Of a stretch of 64,000 bases of DNA, positions 1 to 64,000 are shown piece by piece; the stretch's first letter is position 1; each line of letters starts with the position of its first letter. The DNA lies in contig CP166615.1 in assembly GCA_041937175.2 (NCBI GenBank), positions 1,216,001 through 1,280,000 on the forward strand, read 5' to 3'. A model generated the notes under the pieces. That model was not told the DNA's origin, searched no databases, and worked only from the letters and a program-made list of their open reading frames with translations. A program made the translations under genes and the position numbers. The stretch comes from Limnothrix sp. BL-A-16 (GTDB lineage: Bacteria; Cyanobacteriota; Cyanobacteriia; CACIAM-69d).

Positions 1-1540
1 TCGCTTCGTCCAACACTAAAATGGGGGGATTTTTCAACACCGCCCGGGCGATCGCGATCCGCTGCCGCTGCCCGCCCGACAGCTTTTGACCCCGCTCACC
101 GACAATGGTTTCGTAACCCTGGGGAAGTTGCTGAATGAAATCATCAGCTTCTGCAATTTTAGCCGCCGCTAGAATTTGATCTTGGCTGGCGTGAAATGTG
201 CCATAGGCGATGTTTTCAGCCACAGTTCCATGGAACAGAAAAACATCTTGACTCACCAAACCAATGGCTCCGCGCAAACTTTCTAGGTCGATTTCACGGG
301 TATCAATTCCATCGAGAAAAATAGCGCCATCGTTAATTTCATAAAGACGCAGCAGCAGCTTCACCAAGGTGCTTTTGCCAGAACCAGTGGCTCCCACAAT
401 TGCAATTGTTTGACCAGCGGGGATCGTGAGAGAGAGATTTTGCACCACGGGCGATCGACCTCGATAGGCAAAGGTCACGCGATCGAGCACAATTTCGCCG
501 CGAATTTCCGAAGGGGCAAAGGTTTTGGTTCCTGAATGGGCATCAATGGGTGTATCCAACAAATTAAAAATTCGCCGAATAGAAGCCATGGCTCGCTGAT
601 AGTTATCCAGGGTTTGGCCCAAAGTAGTGAGGGGCCACAAAAGCCGCTGAATAATGAAAATCGAGGTGCTGTAAACCCCGATCGACATGCGCCCCGCCGC
701 CGCTTCCAAACCGCCCACCACCAAAGTGGCCGTGAACCCACAAAGGATCACCATCCGAATCAAAGGCACAAAGGCAGCGCTATAGGCGATCGCCCTTCGG
801 TTAGAACGACGGTAAGCATTGCTATCGATCATCACCCGATCGTGTTCATAGCGCTCCGCCGTAAAACTTTTGATGGTTAAAATGCCACCTAAATTATTCG
901 CCAATCGGGCACTCAGCAAGCCCACGGTTTCTCGCATTTCGGAATAGCGAGGGGCCAAATTTTTCTGAAAGGCGATCGATCCCCACAAAATAAATGGCAT
1001 AGGCAACATCGACAGCCAGGCCACCTGAGGCGCAACCGCAAAAAAGCTACCCCCAATGATCAAAACTGTTGTGGTCACCTGCAAAACATCATTTGCACCC
1101 GTGTCTAGAAATCGCTCCAATTGATTGACATCATCATTCAAAATTGAGAGCAGTTCTCCGGTGCTGCGCTCTTCAAAATAAGCCAACTCCAAGGACTGCA
1201 AATGATCATAGACCTCCAGTCGCAAATCATGCTGAATAGACTGGGCTAGATTGCGCCAAACTCGCTTGTAGGCATATTCAAAAACAGACTCCAAAATCCA
1301 AATTAGCCAGGTTAAAACCGCCAGTACCAAGAATTGCTCGGTGATTCCCTGAAGCCCCCAGGAAGCCAACCAGGAATCCTGCCGCTGCACCAATGTGTCA
1401 ACGGCTAAGCCTAGTAAAGCTGGCGGAGCCAGGTCAAAAACTTTATTCAGAACCGAATAGGCTGTCGCTTGCCAAAGCTGACTGCGATATTGCGGCAAGT
1501 AAAGAAATAAACGACGAAGGGGATGCAAAACCTGAGTCAT
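1..1540 (-). CDS. ABC transporter permease/ATP-binding protein (3' end runs off the window)
   Basis: Missing from the ORF track; translated by hand. ATG at 1540 (MTQVLHPLRRLF...), TM region, Walker A IVGATGSGKST (~370-400), signature LSGGQ (~65-85), Walker B ILVLDEA at the window edge. Confidence 0.9.
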   Translation of the reverse strand, partial: MTQVLHPLRRLFLYLPQYRSQLWQATAYSVLNKVFDLAPPALLGLAVDTLVQRQDSWLASWGLQGITEQFLVLAVLTWLIWILESVFEYAYKRVWRNLAQSIQHDLRLEVYDHLQSLELAYFEERSTGELLSILNDDVNQLERFLDTGANDVLQVTTTVLIIGGSFFAVAPQVAWLSMLPMPFILWGSIAFQKNLAPRYSEMRETVGLLSARLANNLGGILTIKSFTAERYEHDRVMIDSNAYRRSNRRAIAYSAAFVPLIRMVILCGFTATLVVGGLEAAAGRMSIGVYSTSIFIIQRLLWPLTTLGQTLDNYQRAMASIRRIFNLLDTPIDAHSGTKTFAPSEIRGEIVLDRVTFAYRGRSPVVQNLSLTIPAGQTIAIVGATGSGKSTLVKLLLRLYEINDGAIFLDGIDTREIDLESLRGAIGLVSQDVFLFHGTVAENIAYGTFHASQDQILAAAKIAEADDFIQQLPQGYETIVGERGQKLSGGQRQRIAIARAVLKNPPILVLDEA

Positions 1541-1570
1541 GGGAATAGGCAACGTAAAAACAGGAATTAA

Positions 1571-2980
1571 TTAGCTCATCTTTTTTTCAGAGCGCGATCG
1601 AGAACTCCAAACTTCCGCAATGATGATAATTGCAGAAGCCATGAGGGTGCTGCCAAATAACCCTAGGGCCAAAACCTTGACTTTGCCACCAGAAGATGGC
1701 TTACGAGGCACAGTCGCTGGCTCTAGAATTCTGGTGCTGTTGTTGCGCTGTTCTTCCTTGACCAGGAGCGTTTGCAAATTGGAAAGTAGGGTTTCATAGG
1801 TTCCCTGGGCGGCCTTTAGCTTGCGTTCCAGATAGCGTTGTTCTTGTTCAATTTTGGGCAAGCTGCGGCTCCGTCGGAGATACATGGATCGACTGTCTTC
1901 AAAGGACTTGAGTTTATTGACCGCGCTCACTCGCTCCGTTTCAGAGTTGAGGTATTGCTGAATTAAACTCACCCGCAATTCCCCAGCCTGTAAGAAACTG
2001 GGCGGAACCACTTGCCGATCGCCCAAAGTTTCTTGAATTCGCTTTTGCAAAATGTCTTGTAACTGTCGCTCCCGTTCCATTAACCGGGAAACCGTGGGGC
2101 TGCTGTCTGTAAAGCGCGATCGCTGCTCTGCGAGTTCTTTTTGGGTGTCTTGCAAATCTACCAAAACTTTCTGAACACTGGGGGACTGGCTCACGGCCGC
2201 CACCACCACAGCTTCCTGGGGAGAAAGATTGAGTTGACGGCGCAAGACTGTGGCTTTGGCAGCCGCTTCCATTGCTGCGGCTTCCGTGTTGGTAATTTGC
2301 TCGTCGAGCAACCGCAGAGCCAGCACCGAAGTTCGCGCTTCCTCTTCTAAATTAATCACCTGATTTTGTTCTTTAAATCGCTGAAGTCTCAGTTCCAAAT
2401 TTCGCAGTTGCTTTTCCACCTGTGGCAACTCACGGGACAGAAAAATGCGAGCTTGAACGGTGTCTTCTCGGGCGATCGCCACGTTGTTATTGCGATAGAC
2501 CTCAATCACGGAATTCACAACGGCCGCCGCCAACTCTGGAGACTCATTGACATAGGTAATGCTGACCACATCCGTTGCGCCAATGATCTTGACTTCCAGC
2601 GCTGTCTTCAGCTCCCCTGGCCCTAAGGGTTCGCCTTTTTTATCTCGCAAGTCCAGCTTCTTGATGGTGCGCTCTAGTAATGGTTCCGAGAGCAAAATTT
2701 CCATCTGATTACTGATGGGACTCTGGTCAACCAACAGCGATCGCAGCGGATTATCCGACTCATCCCGTGCAAGACCCGTCAACTCTTGAGTGGAGTCAAT
2801 TCTGAAGAGAATCTTGGCTCCAGCCTCATACACAGGCTTCACGCGCCGGGCCGCCAAAACAGAACCACCCATGCCCAAAATAAAAACACAAGCAGCCGGT
2901 AGCCAGGCCCGTTGACAAGCCTTAAGGATAAGCCCTAGGGGATTGAAGTCGATCGCCTCGCGGGATGTCTGGGACTGCAT
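1571..2980 (-). CDS. GumC/Wzc-family polysaccharide co-polymerase without kinase domain
   Basis: N-terminal TM, long coiled coil, RILEPATVPRKP followed by a C-terminal TM; adjacent to Wza-like gene. Confidence 0.85.
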   Translation of the reverse strand: MQSQTSREAIDFNPLGLILKACQRAWLPAACVFILGMGGSVLAARRVKPVYEAGAKILFRIDSTQELTGLARDESDNPLRSLLVDQSPISNQMEILLSEPLLERTIKKLDLRDKKGEPLGPGELKTALEVKIIGATDVVSITYVNESPELAAAVVNSVIEVYRNNNVAIAREDTVQARIFLSRELPQVEKQLRNLELRLQRFKEQNQVINLEEEARTSVLALRLLDEQITNTEAAAMEAAAKATVLRRQLNLSPQEAVVVAAVSQSPSVQKVLVDLQDTQKELAEQRSRFTDSSPTVSRLMERERQLQDILQKRIQETLGDRQVVPPSFLQAGELRVSLIQQYLNSETERVSAVNKLKSFEDSRSMYLRRSRSLPKIEQEQRYLERKLKAAQGTYETLLSNLQTLLVKEEQRNNSTRILEPATVPRKPSSGGKVKVLALGLFGSTLMASAIIIIAEVWSSRSRSEKKMS

Positions 2981-3029
2981 AGGGTTCAGGTAATGAAATC
3001 GAAGGCCGAGGGCTAGGCAGTTTATTGAA

Positions 3030-4394
3030 TTACTGAAAATTGGGAGCGCTGGGGGCCAACAGGCGACGCAGGTTCGAGAGATTATCCACAGGCGACAGCA
3101 ACACCCGTAGGAAGTCCGTAATTCGGGTTACGCCATTGGTGTTAATCACCACGATGTCGTTGTTCAGCAACAGGGGATTGGTTTCCTCATTCAGGCCGGC
3201 TTGCAGGTCAAGGGAGATGCGGCGGGCGGTGGCTGACCCATCGGGATTAATCCGAATCAGGTCAACTTGGCTGGAGATGGCGCGGGGGCGCAGGAATCCG
3301 CCGGCCGCCAAGACGGCCTGATTGAGGGTGGCGTTGGGTGGCAGCTTAATGAGGCCGGGGGCTTTCACTTCGCCAACCACGTTCACCCCGATCGTTTCGG
3401 GGGCAAAGCTAGCCCGGGCCACGCGCGAAACCTCCTCAGAAGAAAAGGTGCTGGCCTTTGGAATCATCAGCATGTCTCCATCCCGCAGCAGGATATTTTG
3501 GCTGAGGTCGCCACTTTCCAGCAGTTGCCAAAGGTTAAGGGTTTGGTCTTGGGGATTGCCGCCCGGATCTGAGCGCCGGAGGCGGATGTTGCGAATATCG
3601 GCGAGGGGGGTGATGCCGCCGGCCGCCACGATCGCCCGGGTCACGTCTGGCCATTGAAGGGGTAACTGATTGGGCACCACGTCCCGATTGCTGACCTCGA
3701 TCGCGTAGGAACCGGGTCGATTCACTTCCCCAGAAACACCAATCCGAACCGGGCGGGGCGTTAAAACATTGACGGTGATGATTGGGGTCTTTACGAAGGG
3801 GCGATAGGCCTGGCTGAGGGCACTGGCCAATTGCTGAGGAGTTAAGCCTCGGGCCCGCACAGAACCAATCCAGGGCACGGAAATCGTGCCATCAACCAGC
3901 ACCAGATAGATACGGTTGCTGAATTCGGGCACATCAAAAATTTCCACCTGTAGCCGATCGCCCGTATCCAGTTGATACCCATCGATCGGGGGTTGCAGCG
4001 TCGGATCAAGCATGGAACCCGCCGAGGTGGACGCGGGAGCCAGAAGCAACCGAGGCAAAGGCTGAAGGGTTGCAGAATTCGGCGCGGAGTCTGGCGTGGA
4101 ATTGCTGGAGGTGGAGTTAGCCGATGGATTGAGGGTGGGATCGGGTGCTGCAACGCTGGAGGGGCTGTCGGGCGCACTGAGGGCCGGTTCATCAAAAGGG
4201 TCGAGGGGTTGGGCCGCCACGGGTTGGGCGATCGATCCCCAACAGCAACCACCCAAAATGCTAACAAGCAGTGCAGTTATTCGACTCGACGGCCGAGGGC
4301 TTTGAAGCAGGGCTGACATAGACAGCAGAGGATTGAGCAAATGCGCGGGCAAGGGTTTAAGTGACCATGGAACGGTAACTGCGCTGCAATGCAC
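3030..4394 (-). CDS. Polysaccharide export protein (Wza-like, Poly_export plus SLBB); real start probably ~4319
   Basis: YQLDTGDRLQVEIFDVPEFS, DGTISVPWIG, VSGEVNRPGSY and VVGEVKAPG motifs. Confidence 0.88.
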   Translation of the reverse strand: MHCSAVTVPWSLKPLPAHLLNPLLSMSALLQSPRPSSRITALLVSILGGCCWGSIAQPVAAQPLDPFDEPALSAPDSPSSVAAPDPTLNPSANSTSSNSTPDSAPNSATLQPLPRLLLAPASTSAGSMLDPTLQPPIDGYQLDTGDRLQVEIFDVPEFSNRIYLVLVDGTISVPWIGSVRARGLTPQQLASALSQAYRPFVKTPIITVNVLTPRPVRIGVSGEVNRPGSYAIEVSNRDVVPNQLPLQWPDVTRAIVAAGGITPLADIRNIRLRRSDPGGNPQDQTLNLWQLLESGDLSQNILLRDGDMLMIPKASTFSSEEVSRVARASFAPETIGVNVVGEVKAPGLIKLPPNATLNQAVLAAGGFLRPRAISSQVDLIRINPDGSATARRISLDLQAGLNEETNPLLLNNDIVVINTNGVTRITDFLRVLLSPVDNLSNLRRLLAPSAPNFQ

Positions 4395-5535
4395 CCGATT
4401 CTTGAATAGGTTGGGTAGGTTGGGTCAATGGAGCGATCGCACTTGTTGAGGGGTTTGGGTGGGTGGCCTGCACCCCAATCCCAGTCATGATCGGGAATTG
4501 GGGCATTTTGAGGAATTTCCCAAGATTTTGCCCAAGCAGTGATCGTTTCCAGGGAATCAACTACCATCGCGACCATCATAATCTGACCGATAGCGAGGAT
4601 GGTGCTCAGGTTAACTCATCCATTACTCACCCTGGGGATCGGCTGAAAGGGAATTTGCCCATCGCAGAATCCGGGTATTCTTCACGAGTCGATCGGGATC
4701 GACCGCAATCAATCCCCAAAAATCCAAGGGTTGCAGGGTTGCGGCAAGGGAAGCCGAGGGGGATTTGCGATCGGGATCCTTCGGCAACGGCTCGATCGAT
4801 AGCGGGCCAGATGCCCCTTTAGATTGCACCAGTGATGGTCAAGATTTGGTAGCAATTTTCACGAGATTCCCCGTAATCTTGCAGGGTTTACCCAAAATCG
4901 ATCTTCCATCAAATTTTCTGCTCGTAATTGGCTACATTCTCAGCCTTTCTGTATTTTTCTATCAATTTCTGATCCTGCTAACCCTGTTTTGATTCAGTCA
5001 ATTCTCGGTCAATCTTTCGCCAAACACTGGGGCAGATGCTTGGGTCAATACTTAAACAAATACCCAGCAAATACCCAGCAAATACCCCAACAAACACCAT
5101 TGAGTGAACCCCACAGAAACCCCACAGAGCAGCCTTTTCGAGACACCCTCCTTGAGAATGTACCCATGGTGCTTCCCTGACCTAACGGCGATCGAGGAAA
5201 TCGATTAACACCGATTAACACCGATCACAGAACCGATCGCCCCGATCGCGACCAAACCCAAACAGCTTTAGAAGATGTCTCGGTGATCTCTTGAGACACT
5301 CACCAATCACCACTCAATCTTGAAGGCAAGCGGCTTCAGCTCCCTGTTCTCGTCGATTGGTGCGCCCAATTAGGCATCCGTTTTGGCATTTCAAACCCCC
5401 TCTCGGGTTGAGCAAACTGGGAAAAGAGTCTTGAAAAAAAGCCAAGAACCGTCACCCCTTGCCTGAATCCGGTTTAGGGTCGTGAGAGATTGATCCGCGT
5501 TGGGATTGATTCCCTCACCCCTTGGGTCAAAATAA

Positions 5536-6624
<1,089 letters not shown>

Positions 6625-6649
6625 TGATTGGCTAATTCATTAACGCAGC

Positions 6650-6675
6650 AGACAAGGGGCTTAAGCCCCTTGTCT
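6650..6675. repeat. REP-like perfect palindrome
   Basis: agacaaggggcttaagccccttgtct downstream of gap1. Confidence 0.85.
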
Positions 6676-6784
6676 CCATGATTTTGTAGCGGCAGGACGG
6701 CTAATTTAACCGACCCTTGAAACCTGCCATCCTGCCCAGAACTTGCATCCCAAAACACTCTGAAGGCACTGTGGAGGAACAGCA

Positions 6785-7393
6785 ATGGAAAAACCCTACA
6801 GCACCCACGAGTTATTACAAATTTTGGCCGAAGAACAGCGGGCCTGTATGCAGGGTCAACGCTTACATTTGACGGCAAAAGTATCAGGAATTGCGCCGCT
6901 CGATCGCCTGATTGACCCCAAAGGGATCCAAAAATTTACGGCTTATCAAAACTTTCGGGCCCAAATTCATGCCTACCAGCGTGAGCAGGGGGTGTCGGGC
7001 TTGGTGTGGCGATCGATCGCCCTGGGCCCCCATCGGCTGAACTATCCCGAATTACATGATCAGTTAATTGCGCTGCCGGAGGATATCCACACCCTCCAGC
7101 GCTTTAAGGATGATGCGATTGAATTTTGGCGATCGGTCACGCGGGGGTTCGATCGCCACCTGAGCGTGGCCGGGGGGCGGGACTTTTGCACCCTCACCCC
7201 CAATGATGAGCAGCGTTTGATCGATCGCGCTGAATGGGTCAGTTTGGATCCGCGTGGCCAAGCCTTGCCCTGCGAGGTGGTGTTGCAGTTGGGTTGGGGC
7301 GATCCGGCCGGCGCACGCTACCGACGCGACTGGCCCCAATCGGGCAGCGAGTTGGTTCATGCCGTGCCGCCCGGGGGGTGTCCCATGCCCTAG
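6785..7393 (+). CDS. Hypothetical protein (202 aa)
   Basis: GGAGG RBS, ATG start, host-like composition; no motif recognised. Confidence 0.8.
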   Translation: MEKPYSTHELLQILAEEQRACMQGQRLHLTAKVSGIAPLDRLIDPKGIQKFTAYQNFRAQIHAYQREQGVSGLVWRSIALGPHRLNYPELHDQLIALPEDIHTLQRFKDDAIEFWRSVTRGFDRHLSVAGGRDFCTLTPNDEQRLIDRAEWVSLDPRGQALPCEVVLQLGWGDPAGARYRRDWPQSGSELVHAVPPGGCPMP

Positions 7394-7485
7394 CCGCCGG
7401 CCGCAAAAATGCCCATCACAATGGCCGACAGCAGCAGCCCGGGACTCAGCAGCAATACCAATGTGCCTAGATCATGCCAATTCAT
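7390..7485 (-). CDS. 31-aa single-TM small protein MNWHDLGTLVLLLSPGLLLSAIVMGIFAAGG
   Basis: Below the ORF-track cutoff; GAGGA RBS upstream; its stop overlaps the stop of the convergent gene (CTAG). Confidence 0.65.
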   Translation of the reverse strand: MNWHDLGTLVLLLSPGLLLSAIVMGIFAAGG

Positions 7486-7674
7486 AGTTTTAATCCTCGT
7501 TTCAGTCCTCGATCGCGACGATCCTTCAACACAACCCTTCAAAAACCGAACCATTCCAGAATGGCTTGAAAGTCTTTGGGGCTTTGGAAGTTTTTGGGGC
7601 CAAACCGTGGCCTGCTCCCGATCGTAGCGGCTCTTTTTGATCCCGTCCCGGAAGATCAGCTTTGACTTCAGGTT

Positions 7675-10332
7675 TCACAGCCAATTGCCCACCAGGATAT
7701 AGGGGGCCCAAAAGAAGGGATGACGAAAGTTGGGGTTTTTGAGCAAGGCAAGCTGGGCCTGGCGCAGGGATTCAGATTTGGTGGCTCCGGTGCGCAGGCT
7801 TTGGTAAAAGTCTCCCATCAGCAAAGCGGTGGATTCGTCGCTGACCTGCCAGAGCGTTCCCAACACGCTGCGAGTGCCGGCCTGAATGGCGATGCCCGTG
7901 AGGCCCAGGGTGGCGCGATCGTCCCCTCGGGCTGTTTCGCAAGCACTCAACACCAACAGTTCGATCGGGGGGCGGCTGACCGGTCGGCGCAACAGTTGGT
8001 CAAAATCCGCCAGATCAATGCGGCGATCCCAAGCCAGCAGAAAGGTGCGATCGGCTCGGGAACTGAACTGGGCATGGGTGGCCACATGGACGATCGGGGC
8101 ATTGTTTCGCTGCAAAGCTTGGCGCAGGGCCTGCTCCGTCAGGGCCTGGTCGCGCAGGACGGCCGCCGGTAACTCCTGGGCCAAAATATCCAGCTCATCG
8201 GCCACAAAGGGCAAGGCTCCCAATTTTTCCGCCTGGAAACTGGGGGCCACTTCCGAAACCCCCGCCGCCAAGACGTTGAGCGATCGCGGGTTCAGGGCTT
8301 TGGGGGCAAAAAGCTGCAAGCCCAAGGCCCTGGCGGTGTTGTAGCGCTCCAAGAGATATTGCTCTCCGTCATGGAGGGCGGCGATCGGGATATTGGCCAA
8401 GGGCCCATCCAGCACAAACACCAGGGTTTTGACTCCCGATTGGGCTAATTCTGAGGCAATCGGAGCCACTAACCAGTCATAAACCTGCTTAGACAGGCGC
8501 AAGCGCTCCCGATTGGGAATGGTTGGGTCTTGGACGGCCTGTTGCACCCGTTGCAGGGTTTGGAGAACGGTGGCTCGGGGCACGGGAACCACGGCGTAGC
8601 GCAACGGTTGGCCGGGTAATTTGGTGAGGGTGGCCACGCGATCGCTTAAAACAATCGCCTCCACGGCGGCCGTGTCCGATCGCCCGTCAATGGCCCGATC
8701 GAGCGGTTCCGGTTTGGCATCCAAACAAGCTTGGCGAAAGAAGTTTTCCAATTCCACCAACTGCAAAGCCTCGATCGCCGATCGGGCCGCTTGCAAGTCT
8801 TCCTGGCTGGGGTTGCCGCGCAACAACTGATCCACAAACTCCCGATAAACCGGCTCCACCCGATCGCGGAAGGAAAACTGCACCACGGAATCCATCCCAG
8901 CCAGATCATTGCGCAATTGCCCGATCGCTTGGGTGGCCAGGCGATAGGCCGCTAGAGAACCGGCGCGATCGCCCCCTTGGGCCCGCAACTGCCCGAGGGA
9001 ACGAGCCGTGCGATAGGTCACCTCCGGAGCCGCCAACCCTTCCACCAGCGCCAAGGATTGCTCCAGCCAACGCGCCGCCAGGGCGGTTTCCCCCCGTTGC
9101 CGATAGGTTTCGCCCAACTGCCCCCAAACCGCCGCCGTCAAACGGTGATCGCCCAGGGCTTGGGCCGATTGGGCCGCCTGTTGCAATCCTGCTAAGGCCA
9201 AGGCCGGTTCATTCACGGTTGACCACCAGCGGGCCAGGCGCATTTGGGCCGCAATCCGATCGCGCCCGATCGGGAGTTGTGCCACCTGGTTCGCCAAATC
9301 TTGCAGTTGTGCCTTGCTGACGGTTTCTCCGGGCGGGTTGCCCGTTTCCAAACCCAGAAACACCATCTCCCAACGTTCCAACTGGCCCCACAGTCGATCG
9401 CGATCGCTTCCGGCCGCGGCCGCCGCCACCCTTGCTTGATCGAAGGCCGCCATGGCCTGTTGTCGGAGGGCCATCCATTGGGGATCATTGCGGTCTAACC
9501 CTTGGCGAGCCAACAGGGCCCGAGTGCGCGCCAGGGCCAATGCTGCGGTGCTGCGATCGGCCAGGGTTCCCGACTGTTCCAACACCGTTGCCGCTTGACT
9601 CAACCAAGTTTCCGCTCGGGTCAACTGCCCCAGCGATCGCAAGGCTTCCCCAGCCGACAGCAGGCCCAACCCTTGCAGGCGTGTGGGGTCACGGGGGGCC
9701 TCCGGGGCAGTGCCAATTTGCCCTTCAATCACCATCAGGGCACGCCCGTAGAGTCCCAAGGCTTGCAGGGCCTGGGCCCGATTCAGGCTGGTTCCCAATT
9801 GCCCATCCCGATCGCCCGCCGATCGATACAGGGATTCCGCTTGCTCCAAAAGTTGAATCGCCCGGGCCGCCTGCCCGGCCGTCAGCTCCAACCGGGCTTG
9901 CTGATTCAAGGCCGCCGCCCGCAACCGCACGGCTCCCTCACCGCGCAACGCTGCCAGCAGACCCAAACTCTGTTGCACCGCTTGCAGGGCTGCTGTTCGA
10001 TCGCCCAATTGCCCCCAGGCCAAGCTGATGCCATGCCAGGCGGCTCCTTGGGCCGTGCGATCATCCCGCTGGGCCGCCTGTTGGGCCGCCCGCTGCCAAT
10101 GGTCGATCGCCTCCGTAAACCGGCCCGCTTCGTAGGCTTGGCGTGCTTGTGCAAACTCCGGAGCGCCGGCCGGGGCGACCAGGGGGGCTGGGGTTTGTCC
10201 TTGGGCGATCGCGGGGAACGCAGCGAAGGAAACTGTTCCCAACACCAACCCACAACCCACCCAGCCCAACCATCGGGGCGATCGGCCCCATTGCCCCCAC
10301 GCCCGCTCGTTACCTTGCCCCATGCCCATCAA
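7675..10332 (-). CDS. TPR + CHAT (caspase-like) domain protein with N-terminal signal/TM segment
   Basis: HVATHAQF and VLSACETA catalytic motifs, GTLWQVSD, HPFFWAPYILVGNWL. Confidence 0.9.
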   Translation of the reverse strand: MMGMGQGNERAWGQWGRSPRWLGWVGCGLVLGTVSFAAFPAIAQGQTPAPLVAPAGAPEFAQARQAYEAGRFTEAIDHWQRAAQQAAQRDDRTAQGAAWHGISLAWGQLGDRTAALQAVQQSLGLLAALRGEGAVRLRAAALNQQARLELTAGQAARAIQLLEQAESLYRSAGDRDGQLGTSLNRAQALQALGLYGRALMVIEGQIGTAPEAPRDPTRLQGLGLLSAGEALRSLGQLTRAETWLSQAATVLEQSGTLADRSTAALALARTRALLARQGLDRNDPQWMALRQQAMAAFDQARVAAAAAGSDRDRLWGQLERWEMVFLGLETGNPPGETVSKAQLQDLANQVAQLPIGRDRIAAQMRLARWWSTVNEPALALAGLQQAAQSAQALGDHRLTAAVWGQLGETYRQRGETALAARWLEQSLALVEGLAAPEVTYRTARSLGQLRAQGGDRAGSLAAYRLATQAIGQLRNDLAGMDSVVQFSFRDRVEPVYREFVDQLLRGNPSQEDLQAARSAIEALQLVELENFFRQACLDAKPEPLDRAIDGRSDTAAVEAIVLSDRVATLTKLPGQPLRYAVVPVPRATVLQTLQRVQQAVQDPTIPNRERLRLSKQVYDWLVAPIASELAQSGVKTLVFVLDGPLANIPIAALHDGEQYLLERYNTARALGLQLFAPKALNPRSLNVLAAGVSEVAPSFQAEKLGALPFVADELDILAQELPAAVLRDQALTEQALRQALQRNNAPIVHVATHAQFSSRADRTFLLAWDRRIDLADFDQLLRRPVSRPPIELLVLSACETARGDDRATLGLTGIAIQAGTRSVLGTLWQVSDESTALLMGDFYQSLRTGATKSESLRQAQLALLKNPNFRHPFFWAPYILVGNWL

Positions 10333-10491
10333 TCACGCTCGCTGTTGTGGATCAATTTCCTTTCTCCACTATCACCGACCGATCCAAAATTTCCGGTCTC
10401 TTCTCCGGTCTTTTAACGGTGCTTTGAGCGTGATTTTGGTTGTTTTGACCGGTTTTTGACTGGTTTTTAACTGGTTTGATGGACAATCATG

Positions 10492-10773
10492 TCAGAACCG
10501 ATAGCGATGGTGCGCTTCGAGCCAACTCCGAAGTTCCCGCTCAGCCGGGCTAGAGAATCGATCGCCCGTGCGCGGATCCCAACCGTAAAAAATTTCCTCA
10601 CCGGTTGGCAGCGTCCGCGACCAAACTCGAATTTGATCGGGCGTGCTGAGCCGCATCACTGCTCGATGACCCCAATGGGCCAGCCGTTGCCCAAAATTGC
10701 CTAGGATGGTGTTTTCAGCACAGCAGTCCGCCAACCACCGCAGGGGCGATCGGGTTGCAGAGGTAAAGTGCAT
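10492..10773 (-). CDS. Hypothetical protein (93 aa), divergent from LysR gene
   Basis: AGGAG RBS before ATG 10773; C-terminus resembles small cyanobacterial hypotheticals (WDPRTGDRFSS...LRSWLE). Confidence 0.65.
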   Translation of the reverse strand: MHFTSATRSPLRWLADCCAENTILGNFGQRLAHWGHRAVMRLSTPDQIRVWSRTLPTGEEIFYGWDPRTGDRFSSPAERELRSWLEAHHRYRF

Positions 10774-10900
10774 GACTCGGTTCTCCTGAAGAAACAAATC
10801 TCCTGGCCATCGTTGTGGAAGGCGGTAGCCAGGAGATTTGCTGTGCTTTCACCCTATCAAGGGTTGGCGGCTCGATCGACCGATGGCTTGCATGGGAGGT

Positions 10901-10915
10901 ATGAATGAAATCGAT
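10901..10915. promoter_or_regulatory. Possible LysR T-N11-A operator
   Basis: ATGAATGAAATCGAT in the divergent intergenic region; weak motif. Confidence 0.3.
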
Positions 10916-11094
10916 GGATGTCTTGGTTGATCCCCCAAAGTGCCGGTATAGCATGGAGAGCAATTCGGCTCCGGTTTCTGACGGCACTTTTCCCCATTAG
11001 CCGGATTTGGTCTGTCAAATTTAATCTGCTGAATTTGCTGAATCAGTTGCTGAATTTTTGATCGCTTTCCAGTCGATTCAACATCGACTCAGCC

Positions 11095-12060
11095 ATGGGC
11101 GAAATTGCTGCAAAACTCAAGTTGTCTCAACTACGAACCCTGGTGGCGATCGCCGATCGGGGAAATTTCAGCCAAGCCGCCCTGGATCTCGACATTTCCC
11201 AATCCGCTGTCAGCCACGCGATCGCCACCCTCGAAGACGAACTGGGGGCCATTTTGCTAAATCGCGGCCGCCACGGCGCAACCCTCACCGACACCGGGCG
11301 CGAAATTGCCGACAGCGCTCGCAAAATTTTGGAGCTGCTCAACGACATTGAGCGCCAGGCCAAAAACGCCCGCGGCCTCGATTCGGGCCATGTGCGCGTG
11401 GCCTGTTTTCGCAGCGTGGCCACCCACTTGTTGCCTAAGGCGATCGAGCACTTGCGCCGCCGCTACCCCGGCATCGCGATCTCCATTGATGAATACGACA
11501 CCAGCCAGGACATTGAAGAAGAACTCCGCACCGGCCGGGCAGATGTTGGTTTTGTGCTGTTGCCCGCGAGCGCTGAGTTTGAAACCTGGAACGTAATGAT
11601 GGATGAGTATTGGGCGATCGTCCCCAGTAGCGATCGGTACGCCACGGAGGTGATTGCCTGGGAAGATTTATTCTCTCGCCCGCTGATTTTGCCGCCCCGG
11701 CGATTTTTGTGTGCGCAAATTGTGCTCGATCGCTTTGCCAAGCTGGGCCTCAATGTGGAACCCAGCTACGAAGTCCGGGAAGATTCCACCATCCTGAGCA
11801 TGGTGGCCCAAGGATTGGGTGCAACAGTGATGGCCCGGCTGGCCGCAGAACCGATCCCCGCCCAGGTGCGGGCCTATCGGCTGCCCGTGCCCTTTCACCG
11901 ACATATCGGCCTGGCCATCTTGGCCAATGCGCTGCATTTGCCGCCCGTGTTTGCGGTGCGTGATGCATTGAAGGAAACGATCGCCCATTTAACGCTGCCG
12001 GGCCAACCCCGACCAGAACAGCCCTGGCCCAATCTCAAGCGATCGGGACGGTCTGCCTAA
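11095..12060 (+). CDS. LysR-family transcriptional regulator
   Basis: HTH GNFSQAALDLDISQSAVSHAIATLEDELG plus substrate-binding domain. Confidence 0.95.
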   Translation: MGEIAAKLKLSQLRTLVAIADRGNFSQAALDLDISQSAVSHAIATLEDELGAILLNRGRHGATLTDTGREIADSARKILELLNDIERQAKNARGLDSGHVRVACFRSVATHLLPKAIEHLRRRYPGIAISIDEYDTSQDIEEELRTGRADVGFVLLPASAEFETWNVMMDEYWAIVPSSDRYATEVIAWEDLFSRPLILPPRRFLCAQIVLDRFAKLGLNVEPSYEVREDSTILSMVAQGLGATVMARLAAEPIPAQVRAYRLPVPFHRHIGLAILANALHLPPVFAVRDALKETIAHLTLPGQPRPEQPWPNLKRSGRSA

Positions 12061-12122
12061 TCAGCGTTCCATTAATACAGCTAATACAGCCCAGCACACT
12101 AAACCAACACACCCAACCAATA

Positions 12123-12163
12123 AAATAGACCCCGATCACACCAGGGCGATCGGGGGTCTATTT
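12123..12163. terminator. Probable bidirectional terminator between LysR and peroxiredoxin genes
   Basis: aaatagaccccgatc ... gatcgggggtctattt stem between convergent genes. Confidence 0.7.
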
Positions 12164-12255
12164 GTTGATGTCGCTAACCGCCAGGTGGCCCTAATCCCAA
12201 GCTCAGTGATTTAGCTTGAAATTAAAAGCCACTGGAGATTAAAAACTGATTGAAA

Positions 12256-12897
12256 TTACTTGTTGGGCTGGGGAGTCATGCGCAGGTAAGGCTTGATTTC
12301 CGTCACGCCCTTGGGGAATTTCTGGCGAGCTTCCTCGGTCGGAATCGAGGGAACCACCACGCAATCGCCGCCATCTGTCCAGTCGGCGGGCGTAGCCACA
12401 CTGTAGTTATCGGTCAGTTGCAGCGAGTCAATCACACGCAACAGCTCATCAAAGTTGCGGCCGGTGCTGGCGGGATAGGTGATCGTCAAACGCAGCTTTT
12501 TGTTGGGATCGATGATGAAGACCGATCGCACCGTCAGGGTGTTACCGGTGCTGGAATTGGGGTGAATCATCCCGTACAGTTCCGACACTTTCTTATCTTC
12601 GTCGGCCAGAATCGGATAATTCAGGGTCGTGCTTTGGGTTTCTTCAATGTCGGCCGTCCAGCCATGGTGCGAATCTACGCTGTCAACGCTCAGGGCCAGC
12701 GCCTTCACATTGCGCTTGTCAAATTCACCCTTCAGTTGGGCAACGCGGCCCAGCTCGGTGGTGCAAACGGGGGTATAGTCCGCCGGGTGCGAAAACAGCA
12801 CCACCCAGCTATCGCCTGCCCAAGCGTAGAAGTCGATCGAGCCGTGGGTGGAAGCCTGCGTGAAATCGGGGACGGTATCGCCAAGTCTGAGAGTCAT
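12256..12897 (-). CDS. 1-Cys peroxiredoxin (Prx6 family)
   Basis: FSHPADYTPVCTTE, YPASTGRNFDE. Confidence 0.95.
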   Translation of the reverse strand: MTLRLGDTVPDFTQASTHGSIDFYAWAGDSWVVLFSHPADYTPVCTTELGRVAQLKGEFDKRNVKALALSVDSVDSHHGWTADIEETQSTTLNYPILADEDKKVSELYGMIHPNSSTGNTLTVRSVFIIDPNKKLRLTITYPASTGRNFDELLRVIDSLQLTDNYSVATPADWTDGGDCVVVPSIPTEEARQKFPKGVTEIKPYLRMTPQPNK

Positions 12898-12925
12898 GAT
12901 TCTTCGTTGGTCAATGATTAATTGA

Positions 12926-13092
12926 TTGACATCCTCCTCGCCCCAAAGGGTGAGGATTCCTCACCGCGCCTGAACCCAGCGAATCGGGCCGAGGTCGCTG
13001 AATGGGGTTGACGCTTCACAGGCCACCACTGGCGAACCAGTCTGACGCTGGCCTCCACGTCCGTTTAAAGTCTCGGACTGCCCGCCCGCGAC
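12926..13092 (-). ncRNA. Orphan tnpB 3'-tail / IS200-IS605 right-end (omegaRNA-like) module, copy 1
   Basis: Minus strand translates VAGGQSETLNGRGGQRQTGSPVVACEAST..., like a TnpB C-terminal tail, then GGAATCCTCACCCTTTGGGGCGAGGAGGATGTCAA; an in-frame TGA lies upstream, so no tnpB ORF. Confidence 0.7.
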
Positions 13093-13336
13093 GATGCATC
13101 AAACCAGTCAGGAGTGAATTTGCGGGCTGACGGGTCTGGGGGGCTAGAGGGGAGAGCGCCCGCAGATCATGATGCCACGAAACCCCAGTTTTCCGACCGG
13201 ATTTTCGATCTTTTTCACCCAACAGGCCCGCCAGCGGAATTCCAGGCGACAAATGCGGTTGATTCGGCTTGGCAGTTCCGCTGTAGCTAGGGCTTGTACT
13301 GCTGGAAAAATTAATGAAGCGCTTTTACGATTAGGC

Positions 13337-13404
13337 GTTCGGGTCATCCTAATCACAGCCCGGAGTAACGATCAGGTGTTCAGGTCATCCTAATCACGGC
13401 CCGG
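13337..13404. repeat. 27-nt direct repeat, period 41
   Basis: gttc(g/a)ggtcatcctaatcac(a/g)gcccgg twice. Confidence 0.75.
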
Positions 13405-13547
13405 GATGCGAATCTTGCGATCTGGATGTTCAGGATAGCAGGACTCTGTAGCGAAATTATCAGTCTTCGTAAATCTGCAATCCTTCCGGGGACAAACCGT
13501 AAAGTTCCGCAATGATCCTGAAATGTTCGCCATGCTTGCTTAAACCA

Positions 13548-14183
13548 TCATTTCGGGCAGGATGCTGAAATGCAGGCGAGGGAGAAGGTGCGCAGGGCAG
13601 CAATTTGGCTCATTTGGATTTCGTGGCCCCCATCGAGTTCCAAATAGGTGACGGTGGCATCGCGGCCTTGGAGATCGTCGCGCACTTGCCAGGCGGCTTG
13701 GATCGGGACAACGAGATCTTGGCGGCCGTGGGTTACTAGCACTTGGGGCCCCTGTTTGAGGGAGCTGACTTGCGGCAGAGCGTGGAAATAGCCGCTGAGG
13801 GAAGCAACGCCAGCCAGGGGTAGCGCTAACCCCACATCTAGGGCCATGGCTCCGCCTTGGGAAAATCCGCAAAGGACGGTTCGATCAAGCGGTATGCCCG
13901 ATCGCTCCGTGGTGGCCAACAGCCAGTTTTGGAGCTGATCTCGGCTGGCCTGCAAGCCTGGATAATCGGACGATTCCAAGTCGTACCACATGCGCCCTTC
14001 GTTGGAGTAGGGATAGGCCATGGGAGCTTGGGGAAATTCCATTTGCCAGTCCGGCAAGTTCAGCAACGGAGCCAACGCGGCCACATCATTTGCATTTGCC
14101 CCCCAACCATGAAGCGCGACCAGCATTGCCGCTGGTGTGCGGTTCGCCTCGGGGGAAATCGCGATCGCCTCTAATAAAGCCAC
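13548..14183 (-). CDS. Phospholipase/carboxylesterase (alpha/beta hydrolase)
   Basis: LHGWGAN, GFSQGG, HGRQD, GGHEI; GTG 14183 follows a GAGGAG RBS. Confidence 0.9.
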   Translation of the reverse strand: MALLEAIAISPEANRTPAAMLVALHGWGANANDVAALAPLLNLPDWQMEFPQAPMAYPYSNEGRMWYDLESSDYPGLQASRDQLQNWLLATTERSGIPLDRTVLCGFSQGGAMALDVGLALPLAGVASLSGYFHALPQVSSLKQGPQVLVTHGRQDLVVPIQAAWQVRDDLQGRDATVTYLELDGGHEIQMSQIAALRTFSLACISASCPK

Positions 14184-14239
14184 GCGACAACTCCTCGGTA
14201 GAATGAACCCGTTAAGCCTCAATCCTAACGGACTCTTCC

Positions 14240-15823
14240 ATGACGCGGACAGCCCTGCTTAGTGTTTCTGACAAAACTGGTCTAATCGAACTGGCTCGCC
14301 AACTGGTGGAACGGTTCGGCTTTACCCTGGTCAGCAGCGGTGGCACGGCTAATGCCATCAAAGCCGCAGGACTCCCCGTGACCAAGGTTTCGGACTATAC
14401 AGGCTTCCCGGAAATTTTGGGCGGCCGGGTCAAGACACTCCACCCGCGTGTGCATGGGGGAATTTTGGCCCGCACCGATTTGGAGGGCGATCGCGCTGAT
14501 TTGACTGCCAATGCGATCCCCGCGATCGATTTGGTGGTGGTGAATCTTTATCCCTTTGAGCAGACGATCGCCCGGGAAGGGGTGACGCTGCCGGAGGCGA
14601 TCGAACAAATTGATATCGGTGGCCCCGCCATGATTCGTGCCGCCGCCAAAAACCACAGCCGCGTAACAGTGCTGTGCAACCCTGCTCAATACGATCGCTA
14701 CTTACATGAGCTGAGCAGCAATGGCACGCCCTCCTTGGAATTCCGGTTGCAGTGCGCTCGCGAAGCCTTTTGGCACACGTCTACCTATGACAGCGCGATC
14801 GCCACTTACCTGAGCCAACAGGCTGACAATCCCGCCGATTTGGATCGCCCGGCCTTGGCCACTCCGGTGGAATGGGCGATCGCGGGTAAGCGGGTGCAAA
14901 GCCTGCGCTATGGCGAAAATCCCCACCAAAGCGCCGCTTGGTATCGCAGCGGCTCCACCCCCAGCGGTTGGGCGGCGGCGGAACAACTCCAAGGCAAAGA
15001 ACTGAGTTACAACAACTTGGTGGATTTGGAGTCGGCCCGGAGCCTGATTGCGGAGTTTGTGGCCGCCGATGCCCCCCCGGCGGCGGCCATTCTGAAGCAC
15101 AACAATCCCTGTGGTGTGGCCCTGGGATCGTCGGCCGATGCGCCCCTGCTGGAGGCCTATCGCAAGGCCTTGGAAGCGGATTCGATGTCAGCATTTGGCG
15201 GCATCGTGGCCCTGAACCGCCCGATCGACGCGGAAACGGCCGCCGCGCTCACGGAAACCTTCCTGGAGTGCATTGTGGCTCCTGGCTGTGATGAAGCCGC
15301 CCGCGCCTTGTTGCAGAAAAAACAAAACCTGCGAGTCCTGGTGCTGCCGGATCTGTTGGCGGGGCCCGCGGCCACGGTGAAGACGATCGCGGGCGGCTTT
15401 TTGCTCCAGGCGGCCGACGACGAACCCAGCGACCCGAACACCTGGCGCGTGGTGACGGAGAAGCAACCAACAGCGGATCAACTCGCGGAGTTGGCCTTTG
15501 CCTGGCGCGTGGTGAAGCATGTGAAGTCCAATGCGATCGTGGTGACCAGCAACCGATCGACCCTGGGGATCGGTGCGGGCCAAATGAATCGCGTGGGTTC
15601 TGTGGCGATCGCCCTCAACCAAGCGGGCGACCAAGCCCCGGGCGCTGTTTTGGCCAGCGATGGGTTCTTTCCCTTTGATGACTCGGTGCGGACGGCGGCG
15701 GCGGCGGGCATCGGGGCGATCGTCCAGCCCGGTGGCAGTGTGCGCGATGAAGACTCGATCAAAGCGGCCAATGAACTGGGTTTGGTGATGCTGATGACCG
15801 ATCGCCGCCACTTCCTGCACTAA
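14240..15823 (+). CDS. purH: AICAR transformylase/IMP cyclohydrolase
   Basis: ALLSVSDKTG, GRVKTLHP, LRYGENPHQ, ASDGFFPFDD, RHFLH. Confidence 0.97.
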   Translation: MTRTALLSVSDKTGLIELARQLVERFGFTLVSSGGTANAIKAAGLPVTKVSDYTGFPEILGGRVKTLHPRVHGGILARTDLEGDRADLTANAIPAIDLVVVNLYPFEQTIAREGVTLPEAIEQIDIGGPAMIRAAAKNHSRVTVLCNPAQYDRYLHELSSNGTPSLEFRLQCAREAFWHTSTYDSAIATYLSQQADNPADLDRPALATPVEWAIAGKRVQSLRYGENPHQSAAWYRSGSTPSGWAAAEQLQGKELSYNNLVDLESARSLIAEFVAADAPPAAAILKHNNPCGVALGSSADAPLLEAYRKALEADSMSAFGGIVALNRPIDAETAAALTETFLECIVAPGCDEAARALLQKKQNLRVLVLPDLLAGPAATVKTIAGGFLLQAADDEPSDPNTWRVVTEKQPTADQLAELAFAWRVVKHVKSNAIVVTSNRSTLGIGAGQMNRVGSVAIALNQAGDQAPGAVLASDGFFPFDDSVRTAAAAGIGAIVQPGGSVRDEDSIKAANELGLVMLMTDRRHFLH

Positions 15824-15903
15824 CGGTTGTTCAGTCTGCTCCGAAGCCATCCCCAAGTTCGGCCGATCGCTGACCGCACCACTCGCTGACTACATCATCG
15901 AAG

Positions 15904-15926
15904 GCAAGGGGCTTAAGCCCCTTGTC
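15904..15926. repeat. REP-like palindrome, solo copy
   Basis: gcaaggggcttaagccccttgtc between convergent genes. Confidence 0.85.
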
Positions 15927-15976
15927 TAGTCGTGGTTAGCGTTGATTGATGGGTTCAGGTTTGGTGTATTTGATCC

Positions 15977-17359
15977 CTACTGGGGCAGCGGGGCCACATT
16001 GTTATTGGCTGCAATCCGATTCCGAAGCATGGTTACAGCCCGCGTGTATTGGGGATCGCTCTCGGTGGCCAACAGCCGCCCGCCATTGGAGAACAGATAA
16101 TATTCCTGCTCATCCGATAGCTTGATTTCCACATCGGGGCTGATGCCGGTTTTGTTAATGTCCGTGCCAGCGGGGGTGTAGTAATGGGCGATCGTGACGG
16201 CTAAACCCGAACCATCACCCAAACTATGCACCGATTGAACCAGGGCCTTGCCAAAGGTTTGGCTTCCCACCACGATCGCCCGGCGGTTGTCCTTCAGCGC
16301 CCCGGTCAGAATTTCGCTAGCACTGGCGGAATTGCCATCCACCAACACCGCCAGCGGCAAGCTAGTGAGGGATGTGCGATTTGCCCGGGCGGCTTGGCTG
16401 TTTCCTGCGCGATCGGTTGTGCTGACAATGCTGCCGGCATCGAGCCACATGCGTGCAATCTCAATGCTGGCGTTCAAAAGACCGCCCGGATTGCCGCGCA
16501 GATCCAACACAAACGCTTCGGCCTGCTTGCCCTTCAAATCCTCGATCGCCCGCTCCATCTGCTCGGCCGCATGGGCGCTGAACTCATTGAGGCGGATATA
16601 GCCTACCCGAATGCCCGATTCCGTTTGTAGGTTCGATCGGACGATCGGCACTTCAATCCGGGCACGGGTTAAGGACACCGAAAACGGCGCACCCCCCGCC
16701 CGCTGAATTTCCAGCTTCACCGCCGTGCCCGCCTGGCCCCGAATCAAGCTAGAAGCCTTTTCGGGAGACATGTCCTTGGTGGCTTGCCCATCGATCGTCA
16801 AGATCAGATCTCCTGCCTTCAAACCGGCCCGAGTGGCCGGTGAGTTGGGCATTGGCTCCACCACTTGCAAATGCTTCGTCTTGTCATCTACCCCCATCCG
16901 AATCCCAATCCCCGACAGCTCGCCGGCCGTTTGATTGGTCAGCTCCTCAAACTGCTCAGGAGTCATGAAGCGGGTATAGGGATCGTTCAGCAGCTTAATC
17001 GCCTTGCGCAGGGCTTCGTAGGCTTCATCCCGCGATGTATATTGGCGGCTCAGCAGGTCTTGGCGGATGGCTTGCCAATCATTTTGGTTAAACTGCCCAT
17101 CCACATATTCACGGTTGATGATTTGCCAAGCTTCATCCACGATTTGCTTGGGGCTGTCTTGAAATTGGCCGGGTTCTGGGGCGGGCGGTTCCCGGTCTTG
17201 GCTGAAGGCCGGCAAACTCAGGGCCGGATGAAGCAGGGCAACGCTGGCCGCCGCGATCGCCACCTTTACGCCCAGGCTCTTGGGCGATCGCCGCCAATCA
17301 AACCAATGACGCGAAACCGACGAGACAGCGGGCATAGATTTGGGATCAACCTGGGGCAT
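15977..17359 (-). CDS. Carboxyl-terminal processing protease (S41, CtpB-like); start uncertain
   Basis: DPYTRFM, PDZ domain, DLRGNPGG, SASASEI, TFGKALVQ. Confidence 0.92.
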   Translation of the reverse strand: MPQVDPKSMPAVSSVSRHWFDWRRSPKSLGVKVAIAAASVALLHPALSLPAFSQDREPPAPEPGQFQDSPKQIVDEAWQIINREYVDGQFNQNDWQAIRQDLLSRQYTSRDEAYEALRKAIKLLNDPYTRFMTPEQFEELTNQTAGELSGIGIRMGVDDKTKHLQVVEPMPNSPATRAGLKAGDLILTIDGQATKDMSPEKASSLIRGQAGTAVKLEIQRAGGAPFSVSLTRARIEVPIVRSNLQTESGIRVGYIRLNEFSAHAAEQMERAIEDLKGKQAEAFVLDLRGNPGGLLNASIEIARMWLDAGSIVSTTDRAGNSQAARANRTSLTSLPLAVLVDGNSASASEILTGALKDNRRAIVVGSQTFGKALVQSVHSLGDGSGLAVTIAHYYTPAGTDINKTGISPDVEIKLSDEQEYYLFSNGGRLLATESDPQYTRAVTMLRNRIAANNNVAPLPQ

Positions 17360-17550
17360 ACGGCCAACGTTTTTGAGTGAAATCAAGGGGATACAAAACC
17401 AGCATCCAGCAATATTGGGGAGTTATGGCAGGATGGCTGATAGATGATTGCTATTCATCATAGAGCGCCGATCGGGAACCGTGGGTGACTCCAGACACCG
17501 ATCGAATCGCCACATTCAATCCCGAATGGATCTCTAACGGGTAGTTGACC

Positions 17551-18465
17551 ATGATTTGGAAACGTACTCAGCCCCCCGAATCGCCATCCCCCCAGGTTGC
17601 TCGATCGACCCCATCCCCTTCATCGACCCTATCCAGTTCGCCCGCATCAACCACAGCATCAACCGCAGCCCTGAGCCGATCGCTCCGGCGGCTGCAATGG
17701 TTGGGCCACCTCACCAACGGGGCGATCGCCCTGATCGCGATCGGGGGCATCGTCTTCCTGCAACAGACCACTATCCAACGCGCCCCCCAGGGGTTGGAAG
17801 ATCCCGTTTTGGCTCAGGATCGCACCCGCACGCAATTGCAACTGGCGGCCCGAATGCCCAGCCTCGGGTTTGATAATTTGCTGGCCAATTGGGCGTTTTT
17901 AAGCTATTTGCAATATTTCGGAGATACGGAAGTTCGCCAGGCCACGGGCTACACCGCCAATGAAGATTACTTTGAGCTAATGACCCTGCGGGATCCCCGA
18001 TTCACCACGTTGGCTCCTTTCATTTCGGCGGGTGTGGCGTACTATGCGGGCAAGCCGGAAAAGTCCGTGGCCCTCATGAACCGGATGACCGATGTGCTGG
18101 ATCCCAAGCACCAACCCGATGCCTTTTGGGTTTGGCGCTTCAAGGCGTTTGATCAATACCTGTTGCTGAATGACATTCCGGCCACCGTGGCTTCCCTGGA
18201 AATGGCGGGTCGCTGGGCGGCCATGACCTCAAAATATCGGCGGGTGGCCCCGTTTTTCCAAGAAACAGCGGACTTTCTGCGCCGGGATCCCAACACGTTG
18301 GCGGTGCGGTTTTACGCCTGGAATGAGGTTTATCAAGCGGCGGTCGATCGTCTGGTGATTCAGCGAGCTGAGCAGGAATTGTTAGCCATGGGAGCCAAGC
18401 GGGGCCAACGGCTGCCCAATGGTCGATCGCAGTTTTTGCCGCCGCCCGGTGTCATTGCGCGTTAA
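17551..18465 (+). CDS. Hypothetical membrane-anchored protein
   Basis: Ser/Pro-rich N-terminus, one TM, PSLGFDNLLANWAFLSYLQYFGD block. Confidence 0.8.
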   Translation: MIWKRTQPPESPSPQVARSTPSPSSTLSSSPASTTASTAALSRSLRRLQWLGHLTNGAIALIAIGGIVFLQQTTIQRAPQGLEDPVLAQDRTRTQLQLAARMPSLGFDNLLANWAFLSYLQYFGDTEVRQATGYTANEDYFELMTLRDPRFTTLAPFISAGVAYYAGKPEKSVALMNRMTDVLDPKHQPDAFWVWRFKAFDQYLLLNDIPATVASLEMAGRWAAMTSKYRRVAPFFQETADFLRRDPNTLAVRFYAWNEVYQAAVDRLVIQRAEQELLAMGAKRGQRLPNGRSQFLPPPGVIAR

Positions 18466-18476
18466 AACGAGCCGTA

Positions 18477-18624
18477 GGGCTTGTCGTTAATCGTGGGGAC
18501 AAGGGGCTTAAGCCCCTTGTCGCGGTTGGTTGTGGGAGCAAGGGGCTTAAACCCCTTGTCGCGGTTGGTTAGGGTATGGAAGATTAACCGTTTTCACTGG
18601 ATCCTAGGAAATGACGACCAGCCC
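18477..18624. mobile_element. MITE family B, copy 1, with two internal REP-like palindromes (period 39)
   Basis: TA|GGGCTTGTCGTTA ... TGACGACCAGCCC|TG; body homologous (inverted) to 61123-61341. Confidence 0.75.
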
Positions 18625-18678
18625 TGGTCTATTAATCGTCCCGATCGCCTCAATCACCTGATCAACCTAGATCGCCCT

Positions 18679-19398
18679 ATGCAGCCATTTCGTCGAAAAA
18701 TTGGGCTGATTACCGCTGGCCTGTTGACCTTGGGGGGCCTGTGGTGGGGCGGGCGGCTGTTGGTGGCGGCTTCGGGCCCGCCGGAAGTGCTGTGGGTGCT
18801 GGGAGGCAGCATTCGGCGCGAAATGGCGGCGGTTCAGTGGGCGGCGGCCCATCCCCAACAACGGGTGCTAATTTCCGGGGGTTCCAAGCCCCCCTGCGTG
18901 AAGGCGCTGTTCGATCGCGCTGGTGTGAAGGGCGATCGCGTTTGGCTGGAGCAATGCGCCCAATCCACGTTTGGGAACTGCTATTGGAGTCTGCCAATTT
19001 TGCAGCGTTGGGGCACCAAACGGGTAATTCTGATGACCTCCGGTTCCCACCAATGGCGAGCCGGAGCCATGGCCCGTCTCATTCTGGGCAGTCACGGTAT
19101 TTGGGTGGATGTGGTGACCGTGCCGGAAACCGGTGTGCCTGCCAACCAAGAAAACCCGCTGAAAACCGTTTTGGATGTGGGGCGCGCGGGTGCTTGGGCG
19201 ATCGGTAGCCAGTGGAATAGCCCCCAGTGCCAACAGGTAGGGCACTTGGAGCAGGTGAATATTGCCGCTTGGTGTCAGCGAGCGTTTCGCTGTGAATATC
19301 AAGCGGGGCTATCTAAAATTTGTGCGCGATCGAGCCAGGGATTGCCCCAACCCGATCGCGCACCTTCAGCGACTCCTCAATCACCATCAACCCGCTAG
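18679..19398 (+). CDS. YdcF/DUF218 family protein
   Basis: WVLGGS, LISGGS, STFGN, TSGSHQWRA; the upstream ORF extension is MITE sequence. Confidence 0.85.
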   Translation: MQPFRRKIGLITAGLLTLGGLWWGGRLLVAASGPPEVLWVLGGSIRREMAAVQWAAAHPQQRVLISGGSKPPCVKALFDRAGVKGDRVWLEQCAQSTFGNCYWSLPILQRWGTKRVILMTSGSHQWRAGAMARLILGSHGIWVDVVTVPETGVPANQENPLKTVLDVGRAGAWAIGSQWNSPQCQQVGHLEQVNIAAWCQRAFRCEYQAGLSKICARSSQGLPQPDRAPSATPQSPSTR

Positions 19399-19484
19399 GG
19401 ATTCGCGCGGCTCAACAACGGATCGATTGAAGCTTGTTGAGGCTTGTTGAATCCAGCCGATCGCGATCGGATCGAGATCAGTGG

Positions 19485-21443
19485 TTAGTTGGACTGCTGA
19501 TTCAAGTAAGCGGCGATCGCCTCATTGATCAACGCGGTGGCTGACTGCCCCCGATCGGCGGCCAGGGCCTGCACCGACTTGTACAGCTCATCGCGAATGC
19601 CAATGCGATGACGGGGAGCGGCGCTGCCGTTGCTGGCTTGCCCCTGACCGTTCTTCTCCGCCTTGGCATCGATCGGGCGATAGGCCTGCATAAAGTGCCG
19701 CAGCGTATCAAACCCCACCCGATGGCAGAAATCACCAAAGCTTTCGCCCGGTTCGCGCGATCGCTTGAAGTAAACCAAAATCGGCTCTAGGAACGATTCC
19801 AGATCCGTATCCTTCATCCGTTCCGTAAACGTTTGGGCTAGGCGGGTTTGGCTAGGAGAACCCCCGAGCCACACTTGGTAGGCATTGGGCGCGCTGCCCA
19901 CAAAACCCAACTCAGCCATGTAGGGCCGAGCACAGCCGTTGGGGCAACCGGTCATCCGAATCACGAAGGATTCATCACCCAAGCCCAAGCGCTCCATCAG
20001 CGATCGAATGCGTTCCACAAAGCCCGGCAGGGCCCGCTCCGATTCGGTGATCGCCAGGCCGCAGGTGGGCATGGCCGGGCAAGCCATCGCCAGCCGCTCT
20101 AGGGGATCAATTTGCTCGATCGCCCAAACCCCGCAGTCGGTCAGGATTTTCTCAATGGCGGCGCGATCGCCCGGCTTGATGTCATAGAACAGCACATTCT
20201 GATGGGGAGTCAGCAACATCGGCAACTGGAACTGTTTCACAATTTGCCGCAGGGCCGATCGCAGCTTGAAAGTACCCTGGTCATGCACCCGCCCATTTTG
20301 GATCGACAGGCCCAAGAACAACTGGCCATCGCCCTGTTCGTGCCAGCCCAAGAAGTCCTCATAGCGCCAAGCGGGCAGGGGGCGTGCCGGTTCCAGCTTC
20401 TTGCCCAAGTAATCTTCCACATGGTCGCGGAACTTGGCCACGCCCCAATCGTGCAGCAGGTACTTCATCCGGGAGTGACGACGATCGAAGCGATCGCCAT
20501 AATCCCGTTGCACCGCCACGATCGCCTTCACCAGTCCATAGACATCCGCCGCCGCCACAAAGCCAATTTCATCGGCAATGCGGGCGAAGGTTTCTTCCTT
20601 GTTGTGGGTGCGGCCCAAACCGCCACCGGCATAGACATTGAACCCTTCCAATTCCCCTTGCTCATTGGTGATCACCACCAAGCTCAAGTCCTGGGAAAAC
20701 AGATCCACGGAGTTATCCCCCGGAACCGTCACCGCGCATTTGAATTTACGGGGCATGTAGGTTGCTCCGTAAATCGGCTCTTCCGTGTCCAGGCGCATGG
20801 GCGTGGAGCCGTTGCTTTGGCGGGCCGCCTTCACGGCCGGGTCTTCTTCGGCGGAAATGGCCTTTTCCCCATCCAGCCAAATTTCGTAGTAAGCCCCCGT
20901 TTGCGGCGTGAGCAAGTCCGCAATGTTGTTGGCATAGGCCAGCGCCAGTTGATACTCAGGGCGGTTTTTGTAGGGCGCGGGCGGGGCCATCACGTTGCGG
21001 TTCAGGTCGCCGCAAGCGCCGAGGGTTGACCCCATGCTGTTGACGATCGCGGCGATCGTGGCTTTCAGGTTCTTTTTGAGAATCCCGTGCAACTGAAAGC
21101 CCTGACGGGTTGTGGCGCGCAGGGTTTCGTTGCCATATTCACTGGCCAGGCGATCGAGCGTCAGATACAGTTGCGGCGGGATGAACCCTCCCGGACTGCG
21201 GGTGCGCAACATCATCTGATAGGGCTTTTCCTGGCCCGGCTTTTGCAGGTCTCGATCGACCTGTTGATAGGAGCCGTGGAATTTCAGGATTTGAATTGCA
21301 TCATTGGAAAAATAATTGGTGTCCAGCAACAGTTCCGACGCAACGGGTTCCCGGAGAAAGTTGCTTCGTTCTTTGAGTCCTTCAACTTTCGAGAGACGAG
21401 TTTCGGTGGGTGCAGCAACCGGCGAGCTAGCAGATTTGGCCAT
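19485..21443 (-). CDS. sir: Ferredoxin-dependent sulfite reductase with C-terminal RHH-like tail
   Basis: [41 protein letters not shown]. Confidence 0.95.
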
Positions 21444-21595
21444 GAGTCCAGCAGTGGCAAATAAGGGGGGATTGAATGCCCCGTAAGTCGATCGAGATAT
21501 CGGAGAATTGATACTCCATCCTACCATTGGCTCGGTAGGATCCACGATCCATCACTATTCACTGTAGGGCTTAGGCGGGTTGAGTTGCGCGGATG

Positions 21596-22801
21596 TTAAC
21601 GGAAAAACTCAGTTGGGGTCTGTCGATCGCGCTGAAACTCCTGCCAACACCAGTTCACAAACCCAAAGTAACGATCGCGAAACACATCGGGACTGAAGGA
21701 CTGGGCATGGCGGTGAATCGCCTCCGCACTCAGGCGCGATCGATAGTCTTCAAAGGCCGTCACCGCCGCCGCGATCGCCTTGCTGGTTTGTTGCTCAAAC
21801 AGCAGCCCCGTGCCCGTTTTGGGATCCTGGCGACAGTCGCGCACCGTTTCGCCGGTTCCCCCTTGGGCAAAGGCAATTACGGGCGTGCCGCAGGCCTGGG
21901 CTTCCACGGGCGCAATCCCAAAATCCTCAAACGCCGCATAAACAAAGGCCCGCGCCTGGGCCATGGCTTGGGCCACCACTGCGTCCGGCTGCTCGCCCAA
22001 CAGTTGCACGTTGGCCCCAGCCTGCTCGCGCAAGGAGTCCAGCATTGGCCCGCCCCCAATTACCATCAGGGGCAATCCCAACTGATTGAACGCCTCCACA
22101 ATCAAGTCCACCCGCTTATAGGGCACAAGCCGGGTAACGCAGAGGTAATAGTCATCCTTGGTGGTTTGCAGGGAAAATCGATCGACCTGTACCGGTGGGT
22201 AAATCACCTCCGCCCGCCGTCGATAGCAGCGCCAAATCCGATTGGCCGTGGTGCGAGAATTGGCCGCGAAAAAATCAACCCGATTCGCCGCCAGCACATC
22301 CCACAACCGCAACCGATGCAGCAGATAGCGAGTAAGCCAGCCGATCGGGCCGCGCCCCGATCGACTCCCCGCCAAATAATCATGGGTCAAGTCCCAGGCA
22401 TAGCGCATGGGGGCATGGCAATAGCAAACATGCAACTGATGGGCCGCCACTAACGCCCCCTTTGCCACCGCATGGGACGAGGACAGGATGATGTCATAGG
22501 CCCGCAAGTCTAATTGCTCGATCGCTAAGGGCCAGAGGGGCAAATAGCGCTGCACCCCACGAATGGCTCCCGGAAAGCGCTGCAAAAAAGTATGGCCGAT
22601 CGCTCGGCCATACAAGTAACTTTCAGAATTGCTAGACTCGAAATCGATCAGCGCGTGCAAAGCCACCGGTTCCGGCAACCAGCGATCGAGCTGGGTCACA
22701 ATTTCCCGCACCACCAACTCAGACCCCCCCGTGGCCAGCGGAGTTAACCATTCATGCACCAGGGCATAGCGGCGATCGCATGGAATCATGGGGTGATGCA
22801 T
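21596..22801 (-). CDS. GT4 glycosyltransferase
   Basis: LVHEWLT, SSSHAVAK, EDFGIAPVEAQACGTPV. Confidence 0.92.
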   Translation of the reverse strand: MHHPMIPCDRRYALVHEWLTPLATGGSELVVREIVTQLDRWLPEPVALHALIDFESSNSESYLYGRAIGHTFLQRFPGAIRGVQRYLPLWPLAIEQLDLRAYDIILSSSHAVAKGALVAAHQLHVCYCHAPMRYAWDLTHDYLAGSRSGRGPIGWLTRYLLHRLRLWDVLAANRVDFFAANSRTTANRIWRCYRRRAEVIYPPVQVDRFSLQTTKDDYYLCVTRLVPYKRVDLIVEAFNQLGLPLMVIGGGPMLDSLREQAGANVQLLGEQPDAVVAQAMAQARAFVYAAFEDFGIAPVEAQACGTPVIAFAQGGTGETVRDCRQDPKTGTGLLFEQQTSKAIAAAVTAFEDYRSRLSAEAIHRHAQSFSPDVFRDRYFGFVNWCWQEFQRDRQTPTEFFR

Positions 22802-23025
22802 CCTGACAGGGGCTTTGTTAATGGGTTGACGGGGCTGAAATCATGCCCGTTGCTACCTAGGGGCGCTGGTCTTGGTTGATGGATCACGCCGATCAAGCGT
22901 CGATCAAGCGCCGATCAAGCGAGCCTTGGCCCCGTGACTCGAAGCCCCGCAACGGGCGATCGTGTCAACACCCACTCAAGGGCGCTGGGGCGGTGCTGAC
23001 CAGCATGAAACGGGATCAGACAGCG

Positions 23026-23949
23026 TTAAACGGCGCAAAATGGCCCCAACATCCGTACCTCCGGCTCTAAAAGCACATCCCAACGGCTGTACACCTCATT
23101 ACGGACACAATCAATCAGATTAAAAATGTCCGTGGCTGTGGCGTTATCGCGGTTCAAGATGAAGTTCGCGTGCATTTGGGCCACTTCCGCGCCCCCAATG
23201 CGATGCCCCTTCAAGCCCGACTGCTCAATCAGCCAGCCGGCCTTGCGGGGTTCCGGATTGCGAAACACACTGCCGCAACTGGGCAGATGGTAGGGCTGGG
23301 TAGCGTGGCGGCGCTCCAGGTGCTCGCGAGTTTGGGCTTGCAGGGCTTGGGAGTCGTGGCCGGGCTGGAGTTGGAAGGTGGCTTCCGTGACCAGTTGGCT
23401 GTCTCCTTGCAGGCTGGAGGTGCGATAGCTGTAGCCCAAATCCACTGCCGATCGGTGTTGGATTTGACCCGTTTGGGGAGCCAAAACGGTGGCCTGCAAC
23501 AACACGTCACGAATTTCGCTGCCATGGGCCCCAGCGTTCATAACGATGCTGCCGCCGATGCTGCCGGGAATGCCCACCGACCATTCCAGACCGCCCCAGC
23601 CCAGATAGGCCGCTTTCCAGGCCAAGGCGGCCATGGATACGCCAGCGCCGGCCGTGATCCTGGCGTTTTCCCGATCGATCTGAATCCGCCGTAGATAGCG
23701 TGTGCCGATGGTTAAACCCGAAATGCCCCGATCGCTGATCAAGAGGTTGGATCCCGCCCCCAAAAGGGTCACGGGAACACTATTGCGATCGGCCCACTCA
23801 AAGCACTCGTATAAATCATCAAGGGTTTTGGGAGCGGCATACCATTCGGCTGGCCCCCCAACCCGAAAAGAGGTAAACCGCGCTAGGGAGACATTGGACT
23901 GAATCAGGCTACCCGTCTTTGTGGCGGGTGAGTGCAGTTGAGTCACCAT
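23026..23949 (-). CDS. murB: UDP-N-acetylmuramate dehydrogenase
   Basis: TSFRVGGPA, LGAGSNLL, GIPGSIGG, PSCGSVFRNP, HANF, LEPEV. Confidence 0.95.
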   Translation of the reverse strand: MVTQLHSPATKTGSLIQSNVSLARFTSFRVGGPAEWYAAPKTLDDLYECFEWADRNSVPVTLLGAGSNLLISDRGISGLTIGTRYLRRIQIDRENARITAGAGVSMAALAWKAAYLGWGGLEWSVGIPGSIGGSIVMNAGAHGSEIRDVLLQATVLAPQTGQIQHRSAVDLGYSYRTSSLQGDSQLVTEATFQLQPGHDSQALQAQTREHLERRHATQPYHLPSCGSVFRNPEPRKAGWLIEQSGLKGHRIGGAEVAQMHANFILNRDNATATDIFNLIDCVRNEVYSRWDVLLEPEVRMLGPFCAV

Positions 23950-24300
23950 AGGTTCAAAATTGCAACAAACAGATTGCGACAAGGGATTGCAACAAACGAA
24001 TTGCGGATTGCGATTAGAAACTGCAACTAGGGAGGATGCAGTGAACTGGTGCAACGAAGCCGAGATGCGGAACCGAACCAGAGAACTAGGAACTGCAACC
24101 AAGACCCGCAACCCAGATCCAAAATCGAAATTCAGAATCGAAATCCAAAATCGAGATTCAGAATCAGGATCCAGGGCCTAGATGAGCCTAGATATAGAGA
24201 ACTGGAATGCGATGGAGCGCATCCAAACTCTAAAGGTCGATTCAAAACGGTTCAGTCAGCGAGGTAGCAACAGCACCCGATCGGGTAATGCACCCGCAGA

Positions 24301-25842
24301 TTAGAGAGCGCTGCTGGTTTTGCAATCATCTGTGGCCCGATCGGCCCGGGCTGCCAAATCCTTCAGCACCGAAGGCACGATTTGATTGAGATTCCCTGCA
24401 CCCAAAAAGAGGGCTAGGTCACCCGGTTGAAGAGCCGCAGACAGAAATTGGTGTGTGTTGTCGAGCGAGCCGCAATAGGACACTTCGGGATGGTAGGCCG
24501 CCACCCGATCGGCCAAGGTTTGGCCGCTGAGTCCTGGAACCTGTTTCTCACCAGCGGCATAAATATCCGCAATGGCCACTAAATCTGCATCCTGAAATGA
24601 TTGGGCAAACTCCTCAAGAAAGGTTTGGGTGCGACTGTAGCGGTGGGGCTGAAAAATTGCCACTACTCGCGATTGCCCTGCTTGGGCGCTCAACCGTTGG
24701 CGAGCCGCGGCCAAGGTGGCGCGAATTTCGCTCGGATGGTGTGCGTAGTCGTCATACAGGGCAATTCCCCCCTCGGTGCCCCGATGCTCGAAGCGACGCT
24801 GGGCCCCCTGAAAGCCCGCCAATCCTTCGGCAATTTGGGCAAAGTCCAACCCCAAGTCCCGACCCACGGCCACGGCAGCCAGGGCATTGCTGAGATTGTG
24901 CTGACCCATCAGTTGCAGTTGGATTTCCCCGAGCACCTCCCCACGTTCTAGCACTGTGGCTATTACACCCTGGGCCGTATATTGGGGGTTCAGAACGGTG
25001 TAATCGGCCACGCGATCGGGATCGAGGCTGTAGGAAATATCGGGTTTGAGGCGATCGCGCAACGTGGGACAGTCCAAACACCCCACCCAGCGTTGGCAGT
25101 TGTGGGTAAACTGCTCAAAAATTTCGACCACCCCATCGATCGATTGGTAGTGATCGGGGTGGTCGAGTTCAATGTTGGTGATAACACCGAGTTCCGCAAA
25201 AAGCTTAATCAGTGAGCCATCGGACTCATCCGCCTCCGCCACCAGGTAAGGGCCCTGGCCTAAGCGGGCGTTGCCCTCCCAAGCGTCCACCTCGCCGCCC
25301 ACAATGATGGTGGGATCAATGCCTGCCTGAAGCAGCATGTAACCGATCAGACTGCTGGTGGTGGTTTTGCCGTGGGTTCCGGCAACGGCGATCCCGCGCG
25401 ATCGGGTCATCAGCGCCGCCAGCAGGTCTGAACGATGCAAAATTGGACAACCCAGCTCCACAGCCGCTTGATATTCCGGGTTTTCTGCCTGAATCGCCGT
25501 TGAACAGACAACCTGCGGCAGGACTTGCGGTGCGGTGGAGTGCGCTTCGGCCTCGGGAACCGTGGCTAGGGCCATTGCCGCCAAGGGAACATCAGAGGCC
25601 AGCGCGGGAGGAGTTGCAAAAGGCACACCGGAACGAAAGACATCGAAGTTCGTTGCGGATTGTTGCCAAAAAATCTGAGCACCTAGTTGTTCCAGGCGTT
25701 GGGTAATATGGCTCGATCGCGCGTCCGATCCAGAAACGGGGATCTTCTGCTTGACCAGAATATACGCGAGAGCCGACATGCCGATGCCACCGATGCCAAT
25801 AAAGTGGAAAGGCCTTCCGCTAAAATCCACAAGATTCGGCAT
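24301..25842 (-). CDS. murC: UDP-N-acetylmuramate--L-alanine ligase
   Basis: IGIGGIGMS, AGTHGKTTT, EADESDG, DDYAHHP, FQPHRYSR. Confidence 0.96.
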   Translation of the reverse strand: MPNLVDFSGRPFHFIGIGGIGMSALAYILVKQKIPVSGSDARSSHITQRLEQLGAQIFWQQSATNFDVFRSGVPFATPPALASDVPLAAMALATVPEAEAHSTAPQVLPQVVCSTAIQAENPEYQAAVELGCPILHRSDLLAALMTRSRGIAVAGTHGKTTTSSLIGYMLLQAGIDPTIIVGGEVDAWEGNARLGQGPYLVAEADESDGSLIKLFAELGVITNIELDHPDHYQSIDGVVEIFEQFTHNCQRWVGCLDCPTLRDRLKPDISYSLDPDRVADYTVLNPQYTAQGVIATVLERGEVLGEIQLQLMGQHNLSNALAAVAVGRDLGLDFAQIAEGLAGFQGAQRRFEHRGTEGGIALYDDYAHHPSEIRATLAAARQRLSAQAGQSRVVAIFQPHRYSRTQTFLEEFAQSFQDADLVAIADIYAAGEKQVPGLSGQTLADRVAAYHPEVSYCGSLDNTHQFLSAALQPGDLALFLGAGNLNQIVPSVLKDLAARADRATDDCKTSSAL

Positions 25843-26424
25843 TGCCGCTCCTCAAAACACCACACCAACAATCACGCCATATCATATCAGCAACGGTCAA
25901 ATTGCCGCAGAGAAGCGTTGATCCTCCTAAAACCAGCCTGGGCTGTGGGTTTCGGCGAACGATCGTGGCCTAAAATCTGGCAAATTTCTTGCGAATTCAA
26001 CCCATTTTGATGGGGAACAGCCCAATTAGTCCGATCGACCCAGAAGGGTGTTTGAGCGGCCCCAGCCAAGCCTCCAGCAGACCTCCAGCAGACCTTAACC
26101 AAGCCCAAACCCAGCTTTTGCGATCGCCCCACCGGGCCTCATTCCCAGCGGCCATCACTCACTTCGAGGCCAAACCGCAACCAGCGATCATGATCCCCGC
26201 AAAAATTCTGCAAAATCCGTTGCGATTAGTTTGGGATTCGGCCGGGATCGATGGTTAAATGTGGGCACATTGCTGGCATGATGGCTTGGCACTTGTCAGG
26301 CGATCACTTGGGGCAGCTTTTCGTGTGCTCGCCCTCTGTTTTGGGGGGATCGATCGACCCGATCAACCCCGCCTCAGTTCCCAGAATCAGATCGTGCAGT
26401 TAGCCTGTACCATATGATTTTGGG

Positions 26425-26430
26425 TACAAT
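26425..26430 (+). promoter_or_regulatory. Candidate -10 box for the gap2 transcript
   Basis: TACAAT 12 nt upstream of the omegaRNA-like module. Confidence 0.45.
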
Positions 26431-26442
26431 CAACGCCTTCAA

Positions 26443-26608
26443 GTCGCGGGCGGGCAGTCCGAGACTCGAAACAGACGCAGAGGTCAGCGCCAGCCTGGTT
26501 CGCCAGCAGCAGCCGATGAAGCGTCAACCCGTGGTCTAGTTGAGCAACTTTAGTAGTTGCTGAATTAGGGCTGGCAATCCCGCTCCGAAAATGTGGGAAA
26601 AACGTCAA
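26443..26608 (+). ncRNA. Orphan tnpB 3'-tail / omegaRNA-like module, copy 2, in the gap2 leader
   Basis: First 87 nt match copy 1 at 73 positions without gaps; translates VAGGQSETRNRRRGQRQPGSPAAADEASTRGLVEQL*; degenerate right end GGCAATCCCGCTCCGAAAATGTGGGAAAAACGTCAA. Confidence 0.68.
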
Positions 26609-26650
26609 CTATTTCCTTAATACACCCTAAGCACGCGAGGGCATAGCATA

Positions 26651-27664
26651 GTGATTAGAGTCGCCATTAACGGTTTTGGCCGAATCGGTCGTAACTTCTT
26701 AAGATGCTGGTTGACCCGCCAAGATAGCCAGCTCGAACTGGTGGGCATTAACGATACGTCCGACCCCAAGACGAATGCCCACCTGCTCAAGTACGACACG
26801 ATGCTCGGCAAGCTAAATGCCGACATTCAGGCTGACGAAAATTCCATTACCGTCAACGGCAAAACGATCAAATGCGTGTCCGATCGGGATCCGCTCAAGT
26901 TGCCCTGGGCCGAGTGGGGCATTGACCTGATCATTGAATCGACAGGCGTATTTGTTAGCGAAGAAGGCGCTTCTAAGCACATCCAAGCCGGTGCCAAGAA
27001 AGTCCTGATCACCGCTCCGGGCAAGGGTGACGGTGTTGGCACGTTCGTGATGGGCGTGAACGACAGCGACTACGACCACGACAAATTCAACATCGTTAGT
27101 AACGCAAGCTGCACCACCAACTGCTTGGCTCCCGTGGTGAAGGTGTTGCATGAGAACTTTGGCATCATCAAAGGCACCATGACCACCACCCACAGCTACA
27201 CGGGCGACCAACGGTTGCTCGATGCGAGCCACCGGGATGTGCGTCGGGCCCGCGCTGCGGCCATGAACATTGTGCCCACCTCCACGGGTGCTGCCAAGGC
27301 GGTGGCCCTGGTGTTGCCGGAAATGAAGGGCAAACTGAACGGGATCGCGATGCGTGTGCCGACCCCGAACGTTTCGGTGGTGGACTTTGTGGCCCAGGTG
27401 GAAAAGAGCACGATCGCCGAGCAGGTGAACGAAGTGCTGAAGGCCGCCGCTGAAAACGGCCTGAAGGGCATTTTGGAATACAGCGATCTGCCCTTGGTTT
27501 CGTCGGACTATAAGGGAACCGATGCTTCCTCGATCGTGGACGCTAGCCTGACCTTGGTGCTGGGCGGCGACATGGTGAAGGTGATCGCTTGGTATGACAA
27601 CGAGTGGGGCTACAGCCAGCGCGTTGTGGACTTGGCGGAACTGGTTGCCCGCAAGTGGAAGTAG
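26651..27664 (+). CDS. gap2: NAD(P)-dependent GAPDH, Calvin-cycle type
   Basis: [35 protein letters not shown]; divergent from murC. Confidence 0.96.
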
Positions 27665-27742
27665 TTTCCAAATGCTTCAGCTAGCTACTCGATCTTGCAA
27701 TGTTCTGTAGCTAGTCTTGGCCAGTAGTTTTTTGAATCATGC

Positions 27743-27778
27743 GGGAGGCAGGATGTTATATTCTGCCTCCCTTTTTTG
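27743..27778 (+). terminator. Intrinsic terminator of gap2
   Basis: gggaggcag ... ctgcctccc followed by T6. Confidence 0.85.
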
Positions 27779-27812
27779 ATTGCTGATGGATCTATTTTGG
27801 AGTCTTGACTTA

Positions 27813-27944
27813 GAAGAGGTCTGAAAAGCATTTTTCGGCGCAGGTCAAGCAATCATCATCATCGGGGCAAGGGGCTTAAGCCCCTTGTCTTCGCTGGCTT
27901 GCAAGATCTGAAAGGTTAGCCAGTTAGGCTTTTCAGAGATCCTC
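27813..27944. mobile_element. MITE family A (132 bp) with central REP-like palindrome
   Basis: TTA|GAAGAGGTCTGAAAAGC ... GCTTTTCAGAGATCCTC|TTA. Confidence 0.8.
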
Positions 27945-27951
27945 TTACCTG

Positions 27952-28626
27952 TCACGACTTAGCCTGAAGAATACCCAGCAAAATGGCGATCAGGTCGTCT
28001 AGATTTCCAGGAATTGTATAGGCATTCAGGTCTTTATAAACCGCTTGACTGGCGCGATCGAGTTGGCCAAAAACCCAAACATTCCCGATTGTCACGGCTC
28101 CGTATAACCAGGGTTGGCCAGGGGCGATCGCCCGATCTAAGGCAATTAATTCAACGGCTAATTGGTTAAAACCGCGCTCTAAATCGCCCTTTTTCGCTTC
28201 AATAATCAGCATTTGATCCGCTGCCTTCAGGCAATAGTCTACGGTTCCACTGAGGTTTTCACCACCATTGAGGCTATATTCCACTTCAATTTCGATCGGG
28301 GCGTAGTCGAGTAATTCCAACAACAGGGGTGCAATATAAAATTCTCGTTTGGCCGTTTCCGAAGTCAACGAAATGAAGGGCAGTTTTTGGGTGTAGGTGG
28401 CACGGAGGCGAGATTGCTCCGTCAGGCTTACGCCATCACTCGGCCGGAGGGTTTGCGTCGCAGCCGCACCGCTGGATTGCGGCCAGCGGGGGAGATTGAG
28501 GGGCTGAAGATGGTAGGAACAGCCAAAATATTCAACTAGCTCGCGGGTAGAAATATTGAGGTCGAAGTAGTCGGAAAAGGTATATCGACGATCGGGGTTT
28601 AAGAGGGGGGCTAGGCGATTGGGCAT
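27952..28626 (-). CDS. Hypothetical PD-(D/E)xK-like protein
   Basis: GTVDY...IIEAKK motif, YGAVTIGNVW. Confidence 0.75.
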   Translation of the reverse strand: MPNRLAPLLNPDRRYTFSDYFDLNISTRELVEYFGCSYHLQPLNLPRWPQSSGAAATQTLRPSDGVSLTEQSRLRATYTQKLPFISLTSETAKREFYIAPLLLELLDYAPIEIEVEYSLNGGENLSGTVDYCLKAADQMLIIEAKKGDLERGFNQLAVELIALDRAIAPGQPWLYGAVTIGNVWVFGQLDRASQAVYKDLNAYTIPGNLDDLIAILLGILQAKS

Positions 28627-28692
28627 GGTGTTTTGGCAACCAAGTTAGGAGTGATCCAATAGCCCGATCGTCGCACGACCGACGAAGGACAA

Positions 28693-28968
28693 TTACTGTT
28701 CAACCATTGAGGTCTCATTGGATTGAGGTTGAGGAATATTCAACAAGGGCAACCGATCGCCCCGAAAGATTTCTTCCGCCAATTCTCCCAATTCTGCCGT
28801 TGCCGTTGCCAACATCCGAACACCCACAAAACCCGTCAAAACGGGCAAGACGGCCAGACTCAACATCCATTCCGGTGTTGGCAAATAGCGGCTCAGGGCC
28901 TGGCTGTTCCAAGTGGGGCGATCGGGCGTTGGTTGAGAACCGGGGGAATGGGGATTGGTTGCAGGCAT
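28693..28968 (-). CDS. Small hypothetical protein with one hydrophobic segment
   Basis: C-terminal GELAEEIFRGDRLPLLN block. Confidence 0.65.
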   Translation of the reverse strand: MPATNPHSPGSQPTPDRPTWNSQALSRYLPTPEWMLSLAVLPVLTGFVGVRMLATATAELGELAEEIFRGDRLPLLNIPQPQSNETSMVEQ

Positions 28969-29054
28969 AAGACAATATCTCGGAATCTCGGAGTTCAAAT
29001 CAACCGTCAGACAAGCCAGAAACGCTGAAAATCGAGCAATTTCAACCGGAAGTG

Positions 29055-30185
29055 CTAGGGAGTGACCCGCTCATACACCAGCCATCGCAGAGAAATTGGG
29101 GGCCGTTGTTGCTCCCCCAGGGGGAAGAGTCGATCGCCCGTGGCCCAGGGATCCAACCACGCTCGGGCCGCCAAGGCTTCCGGGGGCAAGTGTTCCCGCT
29201 CATAGGCCAAGGCCGGCTCGTCGGACACCACCCGCAGGGGCAACGAGGCGATCGCCCGGGCTAGCTCCGCTGGTTGCAACAGGAAACTATCCGTTACGTA
29301 GGATAGCTGCCGCGCCAGCGGCGTGGGGTCATAGTCATCGGTGGTAACAAAGCAATCCATCACGATTTTGCCGCCGGGCCGCAATGCCGGAGCCAGCTTG
29401 GCCAACAGGTGTGTCAGTTGGGCCGGGTCGCTGAAATATTGCACCACGCCGGTCAGAACGATCAGACCGTAGCGATCGAGCTTGGGGGTGAACGCCGGGT
29501 CGCGAATATCCTGCTCAATCAGGTCGATCGCCACACCTGCATCCTTGGCCAGTTGGCGAATGGTGTCGAGCATTTCGGGGGTGAACTCGATCGCATCCAC
29601 CAGGTGACCTTGTTGGGCCAGGGCGATCGCATTGCGCCCCGTCCCGGCTCCCACATCCAGCACCGGAATTGTGGCGGCGGGGGCTTGATCCCTAAGGGTC
29701 GCTGCCAAATCCAACACCTTGGCATCGGGATAGCGATCGCAGTCCTGGGGTGGACGATATTGCAAAAACAGCTTGGCCCGATCGCTGTAGGAAATCGCCA
29801 CCGGCCGAATATCCCAAACCAGACCCCGATGGGGGGGCGGAGCCGGTGAATAGCGCACCAGCAACTGCGAATAGGGAGAAGCCGCAAACCCCTCTTCCAC
29901 GTTTTGGGCCACCGTGGCTCGCACCCGCGCCATTTCCTCCGGCGAAAAGGGATAGCCCAACACGGCGGCCAACATCTCCAGCCGCCGCACATGCAAATCG
30001 ATCATCCCCGGCACACAAAGCAGGGCTAGCTCCCCACGGGAGGCCTCCCAGGCGTGGGCCCCTTGCAGCAGAGCGCGATCGAGCCGATCGGGATCCGTAA
30101 CCACAGTTGGCGCGATCGTCCCTTCAGGAGCGCTGGTTTCTGCCGAGTTCGGGAGCAAGGGTGAGTTAGGAGATGAATCAATCAC
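29055..30185 (-). CDS. Class I SAM-dependent methyltransferase (start uncertain)
   Basis: VLDVGAGTGRN, ALRPGG. Confidence 0.85.
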   Translation of the reverse strand: MIDSSPNSPLLPNSAETSAPEGTIAPTVVTDPDRLDRALLQGAHAWEASRGELALLCVPGMIDLHVRRLEMLAAVLGYPFSPEEMARVRATVAQNVEEGFAASPYSQLLVRYSPAPPPHRGLVWDIRPVAISYSDRAKLFLQYRPPQDCDRYPDAKVLDLAATLRDQAPAATIPVLDVGAGTGRNAIALAQQGHLVDAIEFTPEMLDTIRQLAKDAGVAIDLIEQDIRDPAFTPKLDRYGLIVLTGVVQYFSDPAQLTHLLAKLAPALRPGGKIVMDCFVTTDDYDPTPLARQLSYVTDSFLLQPAELARAIASLPLRVVSDEPALAYEREHLPPEALAARAWLDPWATGDRLFPLGEQQRPPISLRWLVYERVTP

Positions 30186-30634
30186 GCAGCCAGATTCCAA
30201 AAATTGTGCAAACGCAACCCGTCGGTTCCCAAGGTGTCCTGATTTTCCCAACCAGATCAACAGAACTAGGCTGAATTGGGTTGCCGTAGCTGTTGAAGAA
30301 CCTTGGTTGATTGCGATTGTACTGTTGATTAACCCTTGTCAGGAAAGCTGATGGGGCAATCTTTTGGCGCAATCTTGGGAGAGCGATCGGGCCAGGGCCA
30401 CCAAAGCGCAATTGCCTTGCGATCGCGATCGCACCACTCACCCCCACTCGATCGCATCTCCCCTAGGGCAATTTCACAACTGGCTACGGATAGCGATCGC
30501 CGCAAAACCATCTGAAAACCACGATTCTTTAGACGAACCGGTCGCGACAATTGCTAACCCCGATGCTTTTGGGGTGAATTTCGCGGCTCGGTGAAATGAT
30601 TTTTGGTTGCATCACACAGGTTGGAGTTGCCGTC

Positions 30635-30838
30635 ATGACTGAAGTTCGCATGGGTAAACGCATTCAGTACACTTTGACTGAAGTGGAACGAGAAATTTTG
30701 GCCCTGGTGCAAATGCTGGCCCACAACTCCACCGCCATCAGCTCCGCCACCATTTCCGCCTGCTCTCGATATACGCGCCCGGAAGTGGAGCAAGCACTCT
30801 CTAGCTTGATGGCCGCTGGCTTGATTTGTCAGCGTTAG
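30635..30838 (+). CDS. Small winged-helix-like protein (67 aa)
   Basis: GGAG RBS; LTEVEREILALV...TRPEVEQALSSLMAAGLI pattern. Confidence 0.6.
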   Translation: MTEVRMGKRIQYTLTEVEREILALVQMLAHNSTAISSATISACSRYTRPEVEQALSSLMAAGLICQR

Positions 30839-30904
30839 AGATTGGGGGTTCGCGGGCCTTGACTGGGCCCTGCTATTTGGCCCTGATTGTTTTGCTACCA
30901 ATTA

Positions 30905-31932
30905 CAGCCTTTGCCTAGAACGATTGGCACGGCATAATTATAAGTTTAGTTGAGTTATCGTCAGGAAAACTCATGGGTCGTTATTCTCTGGACTTGCGCC
31001 GAAAGATTGTAGAAGCCTACGAAAAGGGAGACACTTCAATTCGGAAAGTGGCAAAACAGTTTTCGATTAGTCCAGATACCGTCAGGCGGCTTCTAAACCT
31101 ATATCGTTCAACTGGAAGCTTAGTACCTAAGAAGTGTGGCACGAAGCGAGTGAGCATCTTATCTCAGCATGAAGAAGCCATCTTAGAAATTGTAGAGACC
31201 AATCCTGATTTTACATTGCGAGAGTATTGCGAAGCAGTGCAAGAAAAATTGGGTGTCAGTTCTAACACAAGCATGATGGATCGATTTTTAAAGCAACATG
31301 ACATCAGCCTCAAAAAAACATACAGGAGCGAAAAAGTAATCACGGCGGAAGTACAAGCCGAGCGAGTGAGCTACTGGCAGAGAATTTTGAAAGTGGAAGC
31401 TGAAAAGCTTGTCTTCATTGACGAAAGCGGTTTTTAGGTTGGGATGAATCGCCCCATGGCCAGAGCTAAAAAAGGAATGAAGGCTTATGAAACCCAGAAG
31501 CCCTATTACGGTAAAAAGATGACAGTCATTAGTGCGATCAGGCGATCAGGAGTTGTCACAATAAAAGGATTGAAAGGCTCAATGAAAAAGGAAGATTTTC
31601 TAGAGTTTGTTAAAGTAAATTTGGCACCGCAGTTAAAAGCGGGTAATGTGGTTATCATGGACAACTTAAACTCTCATCATCGTCCAGAAGTGAAAGAAAT
31701 GATAAAAGCAGTAGGAGCAACAGTAGAATATCTGCCAGTGTATTCACCAGATTTTAACCCTATAGAAATGATGTGGTCACAGTTAAAAATCTTTTTGTGG
31801 AAATTTAGAACAGAAACCATAGAAGTGTTGGAACAATTAACTAGATTGGCAGCCCGACTGGTGGATTTACAGTGCCTGAAAAACTGGTTTACTAAATGTT
31901 GTTATTGTACCTAGTGATTACGGTAAGGGCTG
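30905..31932 (+). mobile_element. IS630-family insertion sequence (1028 bp)
   Basis: TA|CAGCCTTTGCC ... GGTAAGGGCTG|TA; AT-rich; contains transposase. Confidence 0.9.
30973..31914 (+). pseudogene. IS630 transposase interrupted by an in-frame TAG at 31435-31437
   Basis: YSLDLRRKIV HTH, FIDESGF*VGM, IMDNLNSH, LPVYSPDFNPIEMMW; both track ORFs are in the same frame. Confidence 0.88.
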
Positions 31933-31988
31933 TATCAGCCGGTACTATCAGCCCGAATTCCTTACCACCAATTAATAATAGTCTTCAC

Positions 31989-33218
31989 ATGATTCAAGCC
32001 TTAAGTTTTTTTTCAGGTTGTATGGGTCTTGATTTAGGTCTCGAAAAAGCGGGCATTGAAGTATTACTCGCATCCGAGATCGATCCAGCAGCTCGGAAAA
32101 CCATTCAGCTAAACCGTCCCCACCTGCCCCTATTGGGCGACGTGAGAGATTACACAGCCTCAGAAGTTCGATCCCTAGCCAATCTAAAAACTAATCAGGA
32201 TCTGGATTTGGTTGTGGGTGGGCCACCTTGCCAAGCTTTTAGTAGTGCTGGAAAGCGCCAAAGCTTTAATGATGATCGCGGCAATGTCTTTTTGTTATTT
32301 ATCGACTTGGTACTTGAATTAAATCCTCGTTTTTTCGTCCTAGAAAATGTTCGAGGATTACTATCAGCCACCCTTCAGCATCGGCCCATGCACCTGCGTG
32401 GCAAAGATGCACCACCCCTGAAACCAGAAGAAAAACGCGGTAGTGCCCTAGTGCATATCATTCAAAAAATTAAAGCTGCTGGCTACAGTGTTTCGTTCAA
32501 TCTATACAATGCTGCAAATTTCGGATCACCTCAGCAACGCGAGCGAGTAGTGATCGCTTGCAGTCGTGATGGCCAGAAATTGCCCTATTTAACACCAACA
32601 CATTCTGAAACAGGCCTGCACAATTTGCCGTACTGGCGGACGCTAAAAGATGCCTTAGCGGGCTTACCCACTGAAGGGCATGAATTTGTGAAATTTCCTG
32701 AAAAGCGCTTGAAATATTATCGCCTGCTCAAAGCCGGACAATATTGGCGAGATTTGCCACCAGAATTACATGCAGAGGCCCTGGGCGGTTCCTATCAAGC
32801 AGTGGGTGGAAAAACAGGTTTTTATCGCCGTCTAGCCTGGGATAAACCATCACCAACGATCGTGACTCATCCAGCGATGCCCGCTACCGACTTGGCGCAT
32901 CCCGAGGAAGATCGCCCTTTGAGTGTTCAGGAATATAAACGCTTACAGGAATTTCCCGATGATTGGGTGATTGCTGGTGGATTGCTCGATCGCTATCGTC
33001 AAATTGGTAATGCGGTTCCCTGTTCACTAGGGAAGGCGATCGGGCAAATGTTGCTTGATTATCTCGATGGTCAAACTGAAACCCAATATCCTGATTTTCC
33101 CTACTCCCGTTACTCCAAAACCGATGATGTAAGTTGGCTCAATAGTGTTGAAGTAGCAACTGAACAACAACACGACTTAGATCAAAGCCCATCAAGAACG
33201 ATTGCGAAATCTATATAG
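31989..33218 (+). CDS. DNA (cytosine-5) methyltransferase, M.SinI/M.AvaII-like (GGWCC predicted)
   Basis: [33 protein letters not shown]; variable region [33 protein letters not shown] resembles M.SinI as recalled. Confidence 0.9.
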
Positions 33219-34259
33219 ATAGCGTTTTGGAAAACAATAAATTTCATAATTGATTTCAACGCAGTCTAGCAGGTAGCGATCTAAATCAGCCACACTTCTT
33301 GGATCTTCTCGACTGGATAGGTTTTTGAGGTCTAAACGCAGATGCTCAGGGTCATAGAAATAGACTTCTTGATCAAGATTTGCTTGATGTATCTCTTGAG
33401 AATCAACCCTAGAAGACAAGTCATAAAGTTCTCTAAGTTTGACTTTTTCTGGTTTATGACGATGGCAATAGATAACGATTTCTTGAAGAAACTTATAATC
33501 ATCTTTAGTTATATAATCGTTCTTCCGAACTATAAGGTCTTCGATTCTGACAGGCTGATCAATATATCTAGAAGCTGAAAACGGACTTAAAGATTTGAGA
33601 TTTAAGCTATCAAAAAGGAATGAGTAAAACTGAAATAGGGAATCTTTCCCAAAGTGAAATGCAACTGGTCTGGTATCTCTGTCAAATTGTTCAGTTTCAA
33701 ATACTGTTTCCAAGCCTTTCTTTTGGAAAATAATCCCTTCGTTCAGCACTACCACAAGATTAGGCCACTCTGATGGTGCGTGACTATCTTGAAACTCTCT
33801 TAAATTCTTCTCTAGTGAATTGAGAGAATTTCTAGATAATGAGTATGCAAAAATAATTCCAAAAGGAAAGGAACACCTCTCAGGAACCAGATCTCTTAAA
33901 GATTTAATTTTCTTGAGGCCATCCTGAAGCTGTTTTTTGGATAATTTCGATTTAACTTCAATAGAGCCGTATATTCCCTCAATCGGTAAAATCTGACAGC
34001 TTCTACTTTTAATCCACACTGGACACAGGTTTTTGTCGTAGATGATTAAGTCTAGTTGGTTAGATTGGTCAGTGTTAAGAGTAGTAACTACAACTCCAGA
34101 TGTAATTCCATACTTTTTAGGCAATCTTCCATCTGCCAGAAAGTTGTGCAGTGCATCTTCACGTAGTGATCCTTTGACACCGCCATGATTGATCCAAGCT
34201 GAAATATCAAATTCTTTGAGCATTTGCTCAGAAATACTTTTAAATAGGCTTTCAATCAT
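33192..34259 (-). CDS. DUF6602/NucC-like PD-(D/E)xK nuclease with C-terminal extension
   Basis: [39 protein letters not shown]; low GC, no HIP1 seen. Confidence 0.75.
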
Positions 34260-34293
34260 AGTTTTTTACTTAGTACTGTAGTGACTAGCTGAA

Positions 34294-34336
34294 ATATGGC
34301 ACTAGCAAGCGAGCTTTATTCGTGCTAGTGCCATAT
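34294..34336. terminator. 14-bp perfect stem-loop after ileS (terminator or minimal TIR relic)
   Basis: atatggcactagca ... tgctagtgccatat. Confidence 0.55.
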
Positions 34337-34344
34337 CGGAATGA

Positions 34345-37248
34345 TTAGAACGTGCCAGCCAGAGCTGAAACGCACCGATCGCACGCTAAAGGATGTTCCT
34401 CGATCGTGCCGACCGAGGGCGAATAGTTCCAGCAGCGATCGCACTTGTGACCGTCGGCATCCACCACGCCCACGCCCAGCGGCTCCGATTCAAAACGGTA
34501 TTTCAAGCCCTGGAGCCGATCGACCCCATCGAGCAATTCCACCTGGGAGGTGATGAATAAATAGCGCAATTCATCGACCCCATTGGTGTCATCGCCCAGG
34601 GATGAAACCGGGTTGAATTTTGACAGTTGATCGCGCAGGGAATCATCGGCCACATAGAGCAGCAACTTGGCTTCTAGGCTGGCCCCGATCGCCCCATCCT
34701 TGCGGGCTGCTTCCAAGACCTTGTTGGCTTCCATGCGGATTTGGCGCAAGCTCTGCCACTTTTCCGCGAGGGCCGGTTGCGACCAGGCGGGATCGATCGC
34801 CGTCCAACCGGCTTGGAACACCGATGGATGGGATTTGGTGTAGGGAATCGCTTGCCAGATGTCTTCGGCCATGTGGCAGAGCACCGGGGCGATCGCCTTG
34901 GCCAGGTTTTCTAGGGCGATCGCCAACACCGTTTGACAACTGCGACGACGAACAGCGGCTGGCGCACTGATATAGAGCCGATCTTTGGCGATATCTAGAT
35001 AGAAATTCGACAGATCCACCGTGCAGAAATTTTGCACCGTTTGGAAGAACTTGAAGAATTGGAAACTGTCGAAGGCTTCCGTAATGTCGCCAAACACTTC
35101 CGAGATTCGATGCAGCAAATAGCGATCGAGTTCCGGCAGTTGATCGTAGGGAACCGCATCGGTGGTCGGGTCGAAATCGTGCAGGTTTCCTAACAGGAAT
35201 CGCGCCGTATTGCGGATTTTGCGGTAAACATCGGCCATCTGTTTCAGGATCGTTTTCCCGATCGGCACATCGGAGGAATAGTCCACCGACGAGACCCACA
35301 ACCGCAGCACATCCGCACCGTAGGGCGGGTTTTGTTTTTGATCCTTGCCGCCGTTGATGATTTCCAACGGATCGATGATGTTGCCCAGGGATTTGCTCAT
35401 TTTGCGGCCCTGTTCATCGAGCGTAAACCCGTGGGTTAACACGGTTTTATAGGGCGCATGGCCGGAGTTGGCGACGCTGGTGAGCAGGCTCGATTGGAAC
35501 CAACCCCGGTGTTGGTCGGAGCCTTCTAAATAGATGTCGGCGGGATAGCTGAGGCCGCGCTGTTTGACCACCGCCGCCCAGGAGGAACCGGAGTCGAACC
35601 ACACATCCATCGTGTCCGTGCCTTTGCGGTAGGTGCGACCGTTGCTGCGGTAGGGTTCCGGCAACAGGTCGGCGATGGGCAGTTCCCACCAGGCATCGGA
35701 GCCGCGATCGCGGAAAATGTCGCGCAGATGGGCGATCGTCTCGGCGTTCATCAGCACCTCGCCGGTTTCCGCATCGAAAAACGCCGGAATTGGCACGCCC
35801 CAACTGCGCTGGCGGGAAATGCACCAGTCCGATCGCTCGCCCACCATCGACTCAATCCGGTTTTGGCCCGTAGCCGGAATCCAGCGCACCTCCCCGATCG
35901 CCGCCATCGCCGCCTCGCGGAAGCCATCCACCGACGCGAACCACTGCTCCGTGGCCCGGAAAATTGTCGGCTTCTTGGTGCGCCAATCGTAGGGATATTT
36001 GTGAGCGTAGGGTTCCCGCTTCAGCAGCGATCCCGCCTCGGTCAGGGCGGTGATCACCGCGTCGTTGGCATCCTTCAGCACGTTTAACCCGGCAAAGGGG
36101 CCGGCTTCCTCGGTGAAATTGCCCCGATCGTCCACGGGCGACAACACGCCTAACCCGTACTTTTGCCCGGTGATGAAGTCCTCTTGACCATGGCCGGGAG
36201 CCGTGTGCACCAGCCCTGTACCCGATTCCGTGGTGATGTATTCGCCACCGATCACCACGGGGGAGGTGCGATCGAACAGGGGATGCTGGTATTGGCAATG
36301 CTCCAGCACCGCGCCCTTGAAGGTGGCCCGCACCGTCAGGGCCGCCCCAAAGGTGGCCGCCAGCGACTCCGCCAAATCCTTGGCCACCACCAGATAGCGC
36401 GGCAGGCCCGCCAGTTCCCCGGCTGTGTCCACCACCGCGTAATCCAGCGCCCCATTCACGGCCACGGCCAAGTTGCCGGGAATCGTCCAAGGGGTCGTGG
36501 TCCAAATCGCCACGCCCAAATCGGTCGCAAACTCAGCCAGCACCGGTTGGGCCGCCGCGCTCAGTTCCGTCACCCGAAAGGCCGCGTAGATCGACTGGGA
36601 AATGTGCCCCTCGGGATATTCCAACTCCGCTTCTGCCAAGGCCGTTTGGGAACTGGGACTCCAATGGACGGGCTTTAGGCCGCGATAGATGTAGCCCTTG
36701 GTGAACATTTCGCCAAAGACTTCCAGTTGCGCCGCTTCGTATTCGGGCTTCAGGGTCAGGTACGGATCATCCCAATCGCCCCACACGCCCAGGCGCATGA
36801 ATTGGGTCTTTTGGACTTCGACTTGTTCGAGGGCGTAGGCTTTGGCTTTTTGGCGCAGGGCGATCGGGGTGAGGCCGGCGCGTTCGTCTTTGCCCAGGGA
36901 TTGCAGCACTTTCAGTTCGATCGGCAGGCCGTGGCAGTCCCAACCGGGAATGTAGCGCCCTTTGCGGCCGCGCAGCAGTTGGTAGCGATTGATGATGTCC
37001 TTCAGGGTTTTGTTCAGGGCGTGGCCCATGTGCAGCGTGCCGTTGGCGTAGGGCGGCCCGTCGTGCAGGGTGAAGGGTTCGCCGGGGTTGCCCTCTGCCA
37101 AGGTTTCGTAAATGTTGGCTTCTGCCCAAAAGGCCTGAATTTCCGGTTCGCGCTTGCTGGCGTTGGCCCGCATGTCGAAGGCGGTCTGGGGCAGGTTAAC
37201 GGTGTCCTTATATTGGCTTTCGGCCTTGGCAGTTTTGTCGGCAGTCAC
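34345..37248 (-). CDS. ileS: Isoleucine--tRNA ligase
   Basis: DGPPYANG, HMGH, WTTTPWT, GSDQHRGWF, KMSKS, C-terminal Zn finger. Confidence 0.98.
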   Translation of the reverse strand: MTADKTAKAESQYKDTVNLPQTAFDMRANASKREPEIQAFWAEANIYETLAEGNPGEPFTLHDGPPYANGTLHMGHALNKTLKDIINRYQLLRGRKGRYIPGWDCHGLPIELKVLQSLGKDERAGLTPIALRQKAKAYALEQVEVQKTQFMRLGVWGDWDDPYLTLKPEYEAAQLEVFGEMFTKGYIYRGLKPVHWSPSSQTALAEAELEYPEGHISQSIYAAFRVTELSAAAQPVLAEFATDLGVAIWTTTPWTIPGNLAVAVNGALDYAVVDTAGELAGLPRYLVVAKDLAESLAATFGAALTVRATFKGAVLEHCQYQHPLFDRTSPVVIGGEYITTESGTGLVHTAPGHGQEDFITGQKYGLGVLSPVDDRGNFTEEAGPFAGLNVLKDANDAVITALTEAGSLLKREPYAHKYPYDWRTKKPTIFRATEQWFASVDGFREAAMAAIGEVRWIPATGQNRIESMVGERSDWCISRQRSWGVPIPAFFDAETGEVLMNAETIAHLRDIFRDRGSDAWWELPIADLLPEPYRSNGRTYRKGTDTMDVWFDSGSSWAAVVKQRGLSYPADIYLEGSDQHRGWFQSSLLTSVANSGHAPYKTVLTHGFTLDEQGRKMSKSLGNIIDPLEIINGGKDQKQNPPYGADVLRLWVSSVDYSSDVPIGKTILKQMADVYRKIRNTARFLLGNLHDFDPTTDAVPYDQLPELDRYLLHRISEVFGDITEAFDSFQFFKFFQTVQNFCTVDLSNFYLDIAKDRLYISAPAAVRRRSCQTVLAIALENLAKAIAPVLCHMAEDIWQAIPYTKSHPSVFQAGWTAIDPAWSQPALAEKWQSLRQIRMEANKVLEAARKDGAIGASLEAKLLLYVADDSLRDQLSKFNPVSSLGDDTNGVDELRYLFITSQVELLDGVDRLQGLKYRFESEPLGVGVVDADGHKCDRCWNYSPSVGTIEEHPLACDRCVSALAGTF

Positions 37249-37320
37249 GGCGGTGTCGCTTGCGTCATCAAAGGGTTGCAGTCCCTAAGATTCTACCGGC
37301 TGACGGCCGGGCTGGTGGGG

Positions 37321-38583
37321 CTAAACAGTTGGTTCTGATAGCTTTAGGCCGTGAAGCCAGTTAGCCAATTCTTCTCGTGATGCAAAATCATCCATCCTGA
37401 TAAGACAGCGCTCAATCACGGCCACAACTACCCGAACCAAGAAGTACAAGTCTGAATCTGTAATGTCTTTTAAAGCTCTAGTTCCGCCATGAGCAATGTT
37501 GCTTCGCTTTGAATAAAGGTCTTTCATTTGTCTGGCAATTTGTTCATGAGAGGATATTTGATCAGACAATATTGAAACAACGGAATCTGCAATATTTTCT
37601 CGAATGGTTTTTCCTTCTACTGGCTTAAATAAGGATTCCAGAGCAATGACCAAACACAGTAGAATATTGTCTTTCCTGTCCTGTTTAGAAGACATTGAAA
37701 GCCAGTGAATACTTTTAAAGATGGCTTCTTTGAACTCACTCATATCTTCCCTTGAAGAATAATCAGCCAACTTGAAGATACCCACTTTTTGCATAACATC
37801 CAAAACATTTTCATCGATCTCAAAACGATTCAATCCAACAAGCTCACCCTTTGTCAAATATTTTTTCTCTGAGAAAATAAAAGATCTTCGCAACGCTCCT
37901 GGGTAATCACCTCTAAGTCCAATTCTTGTATCATTATCTCTTTTAAAGAATTTGTGGGTATATCTGAGTAGATCAATAGCTCTTCGAGCTTCCTCCTTAG
38001 CTATTTCATAAGCTTGATCATGCTCTCCAATCACAGAAACGATAGCTATAGAGCCACCCCTGAATTCTTGATCAAGATTATTTTTGAAATTCTCTAATTT
38101 AAGTTCATAATTGCATTCAATTTTTTGACTCTTTTCAAGGTAAGGTCTGGCTTTTTCCTGTATAAAGGTCAAAGAGTAATCATCACCTGGGGTGAACTTT
38201 ACATTTCCCAATGTGAAACACTGGTTCAAAATCAGCCCATCCACAGCGAGATATATCTCCTGAGAATCCTGGAAATCAGCAAGCTCTCTATCTAGTAATT
38301 GAAGATCGTTTTCAAAGTCCAAATCTTCATTTTCAAACGACCTAACAATGATTTTTCTGAGTTTTTTGCTTATGAATTTCTTAGAGAACCGGTTTGCATA
38401 GGGTTTGTGATCGAAAATGCCTTGAATTTGCTTGTTGAGTCTTATTACATATTCACGACTCAGACCATATGAAAAATCATCATGGCTGTAGAAATTTAGT
38501 GCGTCACTGGAACCAGGATCAGTAACATTCTGAGCAATTTCTCTTAATTCTTGAGCTATTTTCTTGATTTGATCTGCGTTCAT
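37321..38583 (-). CDS. HEPN-domain protein (ApeA-like C-terminus)
   Basis: LVIALESLF ... LYSKRSNIAHG (R-x4-H); low GC, no HIP1 seen. Confidence 0.78.
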   Translation of the reverse strand: MNADQIKKIAQELREIAQNVTDPGSSDALNFYSHDDFSYGLSREYVIRLNKQIQGIFDHKPYANRFSKKFISKKLRKIIVRSFENEDLDFENDLQLLDRELADFQDSQEIYLAVDGLILNQCFTLGNVKFTPGDDYSLTFIQEKARPYLEKSQKIECNYELKLENFKNNLDQEFRGGSIAIVSVIGEHDQAYEIAKEEARRAIDLLRYTHKFFKRDNDTRIGLRGDYPGALRRSFIFSEKKYLTKGELVGLNRFEIDENVLDVMQKVGIFKLADYSSREDMSEFKEAIFKSIHWLSMSSKQDRKDNILLCLVIALESLFKPVEGKTIRENIADSVVSILSDQISSHEQIARQMKDLYSKRSNIAHGGTRALKDITDSDLYFLVRVVVAVIERCLIRMDDFASREELANWLHGLKLSEPTV

Positions 38584-38622
38584 GACAATAGAGCCTTATA
38601 GTTGAACTTTGGTTTTACTATA

Positions 38623-39231
38623 TCATTCGCCAGGGAAGTTTACCCGTCGGTAGATTTCAGTTAGCGGAATCGAGAGTTGCAGATTGTTTAACCAGAGAGC
38701 GGCGTTGATTTCTCCGTAGCTGGTGAACGTCCAAGCCGCCGCATCCGTTTTGCAATAGTGCTCGATGTAGGGTTCCTCAGCACTAATCAACAAATAATCT
38801 TGGAAGCTGGGGAGCGATCGATATTTGCGGAATTTTTCGCCCCGATCGCCCCGTTCCGTCGAAGGCGACAACACCTCCACAATCAAACTAGGATTCAGAA
38901 TTTCATCATTGCGATCACCGTGAAATTCTGGCTCCCCCAGCACCACCATCCCATCCGTATAAGTGCAGCAACGATAGTCAGGAATCCAAACCCGCAAATC
39001 GCTGTTATACACCTGCCAATCCGTATCCCGCAGCGCAAAATGCAGAAACGCCACCAGGTTCACCGCAATTTTGCTATGCGCCTCTGATCCACCCGCGATC
39101 GCCCCTCGAATTCCATCGTGATAGTCATGCCGTTGCTCGGCGATCGCTTCCTGCTGCCAATAATCAGCCAAAGACAGGCGATCGCCCCTCGACGGCGGCA
39201 AACTTGGAGCGGATGGGGTTGACGCAACCAT
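38623..39231 (-). CDS. Uma2/DUF820-family endonuclease
   Basis: NPSLIVEVLSPSTERGDRGEKFRKYRSLPSFQDYLLI. Confidence 0.9.
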   Translation of the reverse strand: MVASTPSAPSLPPSRGDRLSLADYWQQEAIAEQRHDYHDGIRGAIAGGSEAHSKIAVNLVAFLHFALRDTDWQVYNSDLRVWIPDYRCCTYTDGMVVLGEPEFHGDRNDEILNPSLIVEVLSPSTERGDRGEKFRKYRSLPSFQDYLLISAEEPYIEHYCKTDAAAWTFTSYGEINAALWLNNLQLSIPLTEIYRRVNFPGE

Positions 39232-39307
39232 AGCGAAACCTGAGGGAAACGGGAACTTTAGGTTAATGCTTAGCTTAGCAAGGCGATCAAGAGGCTGCGG
39301 GTCGGTG

Positions 39308-39931
39308 CTATTGATTGCCGAGATTGCGCAGAATTTGCGTTGCGATCGCCAATTCATCCAGGGAAGTTAGGGGCGAAAAAAGTCGCGAAAGATCGTAACA
39401 ACGACGCGGTTGCTGTTGCAATTTTACAAAAAACATTTCATCCTCATTGGTGACAAAACCAAAACTGGGGCGATCGGGATCAGGATTCGCTGCCAAATAA
39501 GCCAATGATTGAGGCAAAGCTGTCCACACTGAAAGAGCCGTTTTTTTGGACTCAATCACCACGATCCAGAGACGATCGCGCAAGACCAACACATCCAAAC
39601 GACTTTGCAGGATTTCATCCCCATCCCCGATCGCCAATTCCACCGAGGGTTCCGCACAAATTTGAAACGGCGGATCGTAAAAACCCGCGATCGCCAGCAG
39701 GGGCGAAGTCAGCAACAGATTCACCGTTCCTTCCAAAAGTTGCCCAGCCGATCGCTGATAGAGATATCGTCGTCGCAATTGTGCCAAGGCCACGCGATCG
39801 CCCTCCGACAATGGCGGTAAACAATCGCGCCATTCCGTGAAGAAATCGCCGCCCTCTTCCCAACGCGCCAGTGCCAGGGCTTGTTCTGCAACCGCCAGAC
39901 TTGTGATGGCATCAGTAACCGCGATCGACAT
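39308..39931 (-). CDS. Restriction-endonuclease-like PD-(D/E)xK protein
   Basis: RLDVLVL...VIESKK, LPQSLAY, FGFVTN. Confidence 0.78.
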   Translation of the reverse strand: MSIAVTDAITSLAVAEQALALARWEEGGDFFTEWRDCLPPLSEGDRVALAQLRRRYLYQRSAGQLLEGTVNLLLTSPLLAIAGFYDPPFQICAEPSVELAIGDGDEILQSRLDVLVLRDRLWIVVIESKKTALSVWTALPQSLAYLAANPDPDRPSFGFVTNEDEMFFVKLQQQPRRCYDLSRLFSPLTSLDELAIATQILRNLGNQ

Positions 39932-40072
39932 GAAAGCAACCGTTAGAAATTGTTAGCATTGCAGCGCTGTTCTGGTAACCGAAGCCGATCGCCTAGATTT
40001 GGCTGAATTCCATGGGCGATCACTGGATGAATTGTCCCAATTACTAACCGTTAGGAGTTGACCGTAAGCTAA

Positions 40073-40438
40073 CTAGTATCCCAAAGCGGCTTGAATTTTT
40101 TGCTTCAGCGTCTCGGCATTAAAGGGCTTGACAATGTAGTTGCTCACACCGGCTTCCTTGGCAGCAATCACACTTTCCGTTTTGGATTCCGCCGTTACGA
40201 TAATGAAAGGAGTGGTGCTTAGCTTGCTGTTAGCTCGCACTTCTTTTAACAATTGCAGCCCTGTCATTGGCTCCATGCTCCAATCCGCAATAATCAGCCC
40301 AAACTTGCTCTCCCGCAACTTCTGAAGGGCGCTAACACCATCACCCGCTTCTTCAACATCGTCATAACCAATCTGCCTCAGCAAATTCTTGATGATTCGG
40401 CGCATGGTGGAATAGTCATCAACGACTAGAACTTTCAT
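40073..40438 (-). CDS. cheY: Single-domain response regulator, proteobacterial CheY-like
   Basis: VVDDYSTMRRII, DWSMEPMTG, VTAESK, YIVKPF; AGGAG RBS. Confidence 0.85.
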   Translation of the reverse strand: MKVLVVDDYSTMRRIIKNLLRQIGYDDVEEAGDGVSALQKLRESKFGLIIADWSMEPMTGLQLLKEVRANSKLSTTPFIIVTAESKTESVIAAKEAGVSNYIVKPFNAETLKQKIQAALGY

Positions 40439-40655
40439 CTTCTGTTGCTCCTATGGGTGAAGAGACGGTGAGCCATCAGGTCTGTGCTTGGGCGAAGGAT
40501 GTAGCGCTTGGCAAATTTGACTGTGATGGCCGCAACAATGAATGAATCTTAATAGATTGGATTGGTTAATGCGGCTAAAAACATCGGGACTCAAGATTAG
40601 TTTATGTTTTTTAATTTTTTGGATATCAATCTTTTAGATTTCAACCTTTTAGATT

Positions 40656-41093
40656 TCAATCTTTTGGCTGAATTGTTTCTGAATTCGCCGCTTCCAAGTT
40701 GGCTAAATTAACTGGTTCAATGTCCTTGGTTTCGATCGCCTCTGCGGAGATCGACTGGTTACCCGATCGCTGATATTTGGCCCAGAGGGGATGGGGCCGG
40801 CCGGCCATTGCATCGGAGTCGATCGCGCCGGGGCCCAGGGCCGCCCGCCAAGACCAGGTTTCCGGCAAGGGGTCATATCCTCCCGGTTGGAAGGGATGGC
40901 AGCGCAGGATGCGGGCCAAGGCTAGCAGGCCGCCGCACCCGAGGCCAAACCGCTGAATCGCCCCGATCGCGTAGTGAGAGCAGGTGGGGTAATAGCGACA
41001 GTTGGGGCCCAACAGGGGCGACAGCAGGACTTGGTAAAGGCGCACCAGCCCGATCGCCAGTCGGTCAGGGAGCGATCGCAACAGGGAAATCAT
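40656..41093 (-). CDS. yidD: Membrane protein insertion efficiency factor
   Basis: [25 protein letters not shown]. Confidence 0.92.
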
Positions 41094-41252
41094 GTCTCAT
41101 CCTCCCGACCAATCAAGATCCAAAAGCCCGTTTAGCGAATTCGTTCAGCTAGCCCATTTCACTACTCTATTTCAGTTTACGGTTTAGGGTTCCGCGAGCC
41201 ATCCATATGGGCAGAAATTCACAGAATCAACCATCTCAATTCTGGTTTTTCC

Positions 41253-41448
41253 GAGAATCCTTGAGCAGTATTTTAGGCATAGGGCAAGCAATAATCGTTG
41301 CCGGGGCAAGGGGCTTAAGCCCCTTGTCTTCGCAGTATTTTAGGCATAGGGCAATCAATAATCGTTGCCGGAGCAAGGGGCTTAAGCCCCTTGTCTTCAT
41401 GGTTGGTGAAACCTGTTTGGTAGCTGTTTCGGCTTTTGAGATATCCTC
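41253..41448. mobile_element. MITE family A, diverged copy with 67-bp internal duplication
   Basis: Right end GGCTTTTGAGATATCCTC, degenerate left end; palindromes at 41308 and 41375. Confidence 0.7.
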
Positions 41449-41460
41449 TCAGGCGTGTTC

Positions 41461-41730
41461 TTAGAAGGCTTGAATCCATTCTTTGATTTCGTATTCTGTC
41501 CAAATACCGTTTTCCCAATAGGGATCGGCTTCGATGAGCTGACGAATGGTTTCTTCGCTGTCTGCTTCATAGATGCCAAATACTTTGCTGTTGTCTTTGG
41601 TGGGGCCCAGGGTGATTAAAATGCCTTCTGCTTTTTGCTTGCCTAAACCGTCTAGGTGCGCTTGTCGATAGGGAGTGCGTTTTTCGAGGGCATCTTCGCA
41701 GTAGCTGCCAAACAAAATGTATTTAGCCAT
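41461..41730 (-). CDS. YciI family protein
   Basis: RTPYRQAHL, TLGPT, ADPYW. Confidence 0.88.
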   Translation of the reverse strand: MAKYILFGSYCEDALEKRTPYRQAHLDGLGKQKAEGILITLGPTKDNSKVFGIYEADSEETIRQLIEADPYWENGIWTEYEIKEWIQAF

Positions 41731-41802
41731 AGTTCAAGGGTTGCGATGAATTAGGGGTTTTGGGGTTGCCCATTGCATGGGAAAGCAAAAGCAAGCATGA
41801 AA

Positions 41803-41836
41803 GCGGTGGCTGAACGTGGCTCCTTTCAGCCACCGC
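41803..41836 (-). terminator. Stem-loop after carotenoid oxygenase gene
   Basis: gcggtggctgaa ... ttcagccaccgc. Confidence 0.6.
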
Positions 41837-41847
41837 CTTCAGGCAAC

Positions 41848-43341
41848 TTAGGAAGTGGATTTGGGATGCCAAACCCCATGGAATCCGAGGTTAATCGGCT
41901 GGGGAAGGGCTAAGCGGGCGATCGGGGCATCATCTAGCCGATCGCTCTGCCAGATGCGCAGGTCGCTGCAATCCCGGTTGCCATCATAAACCACGCTCAG
42001 GATCCAACCTGATCGCCCGTCGCCGGTTGGGTCAGCCGCAAACAATGGCTCAGAAGGATAGCATCCCGATTCTAGGCTGGCATAGGTGATGCGGTCGGTT
42101 TGGGCATCGTGGCGGGCAATTGTGCCGAATTGTTCCTGTTTGAAAGCTGCGGGGCGATCGAGGTCGGGCCGATGGGCCGAAAAGTAGCTGTAGCGGCTGG
42201 GGGAACCAACTTCGCTGGGGGCCACGGTCGGAAAGTCCGAATGGCGATCGAACAGGATTCGTTGATCGAGCAATTGCCGCCGCTGGAGATCGAACCGTAA
42301 TTCCACGTATTGGGATGTTGCGAGGGTGGTGATTTTGCCGCTGGCCACTTCCTTCAGGTGTTGGTTGGTGGCAAAGTCCGGGTAACGCGCCATGGTCAGG
42401 CTGACGGAGCGATCGGGATTTTGCCAACCGTTGCCAAAGTGCCACTGAAACCAAGGCTCCGCTTCAATGGTGGCGGTGAGAGTCAGGGTTTCGCGATCGA
42501 CAAACCAAACCTGGGTGGGGCGATCGCCCTGCCACTTCATCGCATCACTGAAGCATTTGAAGTTCAACAGCGCTGGCAACAGTTCCAAACTCAAGGGCGG
42601 AATGCAAAAAACCAGATAGGGCCCCGCCAAAGCACAATCATGGATCAGGGACAGGGACGGTAGCGGCAGTTGGCGTTGGACCAGGAGGCGACCGGCGCGA
42701 TCGAACCGCAGCAAGTTCAGCTTGGGACGGGGGCCCGGCAACGCTCCAAAGTTATAGATTTCGCCCGTCACTGGATCCACTTTGGGGTGGGCAGAAAAAG
42801 CTTGACCCGGTTTCAGCACCCCATCCAGGGAATCGGGGCCGATCGTGGTCAAGTTGTCTAAATCCAGCGCATGGGGCCAACCCCCTTCCCACAGGGCCAG
42901 CAGTCGATCGCCCCAGGGCAAAACAGAAGTATTAGCCGCATTTTTAAGATCGCGCCCCACCCGTTGCCACCAGGGTTTCGGAGCCAGTTGCCCATAATTG
43001 GCAAACAACCATCGATCGGCTGCTTCTTCCTGTTCATAGGCCGCCGTTTGCACCATCCGATAGGTGGCTCGGGCCTGGGGTGGGCCCTGGGGTTGATCGG
43101 GCGATCGGCCAAAATGCACCGCCAACACCGCCCCATCCCCATCAAACCAATGGCCCGTGGGCTGTCCCGATCGCACCATCCGGCCCGGCCCGTTGCGGTA
43201 AAGCGTGCCTTGCAAATTTTCGGGAATTGCCCCAGCGGTCACCGTCAAGGGAGTGAGCGGAAATTCGATCGCCGGTCGCCGCACGGCCGGCAACCATTGG
43301 GGATCGCGACTCGTCTGAGCTTGCTCTGTTGCCAAAACCAT
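41848..43341 (-). CDS. Carotenoid cleavage dioxygenase family protein
   Basis: YRNGPG, HWFDGDG, SAHPK, IHD, WHFGN, EPLF, GFHGVW. Confidence 0.92.
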   Translation of the reverse strand: MVLATEQAQTSRDPQWLPAVRRPAIEFPLTPLTVTAGAIPENLQGTLYRNGPGRMVRSGQPTGHWFDGDGAVLAVHFGRSPDQPQGPPQARATYRMVQTAAYEQEEAADRWLFANYGQLAPKPWWQRVGRDLKNAANTSVLPWGDRLLALWEGGWPHALDLDNLTTIGPDSLDGVLKPGQAFSAHPKVDPVTGEIYNFGALPGPRPKLNLLRFDRAGRLLVQRQLPLPSLSLIHDCALAGPYLVFCIPPLSLELLPALLNFKCFSDAMKWQGDRPTQVWFVDRETLTLTATIEAEPWFQWHFGNGWQNPDRSVSLTMARYPDFATNQHLKEVASGKITTLATSQYVELRFDLQRRQLLDQRILFDRHSDFPTVAPSEVGSPSRYSYFSAHRPDLDRPAAFKQEQFGTIARHDAQTDRITYASLESGCYPSEPLFAADPTGDGRSGWILSVVYDGNRDCSDLRIWQSDRLDDAPIARLALPQPINLGFHGVWHPKSTS

Positions 43342-43468
43342 TGATCTTGCAATCTCCTGGCGAATGATGGCCTGTGTTTCGCGGTTCAGCGCTGTCCTAG
43401 CATCAATCTGGGATCAGACTCTGGGATCAGACTCTGGAATGAATCTCAGGAGCGATCGGCAGACGTTC

Positions 43469-43750
43469 CTAAGAAGCCGTTGCGCGATCGTTTTCCACTT
43501 CCACAGGCGGCACGTTGGGTAATGTGCAGCAGTTGACCTGATCTAGGCAAACCTTGCCCCACTGCAACGCCCAGCGCACCAAAGCCACCCGATTTTCGGT
43601 TCTGGTTTTGGTCAAGATATTACTGATGTGGTTATCAACCGTTCGCTTGCTGATCTCTAACTGCTCCGCAATGTCTTGGTTGGTTAAACCAGCAGCCACT
43701 AGCTCAACAATTTGCAGTTCGCGATCGGACAGGGAGATCCAGTTATCCAT
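43469..43750 (-). CDS. pedR: Small LuxR-type redox-responsive regulator
   Basis: LSDRELQIVELVAAGLTN...SKRTVDNHISNIL...GKVCLDQVNCC. Confidence 0.88.
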   Translation of the reverse strand: MDNWISLSDRELQIVELVAAGLTNQDIAEQLEISKRTVDNHISNILTKTRTENRVALVRWALQWGKVCLDQVNCCTLPNVPPVEVENDRATAS

Positions 43751-43933
43751 GGGACGGTAAGACTTTCCGTTTGTTGAATCCGTATATTTACTTATTGTCC
43801 CCCAGTTGCTTGCGGCCTGGGGAAACAACAACCGGGCCAAACGCCCCGTTGCTTTAGCAACTCAGATCCCTATGAGTGTACTTGACGATTCTTAACATGC
43901 CCATGGGGCACGAGCCGATCGATCCCAGCGGCC

Positions 43934-44752
43934 CTAAATCCAGCCCCGCAACCAGTAAGCCACCATCCCCACATATTCTTTAATGGCCCGGGTTGTGGCC
44001 CGCAAATTATCCGCATCGGGCAAAAAATTCAATGCGATTCCCTCAGGAGAACTGCGCCGCTCGCGCTCATCTTGATCACTGAAGAGAAAATCCGTGGGAG
44101 CCGCGATCGCCTCAATTCCCAGCTTGCGAAAAATGGCGATCGAGCGGGGCATGTGCATCGCTGAAGTCACCAACAACACCCGCCGCAGCCGTTCTCGCTC
44201 CAAAATTTTCTTCACCTCTTCGGCATTTTGGCGCGTGTTCAAGGAATTGGGATCCTGCAACATGTCCTCGCTCGGAACTCCCATCACCCCCGCCAACTCC
44301 GCCATGGCCGCCGACTCCGGCTGACTGCCCCCACCTCGCCAAGCAACCCGGCCACCACTAAAAATCAGCTTCGGAGCCTTGCGATCGCGATAGAGCTTCA
44401 CCGCATAGAGGGTGCGATCGCCCTCATCGGCCAGATCAATCCAGGGACGAGGTGGCTCCGTGGACTTAATGCCCCCGCCCAAAACCACGATCGCATCGGC
44501 CCGGGGCAGGTCACCGGAGCCGCCCGTTTGTTGCTGAAGCACCAGGGCCCGCGACTCCAGCGATCGGGTCAGGGCCACCGCCACCCACCCATTCGCCGCC
44601 GTCCACAAAATCACCAGCGCCAAGGCCACCGCCCAAGCCGCCCAACGCCCGCGCCGCATTGACAGCAACACCAACGCCGCCACCATCAGAGCGCAAGTTA
44701 GCCCCAGGGGATAGAAAAATAGCGGCAGCAGCTTCGATAAAAACAAAAACAT
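43934..44752 (-). CDS. YdcF/DUF218 family membrane protein
   Basis: IVVLGGG, IFSGG, SLNTRQNA, VTSAMHMPR, IKEYVG. Confidence 0.9.
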   Translation of the reverse strand: MFLFLSKLLPLFFYPLGLTCALMVAALVLLSMRRGRWAAWAVALALVILWTAANGWVAVALTRSLESRALVLQQQTGGSGDLPRADAIVVLGGGIKSTEPPRPWIDLADEGDRTLYAVKLYRDRKAPKLIFSGGRVAWRGGGSQPESAAMAELAGVMGVPSEDMLQDPNSLNTRQNAEEVKKILERERLRRVLLVTSAMHMPRSIAIFRKLGIEAIAAPTDFLFSDQDERERRSSPEGIALNFLPDADNLRATTRAIKEYVGMVAYWLRGWI

Positions 44753-45325
44753 GGGCAGCGATGGCAAGGGCGAAAACAAGGACGAAAGCATAGTTCATCA
44801 TTCATAATCCGCCTTTGCTTGTCAATCGCCGTTTCAGCTTCTAATCCAGAACAAGGCAACGAAATTAACGAGTGATTTTTAAAGATTCGGCACAAAATTC
44901 AAAGTAATTCCCAAAAGGGTATTTAACCTAAAAACCACTGAAGCGAGTTGAATCTTAATTGTTGATTGATTTTTGATCGATTTTCAGTAAAACTTAAAAT
45001 TCAGATTAAATTCTTGATCGCCTATCATCGAAATTGTCAAAAATATTTAGAAAATCATTAATTAAGCAAAAAGCACTAAGCGTCAATCAATTCACAATTG
45101 CATGGATCAAAATGCTTAACACGGGCTTAACCGTTCATTGAATAGAAATTAAATGAAAATCAAGCCAGTCGATTCAGTGAAATTCAAGCTATAATTATTG
45201 CCGATTATTTTCGGCCAATCACTTTTGATTGGTTTTAATCGCGCTCAGAGTAATTAAGATTACCCTTTTAATCGGTTTTCAGAATTAGTCTGCTGGATTG
45301 GCTCAATGAATTGAAATGGGATCCT

Positions 45326-45913
45326 ATGCAAACATCGATGACCTTGCCGGAACCGATAACCTTTGAAGCGGCGATCGAGCTAACGCAAGAATGGCTCGAT
45401 CGCTGGGCTACTGGATTCTGGACAACAGCAGAATTTGCAACGGCGGCAGCTCAGTTAGTCGCCAATGTGGCCGGGGCCCGTGGTTTTTTTGTGGTCTATT
45501 TGACCGACGAGCGATCGATTGTGGATCCTGCGCCGGAAGCCCTTGTGGTCACCCTTGCTCAATCGCCAGACCAGGTGTTGGAACTTTTGGTGAAAAACCT
45601 GGCCATGGCGGCGGCCATGGTGGTGATTCACGAGCGATCGGGCGATGGGGCCATGGCTGACCAATCTCGCCGCACCAGCCGCCGATCGGGCAACCTGCTT
45701 CAACAACTGGATCAGTATTTCGCCGCCCATCCGATTCTCCTGGCAAAAGCCGCCAGCCCCTCTATTACAGAACTGTTGCATCAACTCCGAACCGCAGCCA
45801 CCGAGCAAACCGGGCCCTTCGCTGACTTCCTGGAACGGTGGGGCTATGACGATTTGCAACGGCGGGCGATCGTGCGGGCGATCGAGCATGTGGGTGTGCA
45901 ACCGGGTCGCTAG
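45326..45913 (+). CDS. Hypothetical protein
   Basis: GARGFFVVYLT, LVKNLAM, FLERWGYD; host-like composition. Confidence 0.78.
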   Translation: MQTSMTLPEPITFEAAIELTQEWLDRWATGFWTTAEFATAAAQLVANVAGARGFFVVYLTDERSIVDPAPEALVVTLAQSPDQVLELLVKNLAMAAAMVVIHERSGDGAMADQSRRTSRRSGNLLQQLDQYFAAHPILLAKAASPSITELLHQLRTAATEQTGPFADFLERWGYDDLQRRAIVRAIEHVGVQPGR

Positions 45914-46060
45914 ATCAACGGCCAAGCGTTTTCGATCAAAAATCCACTCAGCCACTCAACCAGCGGGAAAATTTATCCCCGATCGTCGCGCTCATCTGGG
46001 GCCTGGGGGCGATCGGTCTCGATCGCTCAAATCCTCAACCCGACGGGAGAACCCCATTGA

Positions 46061-46087
46061 GGCAAGGGGCTTCAACCCCTTGTCTTC
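46061..46087. repeat. Variant REP-like palindrome
   Basis: ggcaaggggcttcaaccccttgtcttc. Confidence 0.7.
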
Positions 46088-46274
46088 ATTAAATTTCAAG
46101 CGCTATTACCGATACTGATGCCAACACTCAAACTTTGAGATTAACTTTGGAATTAATTTTGGAATTATTGTGCCCGTTGTTACCAGGTTTACCTTGTTTA
46201 CCCTTGCCTGGAACTTCCAATGTAACTCCGTAGAATTGCTTTTCTTTTGGGTGCTTTTTTTAACTCAACACTTG

Positions 46275-46488
46275 GAGGATGCTTGGAAAGTATCTTTCGG
46301 CCCGTGCCAAGCACCAATAGTTGTGGAAGGGGCTTAAGCCCCTTGCCTACGTCGATACTTGGAGGATGTTTGGAAAGTATCTTTCGGCCCGTGCCAAGCA
46401 CCAATAGTTGTGGAAGGGGCTTAAGCCCCTTGTCTACGTCGATCACTGGAGCGGACAGAGTAGCAATTTTGGCTTTTCAGACATTCCC
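46275..46488. mobile_element. MITE family A: full copy 46362-46488 preceded by an 87-bp duplicate of its left part
   Basis: GAGGATGTTTGGAAAG ... CTTTTCAGACATTCCC|TTA; inverted homolog of 53548-53677. Confidence 0.8.
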
Positions 46489-46825
46489 TTAGACTAATTA
46501 GCTTTTATTTTCTAATTGATTATTTAGAATAATCGATCCTCGAAATCCATGACAAGCTCCAAAAAATAATTCGATGGGTAACCGAAAGTTATAAGATGCA
46601 AGGCTACCGACGGTAAAACACAGCCTCCACAGTCAAAAATCATTTTGATAATCTCTATCCACACCTTGGTGAATATTTGCGATTCATCAGTCAACTCATT
46701 CACAAATCAACCCATTCACAAGTAAAGGCATCACAAGTCAGCTTAAAAAGCAATGGAGATCTCCCTGAAATTTCATTGGGCGATCGCTATATCTGTGATT
46801 TTTGCTTAACGAAAGTTCAAAATCA

Positions 46826-48658
46826 ATGACACAAGAAACGATCGTGACCCGAAGCAAACAACCTTGGGGTAATCGTTGGCTCGCGTGGATTCTGGCCATG
46901 CTGGTTGGTGTGGGGGTTATTCTCCGATTTAGCCATCTCGAAACCAAAGTGTATTGGGGTGATGAAGTATTCACCTCCTTTCGGATTGCGGGCTACACCC
47001 TTGCGGAAGTCAACAGGGAACTGCTGGATGAGCGCCCCCGCACCGTGGCTGAACTGCAAGCCACCTATCAGCAACCCCATGGGCAGCGATCGATGAATGA
47101 CACCATTCGATCGCTCGCGGAAGATGATCCTCAACATCCCCCTTTTTTCTATGTATTCGCCAGGGTTTGGGAGCAAATTTTAGGCAGTGAATTGGGCACA
47201 AAACGAGCTTTTGCAGCCCTTTGTAGCCTATTGCTCATTCCCGCATCGGCCGGCATTGCGGTGGAGTTGTTTGGTAGTCCGTTGGCTGGCTGGATTGCGG
47301 CGGCCATGGTTTCCCTGTCGCCATTTCACTTACTCTATGCCCAAGAAATGCGGGAATATGGCCTTTGGGCGGCCATGATTGCTCTCACCGGTTGGCTGCT
47401 GTTGCGGGCACTCAGAACGGGTGGCATTTGGGCTTGGGTTGGGTGGAGTTTATCGCTCACCCTGTTGCTCTATACCCATCTGTTTTCAGTCCTAATTGCT
47501 GGGGGATATTGCTTGGTTGCGGCCTATTGGCTCTGGCGATCGAGTCAGGCAGTTCCGGCAGATCAATTGACTCTCACGAGATCATCTTCTGCGGCTAATC
47601 AATCCGCAATAACCGAGCCAGTTGCTCCGGCAGATTCTCCCCCAGCTTCGCTGCTCAGGCAATGGCAATTCTTTGGAATCAGTACCCTCAGTGCTGGTGT
47701 TTTATTTTTGCCTTGGATCATTGCCACTCTCCAAAACCTCAGCACCATTTCCCGCACCAACGGATTCACCGCCCAAGCCGTTCCTTTTAGCACGTTGCTT
47801 TATAACTGGTGGCTGAATCTGGCCCGGCCATTTGCAGATTGGGAGCCAACAGGACAGATTTTGAGCAACCCGATCGCGGCGCAGGGAATTGTCTTGGGTA
47901 TTGCCATTTTAGTGGCCATTAGTTTTTGGAACTTAGCTTATCGTCAACCGCTTTTAAGTCGATTGTTATTGTGGGCCATGATGGGATCACAGGGCTTGGC
48001 ATTGGTGATTTTAGACCTCAGTCAAGGAGGATTTCGATCGACCATTATTCGCTACCTTGCGCCTTGTTATTTGGGCTTGCAACTGACCATCACGGGTTAT
48101 TTATCAACGCTGCTGTTGCCAAACGCCATTCCCGATCGCCCTGCCCAACGCACTAATAGTTCATCCAAATTTTTGTTCATCAAGCAGAGCATTGATCAGA
48201 ACATTCATCACATTCATCGGCGGCTCATTGCCTATAGTCTTTTGGGTGTTCTTTTGATTGCGAGCGGCAGTTCTTGCGCCATGATTCTACCTGCCAATAC
48301 TTGGTGGAACAAACAAGGGAGCTATGCAATTCCTCGCTTGGCTCAAGTCATCGAGCGCTATGAATCACCTTGGGTTATTGCTTACGACACCATGCCGCGA
48401 ATGTTCTCCCTCAGCTATCACCTCAATTCTCGAGTCGTGATGCAATTTATACATGCTCAATCACCTGTGAATGTGCCATCCAATTATGATCTTCTGTTGT
48501 TTCGCAGTTCCCTTGAGGTGCGCGATCGACTGCAACGTTCTGGTTGGCAGGTCGATCGCCAATTTCAAACCAACACCATCTATCCCTATCTATCTCCCCT
48601 GGACGAACAAGCTCAACTTTGGCTGGATTCGGCGCAGCGCAATTCCCTGCTTCCTTGA
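46826..48658 (+). CDS. GT-C (family 39/ArnT-like) membrane glycosyltransferase
   Basis: YWGDE, DPQHPPFFY, SPFHLLYAQEMREY; multiple TMs. Confidence 0.88.
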   Translation: MTQETIVTRSKQPWGNRWLAWILAMLVGVGVILRFSHLETKVYWGDEVFTSFRIAGYTLAEVNRELLDERPRTVAELQATYQQPHGQRSMNDTIRSLAEDDPQHPPFFYVFARVWEQILGSELGTKRAFAALCSLLLIPASAGIAVELFGSPLAGWIAAAMVSLSPFHLLYAQEMREYGLWAAMIALTGWLLLRALRTGGIWAWVGWSLSLTLLLYTHLFSVLIAGGYCLVAAYWLWRSSQAVPADQLTLTRSSSAANQSAITEPVAPADSPPASLLRQWQFFGISTLSAGVLFLPWIIATLQNLSTISRTNGFTAQAVPFSTLLYNWWLNLARPFADWEPTGQILSNPIAAQGIVLGIAILVAISFWNLAYRQPLLSRLLLWAMMGSQGLALVILDLSQGGFRSTIIRYLAPCYLGLQLTITGYLSTLLLPNAIPDRPAQRTNSSSKFLFIKQSIDQNIHHIHRRLIAYSLLGVLLIASGSSCAMILPANTWWNKQGSYAIPRLAQVIERYESPWVIAYDTMPRMFSLSYHLNSRVVMQFIHAQSPVNVPSNYDLLLFRSSLEVRDRLQRSGWQVDRQFQTNTIYPYLSPLDEQAQLWLDSAQRNSLLP

Positions 48659-49290
48659 ACGGGCCTTCAACTGACCAAACCTCGATTGGGCGCAGTCAAA
48701 CTCGATCAGTCTCAATGAATCTCGATCCATTCCAACTCATCCAGCCAAGTCGAAATTCATTGGGATTGATCCAACCCAGCCGTATCAGGTTAAGGGGAAC
48801 TTTACCGGATTCGGTCTGTGTCGCCTGTCTAGTTAGTTATCAGTAATTTTGAGGGATAATGAGACCCAGAGGGGTGAATGAGTGCTAGAACAAATTTAGG
48901 TTGTTGCAGGAATTTTCCATGCGATCGACCATCGTCTAGCCCGTAATGGAGAAAGCAACAAGTTTGTTCTTCGTCTTCGCCAATTCGGATCACCCTCGAA
49001 TTTAATTGCTTCGTAATGTATAAAAAAGCTCTTTGCTATCACGGAAATAACAGTTAAATGGAAATTAATAGGCATTTCAGCAAAATCATCAGTGAGAATT
49101 GATACAACTCGTTCGTCCTAGATTTGCAGCACCCTTGGGCAGCTCCAATCGGCAGCAGCACATCCAGCAAAAAATCGGTGAAAAAGCTTAAACTTCAAAT
49201 GACGGTGATCGGGTCATTTTCTTAAAGATAGTAAGGCGCTGATAGTTGCATAAGCTTTCAAAGAATTAAGCCTCCAAGGAATTAGTCGTC

Positions 49291-52200
49291 ATGAAGCCTG
49301 TTCTTAGCTTGCTATTGTTTCAAGCCTCAGATGAGGATGTCTTATCGATTATTCGAGAACTCTATCATCATCACTTTAATTTAAGCTGGAAGTGGGTTAA
49401 AAATACCAAGCAATTACAAATTGCGTTGGCAAAGCAATCATGGGATTTAATTATCTCTAATCATCACGATACTGGATTAAGTGCCTTTGATGTTCTCAAA
49501 ATTCTGCAGTCATCCAAACGTGATATACCGCTGATTGTTATTTCAGAGGCGATCGAGGATAGTCTAGCTGTTGACCTCATGCAGGCGGGCGCGGTGGACT
49601 GTTTTGTTAAGGGCAATACAACCCGCCTCCCGGAAGTGATCCGTCGCGAAATTCGTGAGGCTCAAATTCGCAGAGAACAACGCTTAGGGGCATCCCAATT
49701 AGAGGCAGTGCAAGAGCGGTTGCAATTGGCGATCGAAAGTTCTGGATTGGGATTGTGGGATTGGTTTATCGATCGCGGCGAGGTCACCCTCAACGAACGT
49801 TGGGCTGACATGATTGGCTATACCCTCGAAGAACTAGCCCCTATTCAATTAGGAACCTGGCAAAAATACACCCATCCTGAAGATTGGCCGAAGGCGGTCT
49901 CAGCGCTGGATAGCCATTTTCAGAACCAAACCAGCGCCTATGAATGTGAATTGCGAATGCGCCATCGATCAGGGCACTGGGTTTGGGTGTTGGCAAGGGG
50001 CAAAGTTGTTGAGCGCGACGCAACGGGCCGCCCTCTGCGGATCACAGGGACGCATCTAGATATCACGGAGCGCAAAGAATCTGAATCCTTGCTCAGCAAA
50101 CGGGAGCGCTACCTAACCGCAATTGTTGAAATCCAAAAGCAACTTTTATCCAACCATACGGATCAGAATATCTATCAAACAATTTTGGAAATTTTGGGAC
50201 CCATTGCCGGAGCTGATCGGATCTATGTGTTTGAAAAGCATCAGGATCGGTTTGGGAACTCTCTCATTAGCCAACATGGGGAATGGTGTCGCCCTGGCAT
50301 TCAATCTCAGCTTAGCAATCCCCAATTTCAGAATTTGCGTTGCCATCCTGAATCAAGCTATTGCCTTGCTCGGTTGACTCAAGGCCAGTTAATTAACAGC
50401 TTAGTTTCCGATGTTTCAATGTCGGAATTCCAGGCTTTAATTGCACCAGAGGTGGCAGCGGTTTTGATGCTGCCCTTGATGGTGGGTGGTCAATTTTTTG
50501 GGTTTATTGGGTTCGATCGCGTCACTCCAGATCTGTGGGATGCGATCGAAATTAATCCCCTCAGTTCCGTTGCGGCAGCGATCGCCCTGTTCAAGGAACG
50601 GGAACTGGCGGTGCGAGCCTTGGCACGCTTAAACCAAGAGCTAGAGGAGCGAGTGGAGCAGCGAACCGCCGCCTTGCAAGATAGCGAAGCCCGGCTACAG
50701 GCAATTATTGATTTTGCACCCGCTGTTATTTATGTTAAGGATCTTCAGGGTCGCCACACCTTGGTTAATCGATCATTTTTGAAGTTTTTTGGCTGCACTA
50801 AGCGCGAGATCTTAGGCAACACCAACCAAGATCTTTTTGAGCCGGAATTAGCTAAAATTCTAGATGCAAATGATAATGAAGTTTATCGGCTTGGTCGTTT
50901 TCAGCAATATGAAGAAGAGGTAGAGATTAATAGCAGATTCTACACGTTTTTGTCTAATAAATTTCTGTTGCTCGATCGAGACTGGCAGCCCTACGGCCTT
51001 TGTGGCATCTCGGTCAATATCACATCTCGCAAAGAAGCTGAAAAAGCCATTCAGCGACAACTGGCAATGATGGAAGCGGCCATTGATGGCATTGCCCTGA
51101 TCGAAAATGGTCAGTTGACCTATGCGAACCAAGCCCATGCCAATTTGCTTGGTTTTGATCAGGTTGAAGAACTTATCGGTCAGCCTTGGCAAGAGTTCTA
51201 TGCCCCTCTGGAAACTGAACGATTTGAGCAGCATATTTTGCCCCAGCTCCAGCGTGATCGCTCTTGGCAAGGAGAGGCGATCGCCCGGCGTAAGGATGGC
51301 AGCACATTCTATGAAGGGCTGTCCCTCACATTGTCTGAAGATGGCACTTTAATTTGCGTCTGTCGGGATATTAGCCATCAGAAACACACAGAGGCACAAC
51401 TAACTAGTCTTTCTAATCGTTTAGCTTTGGCGTTGCAATCGGCAGCGATCGGGACATGGGAATGGAACTTTCAAGATGAAGTTCAGTGGGATTCGCGCAT
51501 TCGTGAAATTTATGGCTGGCATAACTCCGATCGCGATCCCACTTACCAAGATTGGCTGAGCTGCTTACATCCAGAAGATGCCATGGCGATGGAAGCCTTG
51601 AGGCAGTCCATCATGAATCACCAAGGGGAATTAAACCTAGAGCTGCGCATTAATCGCCCCAATGGAGAACAACGGTTTGTGCAATGCTTTGCGATCATTG
51701 AGCGCGACACTAACCATCAACCTTTGCGGATGGTTGGAGTTAACTATGACATTACTGAACATAAACAAGCAGAGCATGAAAATCAATCGCTGAAGGAACG
51801 ATTGGAATTTGTGCTTTCATCCAACCCAGCCATTATTTACACTTGTCAGCTAGGGGAAAATTATCGATTTACCTTTGTTAGCCGTAACATTGAATCGATT
51901 TTGGGCTATCCCAAAGAAGCGTTTTTGCATAATCATGCCTTTTGGCTAGAGCATATTCACCCAGAAGACTTAACCTATGCTCTTGACAACCTACATAATT
52001 TAAACGACCTGAAACATCATGTTTGCGAATATCGGTTCTTGAAGAGTAATGGCGATTATTGTTGGCTGCATGATGAGTTTCGGGTGGTTTACGATACCCA
52101 AGGTAAACCCCTAGAACTGGTGGGCTACTTTGCCGATATTAGCGATCGCAAGGATACCGAAGAAGCCCTCAAACAAACCAATGCGCAATTGGAGCGGGCC

Positions 52201-53508
52201 ACTAGGCTCAAGGATGAGTTTTTGGCTAGTATGAGCCATGAGCTAAGAACGCCTCTTAATGCCATTTTGGGTATGTCGGAAAGCTTGCAGGAAGATATTT
52301 TTGGGCCAATTACGCCAGAACAAACGAAGGCCGTTGCCACCATTGAAAAAAGTGGGCGGCACTTGCTGGAGCTGATTAACGACATTCTGGATTTATCAAA
52401 AATTGAAGCCAATCGCCTGGAATTAGATTTGGATTTGGTTTCGGTTTGGGAGCTGTGCGAAAACAGTTTGGCTTTTGTGAAGCAGTTAGCCTCGCAGAAG
52501 AAGATTTCTCTGAAAGCCTCGATCGCTGAAAATTTGCGGGATTTGTCGATTCAAGTGGATGGGCGACGGATGCGACAAGTTTTAATCAACTTGTTGAGCA
52601 ATGCGGTCAAATTCACGCCGGATTCTGGGGCCGTTGAGCTGGTGGTGATGATGGAAGAAACATCGCAAAAACCACCCTATGAACCGCTCGATCGAGAACC
52701 GATTTCAGCATCCATTTCAGCGCCGATCGAAGCTTCAAATTCCCAAGCTTCAGGTTCCCAAACTTCAAATTCCCAAAGTTCCCATTCAGATTTTCGACCA
52801 GCCCAAATTTGCTTCACCGTTCGCGACACAGGCATTGGCATCGCGCCGGAAAACCTATCAAAACTGTTCCAATCTTTCGTACAAATTGACAGCCGCCTCA
52901 GCCGCCAATATGCAGGCACCGGCTTGGGCTTGGCGCTGGTTAAGCGCATTGCCGAATTGCACGGTGGCCGAGTCAGCGTCAGAAGCGAAGTGGGCCAGGG
53001 CAGTTGTTTTCAGGTGTATTTGCCCTGTTGGTCAAAGGGGCCAACGCGATCGCCCAGTTCTTCTGAAGTAGCCCCGGAACTCCATAGCTCACTGCCTGCT
53101 TGCAACGGAACCCAATTGATTGACCTGCAAGCGACTGAAACCGGTCAGCCATTAATTTTGTTGGCGGAAGATAACGAAGCCAACATCATGACGATTTCCA
53201 GCTATCTGAAGGCACAAAACTATCAGATTTTATCGGCCCAAAATGGACGAGAAGCTATCGAAATGGTGCGATCGCACCAACCCGCTTTGGTGTTAATGGA
53301 TATCCAAATGCCAGAAATGGATGGGCTGACTGCCATTGCCCAAATTCGCCAAGATCCCGACTTTCAATCCTTGCCGATCATTGCCTTGACGGCCCTCGCC
53401 ATGGCAGGCGACCAGGAACGGTGCTTGCAAGCGGGAGCCACCGCCTACTTGAACAAACCCGTAAAGCTCAAGCAATTGGCTAACATGATCCAGGAGTTAT
53501 TAAAGTAA
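49291..53508 (+). CDS. Hybrid sensor kinase REC*-PAS-GAF-multiple PAS-HisKA-HATPase-REC
   Basis: MSHELRTPLN, NLLSNAVKFT, DTGIG, GTGLGL, LMDIQMP. Confidence 0.95.
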   Translation: MKPVLSLLLFQASDEDVLSIIRELYHHHFNLSWKWVKNTKQLQIALAKQSWDLIISNHHDTGLSAFDVLKILQSSKRDIPLIVISEAIEDSLAVDLMQAGAVDCFVKGNTTRLPEVIRREIREAQIRREQRLGASQLEAVQERLQLAIESSGLGLWDWFIDRGEVTLNERWADMIGYTLEELAPIQLGTWQKYTHPEDWPKAVSALDSHFQNQTSAYECELRMRHRSGHWVWVLARGKVVERDATGRPLRITGTHLDITERKESESLLSKRERYLTAIVEIQKQLLSNHTDQNIYQTILEILGPIAGADRIYVFEKHQDRFGNSLISQHGEWCRPGIQSQLSNPQFQNLRCHPESSYCLARLTQGQLINSLVSDVSMSEFQALIAPEVAAVLMLPLMVGGQFFGFIGFDRVTPDLWDAIEINPLSSVAAAIALFKERELAVRALARLNQELEERVEQRTAALQDSEARLQAIIDFAPAVIYVKDLQGRHTLVNRSFLKFFGCTKREILGNTNQDLFEPELAKILDANDNEVYRLGRFQQYEEEVEINSRFYTFLSNKFLLLDRDWQPYGLCGISVNITSRKEAEKAIQRQLAMMEAAIDGIALIENGQLTYANQAHANLLGFDQVEELIGQPWQEFYAPLETERFEQHILPQLQRDRSWQGEAIARRKDGSTFYEGLSLTLSEDGTLICVCRDISHQKHTEAQLTSLSNRLALALQSAAIGTWEWNFQDEVQWDSRIREIYGWHNSDRDPTYQDWLSCLHPEDAMAMEALRQSIMNHQGELNLELRINRPNGEQRFVQCFAIIERDTNHQPLRMVGVNYDITEHKQAEHENQSLKERLEFVLSSNPAIIYTCQLGENYRFTFVSRNIESILGYPKEAFLHNHAFWLEHIHPEDLTYALDNLHNLNDLKHHVCEYRFLKSNGDYCWLHDEFRVVYDTQGKPLELVGYFADISDRKDTEEALKQTNAQLERATRLKDEFLASMSHELRTPLNAILGMSESLQEDIFGPITPEQTKAVATIEKSGRHLLELINDILDLSKIEANRLELDLDLVSVWELCENSLAFVKQLASQKKISLKASIAENLRDLSIQVDGRRMRQVLINLLSNAVKFTPDSGAVELVVMMEETSQKPPYEPLDREPISASISAPIEASNSQASGSQTSNSQSSHSDFRPAQICFTVRDTGIGIAPENLSKLFQSFVQIDSRLSRQYAGTGLGLALVKRIAELHGGRVSVRSEVGQGSCFQVYLPCWSKGPTRSPSSSEVAPELHSSLPACNGTQLIDLQATETGQPLILLAEDNEANIMTISSYLKAQNYQILSAQNGREAIEMVRSHQPALVLMDIQMPEMDGLTAIAQIRQDPDFQSLPIIALTALAMAGDQERCLQAGATAYLNKPVKLKQLANMIQELLK

Positions 53509-53547
53509 TAACCCAAAAATCTGAAGCTAAAAATTACCAATACCTTA

Positions 53548-53947
53548 GAGGATGTCTGAAAAGCCAAAATCGATACTCTGCACGCCCCATCGATCGACTT
53601 AGACAAGGGGCTTAAGCCCCTTGCCCCCACGACTACTGGTGCTTGCCCGTGCCAAAGAATACTTTTTAAACATCCTCTTAGAGGATGTCTGAAAAGCCAA
53701 AATCAATACTCTGCACGCTCCATTGATCGACGAAGACAAGGGGCTTAAGCCCCTTGCCCCCACGACTACTGGTGCTTGCCCGTGCCAAAGAATACTTTTT
53801 AAACATCCTCTTAGCAGCTATTTAAAAAGCCCGAGATCGATCGACGAAGACAAGGGGCTTAAGCCCCTTGCCCCCACGACTACTGGTGCTTGCCCGTGCC
53901 AAAGAATACTTTTTAAACATCCTCTTAGCAGCTATTTAAAAAGCCCG
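53548..53947. mobile_element. Tandem MITE family A array: 53548-53677, 53681-53810 and a partial third unit from a 114-bp duplication
   Basis: TTA|GAGGATGTCTGAAAAG ... CTTTTTAAACATCCTC|TTA repeated head to tail. Confidence 0.88.
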
Positions 53948-54044
53948 AAACTGAATTTGGGCATGTTTCGCGTTATTAAGTCATGCCGAATATCCTAATC
54001 TAGAACTAAATGAAACCTTGAATAGGCTTGCTACATCGCCAACC

Positions 54045-55247
54045 ATGACCCTCGACCCCCTATCTTGGACTGATTTAGCAGCGCTGACCCAATGGCAACC
54101 GAACTTAGTCCATGGGCCCACCAATTCCCAAGCAAAATTGCGACTCTTTGGGCAACCGGACGCTGAACCCCGTGTCACGCTCTATCGCGATCACCACGCT
54201 TGGTGTCCCTATTGCCAAAAGGTTTGGCTTTGGCTAGAGGAAAAACAAATTCCTTACCGAGTTGAAAAGGTCACGATGTTTTGCTATGGCCAAAAGGAGC
54301 AATGGTATAAACACAAAGTGCCCTCGGGCATGTTGCCGGCCCTGGAACTAGATGGGCATTTGATCACGGAAAGTGATGATATTTTGCTGGCTTTGGAACA
54401 GGCATTTGGGCCATTGGTCTATGGCATGGAATCGGCGCTGGTGTTGCCTTTGCGTCGCTTGGAACGATTGCTGTTTCGGGCTTGGTGCTCGTGGCTTTGC
54501 TACCCAACCTTATCGGAGCAGCAGGAGGCTCGAAATCGGCGGCAATTTTTGGAGGTGGTGACCTCCGTTGAGGCGGCCTTGGCGGCAACTCCTGGGCCTT
54601 ATTTCTTAGATCAGTTCAGTGCAGCGGATGTGATTTTTACGCCCTATGTGGAGCGGATGAATGCCAGTTTGTTTTACTACAAAGGCTATTCATTACGGGA
54701 AGAAAATCCTCGCTTGAAAGATTGGTTTGCGGCGATGGAAACTCGATCGACCTATCGCGGAACCCAAAGCGACTTTCACACCCACGCCCATGATTTACCG
54801 CCACAAATGGGCGGCTGTTGGGAAAATCAAGATCCCCAAACTGCCATGAATCAAACCAAGGTGGATCATGGCCCTTGGTTTGGATTGCCGGATGCAACCT
54901 ATGAGGAACCAGACACGGCCCGATCGGAGGCCCTATTTCGGGTGGTGAAGCATCGGGCGAATTTAATTCGGGTGAATCCCAGTCACGATGAGCTGGTGGA
55001 TCAGGCGCTGCGCTGTGCCCTGACTCGGCTGATGACGGGTGAGGTTTGTGTGCCGCCGCCGGGGTCGGATGTGGCATTGCGATATCTGCGCGATCGAATC
55101 AGCGTGCCTCGGGATATGTCGATTTATGCGGCGAAATATCTGCGTGAAGCCCTGGAAGCGACGGCGGCTTTGGCGGGCGATCGCCAGGGGCCACCGATTC
55201 CCACCAAGCACCGCCGCGATCAGGATCCAGCGAATTTCTTGCGCTGA
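54045..55247 (+). CDS. Glutathione S-transferase family protein (CPYC type)
   Basis: [27 protein letters not shown]. Confidence 0.88.
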
Positions 55248-55275
55248 GGATGGATCAAGGGTGGTTGGGGACAGC

Positions 55276-56850
55276 TTAGTTGGGACACGATCGCACCCCA
55301 TACAGCCACAGCACCACCTGATCCAGTGCGGCCCGCAGGTCACGGGTGGGGGTGTTGGCGTGGTCAATCATCAAACTGAAGGCCACGGGCCCCCATTCGG
55401 GATGATCCAGGTAGCCAGACAGGGCCACCACGCCGGTCAGCGTACCGGTTTTGGCCCGCAACCGGCCCACTAGGGGCGTGTCCCGAAAGCGGCTGGCCAA
55501 CGTGCCGGTTTCCCCCGCGATCGGCAGGGAATTTTCGTAAATCTGGGCATGGGGCGATCGAGCCATGATTGTCAGCAGTTGCACGATCGCCTCGGGGCTA
55601 ACCAAGTTTTGGCGCGACAGGCCCGCACCATCCACCAGCCGATAGGCCGCCGGATCCAAACCCAAGTCCGTCAAAACGGTTGTCAGCCGCTCCATGGGGC
55701 GATCGGGATCCAACCAACGCAAAAGGGCCTCCGCCCCCAGATTATCGCTGGCCTGGTTTACCTGGCTGATCACCGCCGCCAGGTTGGCCGATGCCAGTTC
55801 CGCCGTGGGCTGTCCCAAGGGCGCGGGCGGATTCCGCAGATTCACGATCGGGACAACGGGCGGATTCCGAAACCGATCGTAGGCAGGGGCAGGCAGGGGG
55901 GACATTTCCAAGGGCGATCGCTGCCAATTCACGGTCGGCGGCGACGGTGAAGTCACCAACGGGCGCGATCTCACCTGGCGAAAAAATTGCTCCGACAGGC
56001 GATCGGCCATGAGCCAAGCAAATTGTTGGCCCGGCTGGGGATGGGCCACTTCCGCCTGAGCCGATGTGCCCATGGGCAACCCCCCAGTGAACAGAATCAA
56101 TCCCGTTTGTCGATCGCGCTGCAATTGCCAGGTCGGTTCCGCGTCGGCCGGCAAGGCCTGAAATCCCCGAGGCTGAAACCAATTCAACAATCCTTCCACT
56201 GGCTCTTGGGTTTGCACTTCCAAACTGGGCGCGCCGTCCAAAACCTGGGGGCGAAAGGTCAAGGAAACGGCGTTGCGATCGACCATGGCCCGGTTCACCA
56301 CGGGCGCATAACCATAGGTCAAATCATCCCATTCCCAACTGGGCGGGGTTTCTGGGCGATCGAACACCACCACATCCAGGGACTCCGTGGGTGGGTGCAA
56401 CGTCGCCAGGCGATCGGCCCAGGCCTGGAGCTGTTGGTGGGTGACGGTGGGGTCGCCACCGGGCACAATCCACCAGGCGGGCCGGGGTTGAGTAGCGCTT
56501 TTGGGTCGCCAATAGGCCCTTGTGGGCGATCGAAACTCGGGGCCCAACGCCGCCAGGGCCGCCGCCGTAGAAAACAACTTGGCGTTGGAGGCCGGCACAA
56601 AGAATTGCTGAGCTTGGCCCTGAATTAAGGTTTGGGGATTGGCAGGATCCAAAGTGCGGGCCAGGAATCCCCAGTGCGATCGGGCCCAACGGGGATCCTG
56701 TTGCCATTGGGAGATCGCGGAGGGCAAGTCCGCCAAGCAACGGGGTTGGGCTAGCTCCTTGGCCCCGGCAGTTCCAGCGCTCAACAGCCCGATCGCCCCG
56801 ATCGCCGTCAACCCTTGAACAGCCCAGCGTCCCTTGATTCGATCGTCCAT
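55276..56850 (-). CDS. dacB: D-Ala-D-Ala carboxypeptidase/endopeptidase (S13, PBP4-like)
   Basis: PASNAK (SxxK), SDN, KTGTL. Confidence 0.9.
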   Translation of the reverse strand: MDDRIKGRWAVQGLTAIGAIGLLSAGTAGAKELAQPRCLADLPSAISQWQQDPRWARSHWGFLARTLDPANPQTLIQGQAQQFFVPASNAKLFSTAAALAALGPEFRSPTRAYWRPKSATQPRPAWWIVPGGDPTVTHQQLQAWADRLATLHPPTESLDVVVFDRPETPPSWEWDDLTYGYAPVVNRAMVDRNAVSLTFRPQVLDGAPSLEVQTQEPVEGLLNWFQPRGFQALPADAEPTWQLQRDRQTGLILFTGGLPMGTSAQAEVAHPQPGQQFAWLMADRLSEQFFRQVRSRPLVTSPSPPTVNWQRSPLEMSPLPAPAYDRFRNPPVVPIVNLRNPPAPLGQPTAELASANLAAVISQVNQASDNLGAEALLRWLDPDRPMERLTTVLTDLGLDPAAYRLVDGAGLSRQNLVSPEAIVQLLTIMARSPHAQIYENSLPIAGETGTLASRFRDTPLVGRLRAKTGTLTGVVALSGYLDHPEWGPVAFSLMIDHANTPTRDLRAALDQVVLWLYGVRSCPN

Positions 56851-57213
56851 GACAATGTTTATTGACAAGATCTACACAAGATCTACATGAAAACGCTCAT
56901 TAACCGTCCATTAGACTGCAATTCGCTCACCGGGCTTCAGCGCCAACTCAGCTCTAACTCAACGCCTAGTCAAGTCCCAATCCAGATCCAAATCCAGATC
57001 CAATTCAGATCTAAGTTGCAGCCATGACAGATTGCTCCCGTCGCCGCCCCCTACAATAGGAGGCAGTCGAGCTTCTGAACCGCCTTCCCAGTTCTAGGCG
57101 ATCAATCCTCCTAATCTCATTGGTAGCCATCCTGCCAGGGCGATCGACCCGATCGCGCCCCCCATTTTCACTGCCCCATCCAACTGATCGCCGTTTTCGA
57201 TTTTTCCTAATTT

Positions 57214-58344
57214 ATGGAGTTTCAGCTCACCGAACGCCAAGAGCGCATTTTGTTCGCCACCATCCGTCACTACATCTCCACGGCCGAGCCAGTGGGGTCA
57301 AAGGTGCTGGTGGAAGAATATCAACTGGATGCGAGTCCGGCGACGGTGCGAAATGCCATGGGGGCCTTGGAAAAGGCCGGCTTGCTCTACCAACCCCACA
57401 CGTCGGCCGGGCGCGTCCCATCGGACTCGGGCTATCGAGTCTATGTCGATCGCTGCGCCGTCCCGTCCGATCGCACAGCCCAAAAGGTGAATCAGCTCCT
57501 GAGCGATCGCCTGGATGCTTCGTCGCCCCACTTGGAAGTGTTGCTGAAGGGAGCGGCCCAGTTGTTGGCTCGCCTCAGCGGTTGCATTGCGGCGATCGCC
57601 CTGCCCCAAACCCGCACGGTTCAAGTGCGCCATGTGCGACTGCTGCCCATGGAGGTCGATCGGGTGATGCTGTTGGTGGTGACGGATGATTACCAAAGCC
57701 ATTCCGCGATCGTGCCCTTACCGAACACCGAAGAAGCTCCCCTCCCGGATCCAGAAACCCTGGAGCGGGAATTGGTAATTTTGTCCAACTTTTTGGATGC
57801 TCGCTTGCGGGATCACTCCCTCTTGGCCGTGGCCCATCTGGATTGGGATGAGCTGGGCCGGGAGTTCGATCGCCGGGGCCAAGCTCTGCGGGAAGCTTTG
57901 ATTCATTTGGCGCGCCGGGCCCAAACCCCGATCGCCACCCGAATTTTGATTAGCGGCGTGTCGGAGGTGTTGCGCCAACCGGAGTTTTCGGAGCTGCAAC
58001 AGGTGCAAACCCTGATTCATTTGCTAGAAGCGGAACAGGATCAACTGTGGTCGCTGATTTTTGATGAGCCGGAAGATGAGCGCCGGGTGCGCATTCGCAT
58101 TGGCATGGAAAACCCCTGGGAACCCATTCAGGGTTACACGCTCATTTCTTCCCTCTATGGCAACGGCCGATCACCCCTTGGCAGCGTGGGCATTTTGGGC
58201 CCCACCCGGCTGGATTACGATCGGGCGATCGCGGCCGTGGGAGCCACCGCCGACTATCTATCCGAGGTCATGGGCGCGTCGGGATCGGAACTGCTAGCAG
58301 GTCGCTACCACCCGGCGATCGGCAACCCCGACAGTCCCAGTTAA
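57214..58344 (+). CDS. hrcA: Heat-inducible transcription repressor
   Basis: AEPVGSK, SPATVRN, QPHTSAGRVPSDSGYR, GPTRLDY. Confidence 0.96.
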   Translation: MEFQLTERQERILFATIRHYISTAEPVGSKVLVEEYQLDASPATVRNAMGALEKAGLLYQPHTSAGRVPSDSGYRVYVDRCAVPSDRTAQKVNQLLSDRLDASSPHLEVLLKGAAQLLARLSGCIAAIALPQTRTVQVRHVRLLPMEVDRVMLLVVTDDYQSHSAIVPLPNTEEAPLPDPETLERELVILSNFLDARLRDHSLLAVAHLDWDELGREFDRRGQALREALIHLARRAQTPIATRILISGVSEVLRQPEFSELQQVQTLIHLLEAEQDQLWSLIFDEPEDERRVRIRIGMENPWEPIQGYTLISSLYGNGRSPLGSVGILGPTRLDYDRAIAAVGATADYLSEVMGASGSELLAGRYHPAIGNPDSPS

Positions 58345-58489
58345 CTGCGCCCAATCCATGGACATCAGCGCTTGAGACGAGGAGTGAGAGTGGTTACCAG
58401 ACCCGATCGCCCAGGGCGCTTCCGGGTGCAACGAACGGCCCCGCCCGTGGCAAGATAGGGGCGATCGATTCGCAGGAGCAACGACCATC

Positions 58490-59443
58490 TTGGAAGTGAC
58501 GTTTTTGGGCACGAGTTCTGGCGTACCGACCCGATCGCGCAACGTTTCCAGTTTGGTGTTGCGGTTGCCTCAGCGGGCCGAAGCTTGGTTATTTGACTGT
58601 GGCGAAGGCACGCAACATCAGCTTTTGCGCAGTGAAGTGCGATCGAGCCAAATCACCCGCATTTTCATCACCCACATGCATGGGGATCATATCTTTGGGT
58701 TGATGGGATTGTTGGCCAGTTCTGGCTTGGCGGGGCAACCTCACCCGATCGATCTCTATGGGCCCGCTGGCCTCTCGGACTATCTCAAAGCCTGTCAGCG
58801 CTATTCCCAAACCCGGTTTTCTTTTCCCGTCAAAGTCCACACCGTGGAACCGGGCAAGATTTTTGAAGACGACGAGTTCACGGTGCATTGCCAACTGCTG
58901 GAGCACCGGGTTCCGGCCTACGGTTACGCGGTCACGGAAAAAGATCGCCCCGGCCGGTTCGACATCGACAAAGCCCGCGCCCTGGAAATTCCCGCCGGCC
59001 CGGTCTACGGCCGCCTGAAGCGCGGCGAAACCGTCACCCTGCCCGATGGCCGCACGATCAACGGCCAAACCCTCTGTGCGCCGCCAGAGCCAGGACGTAA
59101 ATGGGTTTATTGCACCGATACGATTTTTTGTGAGCGATCGATCGAGCTAGCCCAGGATGCCGATGTGCTGATCCACGAGGCCACCTTTGCCCACGCAGAT
59201 TCACAATTGGCCTTTGAGCGGCTCCATTCCACCACCACCATGGCCGCCCAAGTGGCCTTGGCGGCGCAGGTCAAAACCCTGATCATCACGCACTTCAGCC
59301 CCCGCTATGCCCCGGGCAACGCGATCGACTTCCACGATTTGCTGAACGAAGCCCGAATGATTTTTCCCAACACGGAAATGGCCAAGGACTTTTGGAGCTA
59401 TGAAGTGCCCCGCCGCCGGGCGATCGACCTAGCCTCTGCTTAG
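58490..59443 (+). CDS. rnz: Ribonuclease Z
   Basis: FLGTSSGVP, DCGEGTQ, THMHGDH, HEATF, THFSPRY; AGGAG RBS, TTG start. Confidence 0.95.
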   Translation: MEVTFLGTSSGVPTRSRNVSSLVLRLPQRAEAWLFDCGEGTQHQLLRSEVRSSQITRIFITHMHGDHIFGLMGLLASSGLAGQPHPIDLYGPAGLSDYLKACQRYSQTRFSFPVKVHTVEPGKIFEDDEFTVHCQLLEHRVPAYGYAVTEKDRPGRFDIDKARALEIPAGPVYGRLKRGETVTLPDGRTINGQTLCAPPEPGRKWVYCTDTIFCERSIELAQDADVLIHEATFAHADSQLAFERLHSTTTMAAQVALAAQVKTLIITHFSPRYAPGNAIDFHDLLNEARMIFPNTEMAKDFWSYEVPRRRAIDLASA

Positions 59444-59682
59444 GGTTAATCAGCGGTTAAATAACAGCAATCAACCCAGAGCCAGTTAACGCTGGTTAAC
59501 AACACTGGTTAACAACACTGATTAACGCCGGTTAAGCGTCGGTGATTAACATCGATCCATATTAATCAGTGCCAATCAACCGATCAATTGGCGATGCCTC
59601 AGATCGATCGAGTCTGTGCGCCATGACCCGCCGAATTGCGAGTCGCACGGTATAGTTACCCCAATCCGTTTTTCGCGCAACC

Positions 59683-61107
59683 ATGTACGACAAGATTACG
59701 CCCCCCACCGTTGGTGAAAAAATTCGCTTTGAAAACGGTCAGCCGATCGTTCCCGACAACCCGATCGTTCCCTTCATTCGCGGAGACGGCACAGGCGTTG
59801 ACCTTTGGCCCGCCAGCCAACGCGTGCTCGATGCGGCGATCGAAAAAGCCTACGGTGGTCAGCGCAAAATCTCCTGGTTCAAGGTCTATGCGGGCGACGA
59901 AGCCTGCGAAGTCTACGGAACCTATCAATACCTTCCCGAAGATACCCTCACGGCCATTCGGGAATATGGCATAGCGATTAAAGGCCCCCTCACGACTCCC
60001 GTGGGCGGCGGCATTCGATCGCTCAACGTGGCCCTGCGGCAAATTTTTGATCTCTACGCCTGCGTTCGGCCCTGTAAGTATTACAACGGCACGCCCTCTC
60101 CCCATAAAAGCCCCGAAAAACTGGACGTGATTATCTATCGGGAAAACACCGAAGATATCTACCTCGGCATTGAGTGGAAACAGGGCACTCCCGGCTGCGA
60201 TCAATTGATTGATTTTCTAAACAATCAACTGATTCCCGAAACTCCGGAACTGAAAAACAAACAGATTCGGTTAGATTCCGGCATCAGCATCAAACCCATC
60301 AGCATCACCGGTTCCCAGCGCCTGGTTCGCCGGGCCATTGAAAACGCCCTGCGGTTGCCCAAACATAAACAGGCCGTGACCTTGGTACACAAGGGCAACA
60401 TTATGAAATACACCGAAGGAGCCTTCCGGGATTGGGGCTATGCGGTGGCAACCGGTGAATTTCGCGCCGAATGCGTGACTGAGCGGGAATCGTGGATTCT
60501 GAGCAATAAAGAGAAAAATCCTGACCTGTCGATCGAGGACAACGCCAAGCTGATTGACCCCGGCTATGACAGTTACCCCGCCGAAAAACGGGAAGTCATT
60601 TGCCAAGAAGTGCGCGAAGTTCTGGAAGCAATTTGGGACAGCCACGGCAACGGCCAATGGAAGGAAAAAGTGATGGTCAACGATCGGATCGCTGACAACA
60701 TTTTCCAACAGATTCAAATTCGCCCCGATGAATATTCAATTCTGGCGACCATGAACCTGAATGGTGATTATTTGTCCGATGCGGCCGCCGCGATCGCGGG
60801 TGGTTTGGGCATGGCTCCGGGGGCCAACATTGGTGACAATGCGGCCATTTTTGAAGCCACCCACGGCACTGCGCCCAAATATGCCGGATTGGATCAGCTC
60901 AATCCAGGATCGGTGATTTTGTCCGGCGTAATGATGTTGGAATTCATGGGCTGGCAAGAGGCGGCCGATCTGATTAAGACCGGTTTGGCCAAGTCGATCG
61001 AACAGCGGGAAGTGACCTATGATTTGGCTCGGCAGATGGAGCCGCCCGTTAACCCACCGCTCAAGTGCTCGGAATTTGCCAGCGCCATCATCAAAAACCT
61101 TGGCTAG
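59683..61107 (+). CDS. icd: NADP-dependent isocitrate dehydrogenase
   Basis: [42 protein letters not shown]. Confidence 0.97.
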
Positions 61108-61122
61108 AGAAAACTACAGCTA

Positions 61123-61341
61123 GGGCCTGTCGTCATTTTCTGGAAGCACGTGAAAGCGGTTAAGTCTCCATCCCCTAACCGCCTTAGGCAAGGGGTTTAA
61201 GCTCTGTTGTCATTCTCTGGGATCCAGTGAAAACGGTTGATCTTCCACAATCCAACCACCCTAGACAAGGGGCTTAAGCCCCTTGCTCCCACGATCCGCC
61301 AACCGTGGAATCAGGGTTTCAGGCGATTTGACGACAAGCCC
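61123..61341. mobile_element. MITE family B, copy 2, with a diverged 77-bp internal duplication
   Basis: TA|GGGCCTGTCGTCA ... TGACGACAAGCCC|TA; palindromes at 61190 (degenerate) and 61267. Confidence 0.8.
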
Positions 61342-61828
61342 TAAGCCCCTTATCCCTCATGAGATCATTACGATGGCTCGATCGGCCCTCAACCTAATCG
61401 CCCTAAACCATCACTGGTCAATCATGGCTGACCAATTTCAATCTCGATTCCCAATTCATTTAATACCAATCAGCATGAACCCTGGAACTTCAAAGCGACT
61501 GGCTTTGATGGCGACTATTTGATGGCGACTATTTGATGGCGATTATTGAATGCCGATCGATGGTATAAACCATGACTTCATAGCCCAAATTGAGTTAATT
61601 TCAAAGCAGCCTGTTGTTGGCAATTTTCTTGAAATTGGCCGAAGTGTCTGCAAAAGATGCTGTTAAGTTCTGGTTTATACAATTAGTCGCCTGTTTCTAA
61701 AAGTCGGGTTATGGTGATGAAGAATTCCTTCACAGGGGTTTCTTTTCGGTCAATCTCGATCAAATTCAATTAATTGCAGTTTGCTGCGGTCTTTCACCCC
61801 TTTTGAACAGAAGCGTGATTTGGAACGA

Positions 61829-62167
61829 ATGCTAATGGATACCGTGACTGTGCAAGATTTAGCAGCCTATTTGCGCGAACCGACCGGACTGGTGCAACTG
61901 GTGGATGTGCGGGAACCCCAAGAATTGGCCTTGTCGCAACTCCCTGGATTTATTAATTTGCCCCTGAGTGAATATGAGCAATGGAGCACCATGATCGAGT
62001 CAATCCTGAACTTTGATCAGGAAACCTGGGTGATCTGTCACCACGGGTTGCGATCGGCTCAAATGTGTCAGTGGCTGGAGGGGAAGGGTTGTCAAATCGT
62101 GAAAAACATCACAGGCGGCATTCATGCCTATGCGCTGGAGATCGATCGCTCAGTGCCCCTTTACTAG
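61829..62167 (+). CDS. Rhodanese-like protein
   Basis: VDVREPQE, CHHGLRS, GGIHAY. Confidence 0.9.
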   Translation: MLMDTVTVQDLAAYLREPTGLVQLVDVREPQELALSQLPGFINLPLSEYEQWSTMIESILNFDQETWVICHHGLRSAQMCQWLEGKGCQIVKNITGGIHAYALEIDRSVPLY

Positions 62168-62333
62168 GTTTTCTCTGGAGTTACTGAGGTCTTTCAACTA
62201 AACAGAACGCGATTTGATTGGCTGAAATTGGCTGAAGTTAATTGACGTGATCTGAAGTTGCTGAAATTGGCTGAATGATCTGAAGCTGCTGAAGTGACTT
62301 GAGTTGCCCTGAGTTGATCCCACACCACAGAAC

Positions 62334-64000
62334 TCAGTGGGACAACTCACCGCTTGGGCAAGCCCGATCGCGACCACGGGTTTTGGCTTCAAACAGGGCC
62401 AAGTCAGCCGCAGCCACCAGCGCCGAGGGATCCAAATTGGCACGCGGAATCAGACTGGCGGCCCCCAAGCTCAGGGTCACGATCGAAGCCACGGGCGAAT
62501 AGGCATGGGGAATTTGCAAGTCGCGAATCGTTTCGAGAATGCCATGCGCCACCGTCATGGCTCCGTCGATGTGGGTTTCCGGCAAAATCACCGCAAATTC
62601 TTCCCCCCCATAACGAAATGTGAGATCCGTTGATCGCTTCACGGCCTGGGCGATCGAGCGGGCCACCTGGCGCAGGCAATCATCCCCCGCCAAATGGCCA
62701 TAGCGATCGTTATAGGTTTTGAACGAGTCAATATCGCCTACCAAAATTGCCAGGGGCGATTGTTGGCGCAAGGCCCTTTGCCACTCTCGGGCCAGAGCCT
62801 CATCAAAACTGCGGCGGTTAGAAATGCCCGTCAGGCCATCCAACGTAGCCAGCCGCTCCAACTTTCGGTTAGCCAACTCCAACCGTCGATATAACTCCGC
62901 CTGTTGAATCGCGATCGCCAGTTGGCCGGCCAATTGCTTTAAGAACTCAATTTCCCAGGCTTGCCAACTGTGGGGTTCGTGCCACTGATACACCACCAAC
63001 AGTCCCCACTGATCATCTCCAAGCGGATTAGGCGTATGTCCCGTGGTGGTCCCGCCTTCTGGGCGATCGTCCATTTTCAGCGGCAACACTGGCACCGCTT
63101 CCCCTCGCAAAATGGGTACGGCTAAAATGGCGCGCACTCCCGCCTGGGCAATGGCATCCCGGTAAGCAGCCGGCCAGCGATCGTCCGCCAACACATCCTC
63201 CACCTCCCAAATCTCATGCTTCACGAGGTAGAGCAACCGCTCCAGGCCCGCCCCGTCGGTCACCGCCTCGCTGCCACAGACTGGACGAGCGGCATCACGG
63301 CAATTGATCGCCGACAGCTCCAGCGCATGGGTGCTGGATGGGTCAGAGTCCGATCGACTCGCCATCCCCGCCGGAGTCAAGTGACGATAGATGGCCGTTT
63401 GATCCACCCCCAACACTTCGCGCACCGTTTGCACCGTCGTTTGCAGAATTTCCCCCAAATCTAGCGATCGGCGAATTTGCTGGGTCACTTGGCTTAGGAG
63501 TTGTTCCCGTTCCGCCTGTTGCCACAGCAGGGCCTCCGCCTGTTGCCGTTCCGTAATATCCGTAATCACACCCAGCAGTTGCCGTTGGGTTGAATTGGGC
63601 AACATCAAGGGCTTTTTAATGGTTTGAAACCAACGCACTTCGCCCGTTGAGCTGCGGCGCGGCTCCTGGGCAATATATTTTTCTTGCATGGTTTCAATAA
63701 TCGATTCTTCCTCCCGCTGGCTATGTTGCACCTGGGCCGAGTTTCCGCCCAGTTCTGCTTCTGTTTTGCCCAGCATTCGCCCGGGCGTTGTGTTGTAAAA
63801 CGTTGCCAAAGCTTCATTAACTAGGGTGAATCGCCCCCGCTCATCCTTCACAAAAATAAAGTTTGGATTCGCGTCAACAATTGCCCGCAAAAACGACTCC
63901 TGCCGTTGCAATTCTTCGCGGTTGTGGCGCAGGTCATCCAAAATTTGTTGCCGCTCGATCGCATAGCGCATGGCCCGCGACAGCAAATTTGGCCGCAATT
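62334..64000 (-). CDS. Diguanylate cyclase (PAS-GAF-GGDEF); 5' end outside the window
   Basis: DGLTGISNRR, YNDRYGH, RSTD I-site, RYGGEEF. Confidence 0.93.
   Translation of the reverse strand, partial: LRPNLLSRAMRYAIERQQILDDLRHNREELQRQESFLRAIVDANPNFIFVKDERGRFTLVNEALATFYNTTPGRMLGKTEAELGGNSAQVQHSQREEESIIETMQEKYIAQEPRRSSTGEVRWFQTIKKPLMLPNSTQRQLLGVITDITERQQAEALLWQQAEREQLLSQVTQQIRRSLDLGEILQTTVQTVREVLGVDQTAIYRHLTPAGMASRSDSDPSSTHALELSAINCRDAARPVCGSEAVTDGAGLERLLYLVKHEIWEVEDVLADDRWPAAYRDAIAQAGVRAILAVPILRGEAVPVLPLKMDDRPEGGTTTGHTPNPLGDDQWGLLVVYQWHEPHSWQAWEIEFLKQLAGQLAIAIQQAELYRRLELANRKLERLATLDGLTGISNRRSFDEALAREWQRALRQQSPLAILVGDIDSFKTYNDRYGHLAGDDCLRQVARSIAQAVKRSTDLTFRYGGEEFAVILPETHIDGAMTVAHGILETIRDLQIPHAYSPVASIVTLSLGAASLIPRANLDPSALVAAADLALFEAKTRGRDRACPSGELSH

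What the first reader, a model, noticed from the sequence alone, without database searches (positions are those of the whole stretch)
12898..13092. Intact IS605-type right end without tnpB directly upstream of the peroxiredoxin start: candidate trans-acting guide RNA
Seen: the minus strand reads a TnpB-like tail (VAGGQSETLNGRGGQRQT...EAST) then GGAATCCTCACCCTTTGGGGCGAGGAGGATGTCAA; an in-frame TGA three codons upstream excludes a tnpB ORF. The following bases, TCAATTAATCATTGACCAAC, would be the guide and overlap the translation-initiation region. Inference: if loaded into a TnpB, processing would separate the leader from the mRNA, and the guide could target another locus. I saw no match to either predicted guide in this window.
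Basis: partly seen in the sequence, partly recalled or inferred. Interest (0 to 1): 0.7.

Follow-up and report, generated by a model that had tools for sequence, protein, structure and literature searches.

The report
Stranded transposon guide RNA in leader
A jumping gene that once landed in front of a cyanobacterial peroxide-detoxifying gene has lost everything but its well-preserved guide-RNA end, which has no target we could find except its own empty landing site, so it is most likely a stranded leftover of a known kind.

Summary
The element is 181 nt (window 13106-12926, minus strand): a 14-nt left-end stub, a complete TnpB omegaRNA scaffold and an IS605 right end. A relative's empty allele shows it inserted directly 3' of TGAC, the family's target motif, inside the inferred peroxiredoxin 5' leader. 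The left-end hairpin is gone and the genome has no TnpA, so it cannot move. A cognate, catalytically intact TnpB is encoded elsewhere, and all 19 core base pairs checked (pseudoknot included) are kept, so loading in trans is plausible. No motif-plus-guide target was found in four related genomes; the one viral hit is at chance level, while a positive control worked. Published TnpB trims only the 5' side, so it would not itself free the leader. The copy is one of 18 stand-alone hits in this genome, 8 of them just before start codons (gap, psaE, prx). Odd point: 1 change in 181 nt against a sister genome (sibling relics 36 in 794), but the low divergence extends into the flanks: constraint, or a recent sweep by homing. 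Stand-alone omegaRNAs and PATEs are known. The scan had not noted this before.

The parts
13169..13205 (-). Conserved host promoter block of prx (palindrome-like box plus extended -10-like hexamer); promoter role inferred from conservation
   Evidence: Near-identical in G002, G001, L046, L048 and recognisable in distant cyanobacteria 45-131 nt before the prx ATG; the sigma-70 consensus scan found nothing here
13111..13168 (-). Host part of the prx 5' leader upstream of the insertion
   Evidence: Aligns with the empty allele L048
13107..13110 (-). TGAC: TnpA target / TnpB TAM, retained at the left junction
   Evidence: Same position in empty allele L048; family TAM shown by left-end covariation and empty-site control
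13093..13106 (-). 14-nt stub of the left end; the left-end guide and hairpin are deleted
   Evidence: 9 of its first 11 nt match, by eye, the linker that follows the left-end hairpin in the minimal PATE at G000:C1:3639780 (sequences); no left-end hairpin within 260 nt
13005..13092 (-). omegaRNA 5' core (stem 1, pseudoknot loop, stem 2, stem 3), former tnpB C-terminal tail
   Evidence: 19 of 19 checked pairs standard; 18 of the 19 supported across 33 family rows
12961..13004 (-). Diverged central hairpin, 44 nt; variable or absent across the family
   Evidence: still folds as a hairpin
12926..12960 (-). IS605 right end: GAAT, subterminal hairpin with one two-sided C-G to T-A change, pseudoknot strand and terminal TCAA
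12906..12925 (-). Predicted guide (host DNA; overlaps the translation-initiation region)
   Evidence: its positions 11-16 can pair back on the right end (pair probability 0.57)
12256..12897 (-). 1-Cys peroxiredoxin gene, 213 aa
   Evidence: Pfam AhpC-TSA and 1-cysPrx_C; NCBIfam PRK13189
26443..26608 (+). Second, older relic of the same family in the leader of a GAPDH gene (26651-27664); shared with G002 and G001, decaying

Best explanation
A left-end-less remnant of a non-coding IS605 mini-element (PATE type), stranded in the prx 5' leader. Shown: an IS605-family element inserted 3' of TGAC without a target duplication, 28 nt before the ATG; tnpB and the left-end hairpin are gone; no TnpA is present. 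Inferred: it is transcribed from the host promoter as part of the prx mRNA; the scaffold can still fold and may be bound now and then by the cognate TnpB made elsewhere; the only site such a complex would cut is the element's own empty allele, which this genome lacks. It persists as a tolerated or mildly useful structured leader (cis), not as a guide aimed at another locus.
For: Empty allele with matching flanks, 150 versus 148 nt once the element is removed. TAM from left-end covariation in 14 of 17 listed loci, 3 being spurious matches. Guides of 3 of 5 G002-only copies hit TGAC-preceded empty sites in G000 with 0-1 mismatch, whereas the focal guide hits none. 18 of 20 model hits in G000 lack a tnpB and form a ladder of decay. 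The older gap-leader copy differs at 59 of 163 positions between G000 and G001, close to fourfold sites (48 of 159), without sparing family-conserved positions (p 0.14). No IS200 TnpA over cut-off in 4 of 4 genomes; the one Y1 hit is RAYT-like. RNA-library contigs from 3 studies run across leader, element and CDS.
Against: The copy is better kept than a plain relic: 1 change in 181 nt between G000 and G002 against 36 in 794 for five shared sibling relics (p 0.004) and 8.7% for non-coding DNA. Private changes spare family-conserved positions (1 of 57 against 9 of 67, p 0.016; but 10 relics were tested and it does not survive correction). Transcription start and strand are not shown.
Confidence: 0.6

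Rival explanations
1. Protein-less homing cassette. Loaded in trans, the leader RNA cuts incoming or sister empty alleles (TGAC plus the 28 nt before the ATG); repair from the filled allele copies the element and nearby DNA. This needs no TnpA and no left end, and would explain a recent sweep through neighbouring lineages.
For: TAM retained exactly at the junction; core intact; a 407-nt low-divergence tract (12869-13275, 2 changes) surrounds the element and includes flanks that are not well conserved in L048 (1 in 226 outside the element). Such tracts are rare: 1 of 134 coding windows, and none of the 56 non-coding windows except two inside one stretch that turned out to hold a protein gene. 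TnpA-independent drive by TnpB is published for plasmids (10.1101/2025.02.20.638934) and discussed as non-restorative homing (PMC13565253).
Against: The one empty allele seen (L048) matches only 9 of the first 16 guide positions (counted by eye). Against the local upstream intergenic rate (11 of 332) the deficit is only p 0.04. Ordinary recombination or promoter-wide constraint gives the same tract. The guide can fold back on the right end and compete with the pseudoknot. Only two genomes and partial contig tables carry the test.
Confidence: 0.2
2. TnpB-dependent riboregulation in cis: TnpB binds the scaffold in the prx mRNA, trims the 5' side, and either shields the initiation region 12-28 nt before the ATG or exposes the 3' part to host RNases, lowering peroxiredoxin output.
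For: Scaffold directly abuts the initiation region; cognate TnpB present in G000 and, as full open frames, in G002 and G001; core selectively kept; 8 of 18 stand-alone hits lie within 60 nt of a sense start against 5 of 40 tnpB-attached loci within 80 nt (p 0.01, or 0.03 if the 70-aa psaE is left out).
Against: Sibling leader relics lose the TnpB-contact core and keep mainly the 3' hairpins, which fits tolerance or RNA stabilisation rather than TnpB control; no expression data for tnpB; leader enrichment compares different genomes.
Confidence: 0.13
3. Domesticated trans-acting guide with a target elsewhere: chromosome, plasmid or phage.
For: Stand-alone omegaRNAs can work in trans (PMC10691335). 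One viral contig holds TGAC plus 14 guide bases (L054); one holds 18 guide bases without TGAC (L143). The gap-copy guide is 20 of 20 identical between G000 and G001 and has an 18 of 20 match at G000:C1:3631768.
Against: Both viral hits lie in AT-rich contigs and about one to three chance hits are expected (my estimate; collection size not given). The 18 of 20 match has no TGAC, and 31 of 657 comparable AT-rich 15-mers have a second genomic copy. Two-mismatch TAM+12-nt sites are not shared between genomes. The TnpB is not a nuclease-dead TldR type. Guide conservation is explained by the initiation region.
Confidence: 0.07

Closest known systems
Stand-alone omegaRNAs of OMEGA systems (PMC10691335, passages read, citing Altae-Tran 2021)
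   Same: omegaRNA without effector or transposase, with a compatible effector elsewhere in the genome
   Different: Those are described as mobilised; this copy has lost its left end, cannot move, sits inside a host mRNA leader, and loading is untested
PATEs (PMC3119063; PATE-like elements in Meers et al., 10.1101/2023.03.14.532601; PATE-derived RNA in PMC4615843; passages read)
   Same: Non-coding IS605 derivative, no target duplication, carries an omegaRNA; true PATEs of the same family exist in G000 (C1:3639780, 2102563) and one subfamily occupies different sites in G000, G001 and G002
   Different: Only one terminal palindrome is left, so it is a PATE remnant
ISDra2 TnpB / omegaRNA (PMC10097598, passages read)
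   Same: Cognate TnpB matches ISDra2 TnpB chains at E 1e-75; terminal pseudoknot, stems and a dispensable flexible hairpin have counterparts
   Different: TAM TGAC rather than TTGAT; scaffold about 167 nt
Archaeal sotRNAs / Rfam HgcC
   Same: Weak match over the right end
   Different: 18.2 and 15.4 bits, far below gathering scores 50 and 88
TldR guide RNAs (as summarised in PMC13565253, passage read)
   Same: Fixed guide next to a host gene
   Different: No adjacent nuclease-dead TnpB and no TAM-flanked promoter target

Membership tests
IS200/IS605 element | Right end: GAAT guide, subterminal hairpin, terminal TCAA (IS608 rules recalled) | tested here: met
IS200/IS605 element | Insertion 3' of a short target motif, no target duplication | tested here: met
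   Empty allele L048; one allele only, 70 of 642 CDS differences from G000
IS200/IS605 element | Left-end guide and hairpin | tested here: not met
IS200/IS605 element | tnpA and/or tnpB gene inside the element | tested here: not met
PATE | Non-coding, derived from an IS605-type element | tested here: met
PATE | Palindromes near both termini | tested here: not met
   Left palindrome deleted
PATE | Mobilisable in trans | tested here: not met
   No left end; same single site in G000 and G002; no TnpA in 4 of 4 genomes
Stand-alone TnpB omegaRNA | Complete scaffold with pseudoknot | tested here: met
Stand-alone TnpB omegaRNA | Compatible, catalytically intact TnpB in the same genome | tested here: met
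   405-aa ORF, D-E-D motifs present by alignment; activity itself not tested
Stand-alone TnpB omegaRNA | Expressed as RNA | tested here: inconclusive
   Contigs from RNA libraries cover it; contigs show no strand, ends or level
Stand-alone TnpB omegaRNA | Loaded into TnpB and guides cleavage | not testable with these tools
   Needs pull-down or cleavage assay
TldR-type domesticated guide | Adjacent nuclease-dead TnpB and TAM-flanked target in a promoter | tested here: not met
Rfam HgcC / sot0042 | Score above gathering threshold | tested here: not met

The most novel reading that the evidence does not exclude
A transposon reduced to a 181-nt RNA cassette that can no longer jump but still spreads: it borrows the host promoter, uses the peroxiredoxin mRNA itself as an untrimmed guide for a TnpB made elsewhere, and homes into empty alleles of neighbouring lineages, dragging about 400 nt of promoter and leader along; TnpB binding would also tie prx translation to the nuclease.
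Probability: 0.2. Interest if true: 0.72.

Novelty: new member of a known kind. Interest (0 to 1): 0.37.

Why it matters
The biological role of stand-alone omegaRNAs is stated to be unknown (PMC10691335). This genome offers a graded natural series in the leaders of prx, gap, psaE and psbV, with one cognate TnpB, a known TAM and a real empty allele, so loading, homing without TnpA and effects on host mRNAs can be tested with ordinary assays. If nothing is loaded it is a tidy example of how IS605 debris becomes 5' leader structure.

Tried and rejected
Rfam: nothing at gathering level. Plasmid and phage DNA searches matched only the generic right-end hairpin or 54 nt of the core, never 80% of the element. 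Sigma-70 and terminator scan: none. Overall folding energy of 13106-12860 is not unusual (z -0.06), so stability alone is no argument. First idea that the gap-leader copy is under selection as an omegaRNA was dropped. A seeming left-end remnant in the gap leader proved to be host promoter DNA shared with G003. A left-end-like 10-mer at 13299 lies upstream of the promoter, lacks TGAC and occurs 6 times in the genome: not used. The raw test of focal versus one active copy (2 of 57 against 37 of 106) is inflated by family polymorphism and the central hairpin and was replaced. In one search the right-end pairs of the focal copy were scored out of register by the aligner; searches give the right register. 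One of the 32 'distant' rows used for conservation scores (L095) is a close relative. No joint skipping the element was listed in the 4 of 20 runs laid; contigs cannot show absence. Literature searches (top listings only) showed no report of left-end-less omegaRNAs in cyanobacterial leaders; supplements were not read and may list such cases.

Full report
Observation. The minus strand from 13092 carries the TnpB-like tail, the right-end hairpin and TCAA at 12926, then 28 nt, then the ATG of a 1-Cys peroxiredoxin. The in-frame TGA three codons upstream is there. The genome (G000, two contigs, 100% complete) has five tnpB genes; the 3' end of one, C1:672132-673346, matches the finding at 83% over 88 nt. 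That protein has 405 aa, scores as guided_TnpB, matches solved TnpB chains at E 1e-75, and shows the three acidic RuvC motifs in the alignment (motif assignment recalled). Its closest relatives (94-96%) come from records titled Limnothrix.

Boundaries. A metagenome-collection contig, L048, holds the empty allele: the same promoter block, about 57 nt of leader, TGAC, 28 nt, ATG. With the element removed, the focal leader is 148 nt against 150. So 181 nt (13106-12926) were inserted 3' of TGAC with no duplication. The 3' flank has diverged enough that its register could be shifted by 4 nt, and this rests on one allele. TGAC is the family target: among 17 left-end-like matches, 10 pair a CAAG guide with TGAC, 2 AAAG with TTAC, 2 GAAG with TCAC, and 3 are spurious. 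As a positive control, guides of 3 of 5 copies found only in G002 hit TGAC-preceded empty sites in G000; 0 of 9 copies from the more distant G001 did. Only 14 nt separate the TAM from the scaffold; they resemble the linker of the minimal PATE at C1:3639780, so the ancestor was probably a PATE that later lost its left hairpin (inference). No IS200 TnpA passes the cut-off in G000-G003; the single Y1 hit in G000 is RAYT-like. The element is immobile.

Position. The promoter block at 13205-13169 is near-identical in G001, G002, L046 and L048 and recognisable in distant cyanobacteria, 45-131 nt from the ATG in the 4 loci that a strict pattern caught among 22 scanned (the pattern missed the focal copy itself). 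The promoter role is inferred; the consensus scan found nothing. Four of 20 listed runs were laid. Single contigs from three RNA studies span leader, element and CDS, and run X1 has no depth outside 12228-13367. These contigs reach 110-190 nt upstream of the predicted -10, so the start may lie further up. Contigs show no strand or ends, and DNA can be present.

Scaffold. In 33 family rows the helices covary, and the focal copy forms a standard pair at 19 of 19 positions checked, including the four of the terminal pseudoknot; one of the 19 is not family-supported. The diverged central hairpin is variable or missing in active relatives. A model built from 25 tnpB-attached copies scores the focal copy at 117.8 bits. 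Against loading: guide positions 11-16 can pair with the right end (probability 0.57), which would compete with the pseudoknot.

Targets. No TGAC+guide site with a good seed in G000 (29,735 TGAC sites scanned); two-mismatch sites in G000-G003 are not shared. Viral scans gave 1, 0, 0 and 1 hits. L054 has TGAC plus 14 guide bases, enough in principle for a 12-nt seed, but lies in an AT-rich contig and one to three chance hits are expected by my estimate; L143 lacks the TAM. The gap-copy guide has an 18 of 20 match without TAM in an AT-rich island; 31 of 657 comparable 15-mers have a second copy.

Context. The model finds 20 hits in G000, 27 in G001, 26 in G002 and 1 in G003 (150 candidates scored per genome). 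18 of the 20 lack a tnpB; a few belong to another IS605 subfamily; 8 end within 60 nt of a sense start, among them gap, psaE and prx (starts read from ORF lists). Among tnpB-attached loci it is 5 of 40 (p 0.01, or 0.03 under the same 80-aa rule). The gap-leader copy is shared by all three genomes of the genus and absent from five family outgroups, yet it decays at about the neutral rate. The usual fate is thus slow decay with the 3' hairpins lasting longest.

The anomaly. G002 has the same insert with 1 change in 181 nt, against 8.7% for non-coding and 14% for fourfold sites over 84,885 compared bases and 36 of 794 for five shared sibling relics (p 0.004). Against the local upstream intergenic DNA it is p 0.04. 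The low divergence covers 12869-13275, with 1 change in 226 nt outside the element. Contig X5, another strain, has 24 of its 28 differences listed, none in the element. This fits constraint on the whole promoter-leader unit or a recent sweep such as homing with co-conversion; two genomes cannot separate them.

Mechanism. Shown: origin, boundaries, immobility, intact core, cognate TnpB, no second target found. Inferred: co-transcription with prx, occasional loading, cleavage limited to the empty allele. AmaTnpB processes only the 5' side and cleaves with a 3'-padded RNA (PMC10278001, passages and section 11), so the mRNA itself could serve as guide and TnpB would not free the leader. I give 0.6 to a stranded relic acting at most in cis, 0.2 to homing, 0.13 to TnpB riboregulation and 0.07 to a guide with another target.

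Comparison. It works like a stand-alone omegaRNA and descends from a PATE, but fails PATE membership (one palindrome) and is untested for loading. Stand-alone omegaRNAs acting in trans (PMC10691335), PATEs that encode them (10.1101/2023.03.14.532601; PMC4615843; PMC3119063), activity of TnpB with an omegaRNA supplied in trans (10.1101/2023.11.20.567912) and TnpA-independent drive (10.1101/2025.02.20.638934; PMC13565253) are in print; scaffold architecture is from PMC10097598. For all of these I read matched passages only, and no supplements. Seven searches listed no report on left-end-less copies in cyanobacterial leaders. Earlier scan notes held nothing on this element. Verdict: new member of a known kind, interest 0.37.

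Noticed in passing
window 26443-26608 (+); L136, L137: Relic in the GAPDH leader shared by all three genomes of the genus; scaffold decays near neutrally but the 20 nt after TCAA are identical in G000 and G001.
   Followed up: yes
G000:C1:3112059-3112226, 2520157-2520327, 1071418-1071587, 1931917-1932007, 3587212-3587450: Older relics of the same family in leaders of psaE, psbV and other genes; 3' hairpins and TCAA outlast the 5' core.
   Followed up: partly
G000:C1:3908959-3909230 (L149): An IS605-type omegaRNA relic followed directly by the 3' tail of the genome's other TnpB family, so that the first one's guide is the start of the second relic.
   Followed up: no
window 13169-13205 (-): Palindrome-like box upstream of 1-Cys prx conserved across distant cyanobacteria; regulator not identified (one search gave nothing useful).
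   Followed up: partly
window 13290-13299 (-); L048 upstream of the promoter: Left-end-like 10-mer with a small hairpin upstream of the promoter; L048 has similar hairpins there, perhaps an older relic.
   Followed up: partly
window 12910-12914 (-): A second TTGAC inside the guide, followed by 4 nt absent from L048 under one alignment; possibly a footprint of another insertion.
   Followed up: no
window 13325-13405: Tandem duplication of about 40 nt in the intergenic DNA, present in G002, single in L048.
   Followed up: no
G000:C1:3628987-3632266: AT-rich three-gene island (HTH regulator and two uncharacterised ORFs) not aligned to the G002 stretch fetched; holds the 18 of 20 match to the gap-copy guide.
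   Followed up: partly
G000:C1:1042454-1043605, 3503631-3504782, 3987726-3988877: Three near-identical tnpB copies of a second family with no transposase gene seen in the 700 nt upstream, plus stand-alone tails at 1149119 and 3738152.
   Followed up: no
L008 (G001) prx leader: A different insert in the same leader, containing a short palindromic repeat, relative to L046/L047; the prx leader seems to collect insertions.
   Followed up: no

Follow-up and report, generated by a model that had tools for sequence, protein, structure and literature searches.

Decayed omegaRNA-scaffold modules in the leaders of gap2 and a peroxiredoxin gene of Limnothrix sp. BL-A-16: probable relics of a gene-less mini-transposon

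The DNA analysed here, which we call the window, is a stretch of 64,000 nucleotides from the genome of the cyanobacterium Limnothrix sp. BL-A-16 (contig CP166615.1, positions 1,216,001 to 1,280,000). Two of its genes, gap2 on the plus strand and a gene for a 1-Cys peroxiredoxin (prx) on the minus strand, are each preceded by a copy of the same short module. We refer to the module upstream of gap2 as copy A, to that upstream of prx as copy B, and to copies elsewhere as copies C to F or by locus number. Genomes are numbered G000 (this one), G001 and G002 (two further species of the genus) and G003, G004 and G005 (three other genera of the family). The features that matter are the following, in window coordinates.

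12256 to 12897, minus strand: prx, 1-Cys peroxiredoxin gene, 28 nt 3' of copy B (Pfam AhpC-TSA, Redoxin and 1-cysPrx_C)
12926 to 13092, minus strand: copy B, decayed omegaRNA-scaffold/right-end module in the peroxiredoxin leader (nhmmer E 2e-36)
13093 to 13106, minus strand: TGGTTTGATGCATC, probable 14-nt left-end remnant of copy B, hairpin gone (judged by similarity to the left ends of full copies and of copy F)
13107 to 13110, minus strand: TGAC, target-adjacent motif of copy B (matches the family motif)
26413 to 26418, plus strand: TATGAT, -10-like box of the native gap2 promoter (kept in relatives)
26422 to 26434, plus strand: native flank GGGTAC and target-adjacent motif (AATCAAC here, TATCAC in the metagenomic relative L071), including TACAAT (from four gap2 upstream regions and the element-free G003)
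26435 to 26442, plus strand: GCCTTCAA, 8-nt remnant of a left-end side of ~77 nt (complete in L071; 8 nt in G000 and G002)
26443 to 26608, plus strand: copy A, decayed omegaRNA-scaffold/right-end module in the gap2 5' leader (nhmmer E 9.5e-44; covariance model 158.6 bits)
26609 to 26650, plus strand: 42-nt leader 3' of the right end, with GAGGG before the GTG (almost invariant among relatives)
26651 to 27664, plus strand: gap2, glyceraldehyde-3-phosphate dehydrogenase (Pfam Gp_dh_N and Gp_dh_C)

Copies A and B are homologous: searched against the 4.56-Mb genome with blastn, they align over 88 nt at 84% identity (E 4.6e-21), and their first 24 nt are common to both. Each lies in sense orientation and ends in GTCAA, copy A at 26608, 42 nt before the gap2 start codon (GTG, 26651), and copy B at 12926, 28 nt before that of prx (ATG, 12897). 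Each also retains a CTGG-TTCG-CCAG hairpin and a GACG(C/T)...GCGTC pairing. A preliminary description of this DNA, made from the letters alone, had set out this homology, the common start, both pairings, the ends and the spacings, and every one of these statements was verified. Both pairings are predicted by RNAalifold as well, from 27 copies (columns 72-83, and columns 33-38 with 109-113), and the hairpin at the 5' end (columns 1-23) has been preserved in A and B. The same description held that the terminal hairpin of copy A has decayed, which is half right: its 5-bp stem still forms, and it is the conserved 3' tail that has been lost, GGAGGATGTCAA having become GGAAAAACGTCAA. Copy B keeps both the terminal hairpin and the tail GGAGGATGTCAA.

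The nature of the module is seen most clearly in copy E (C1:673227), whose start lies 120 nt ahead of the stop codon in an intact tnpB ORF of 402 aa (C1:672141-673349) and whose end lies 43 nt past it. The protein has the Pfam domains HTH_OrfB_IS605, OrfB_IS605 and Cas12f1-like_TNB, and over residues 5-381 it matches the structures of ISDra2 TnpB (8bf8, 8exa and 8h1j; E 2.4e-75). Copy E is the one intact ISDra2-like IS200/IS605 element copy in this genome; A and B align to its 3' end and to the 3' ends of seven further tnpB-linked copies. Because copy E ends an intact ISDra2-like TnpB, we identify the module as the omegaRNA-scaffold region, comprising the tnpB 3' end and the right end of the element, and the proposal that it is TnpB omegaRNA-like is thus borne out. 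This placement, from the end of tnpB to that of the element and with flanking DNA as guide, holds for E and the full copies, and for A and B by homology only. That A and B lack tnpB was also correctly stated: neither contains a protein-coding gene, and tblastn with TnpB gives no match beyond its final 29-38 residues, the part overlapping the module. The 42 nt from 26609 to 26650 would be the guide-position flank of a copy A omegaRNA. In the consensus fold of the 27 copies there are 38 pairs, 15 with compensatory changes (e.g. columns 73/82 and 74/81, which switch in 11 of the 27 sequences). Contigs from RNA libraries cover copy A joined to gap2, and carry no information on ends, processing or TnpB binding. 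No Rfam family reached its gathering score in the whole 64,000-nt window, nor was there any match at E up to 1 in 26300-26700; the family HgcC gave a weak match of 20.1 bits (E 0.02), below its gathering score of 50. The gap2 leader folds no better than shuffled versions of itself (z -1.35; 18 of 200 shuffles fold as well), and this lack of distinctive folding is neutral toward the reading of the module as a passenger.

The left boundary of the family was set by alignment of eight full or frameshifted copies. A full element consists, in order, of T(T)GAC or TCAC, a GC-rich left-end hairpin, a T-run, TATAAT and the tnpB start, and its right end stops at the tail that copy B has kept; it inserts 3' of T(T)GAC or TCAC, without duplication. 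Shorter forms exist. In copy D and its relative L004 in G002, a complete left end is followed by ~150 nt of unassigned sequence and then the module, and in copy F the left-end hairpin is fused to the module. An intact mini-element occupies the corresponding gap2 site in L071: native GGGTAC, TATCAC, a left end of ~77 nt with the hairpin, the joint ATGAAAG|TCGCGG, a well-preserved module of 163 nt and an identical right junction. At the joint the tnpB start codon runs into the first base of the scaffold, and AAG is common to both sides. L071 was found by searching metagenome contigs for a 17-nt word taken from the gap2 leader; of the 41 loci returned it was the one gap2 leader, and the other 40, without a gap2 start, were dropped as chance matches. 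The preliminary description had called both window copies trimmed, with no left end. Trimmed they are, to 8 nt in A and 14 nt in B; the family itself does have a left end, as seen in L071, D and F. Since the left end is present in the L071 gap2 copy and in D, L004 and F, and here survives as these remnants, A and B appear to be former members of PATE-type elements, their ends reduced by later deletion.

The target motif at copy A is TCAAC here and TCAC in L071, and no empty allele of the gap2 site occurs among the genus lineages seen (G000, G001, G002 and L071). The left-end hairpin and T-run together form the only terminator-like site on the sense strand of the full copy L005, and the hairpin is flagged likewise in L071 and D. 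It was not flagged by the terminator scan in copy E, where the stem is mutated. Upstream of gap2, G000 and G002 no longer have the hairpin, and neither does G001, where the end points of the loss and the element variant are different. A hairpin in G001, GCAAGG..CCTTGC, was considered as a second type of left end and rejected: by comparison with L031 it is internal, and the true left end lies ~120 nt further upstream.

A and B are not the sole copies, as the earlier pairing of the two might suggest. G000 has 6 by blastn, 15 by an nhmmer profile and 17 by a covariance model. Thirteen of the 15 nhmmer copies lie on the plus strand; replication-coupled orientation was discarded as an account of this, since the GC skew, which is weak, reverses near 0.5 and 3.3 Mb and copy orientation does not flip there. 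The module matched 7 of 41 genomes in a DNA search, strong matches being confined to the genus, and both G001 and G002 contain full element copies. A 352-nt D-type element occurs at different loci in G000 and G002, at 98.6% identity, and a 78-nt unit (L102) lies in G002 exactly after a TTGAC that in G000 is uninterrupted. With a filled and an empty site, and D-type elements at differing loci, the module family is recently mobile in the genus. The ~78-nt units have two hairpins and start directly after the module-internal GCGTCAAC, which explains the 'partial' profile hits that start at model positions 82-86; a further unit, L104, follows TGAC. The design is not peculiar to one lineage of elements. 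A second tnpB subfamily has mini-elements (L117 and L110/L120; tnpB-linked copy L116) made in the same way: the left-end hairpin is followed by ATG or GTG, and this by the initial base of that subfamily's own scaffold region. There are graded remnants too: L013 and L018 keep ~70 tnpB codons, and in C, L021 and L028 the module is preceded by 12-18 nt of tnpB. The one match in G000 to the Y1 transposase family PF01797 (C1:1721528-1721869, 65.6 bits) is a candidate for mobilisation in trans.

The native promoter of gap2 can be recognized by comparison. The box TATGAT (26413-26418) is kept in G000, G001, G002, L071 and G003, and reads TATTAT in G004 and G005. These last two and G003 have no module upstream of gap2; in all three the -10-like box and GGGTAC region are kept. 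A TACAAT box had been reported 12 nt before copy A, and it is there, at 26425-26430. It belongs to the native flank (GGGTAC plus target motif) and is TACGGT and TACTAT in two relatives, so as a promoter it was set aside in favour of the conserved TATGAT. A consensus scan of 26250-26700 for sigma-70-type promoters gave none, the TATGAT box included. Because the insertion point lies 15-16 nt downstream of the conserved box, copy A would fall, in sense orientation, within the gap2 5' UTR and form part of the leader transcript. Contigs from RNA libraries span the region: X2 (study P2) covers 26285-27617 with 2 differences, and starts 128 nt upstream of the -10 box, these being contig ends and not RNA ends; X3 (study P2) covers 26511-27186, and X6 (study P3) covers 26547-26658 and 26629-27178. 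Neither X2 nor X3 has cover at 25600-26265. The upstream spacer is covered in X6 and X15, which may represent DNA or another strain.

Conservation upstream of gap2 orthologs had been proposed as a check: an element occupies the site in all four genus lineages seen (G000, G001, G002 and L071), and is absent from all three of the other genera. Upstream of prx, G000 and G002 have a copy, and G001, G003, G004 and G005 have none. The gap2 copy of G001 is of another element variant, with another type of hairpin and a different segment before the module, the segment being internal to a longer left part (L031). Because it belongs to another variant, the gap2 site must have been hit, or its element replaced, at least twice.

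The differences between G000 and its relatives at this locus, by region, are as follows.

G000 and G001: module 5' half, 26/85 plus an 18-nt insertion; module 3' half, 33/77; gap2 fourfold sites, 48/159; 42-nt leader, 1/42
G000 and L071: module 5' half, 12/85; module 3' half, 31/78; gap2 fourfold sites, 22/60; 42-nt leader, 1/42
G000 and G002: module 5' half, 4/85; module 3' half, 5/81; gap2 fourfold sites, 18/165; 42-nt leader, 0/42

The gap2 module, then, diverges at about the rate of synonymous sites, while the promoter and the last 42 bases are almost invariant: against G001 and L071 those bases show 1 change in 42, and the fourfold sites of gap2 30-37%. The 5' half of the module between G000 and L071 (12/85) is below the fourfold rate (22/60). 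Decay was scored at the 133 columns that are invariant in the eight tnpB-linked copies. Copy A departs from them at 22, and 10 of those fall in the terminal hairpin and tail. In copy B the number is 29, of which the central stem accounts for 23, and there is an insertion of 11 nt. The gap2 copy of G001, with its 18-nt insertion, departs at 35. Copies C and D differ at 2 each, and A and B are among the most decayed. Compared with its nearest copies, A is ~90% identical in the 5' half and 67% in the 3' half, and B 91% and 48%. The module is drifting, and where it breaks varies from copy to copy, while promoter and ribosome-site leader stay frozen. This is not the pattern of a conserved cis-regulatory, riboswitch-like leader: the module is absent in G003-G005, its divergence within the genus is near neutral, and Rfam has no match for it in 26300-26700.

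We next consider placement. Orthologous loci were merged, neighbouring genes were taken as ORFs, backed by Pfam where possible, and 6 loci with no assignable neighbour were left out. Enrichment for sense orientation close to start codons had been suggested, and one part of this holds. Orientation is unbiased, 20 of 34 gene-less loci being in sense against 0.556 expected (p 0.42); closeness is enriched. Eleven of the 34 lie in sense within 45 nt upstream of a start codon, against a null of 0.079 (p 3.7e-5) that derives from crude gene calls—longest ORFs of at least 100 aa—which inflate intergenic space; with nulls of 0.135-0.16 the same count gives p 0.004-0.014. Only one of 15 tnpB-linked copies is that close. 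Downstream of the 11 are gap2, prx, a DUF1348 gene, an unnamed ORF, grpE, an enoyl-ACP-reductase-type gene, a HcyBio gene, a second AhpC/TSA gene, an ArsA-type gene, an aldo-keto reductase gene and a phycobilisome gene. Four antisense copies abut start codons with their left end (L031, dapA; L106, panD; L109, a histidine kinase; L113, MscS; all Pfam-backed), and a strict sense-only rule near start codons was given up in view of them, the split being 11 to 4 (p 0.12). Density of the target motif was likewise dismissed as the cause: on the sense strand it is flat with distance from starts, at 0.0064-0.0068 per base. The crowding near gene starts looks real; a bias towards sense is unproven. Target preference would account for the crowding most simply, and the promoter-proximal melted DNA of well-expressed genes would fit it, although the crowding could reflect benefit as well. 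A preference of this general kind has been described for IS608, which favours the highly transcribed rrn genes in the account given in PMC5027513.

Guide-dependent action in trans calls for TnpB partners and targets. Five TnpB homologs are encoded in G000, and by alignment all five keep the D/E/D motifs of RuvC; there is none with an inactivated RuvC among them. The 20-nt flanks of the 15 G000 copies, allowing up to 4 mismatches, have no second guide target beside a target motif. The only close match is that of copy A, 18/20 at C1:3631768, in an AT-rich stretch and preceded by TTGGCT. The preliminary description had gone on to suggest domestication, or a docking site for TnpB. Drift at about the synonymous rate, decay that differs between A and B, five TnpBs with active motifs and the absence of a second target all run counter to this: domestication is not supported, and nothing tested supports a regulatory role.

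In our judgement A and B are probably old, immobilised copies of a gene-less, PATE-type mini-transposon derived from an ISDra2-like IS200/IS605 element, carried as passengers in the leaders. In such a mini-element the left end, hairpin included, would lead to the tnpB start codon, and this to the last 120 nt of tnpB and the right end, which together make a complete omegaRNA scaffold. Landing ~15 nt downstream of the gap2 -10 box, in sense, it would have come to lie in the 5' UTR, where the left-end hairpin and T-run may have acted as a terminator on the sense strand and stopped the host transcript. Deletion of the hairpin would then have restored read-through from the native gap2 promoter, and the same deletion may have removed what the transposase requires, freezing the copy in place. 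The leftover scaffold would since have drifted, at a roughly neutral rate, as a passenger in the leader. Mini-elements that still express a complete omegaRNA could meanwhile be maintained in trans by active TnpB, and so persist and spread. The terminator role of the hairpin, and its loss for read-through, are plausible, and rest on a pattern match. Set against that step, L071 and L117 keep the left-end hairpin before gap2 and a phycobilisome gene, respectively, and copy E is unflagged. The passenger reading has points against it too: the start-codon enrichment, the better-kept 5' halves of A and B, and the presence of an element at gap2 in all four lineages of the genus.

Two other readings give the module a role in the leader. 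Under one, the leader scaffold is a domesticated docking site, bound and perhaps cut by a TnpB encoded in trans, with the 16-42 nt up to the start codon in guide position, so that translation or stability of the gap2, prx and further messages would be tuned. The 11 of 34 gene-less copies in sense within 45 nt of a start codon suit this idea, as do the well-kept 5' halves of A and B and the presence of one cognate TnpB with intact motifs (copy E); TnpB is, moreover, reported in PMC10278001 to process its own mRNA into omegaRNA. We nevertheless consider it quite improbable, since the invariant 3' tail that adjoins the guide position is gone from A and the central stem from B, and the G001 gap2 copy has changes at 35 of 133 invariant columns and an 18-nt insertion. 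Both halves of the module have, besides, changed to an equal extent since G000 and G002 parted (4/85 and 5/81). The module is missing upstream of gap2 in three of three other genera, and upstream of prx in those and in G001, and four copies abut start codons in antisense. A broader claim, that active TnpB binds or trims leaders with a sense scaffold within a guide's length of the ribosome site, strikes us as very unlikely. If true, it would make transposon activity a factor in the expression of highly expressed genes for carbon metabolism, redox functions and chaperones (among them gap2, grpE and two genes of peroxiredoxin type); the literature that we searched yielded no description of RNA-level use of the omegaRNA scaffold by a nuclease-competent TnpB.

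The structure might instead have been exapted with no part for TnpB, its hairpins shielding the 5' ends of highly expressed mRNAs from decay, and sense copies close to start codons being retained through selection that acts on structure and not on sequence. Near-neutral drift is compatible with selection of that sort, A and B both have an intact 5' hairpin (columns 1-23), and the genes downstream include gap2, two of peroxiredoxin type, grpE, an enoyl-ACP-reductase-type gene and a phycobilisome gene. Yet the leader folds no better than its shuffles, the gap2 orthologs show no compensatory change beyond the subfamily types, and in other genera, where the gap2 leader is otherwise conserved, the module is absent; we put little trust in this reading either. 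It is very improbable, finally, that a full tnpB element inserted at each site and lost all but its 3' end by random deletion. Graded remnants of just this kind do occur (~70 codons in L013 and L018, 12-18 nt of tnpB in C, L021 and L028), and no intact relative of copy B was found. The L071 gap2 site, however, holds an intact mini-element with the start-codon joint, the same architecture recurs in the second tnpB subfamily (L117 and L110/L120 versus L116), and mini-elements lie at different loci in G000 and G002.

Taken as relics of mini-transposons, A and B belong to a natural series within a single genus: full insertion sequences, mini-elements (left end, start codon and omegaRNA, in two subfamilies), 78-nt units and leader fossils. 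The series lends support to the view that elements reduced to a guide RNA depend on a TnpB provided in trans, and illustrates the way in which they turn into permanent components of 5' UTRs. It poses, besides, a question of target choice that can be tested, in that copies crowd at the start codons of well-expressed genes. And it holds a warning for annotation, for omegaRNA-like leaders in cyanobacteria need not be riboregulators. A regulator would matter greatly; the evidence favours a passenger.

Among the known systems that come close is ISDra2 TnpB with its omegaRNA. There, too, the scaffold overlaps the tnpB 3' end and extends to the right end, and the target motif lies 5' of the left end. 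The motif of ISDra2 is TTGAT, whereas here it is T(T)GAC or TCAC; the likeness measured is that of the proteins. The TldR proteins are nuclease-dead, TnpB-derived, RNA-guided transcription factors, as set out in PMC10705468, and their use of a TnpB-type guide RNA for gene control is the idea that the preliminary description had in mind. They differ from the present case as that source portrays them: here there is no dead TnpB (five of five have D/E/D), no guide target beside a target motif elsewhere, and the RNA does not stand beside a tldR-like gene.

In Halobacterium salinarum a non-coding RNA derived from a PATE has been described, as has a truncated remnant of tnpB that still has the 3' transcript (Gomes-Filho et al. 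2015, PMC4615843). As in our genus, the RNA region survives in truncated and gene-less derivatives, and there is a link to the Rfam family HgcC, which in our case is weak. The H. salinarum RNAs treated in that report are intergenic or overlap tnpB, and overexpression is reported to affect growth, whereas ours lie in the leaders of core genes. Nearest of all are the PATE-like elements of Geobacillus stearothermophilus. PATEs, in the words of Meers et al. (PMC10055086), 'often encode omegaRNAs', on which TnpB from other copies would act in trans. Like them, the elements described here have no protein gene, have the ends of a tnpB element, and carry the omegaRNA region, so that any RNA-guided activity needs the TnpB of another copy. 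They differ from the PATEs characterized in that paper in belonging to a cyanobacterial genus, in joining start codon to scaffold in two subfamilies, and in that the copies in the window have lost the left end and sit in mRNA leaders. Guide-RNA-only elements of the PATE type are thus already in print, and those of Limnothrix and its relatives are a further case, in a cyanobacterial genus.

The ~78-nt units correspond to the final two hairpins of the omegaRNA-scaffold module and begin directly 3' of the module's internal GCGTCAAC. In G002, another species of the genus, their insertion point lies exactly 3' of TTGAC or TGAC, and the corresponding sites in the Limnothrix sp. BL-A-16 genome (G000; chromosome contig C1) are empty. 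Because of this pattern of filled and empty sites, the units are seen to behave as two-hairpin mini-transposons.

Short units and other loci
C1:1071508, 1931930, 4026979, 635505 and 1157472 in G000, and loci L009, L102 and L104: ~78-nt units
C1:1042532, 3504501 and 3988596: the other tnpB family of G000, three copies with 384-aa ORFs
C1:287527-287670 (L120): mini-element of the second tnpB subfamily
L045:3855-4000 = C1:2102607-2102752: ~150-nt insert of the D-type mini-element, between left end and scaffold
L111:2240-2390 region in G002; over 20 sites in G000, among them C1:534267, 3233733, 29271 and one beside C1:2206236: dispersed ~150-nt repeat

A 205-nt mini-element of G002 (L106:2441-2645) replaces 33 nt of G000 (compared with C1:816297-816330) and adjoins the panD start codon in antisense, so that the panD leader in G002 consists of the reverse strand of this mini-element. 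The second tnpB subfamily, whose tnpB-linked copy is L116, also has mini-elements of the same design as the first (L117, L110 and L120): the left-end hairpin leads to an ATG/GTG joined to the first base 3' of the ...NAARNIL codons. A phycobilisome gene lies 34 nt downstream of L117. The 3' flank (L044:4164-4270; C1:3909127 onward) of copy C, a gene-less paralog of the module, is similar to the 3' end of the other tnpB family, and this locus is, judged from these likenesses, one element beside the wreck of another. The D-type mini-element shares 98.6% identity between G000 and G002, in which it occupies different loci. Its insert recurs in L004, the G002 relative of copy D, and in diverged form upstream of C1:2848676; an Rfam search up to E 1 drew no match for the insert. 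Blasting a flank turned up the dispersed repeat (75-84% identity), which is separate from, and unrelated to, the module.

Module copies found by nhmmer on the G000 chromosome, spanning 0.63 to 4.03 Mb, lie mostly on the + strand (13/15). Of the genes, 50% are on +. Cumulative GC skew is weak, with turning points near 0.5 and 3.3 Mb, where copy orientation is unchanged.

An inverted repeat, GTGCAG..CTGTAC (window 26394-26410), lies immediately upstream of, and touches, the -10-like box of gap2. The scan flagged it as a hairpin, and it is nearly invariant across the four genus members; a regulator of gap2 might bind there. Farther away, C1:3631768-3631787 matches 18 of the 20 nt that directly follow the right end in the gap2 leader; it sits in a markedly AT-rich stretch and lacks a target motif.

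Among known RNAs, the module at L045:4038-4175 resembles Rfam HgcC (RF00062) weakly (20.1 bits, E 0.02, below the gathering score of 50), on the strength of its terminal hairpin and its GGGGAGGA.GUCA tail; HgcC is tied to tnpB right ends in a 2015 paper (Gomes-Filho et al., PMC4615843).
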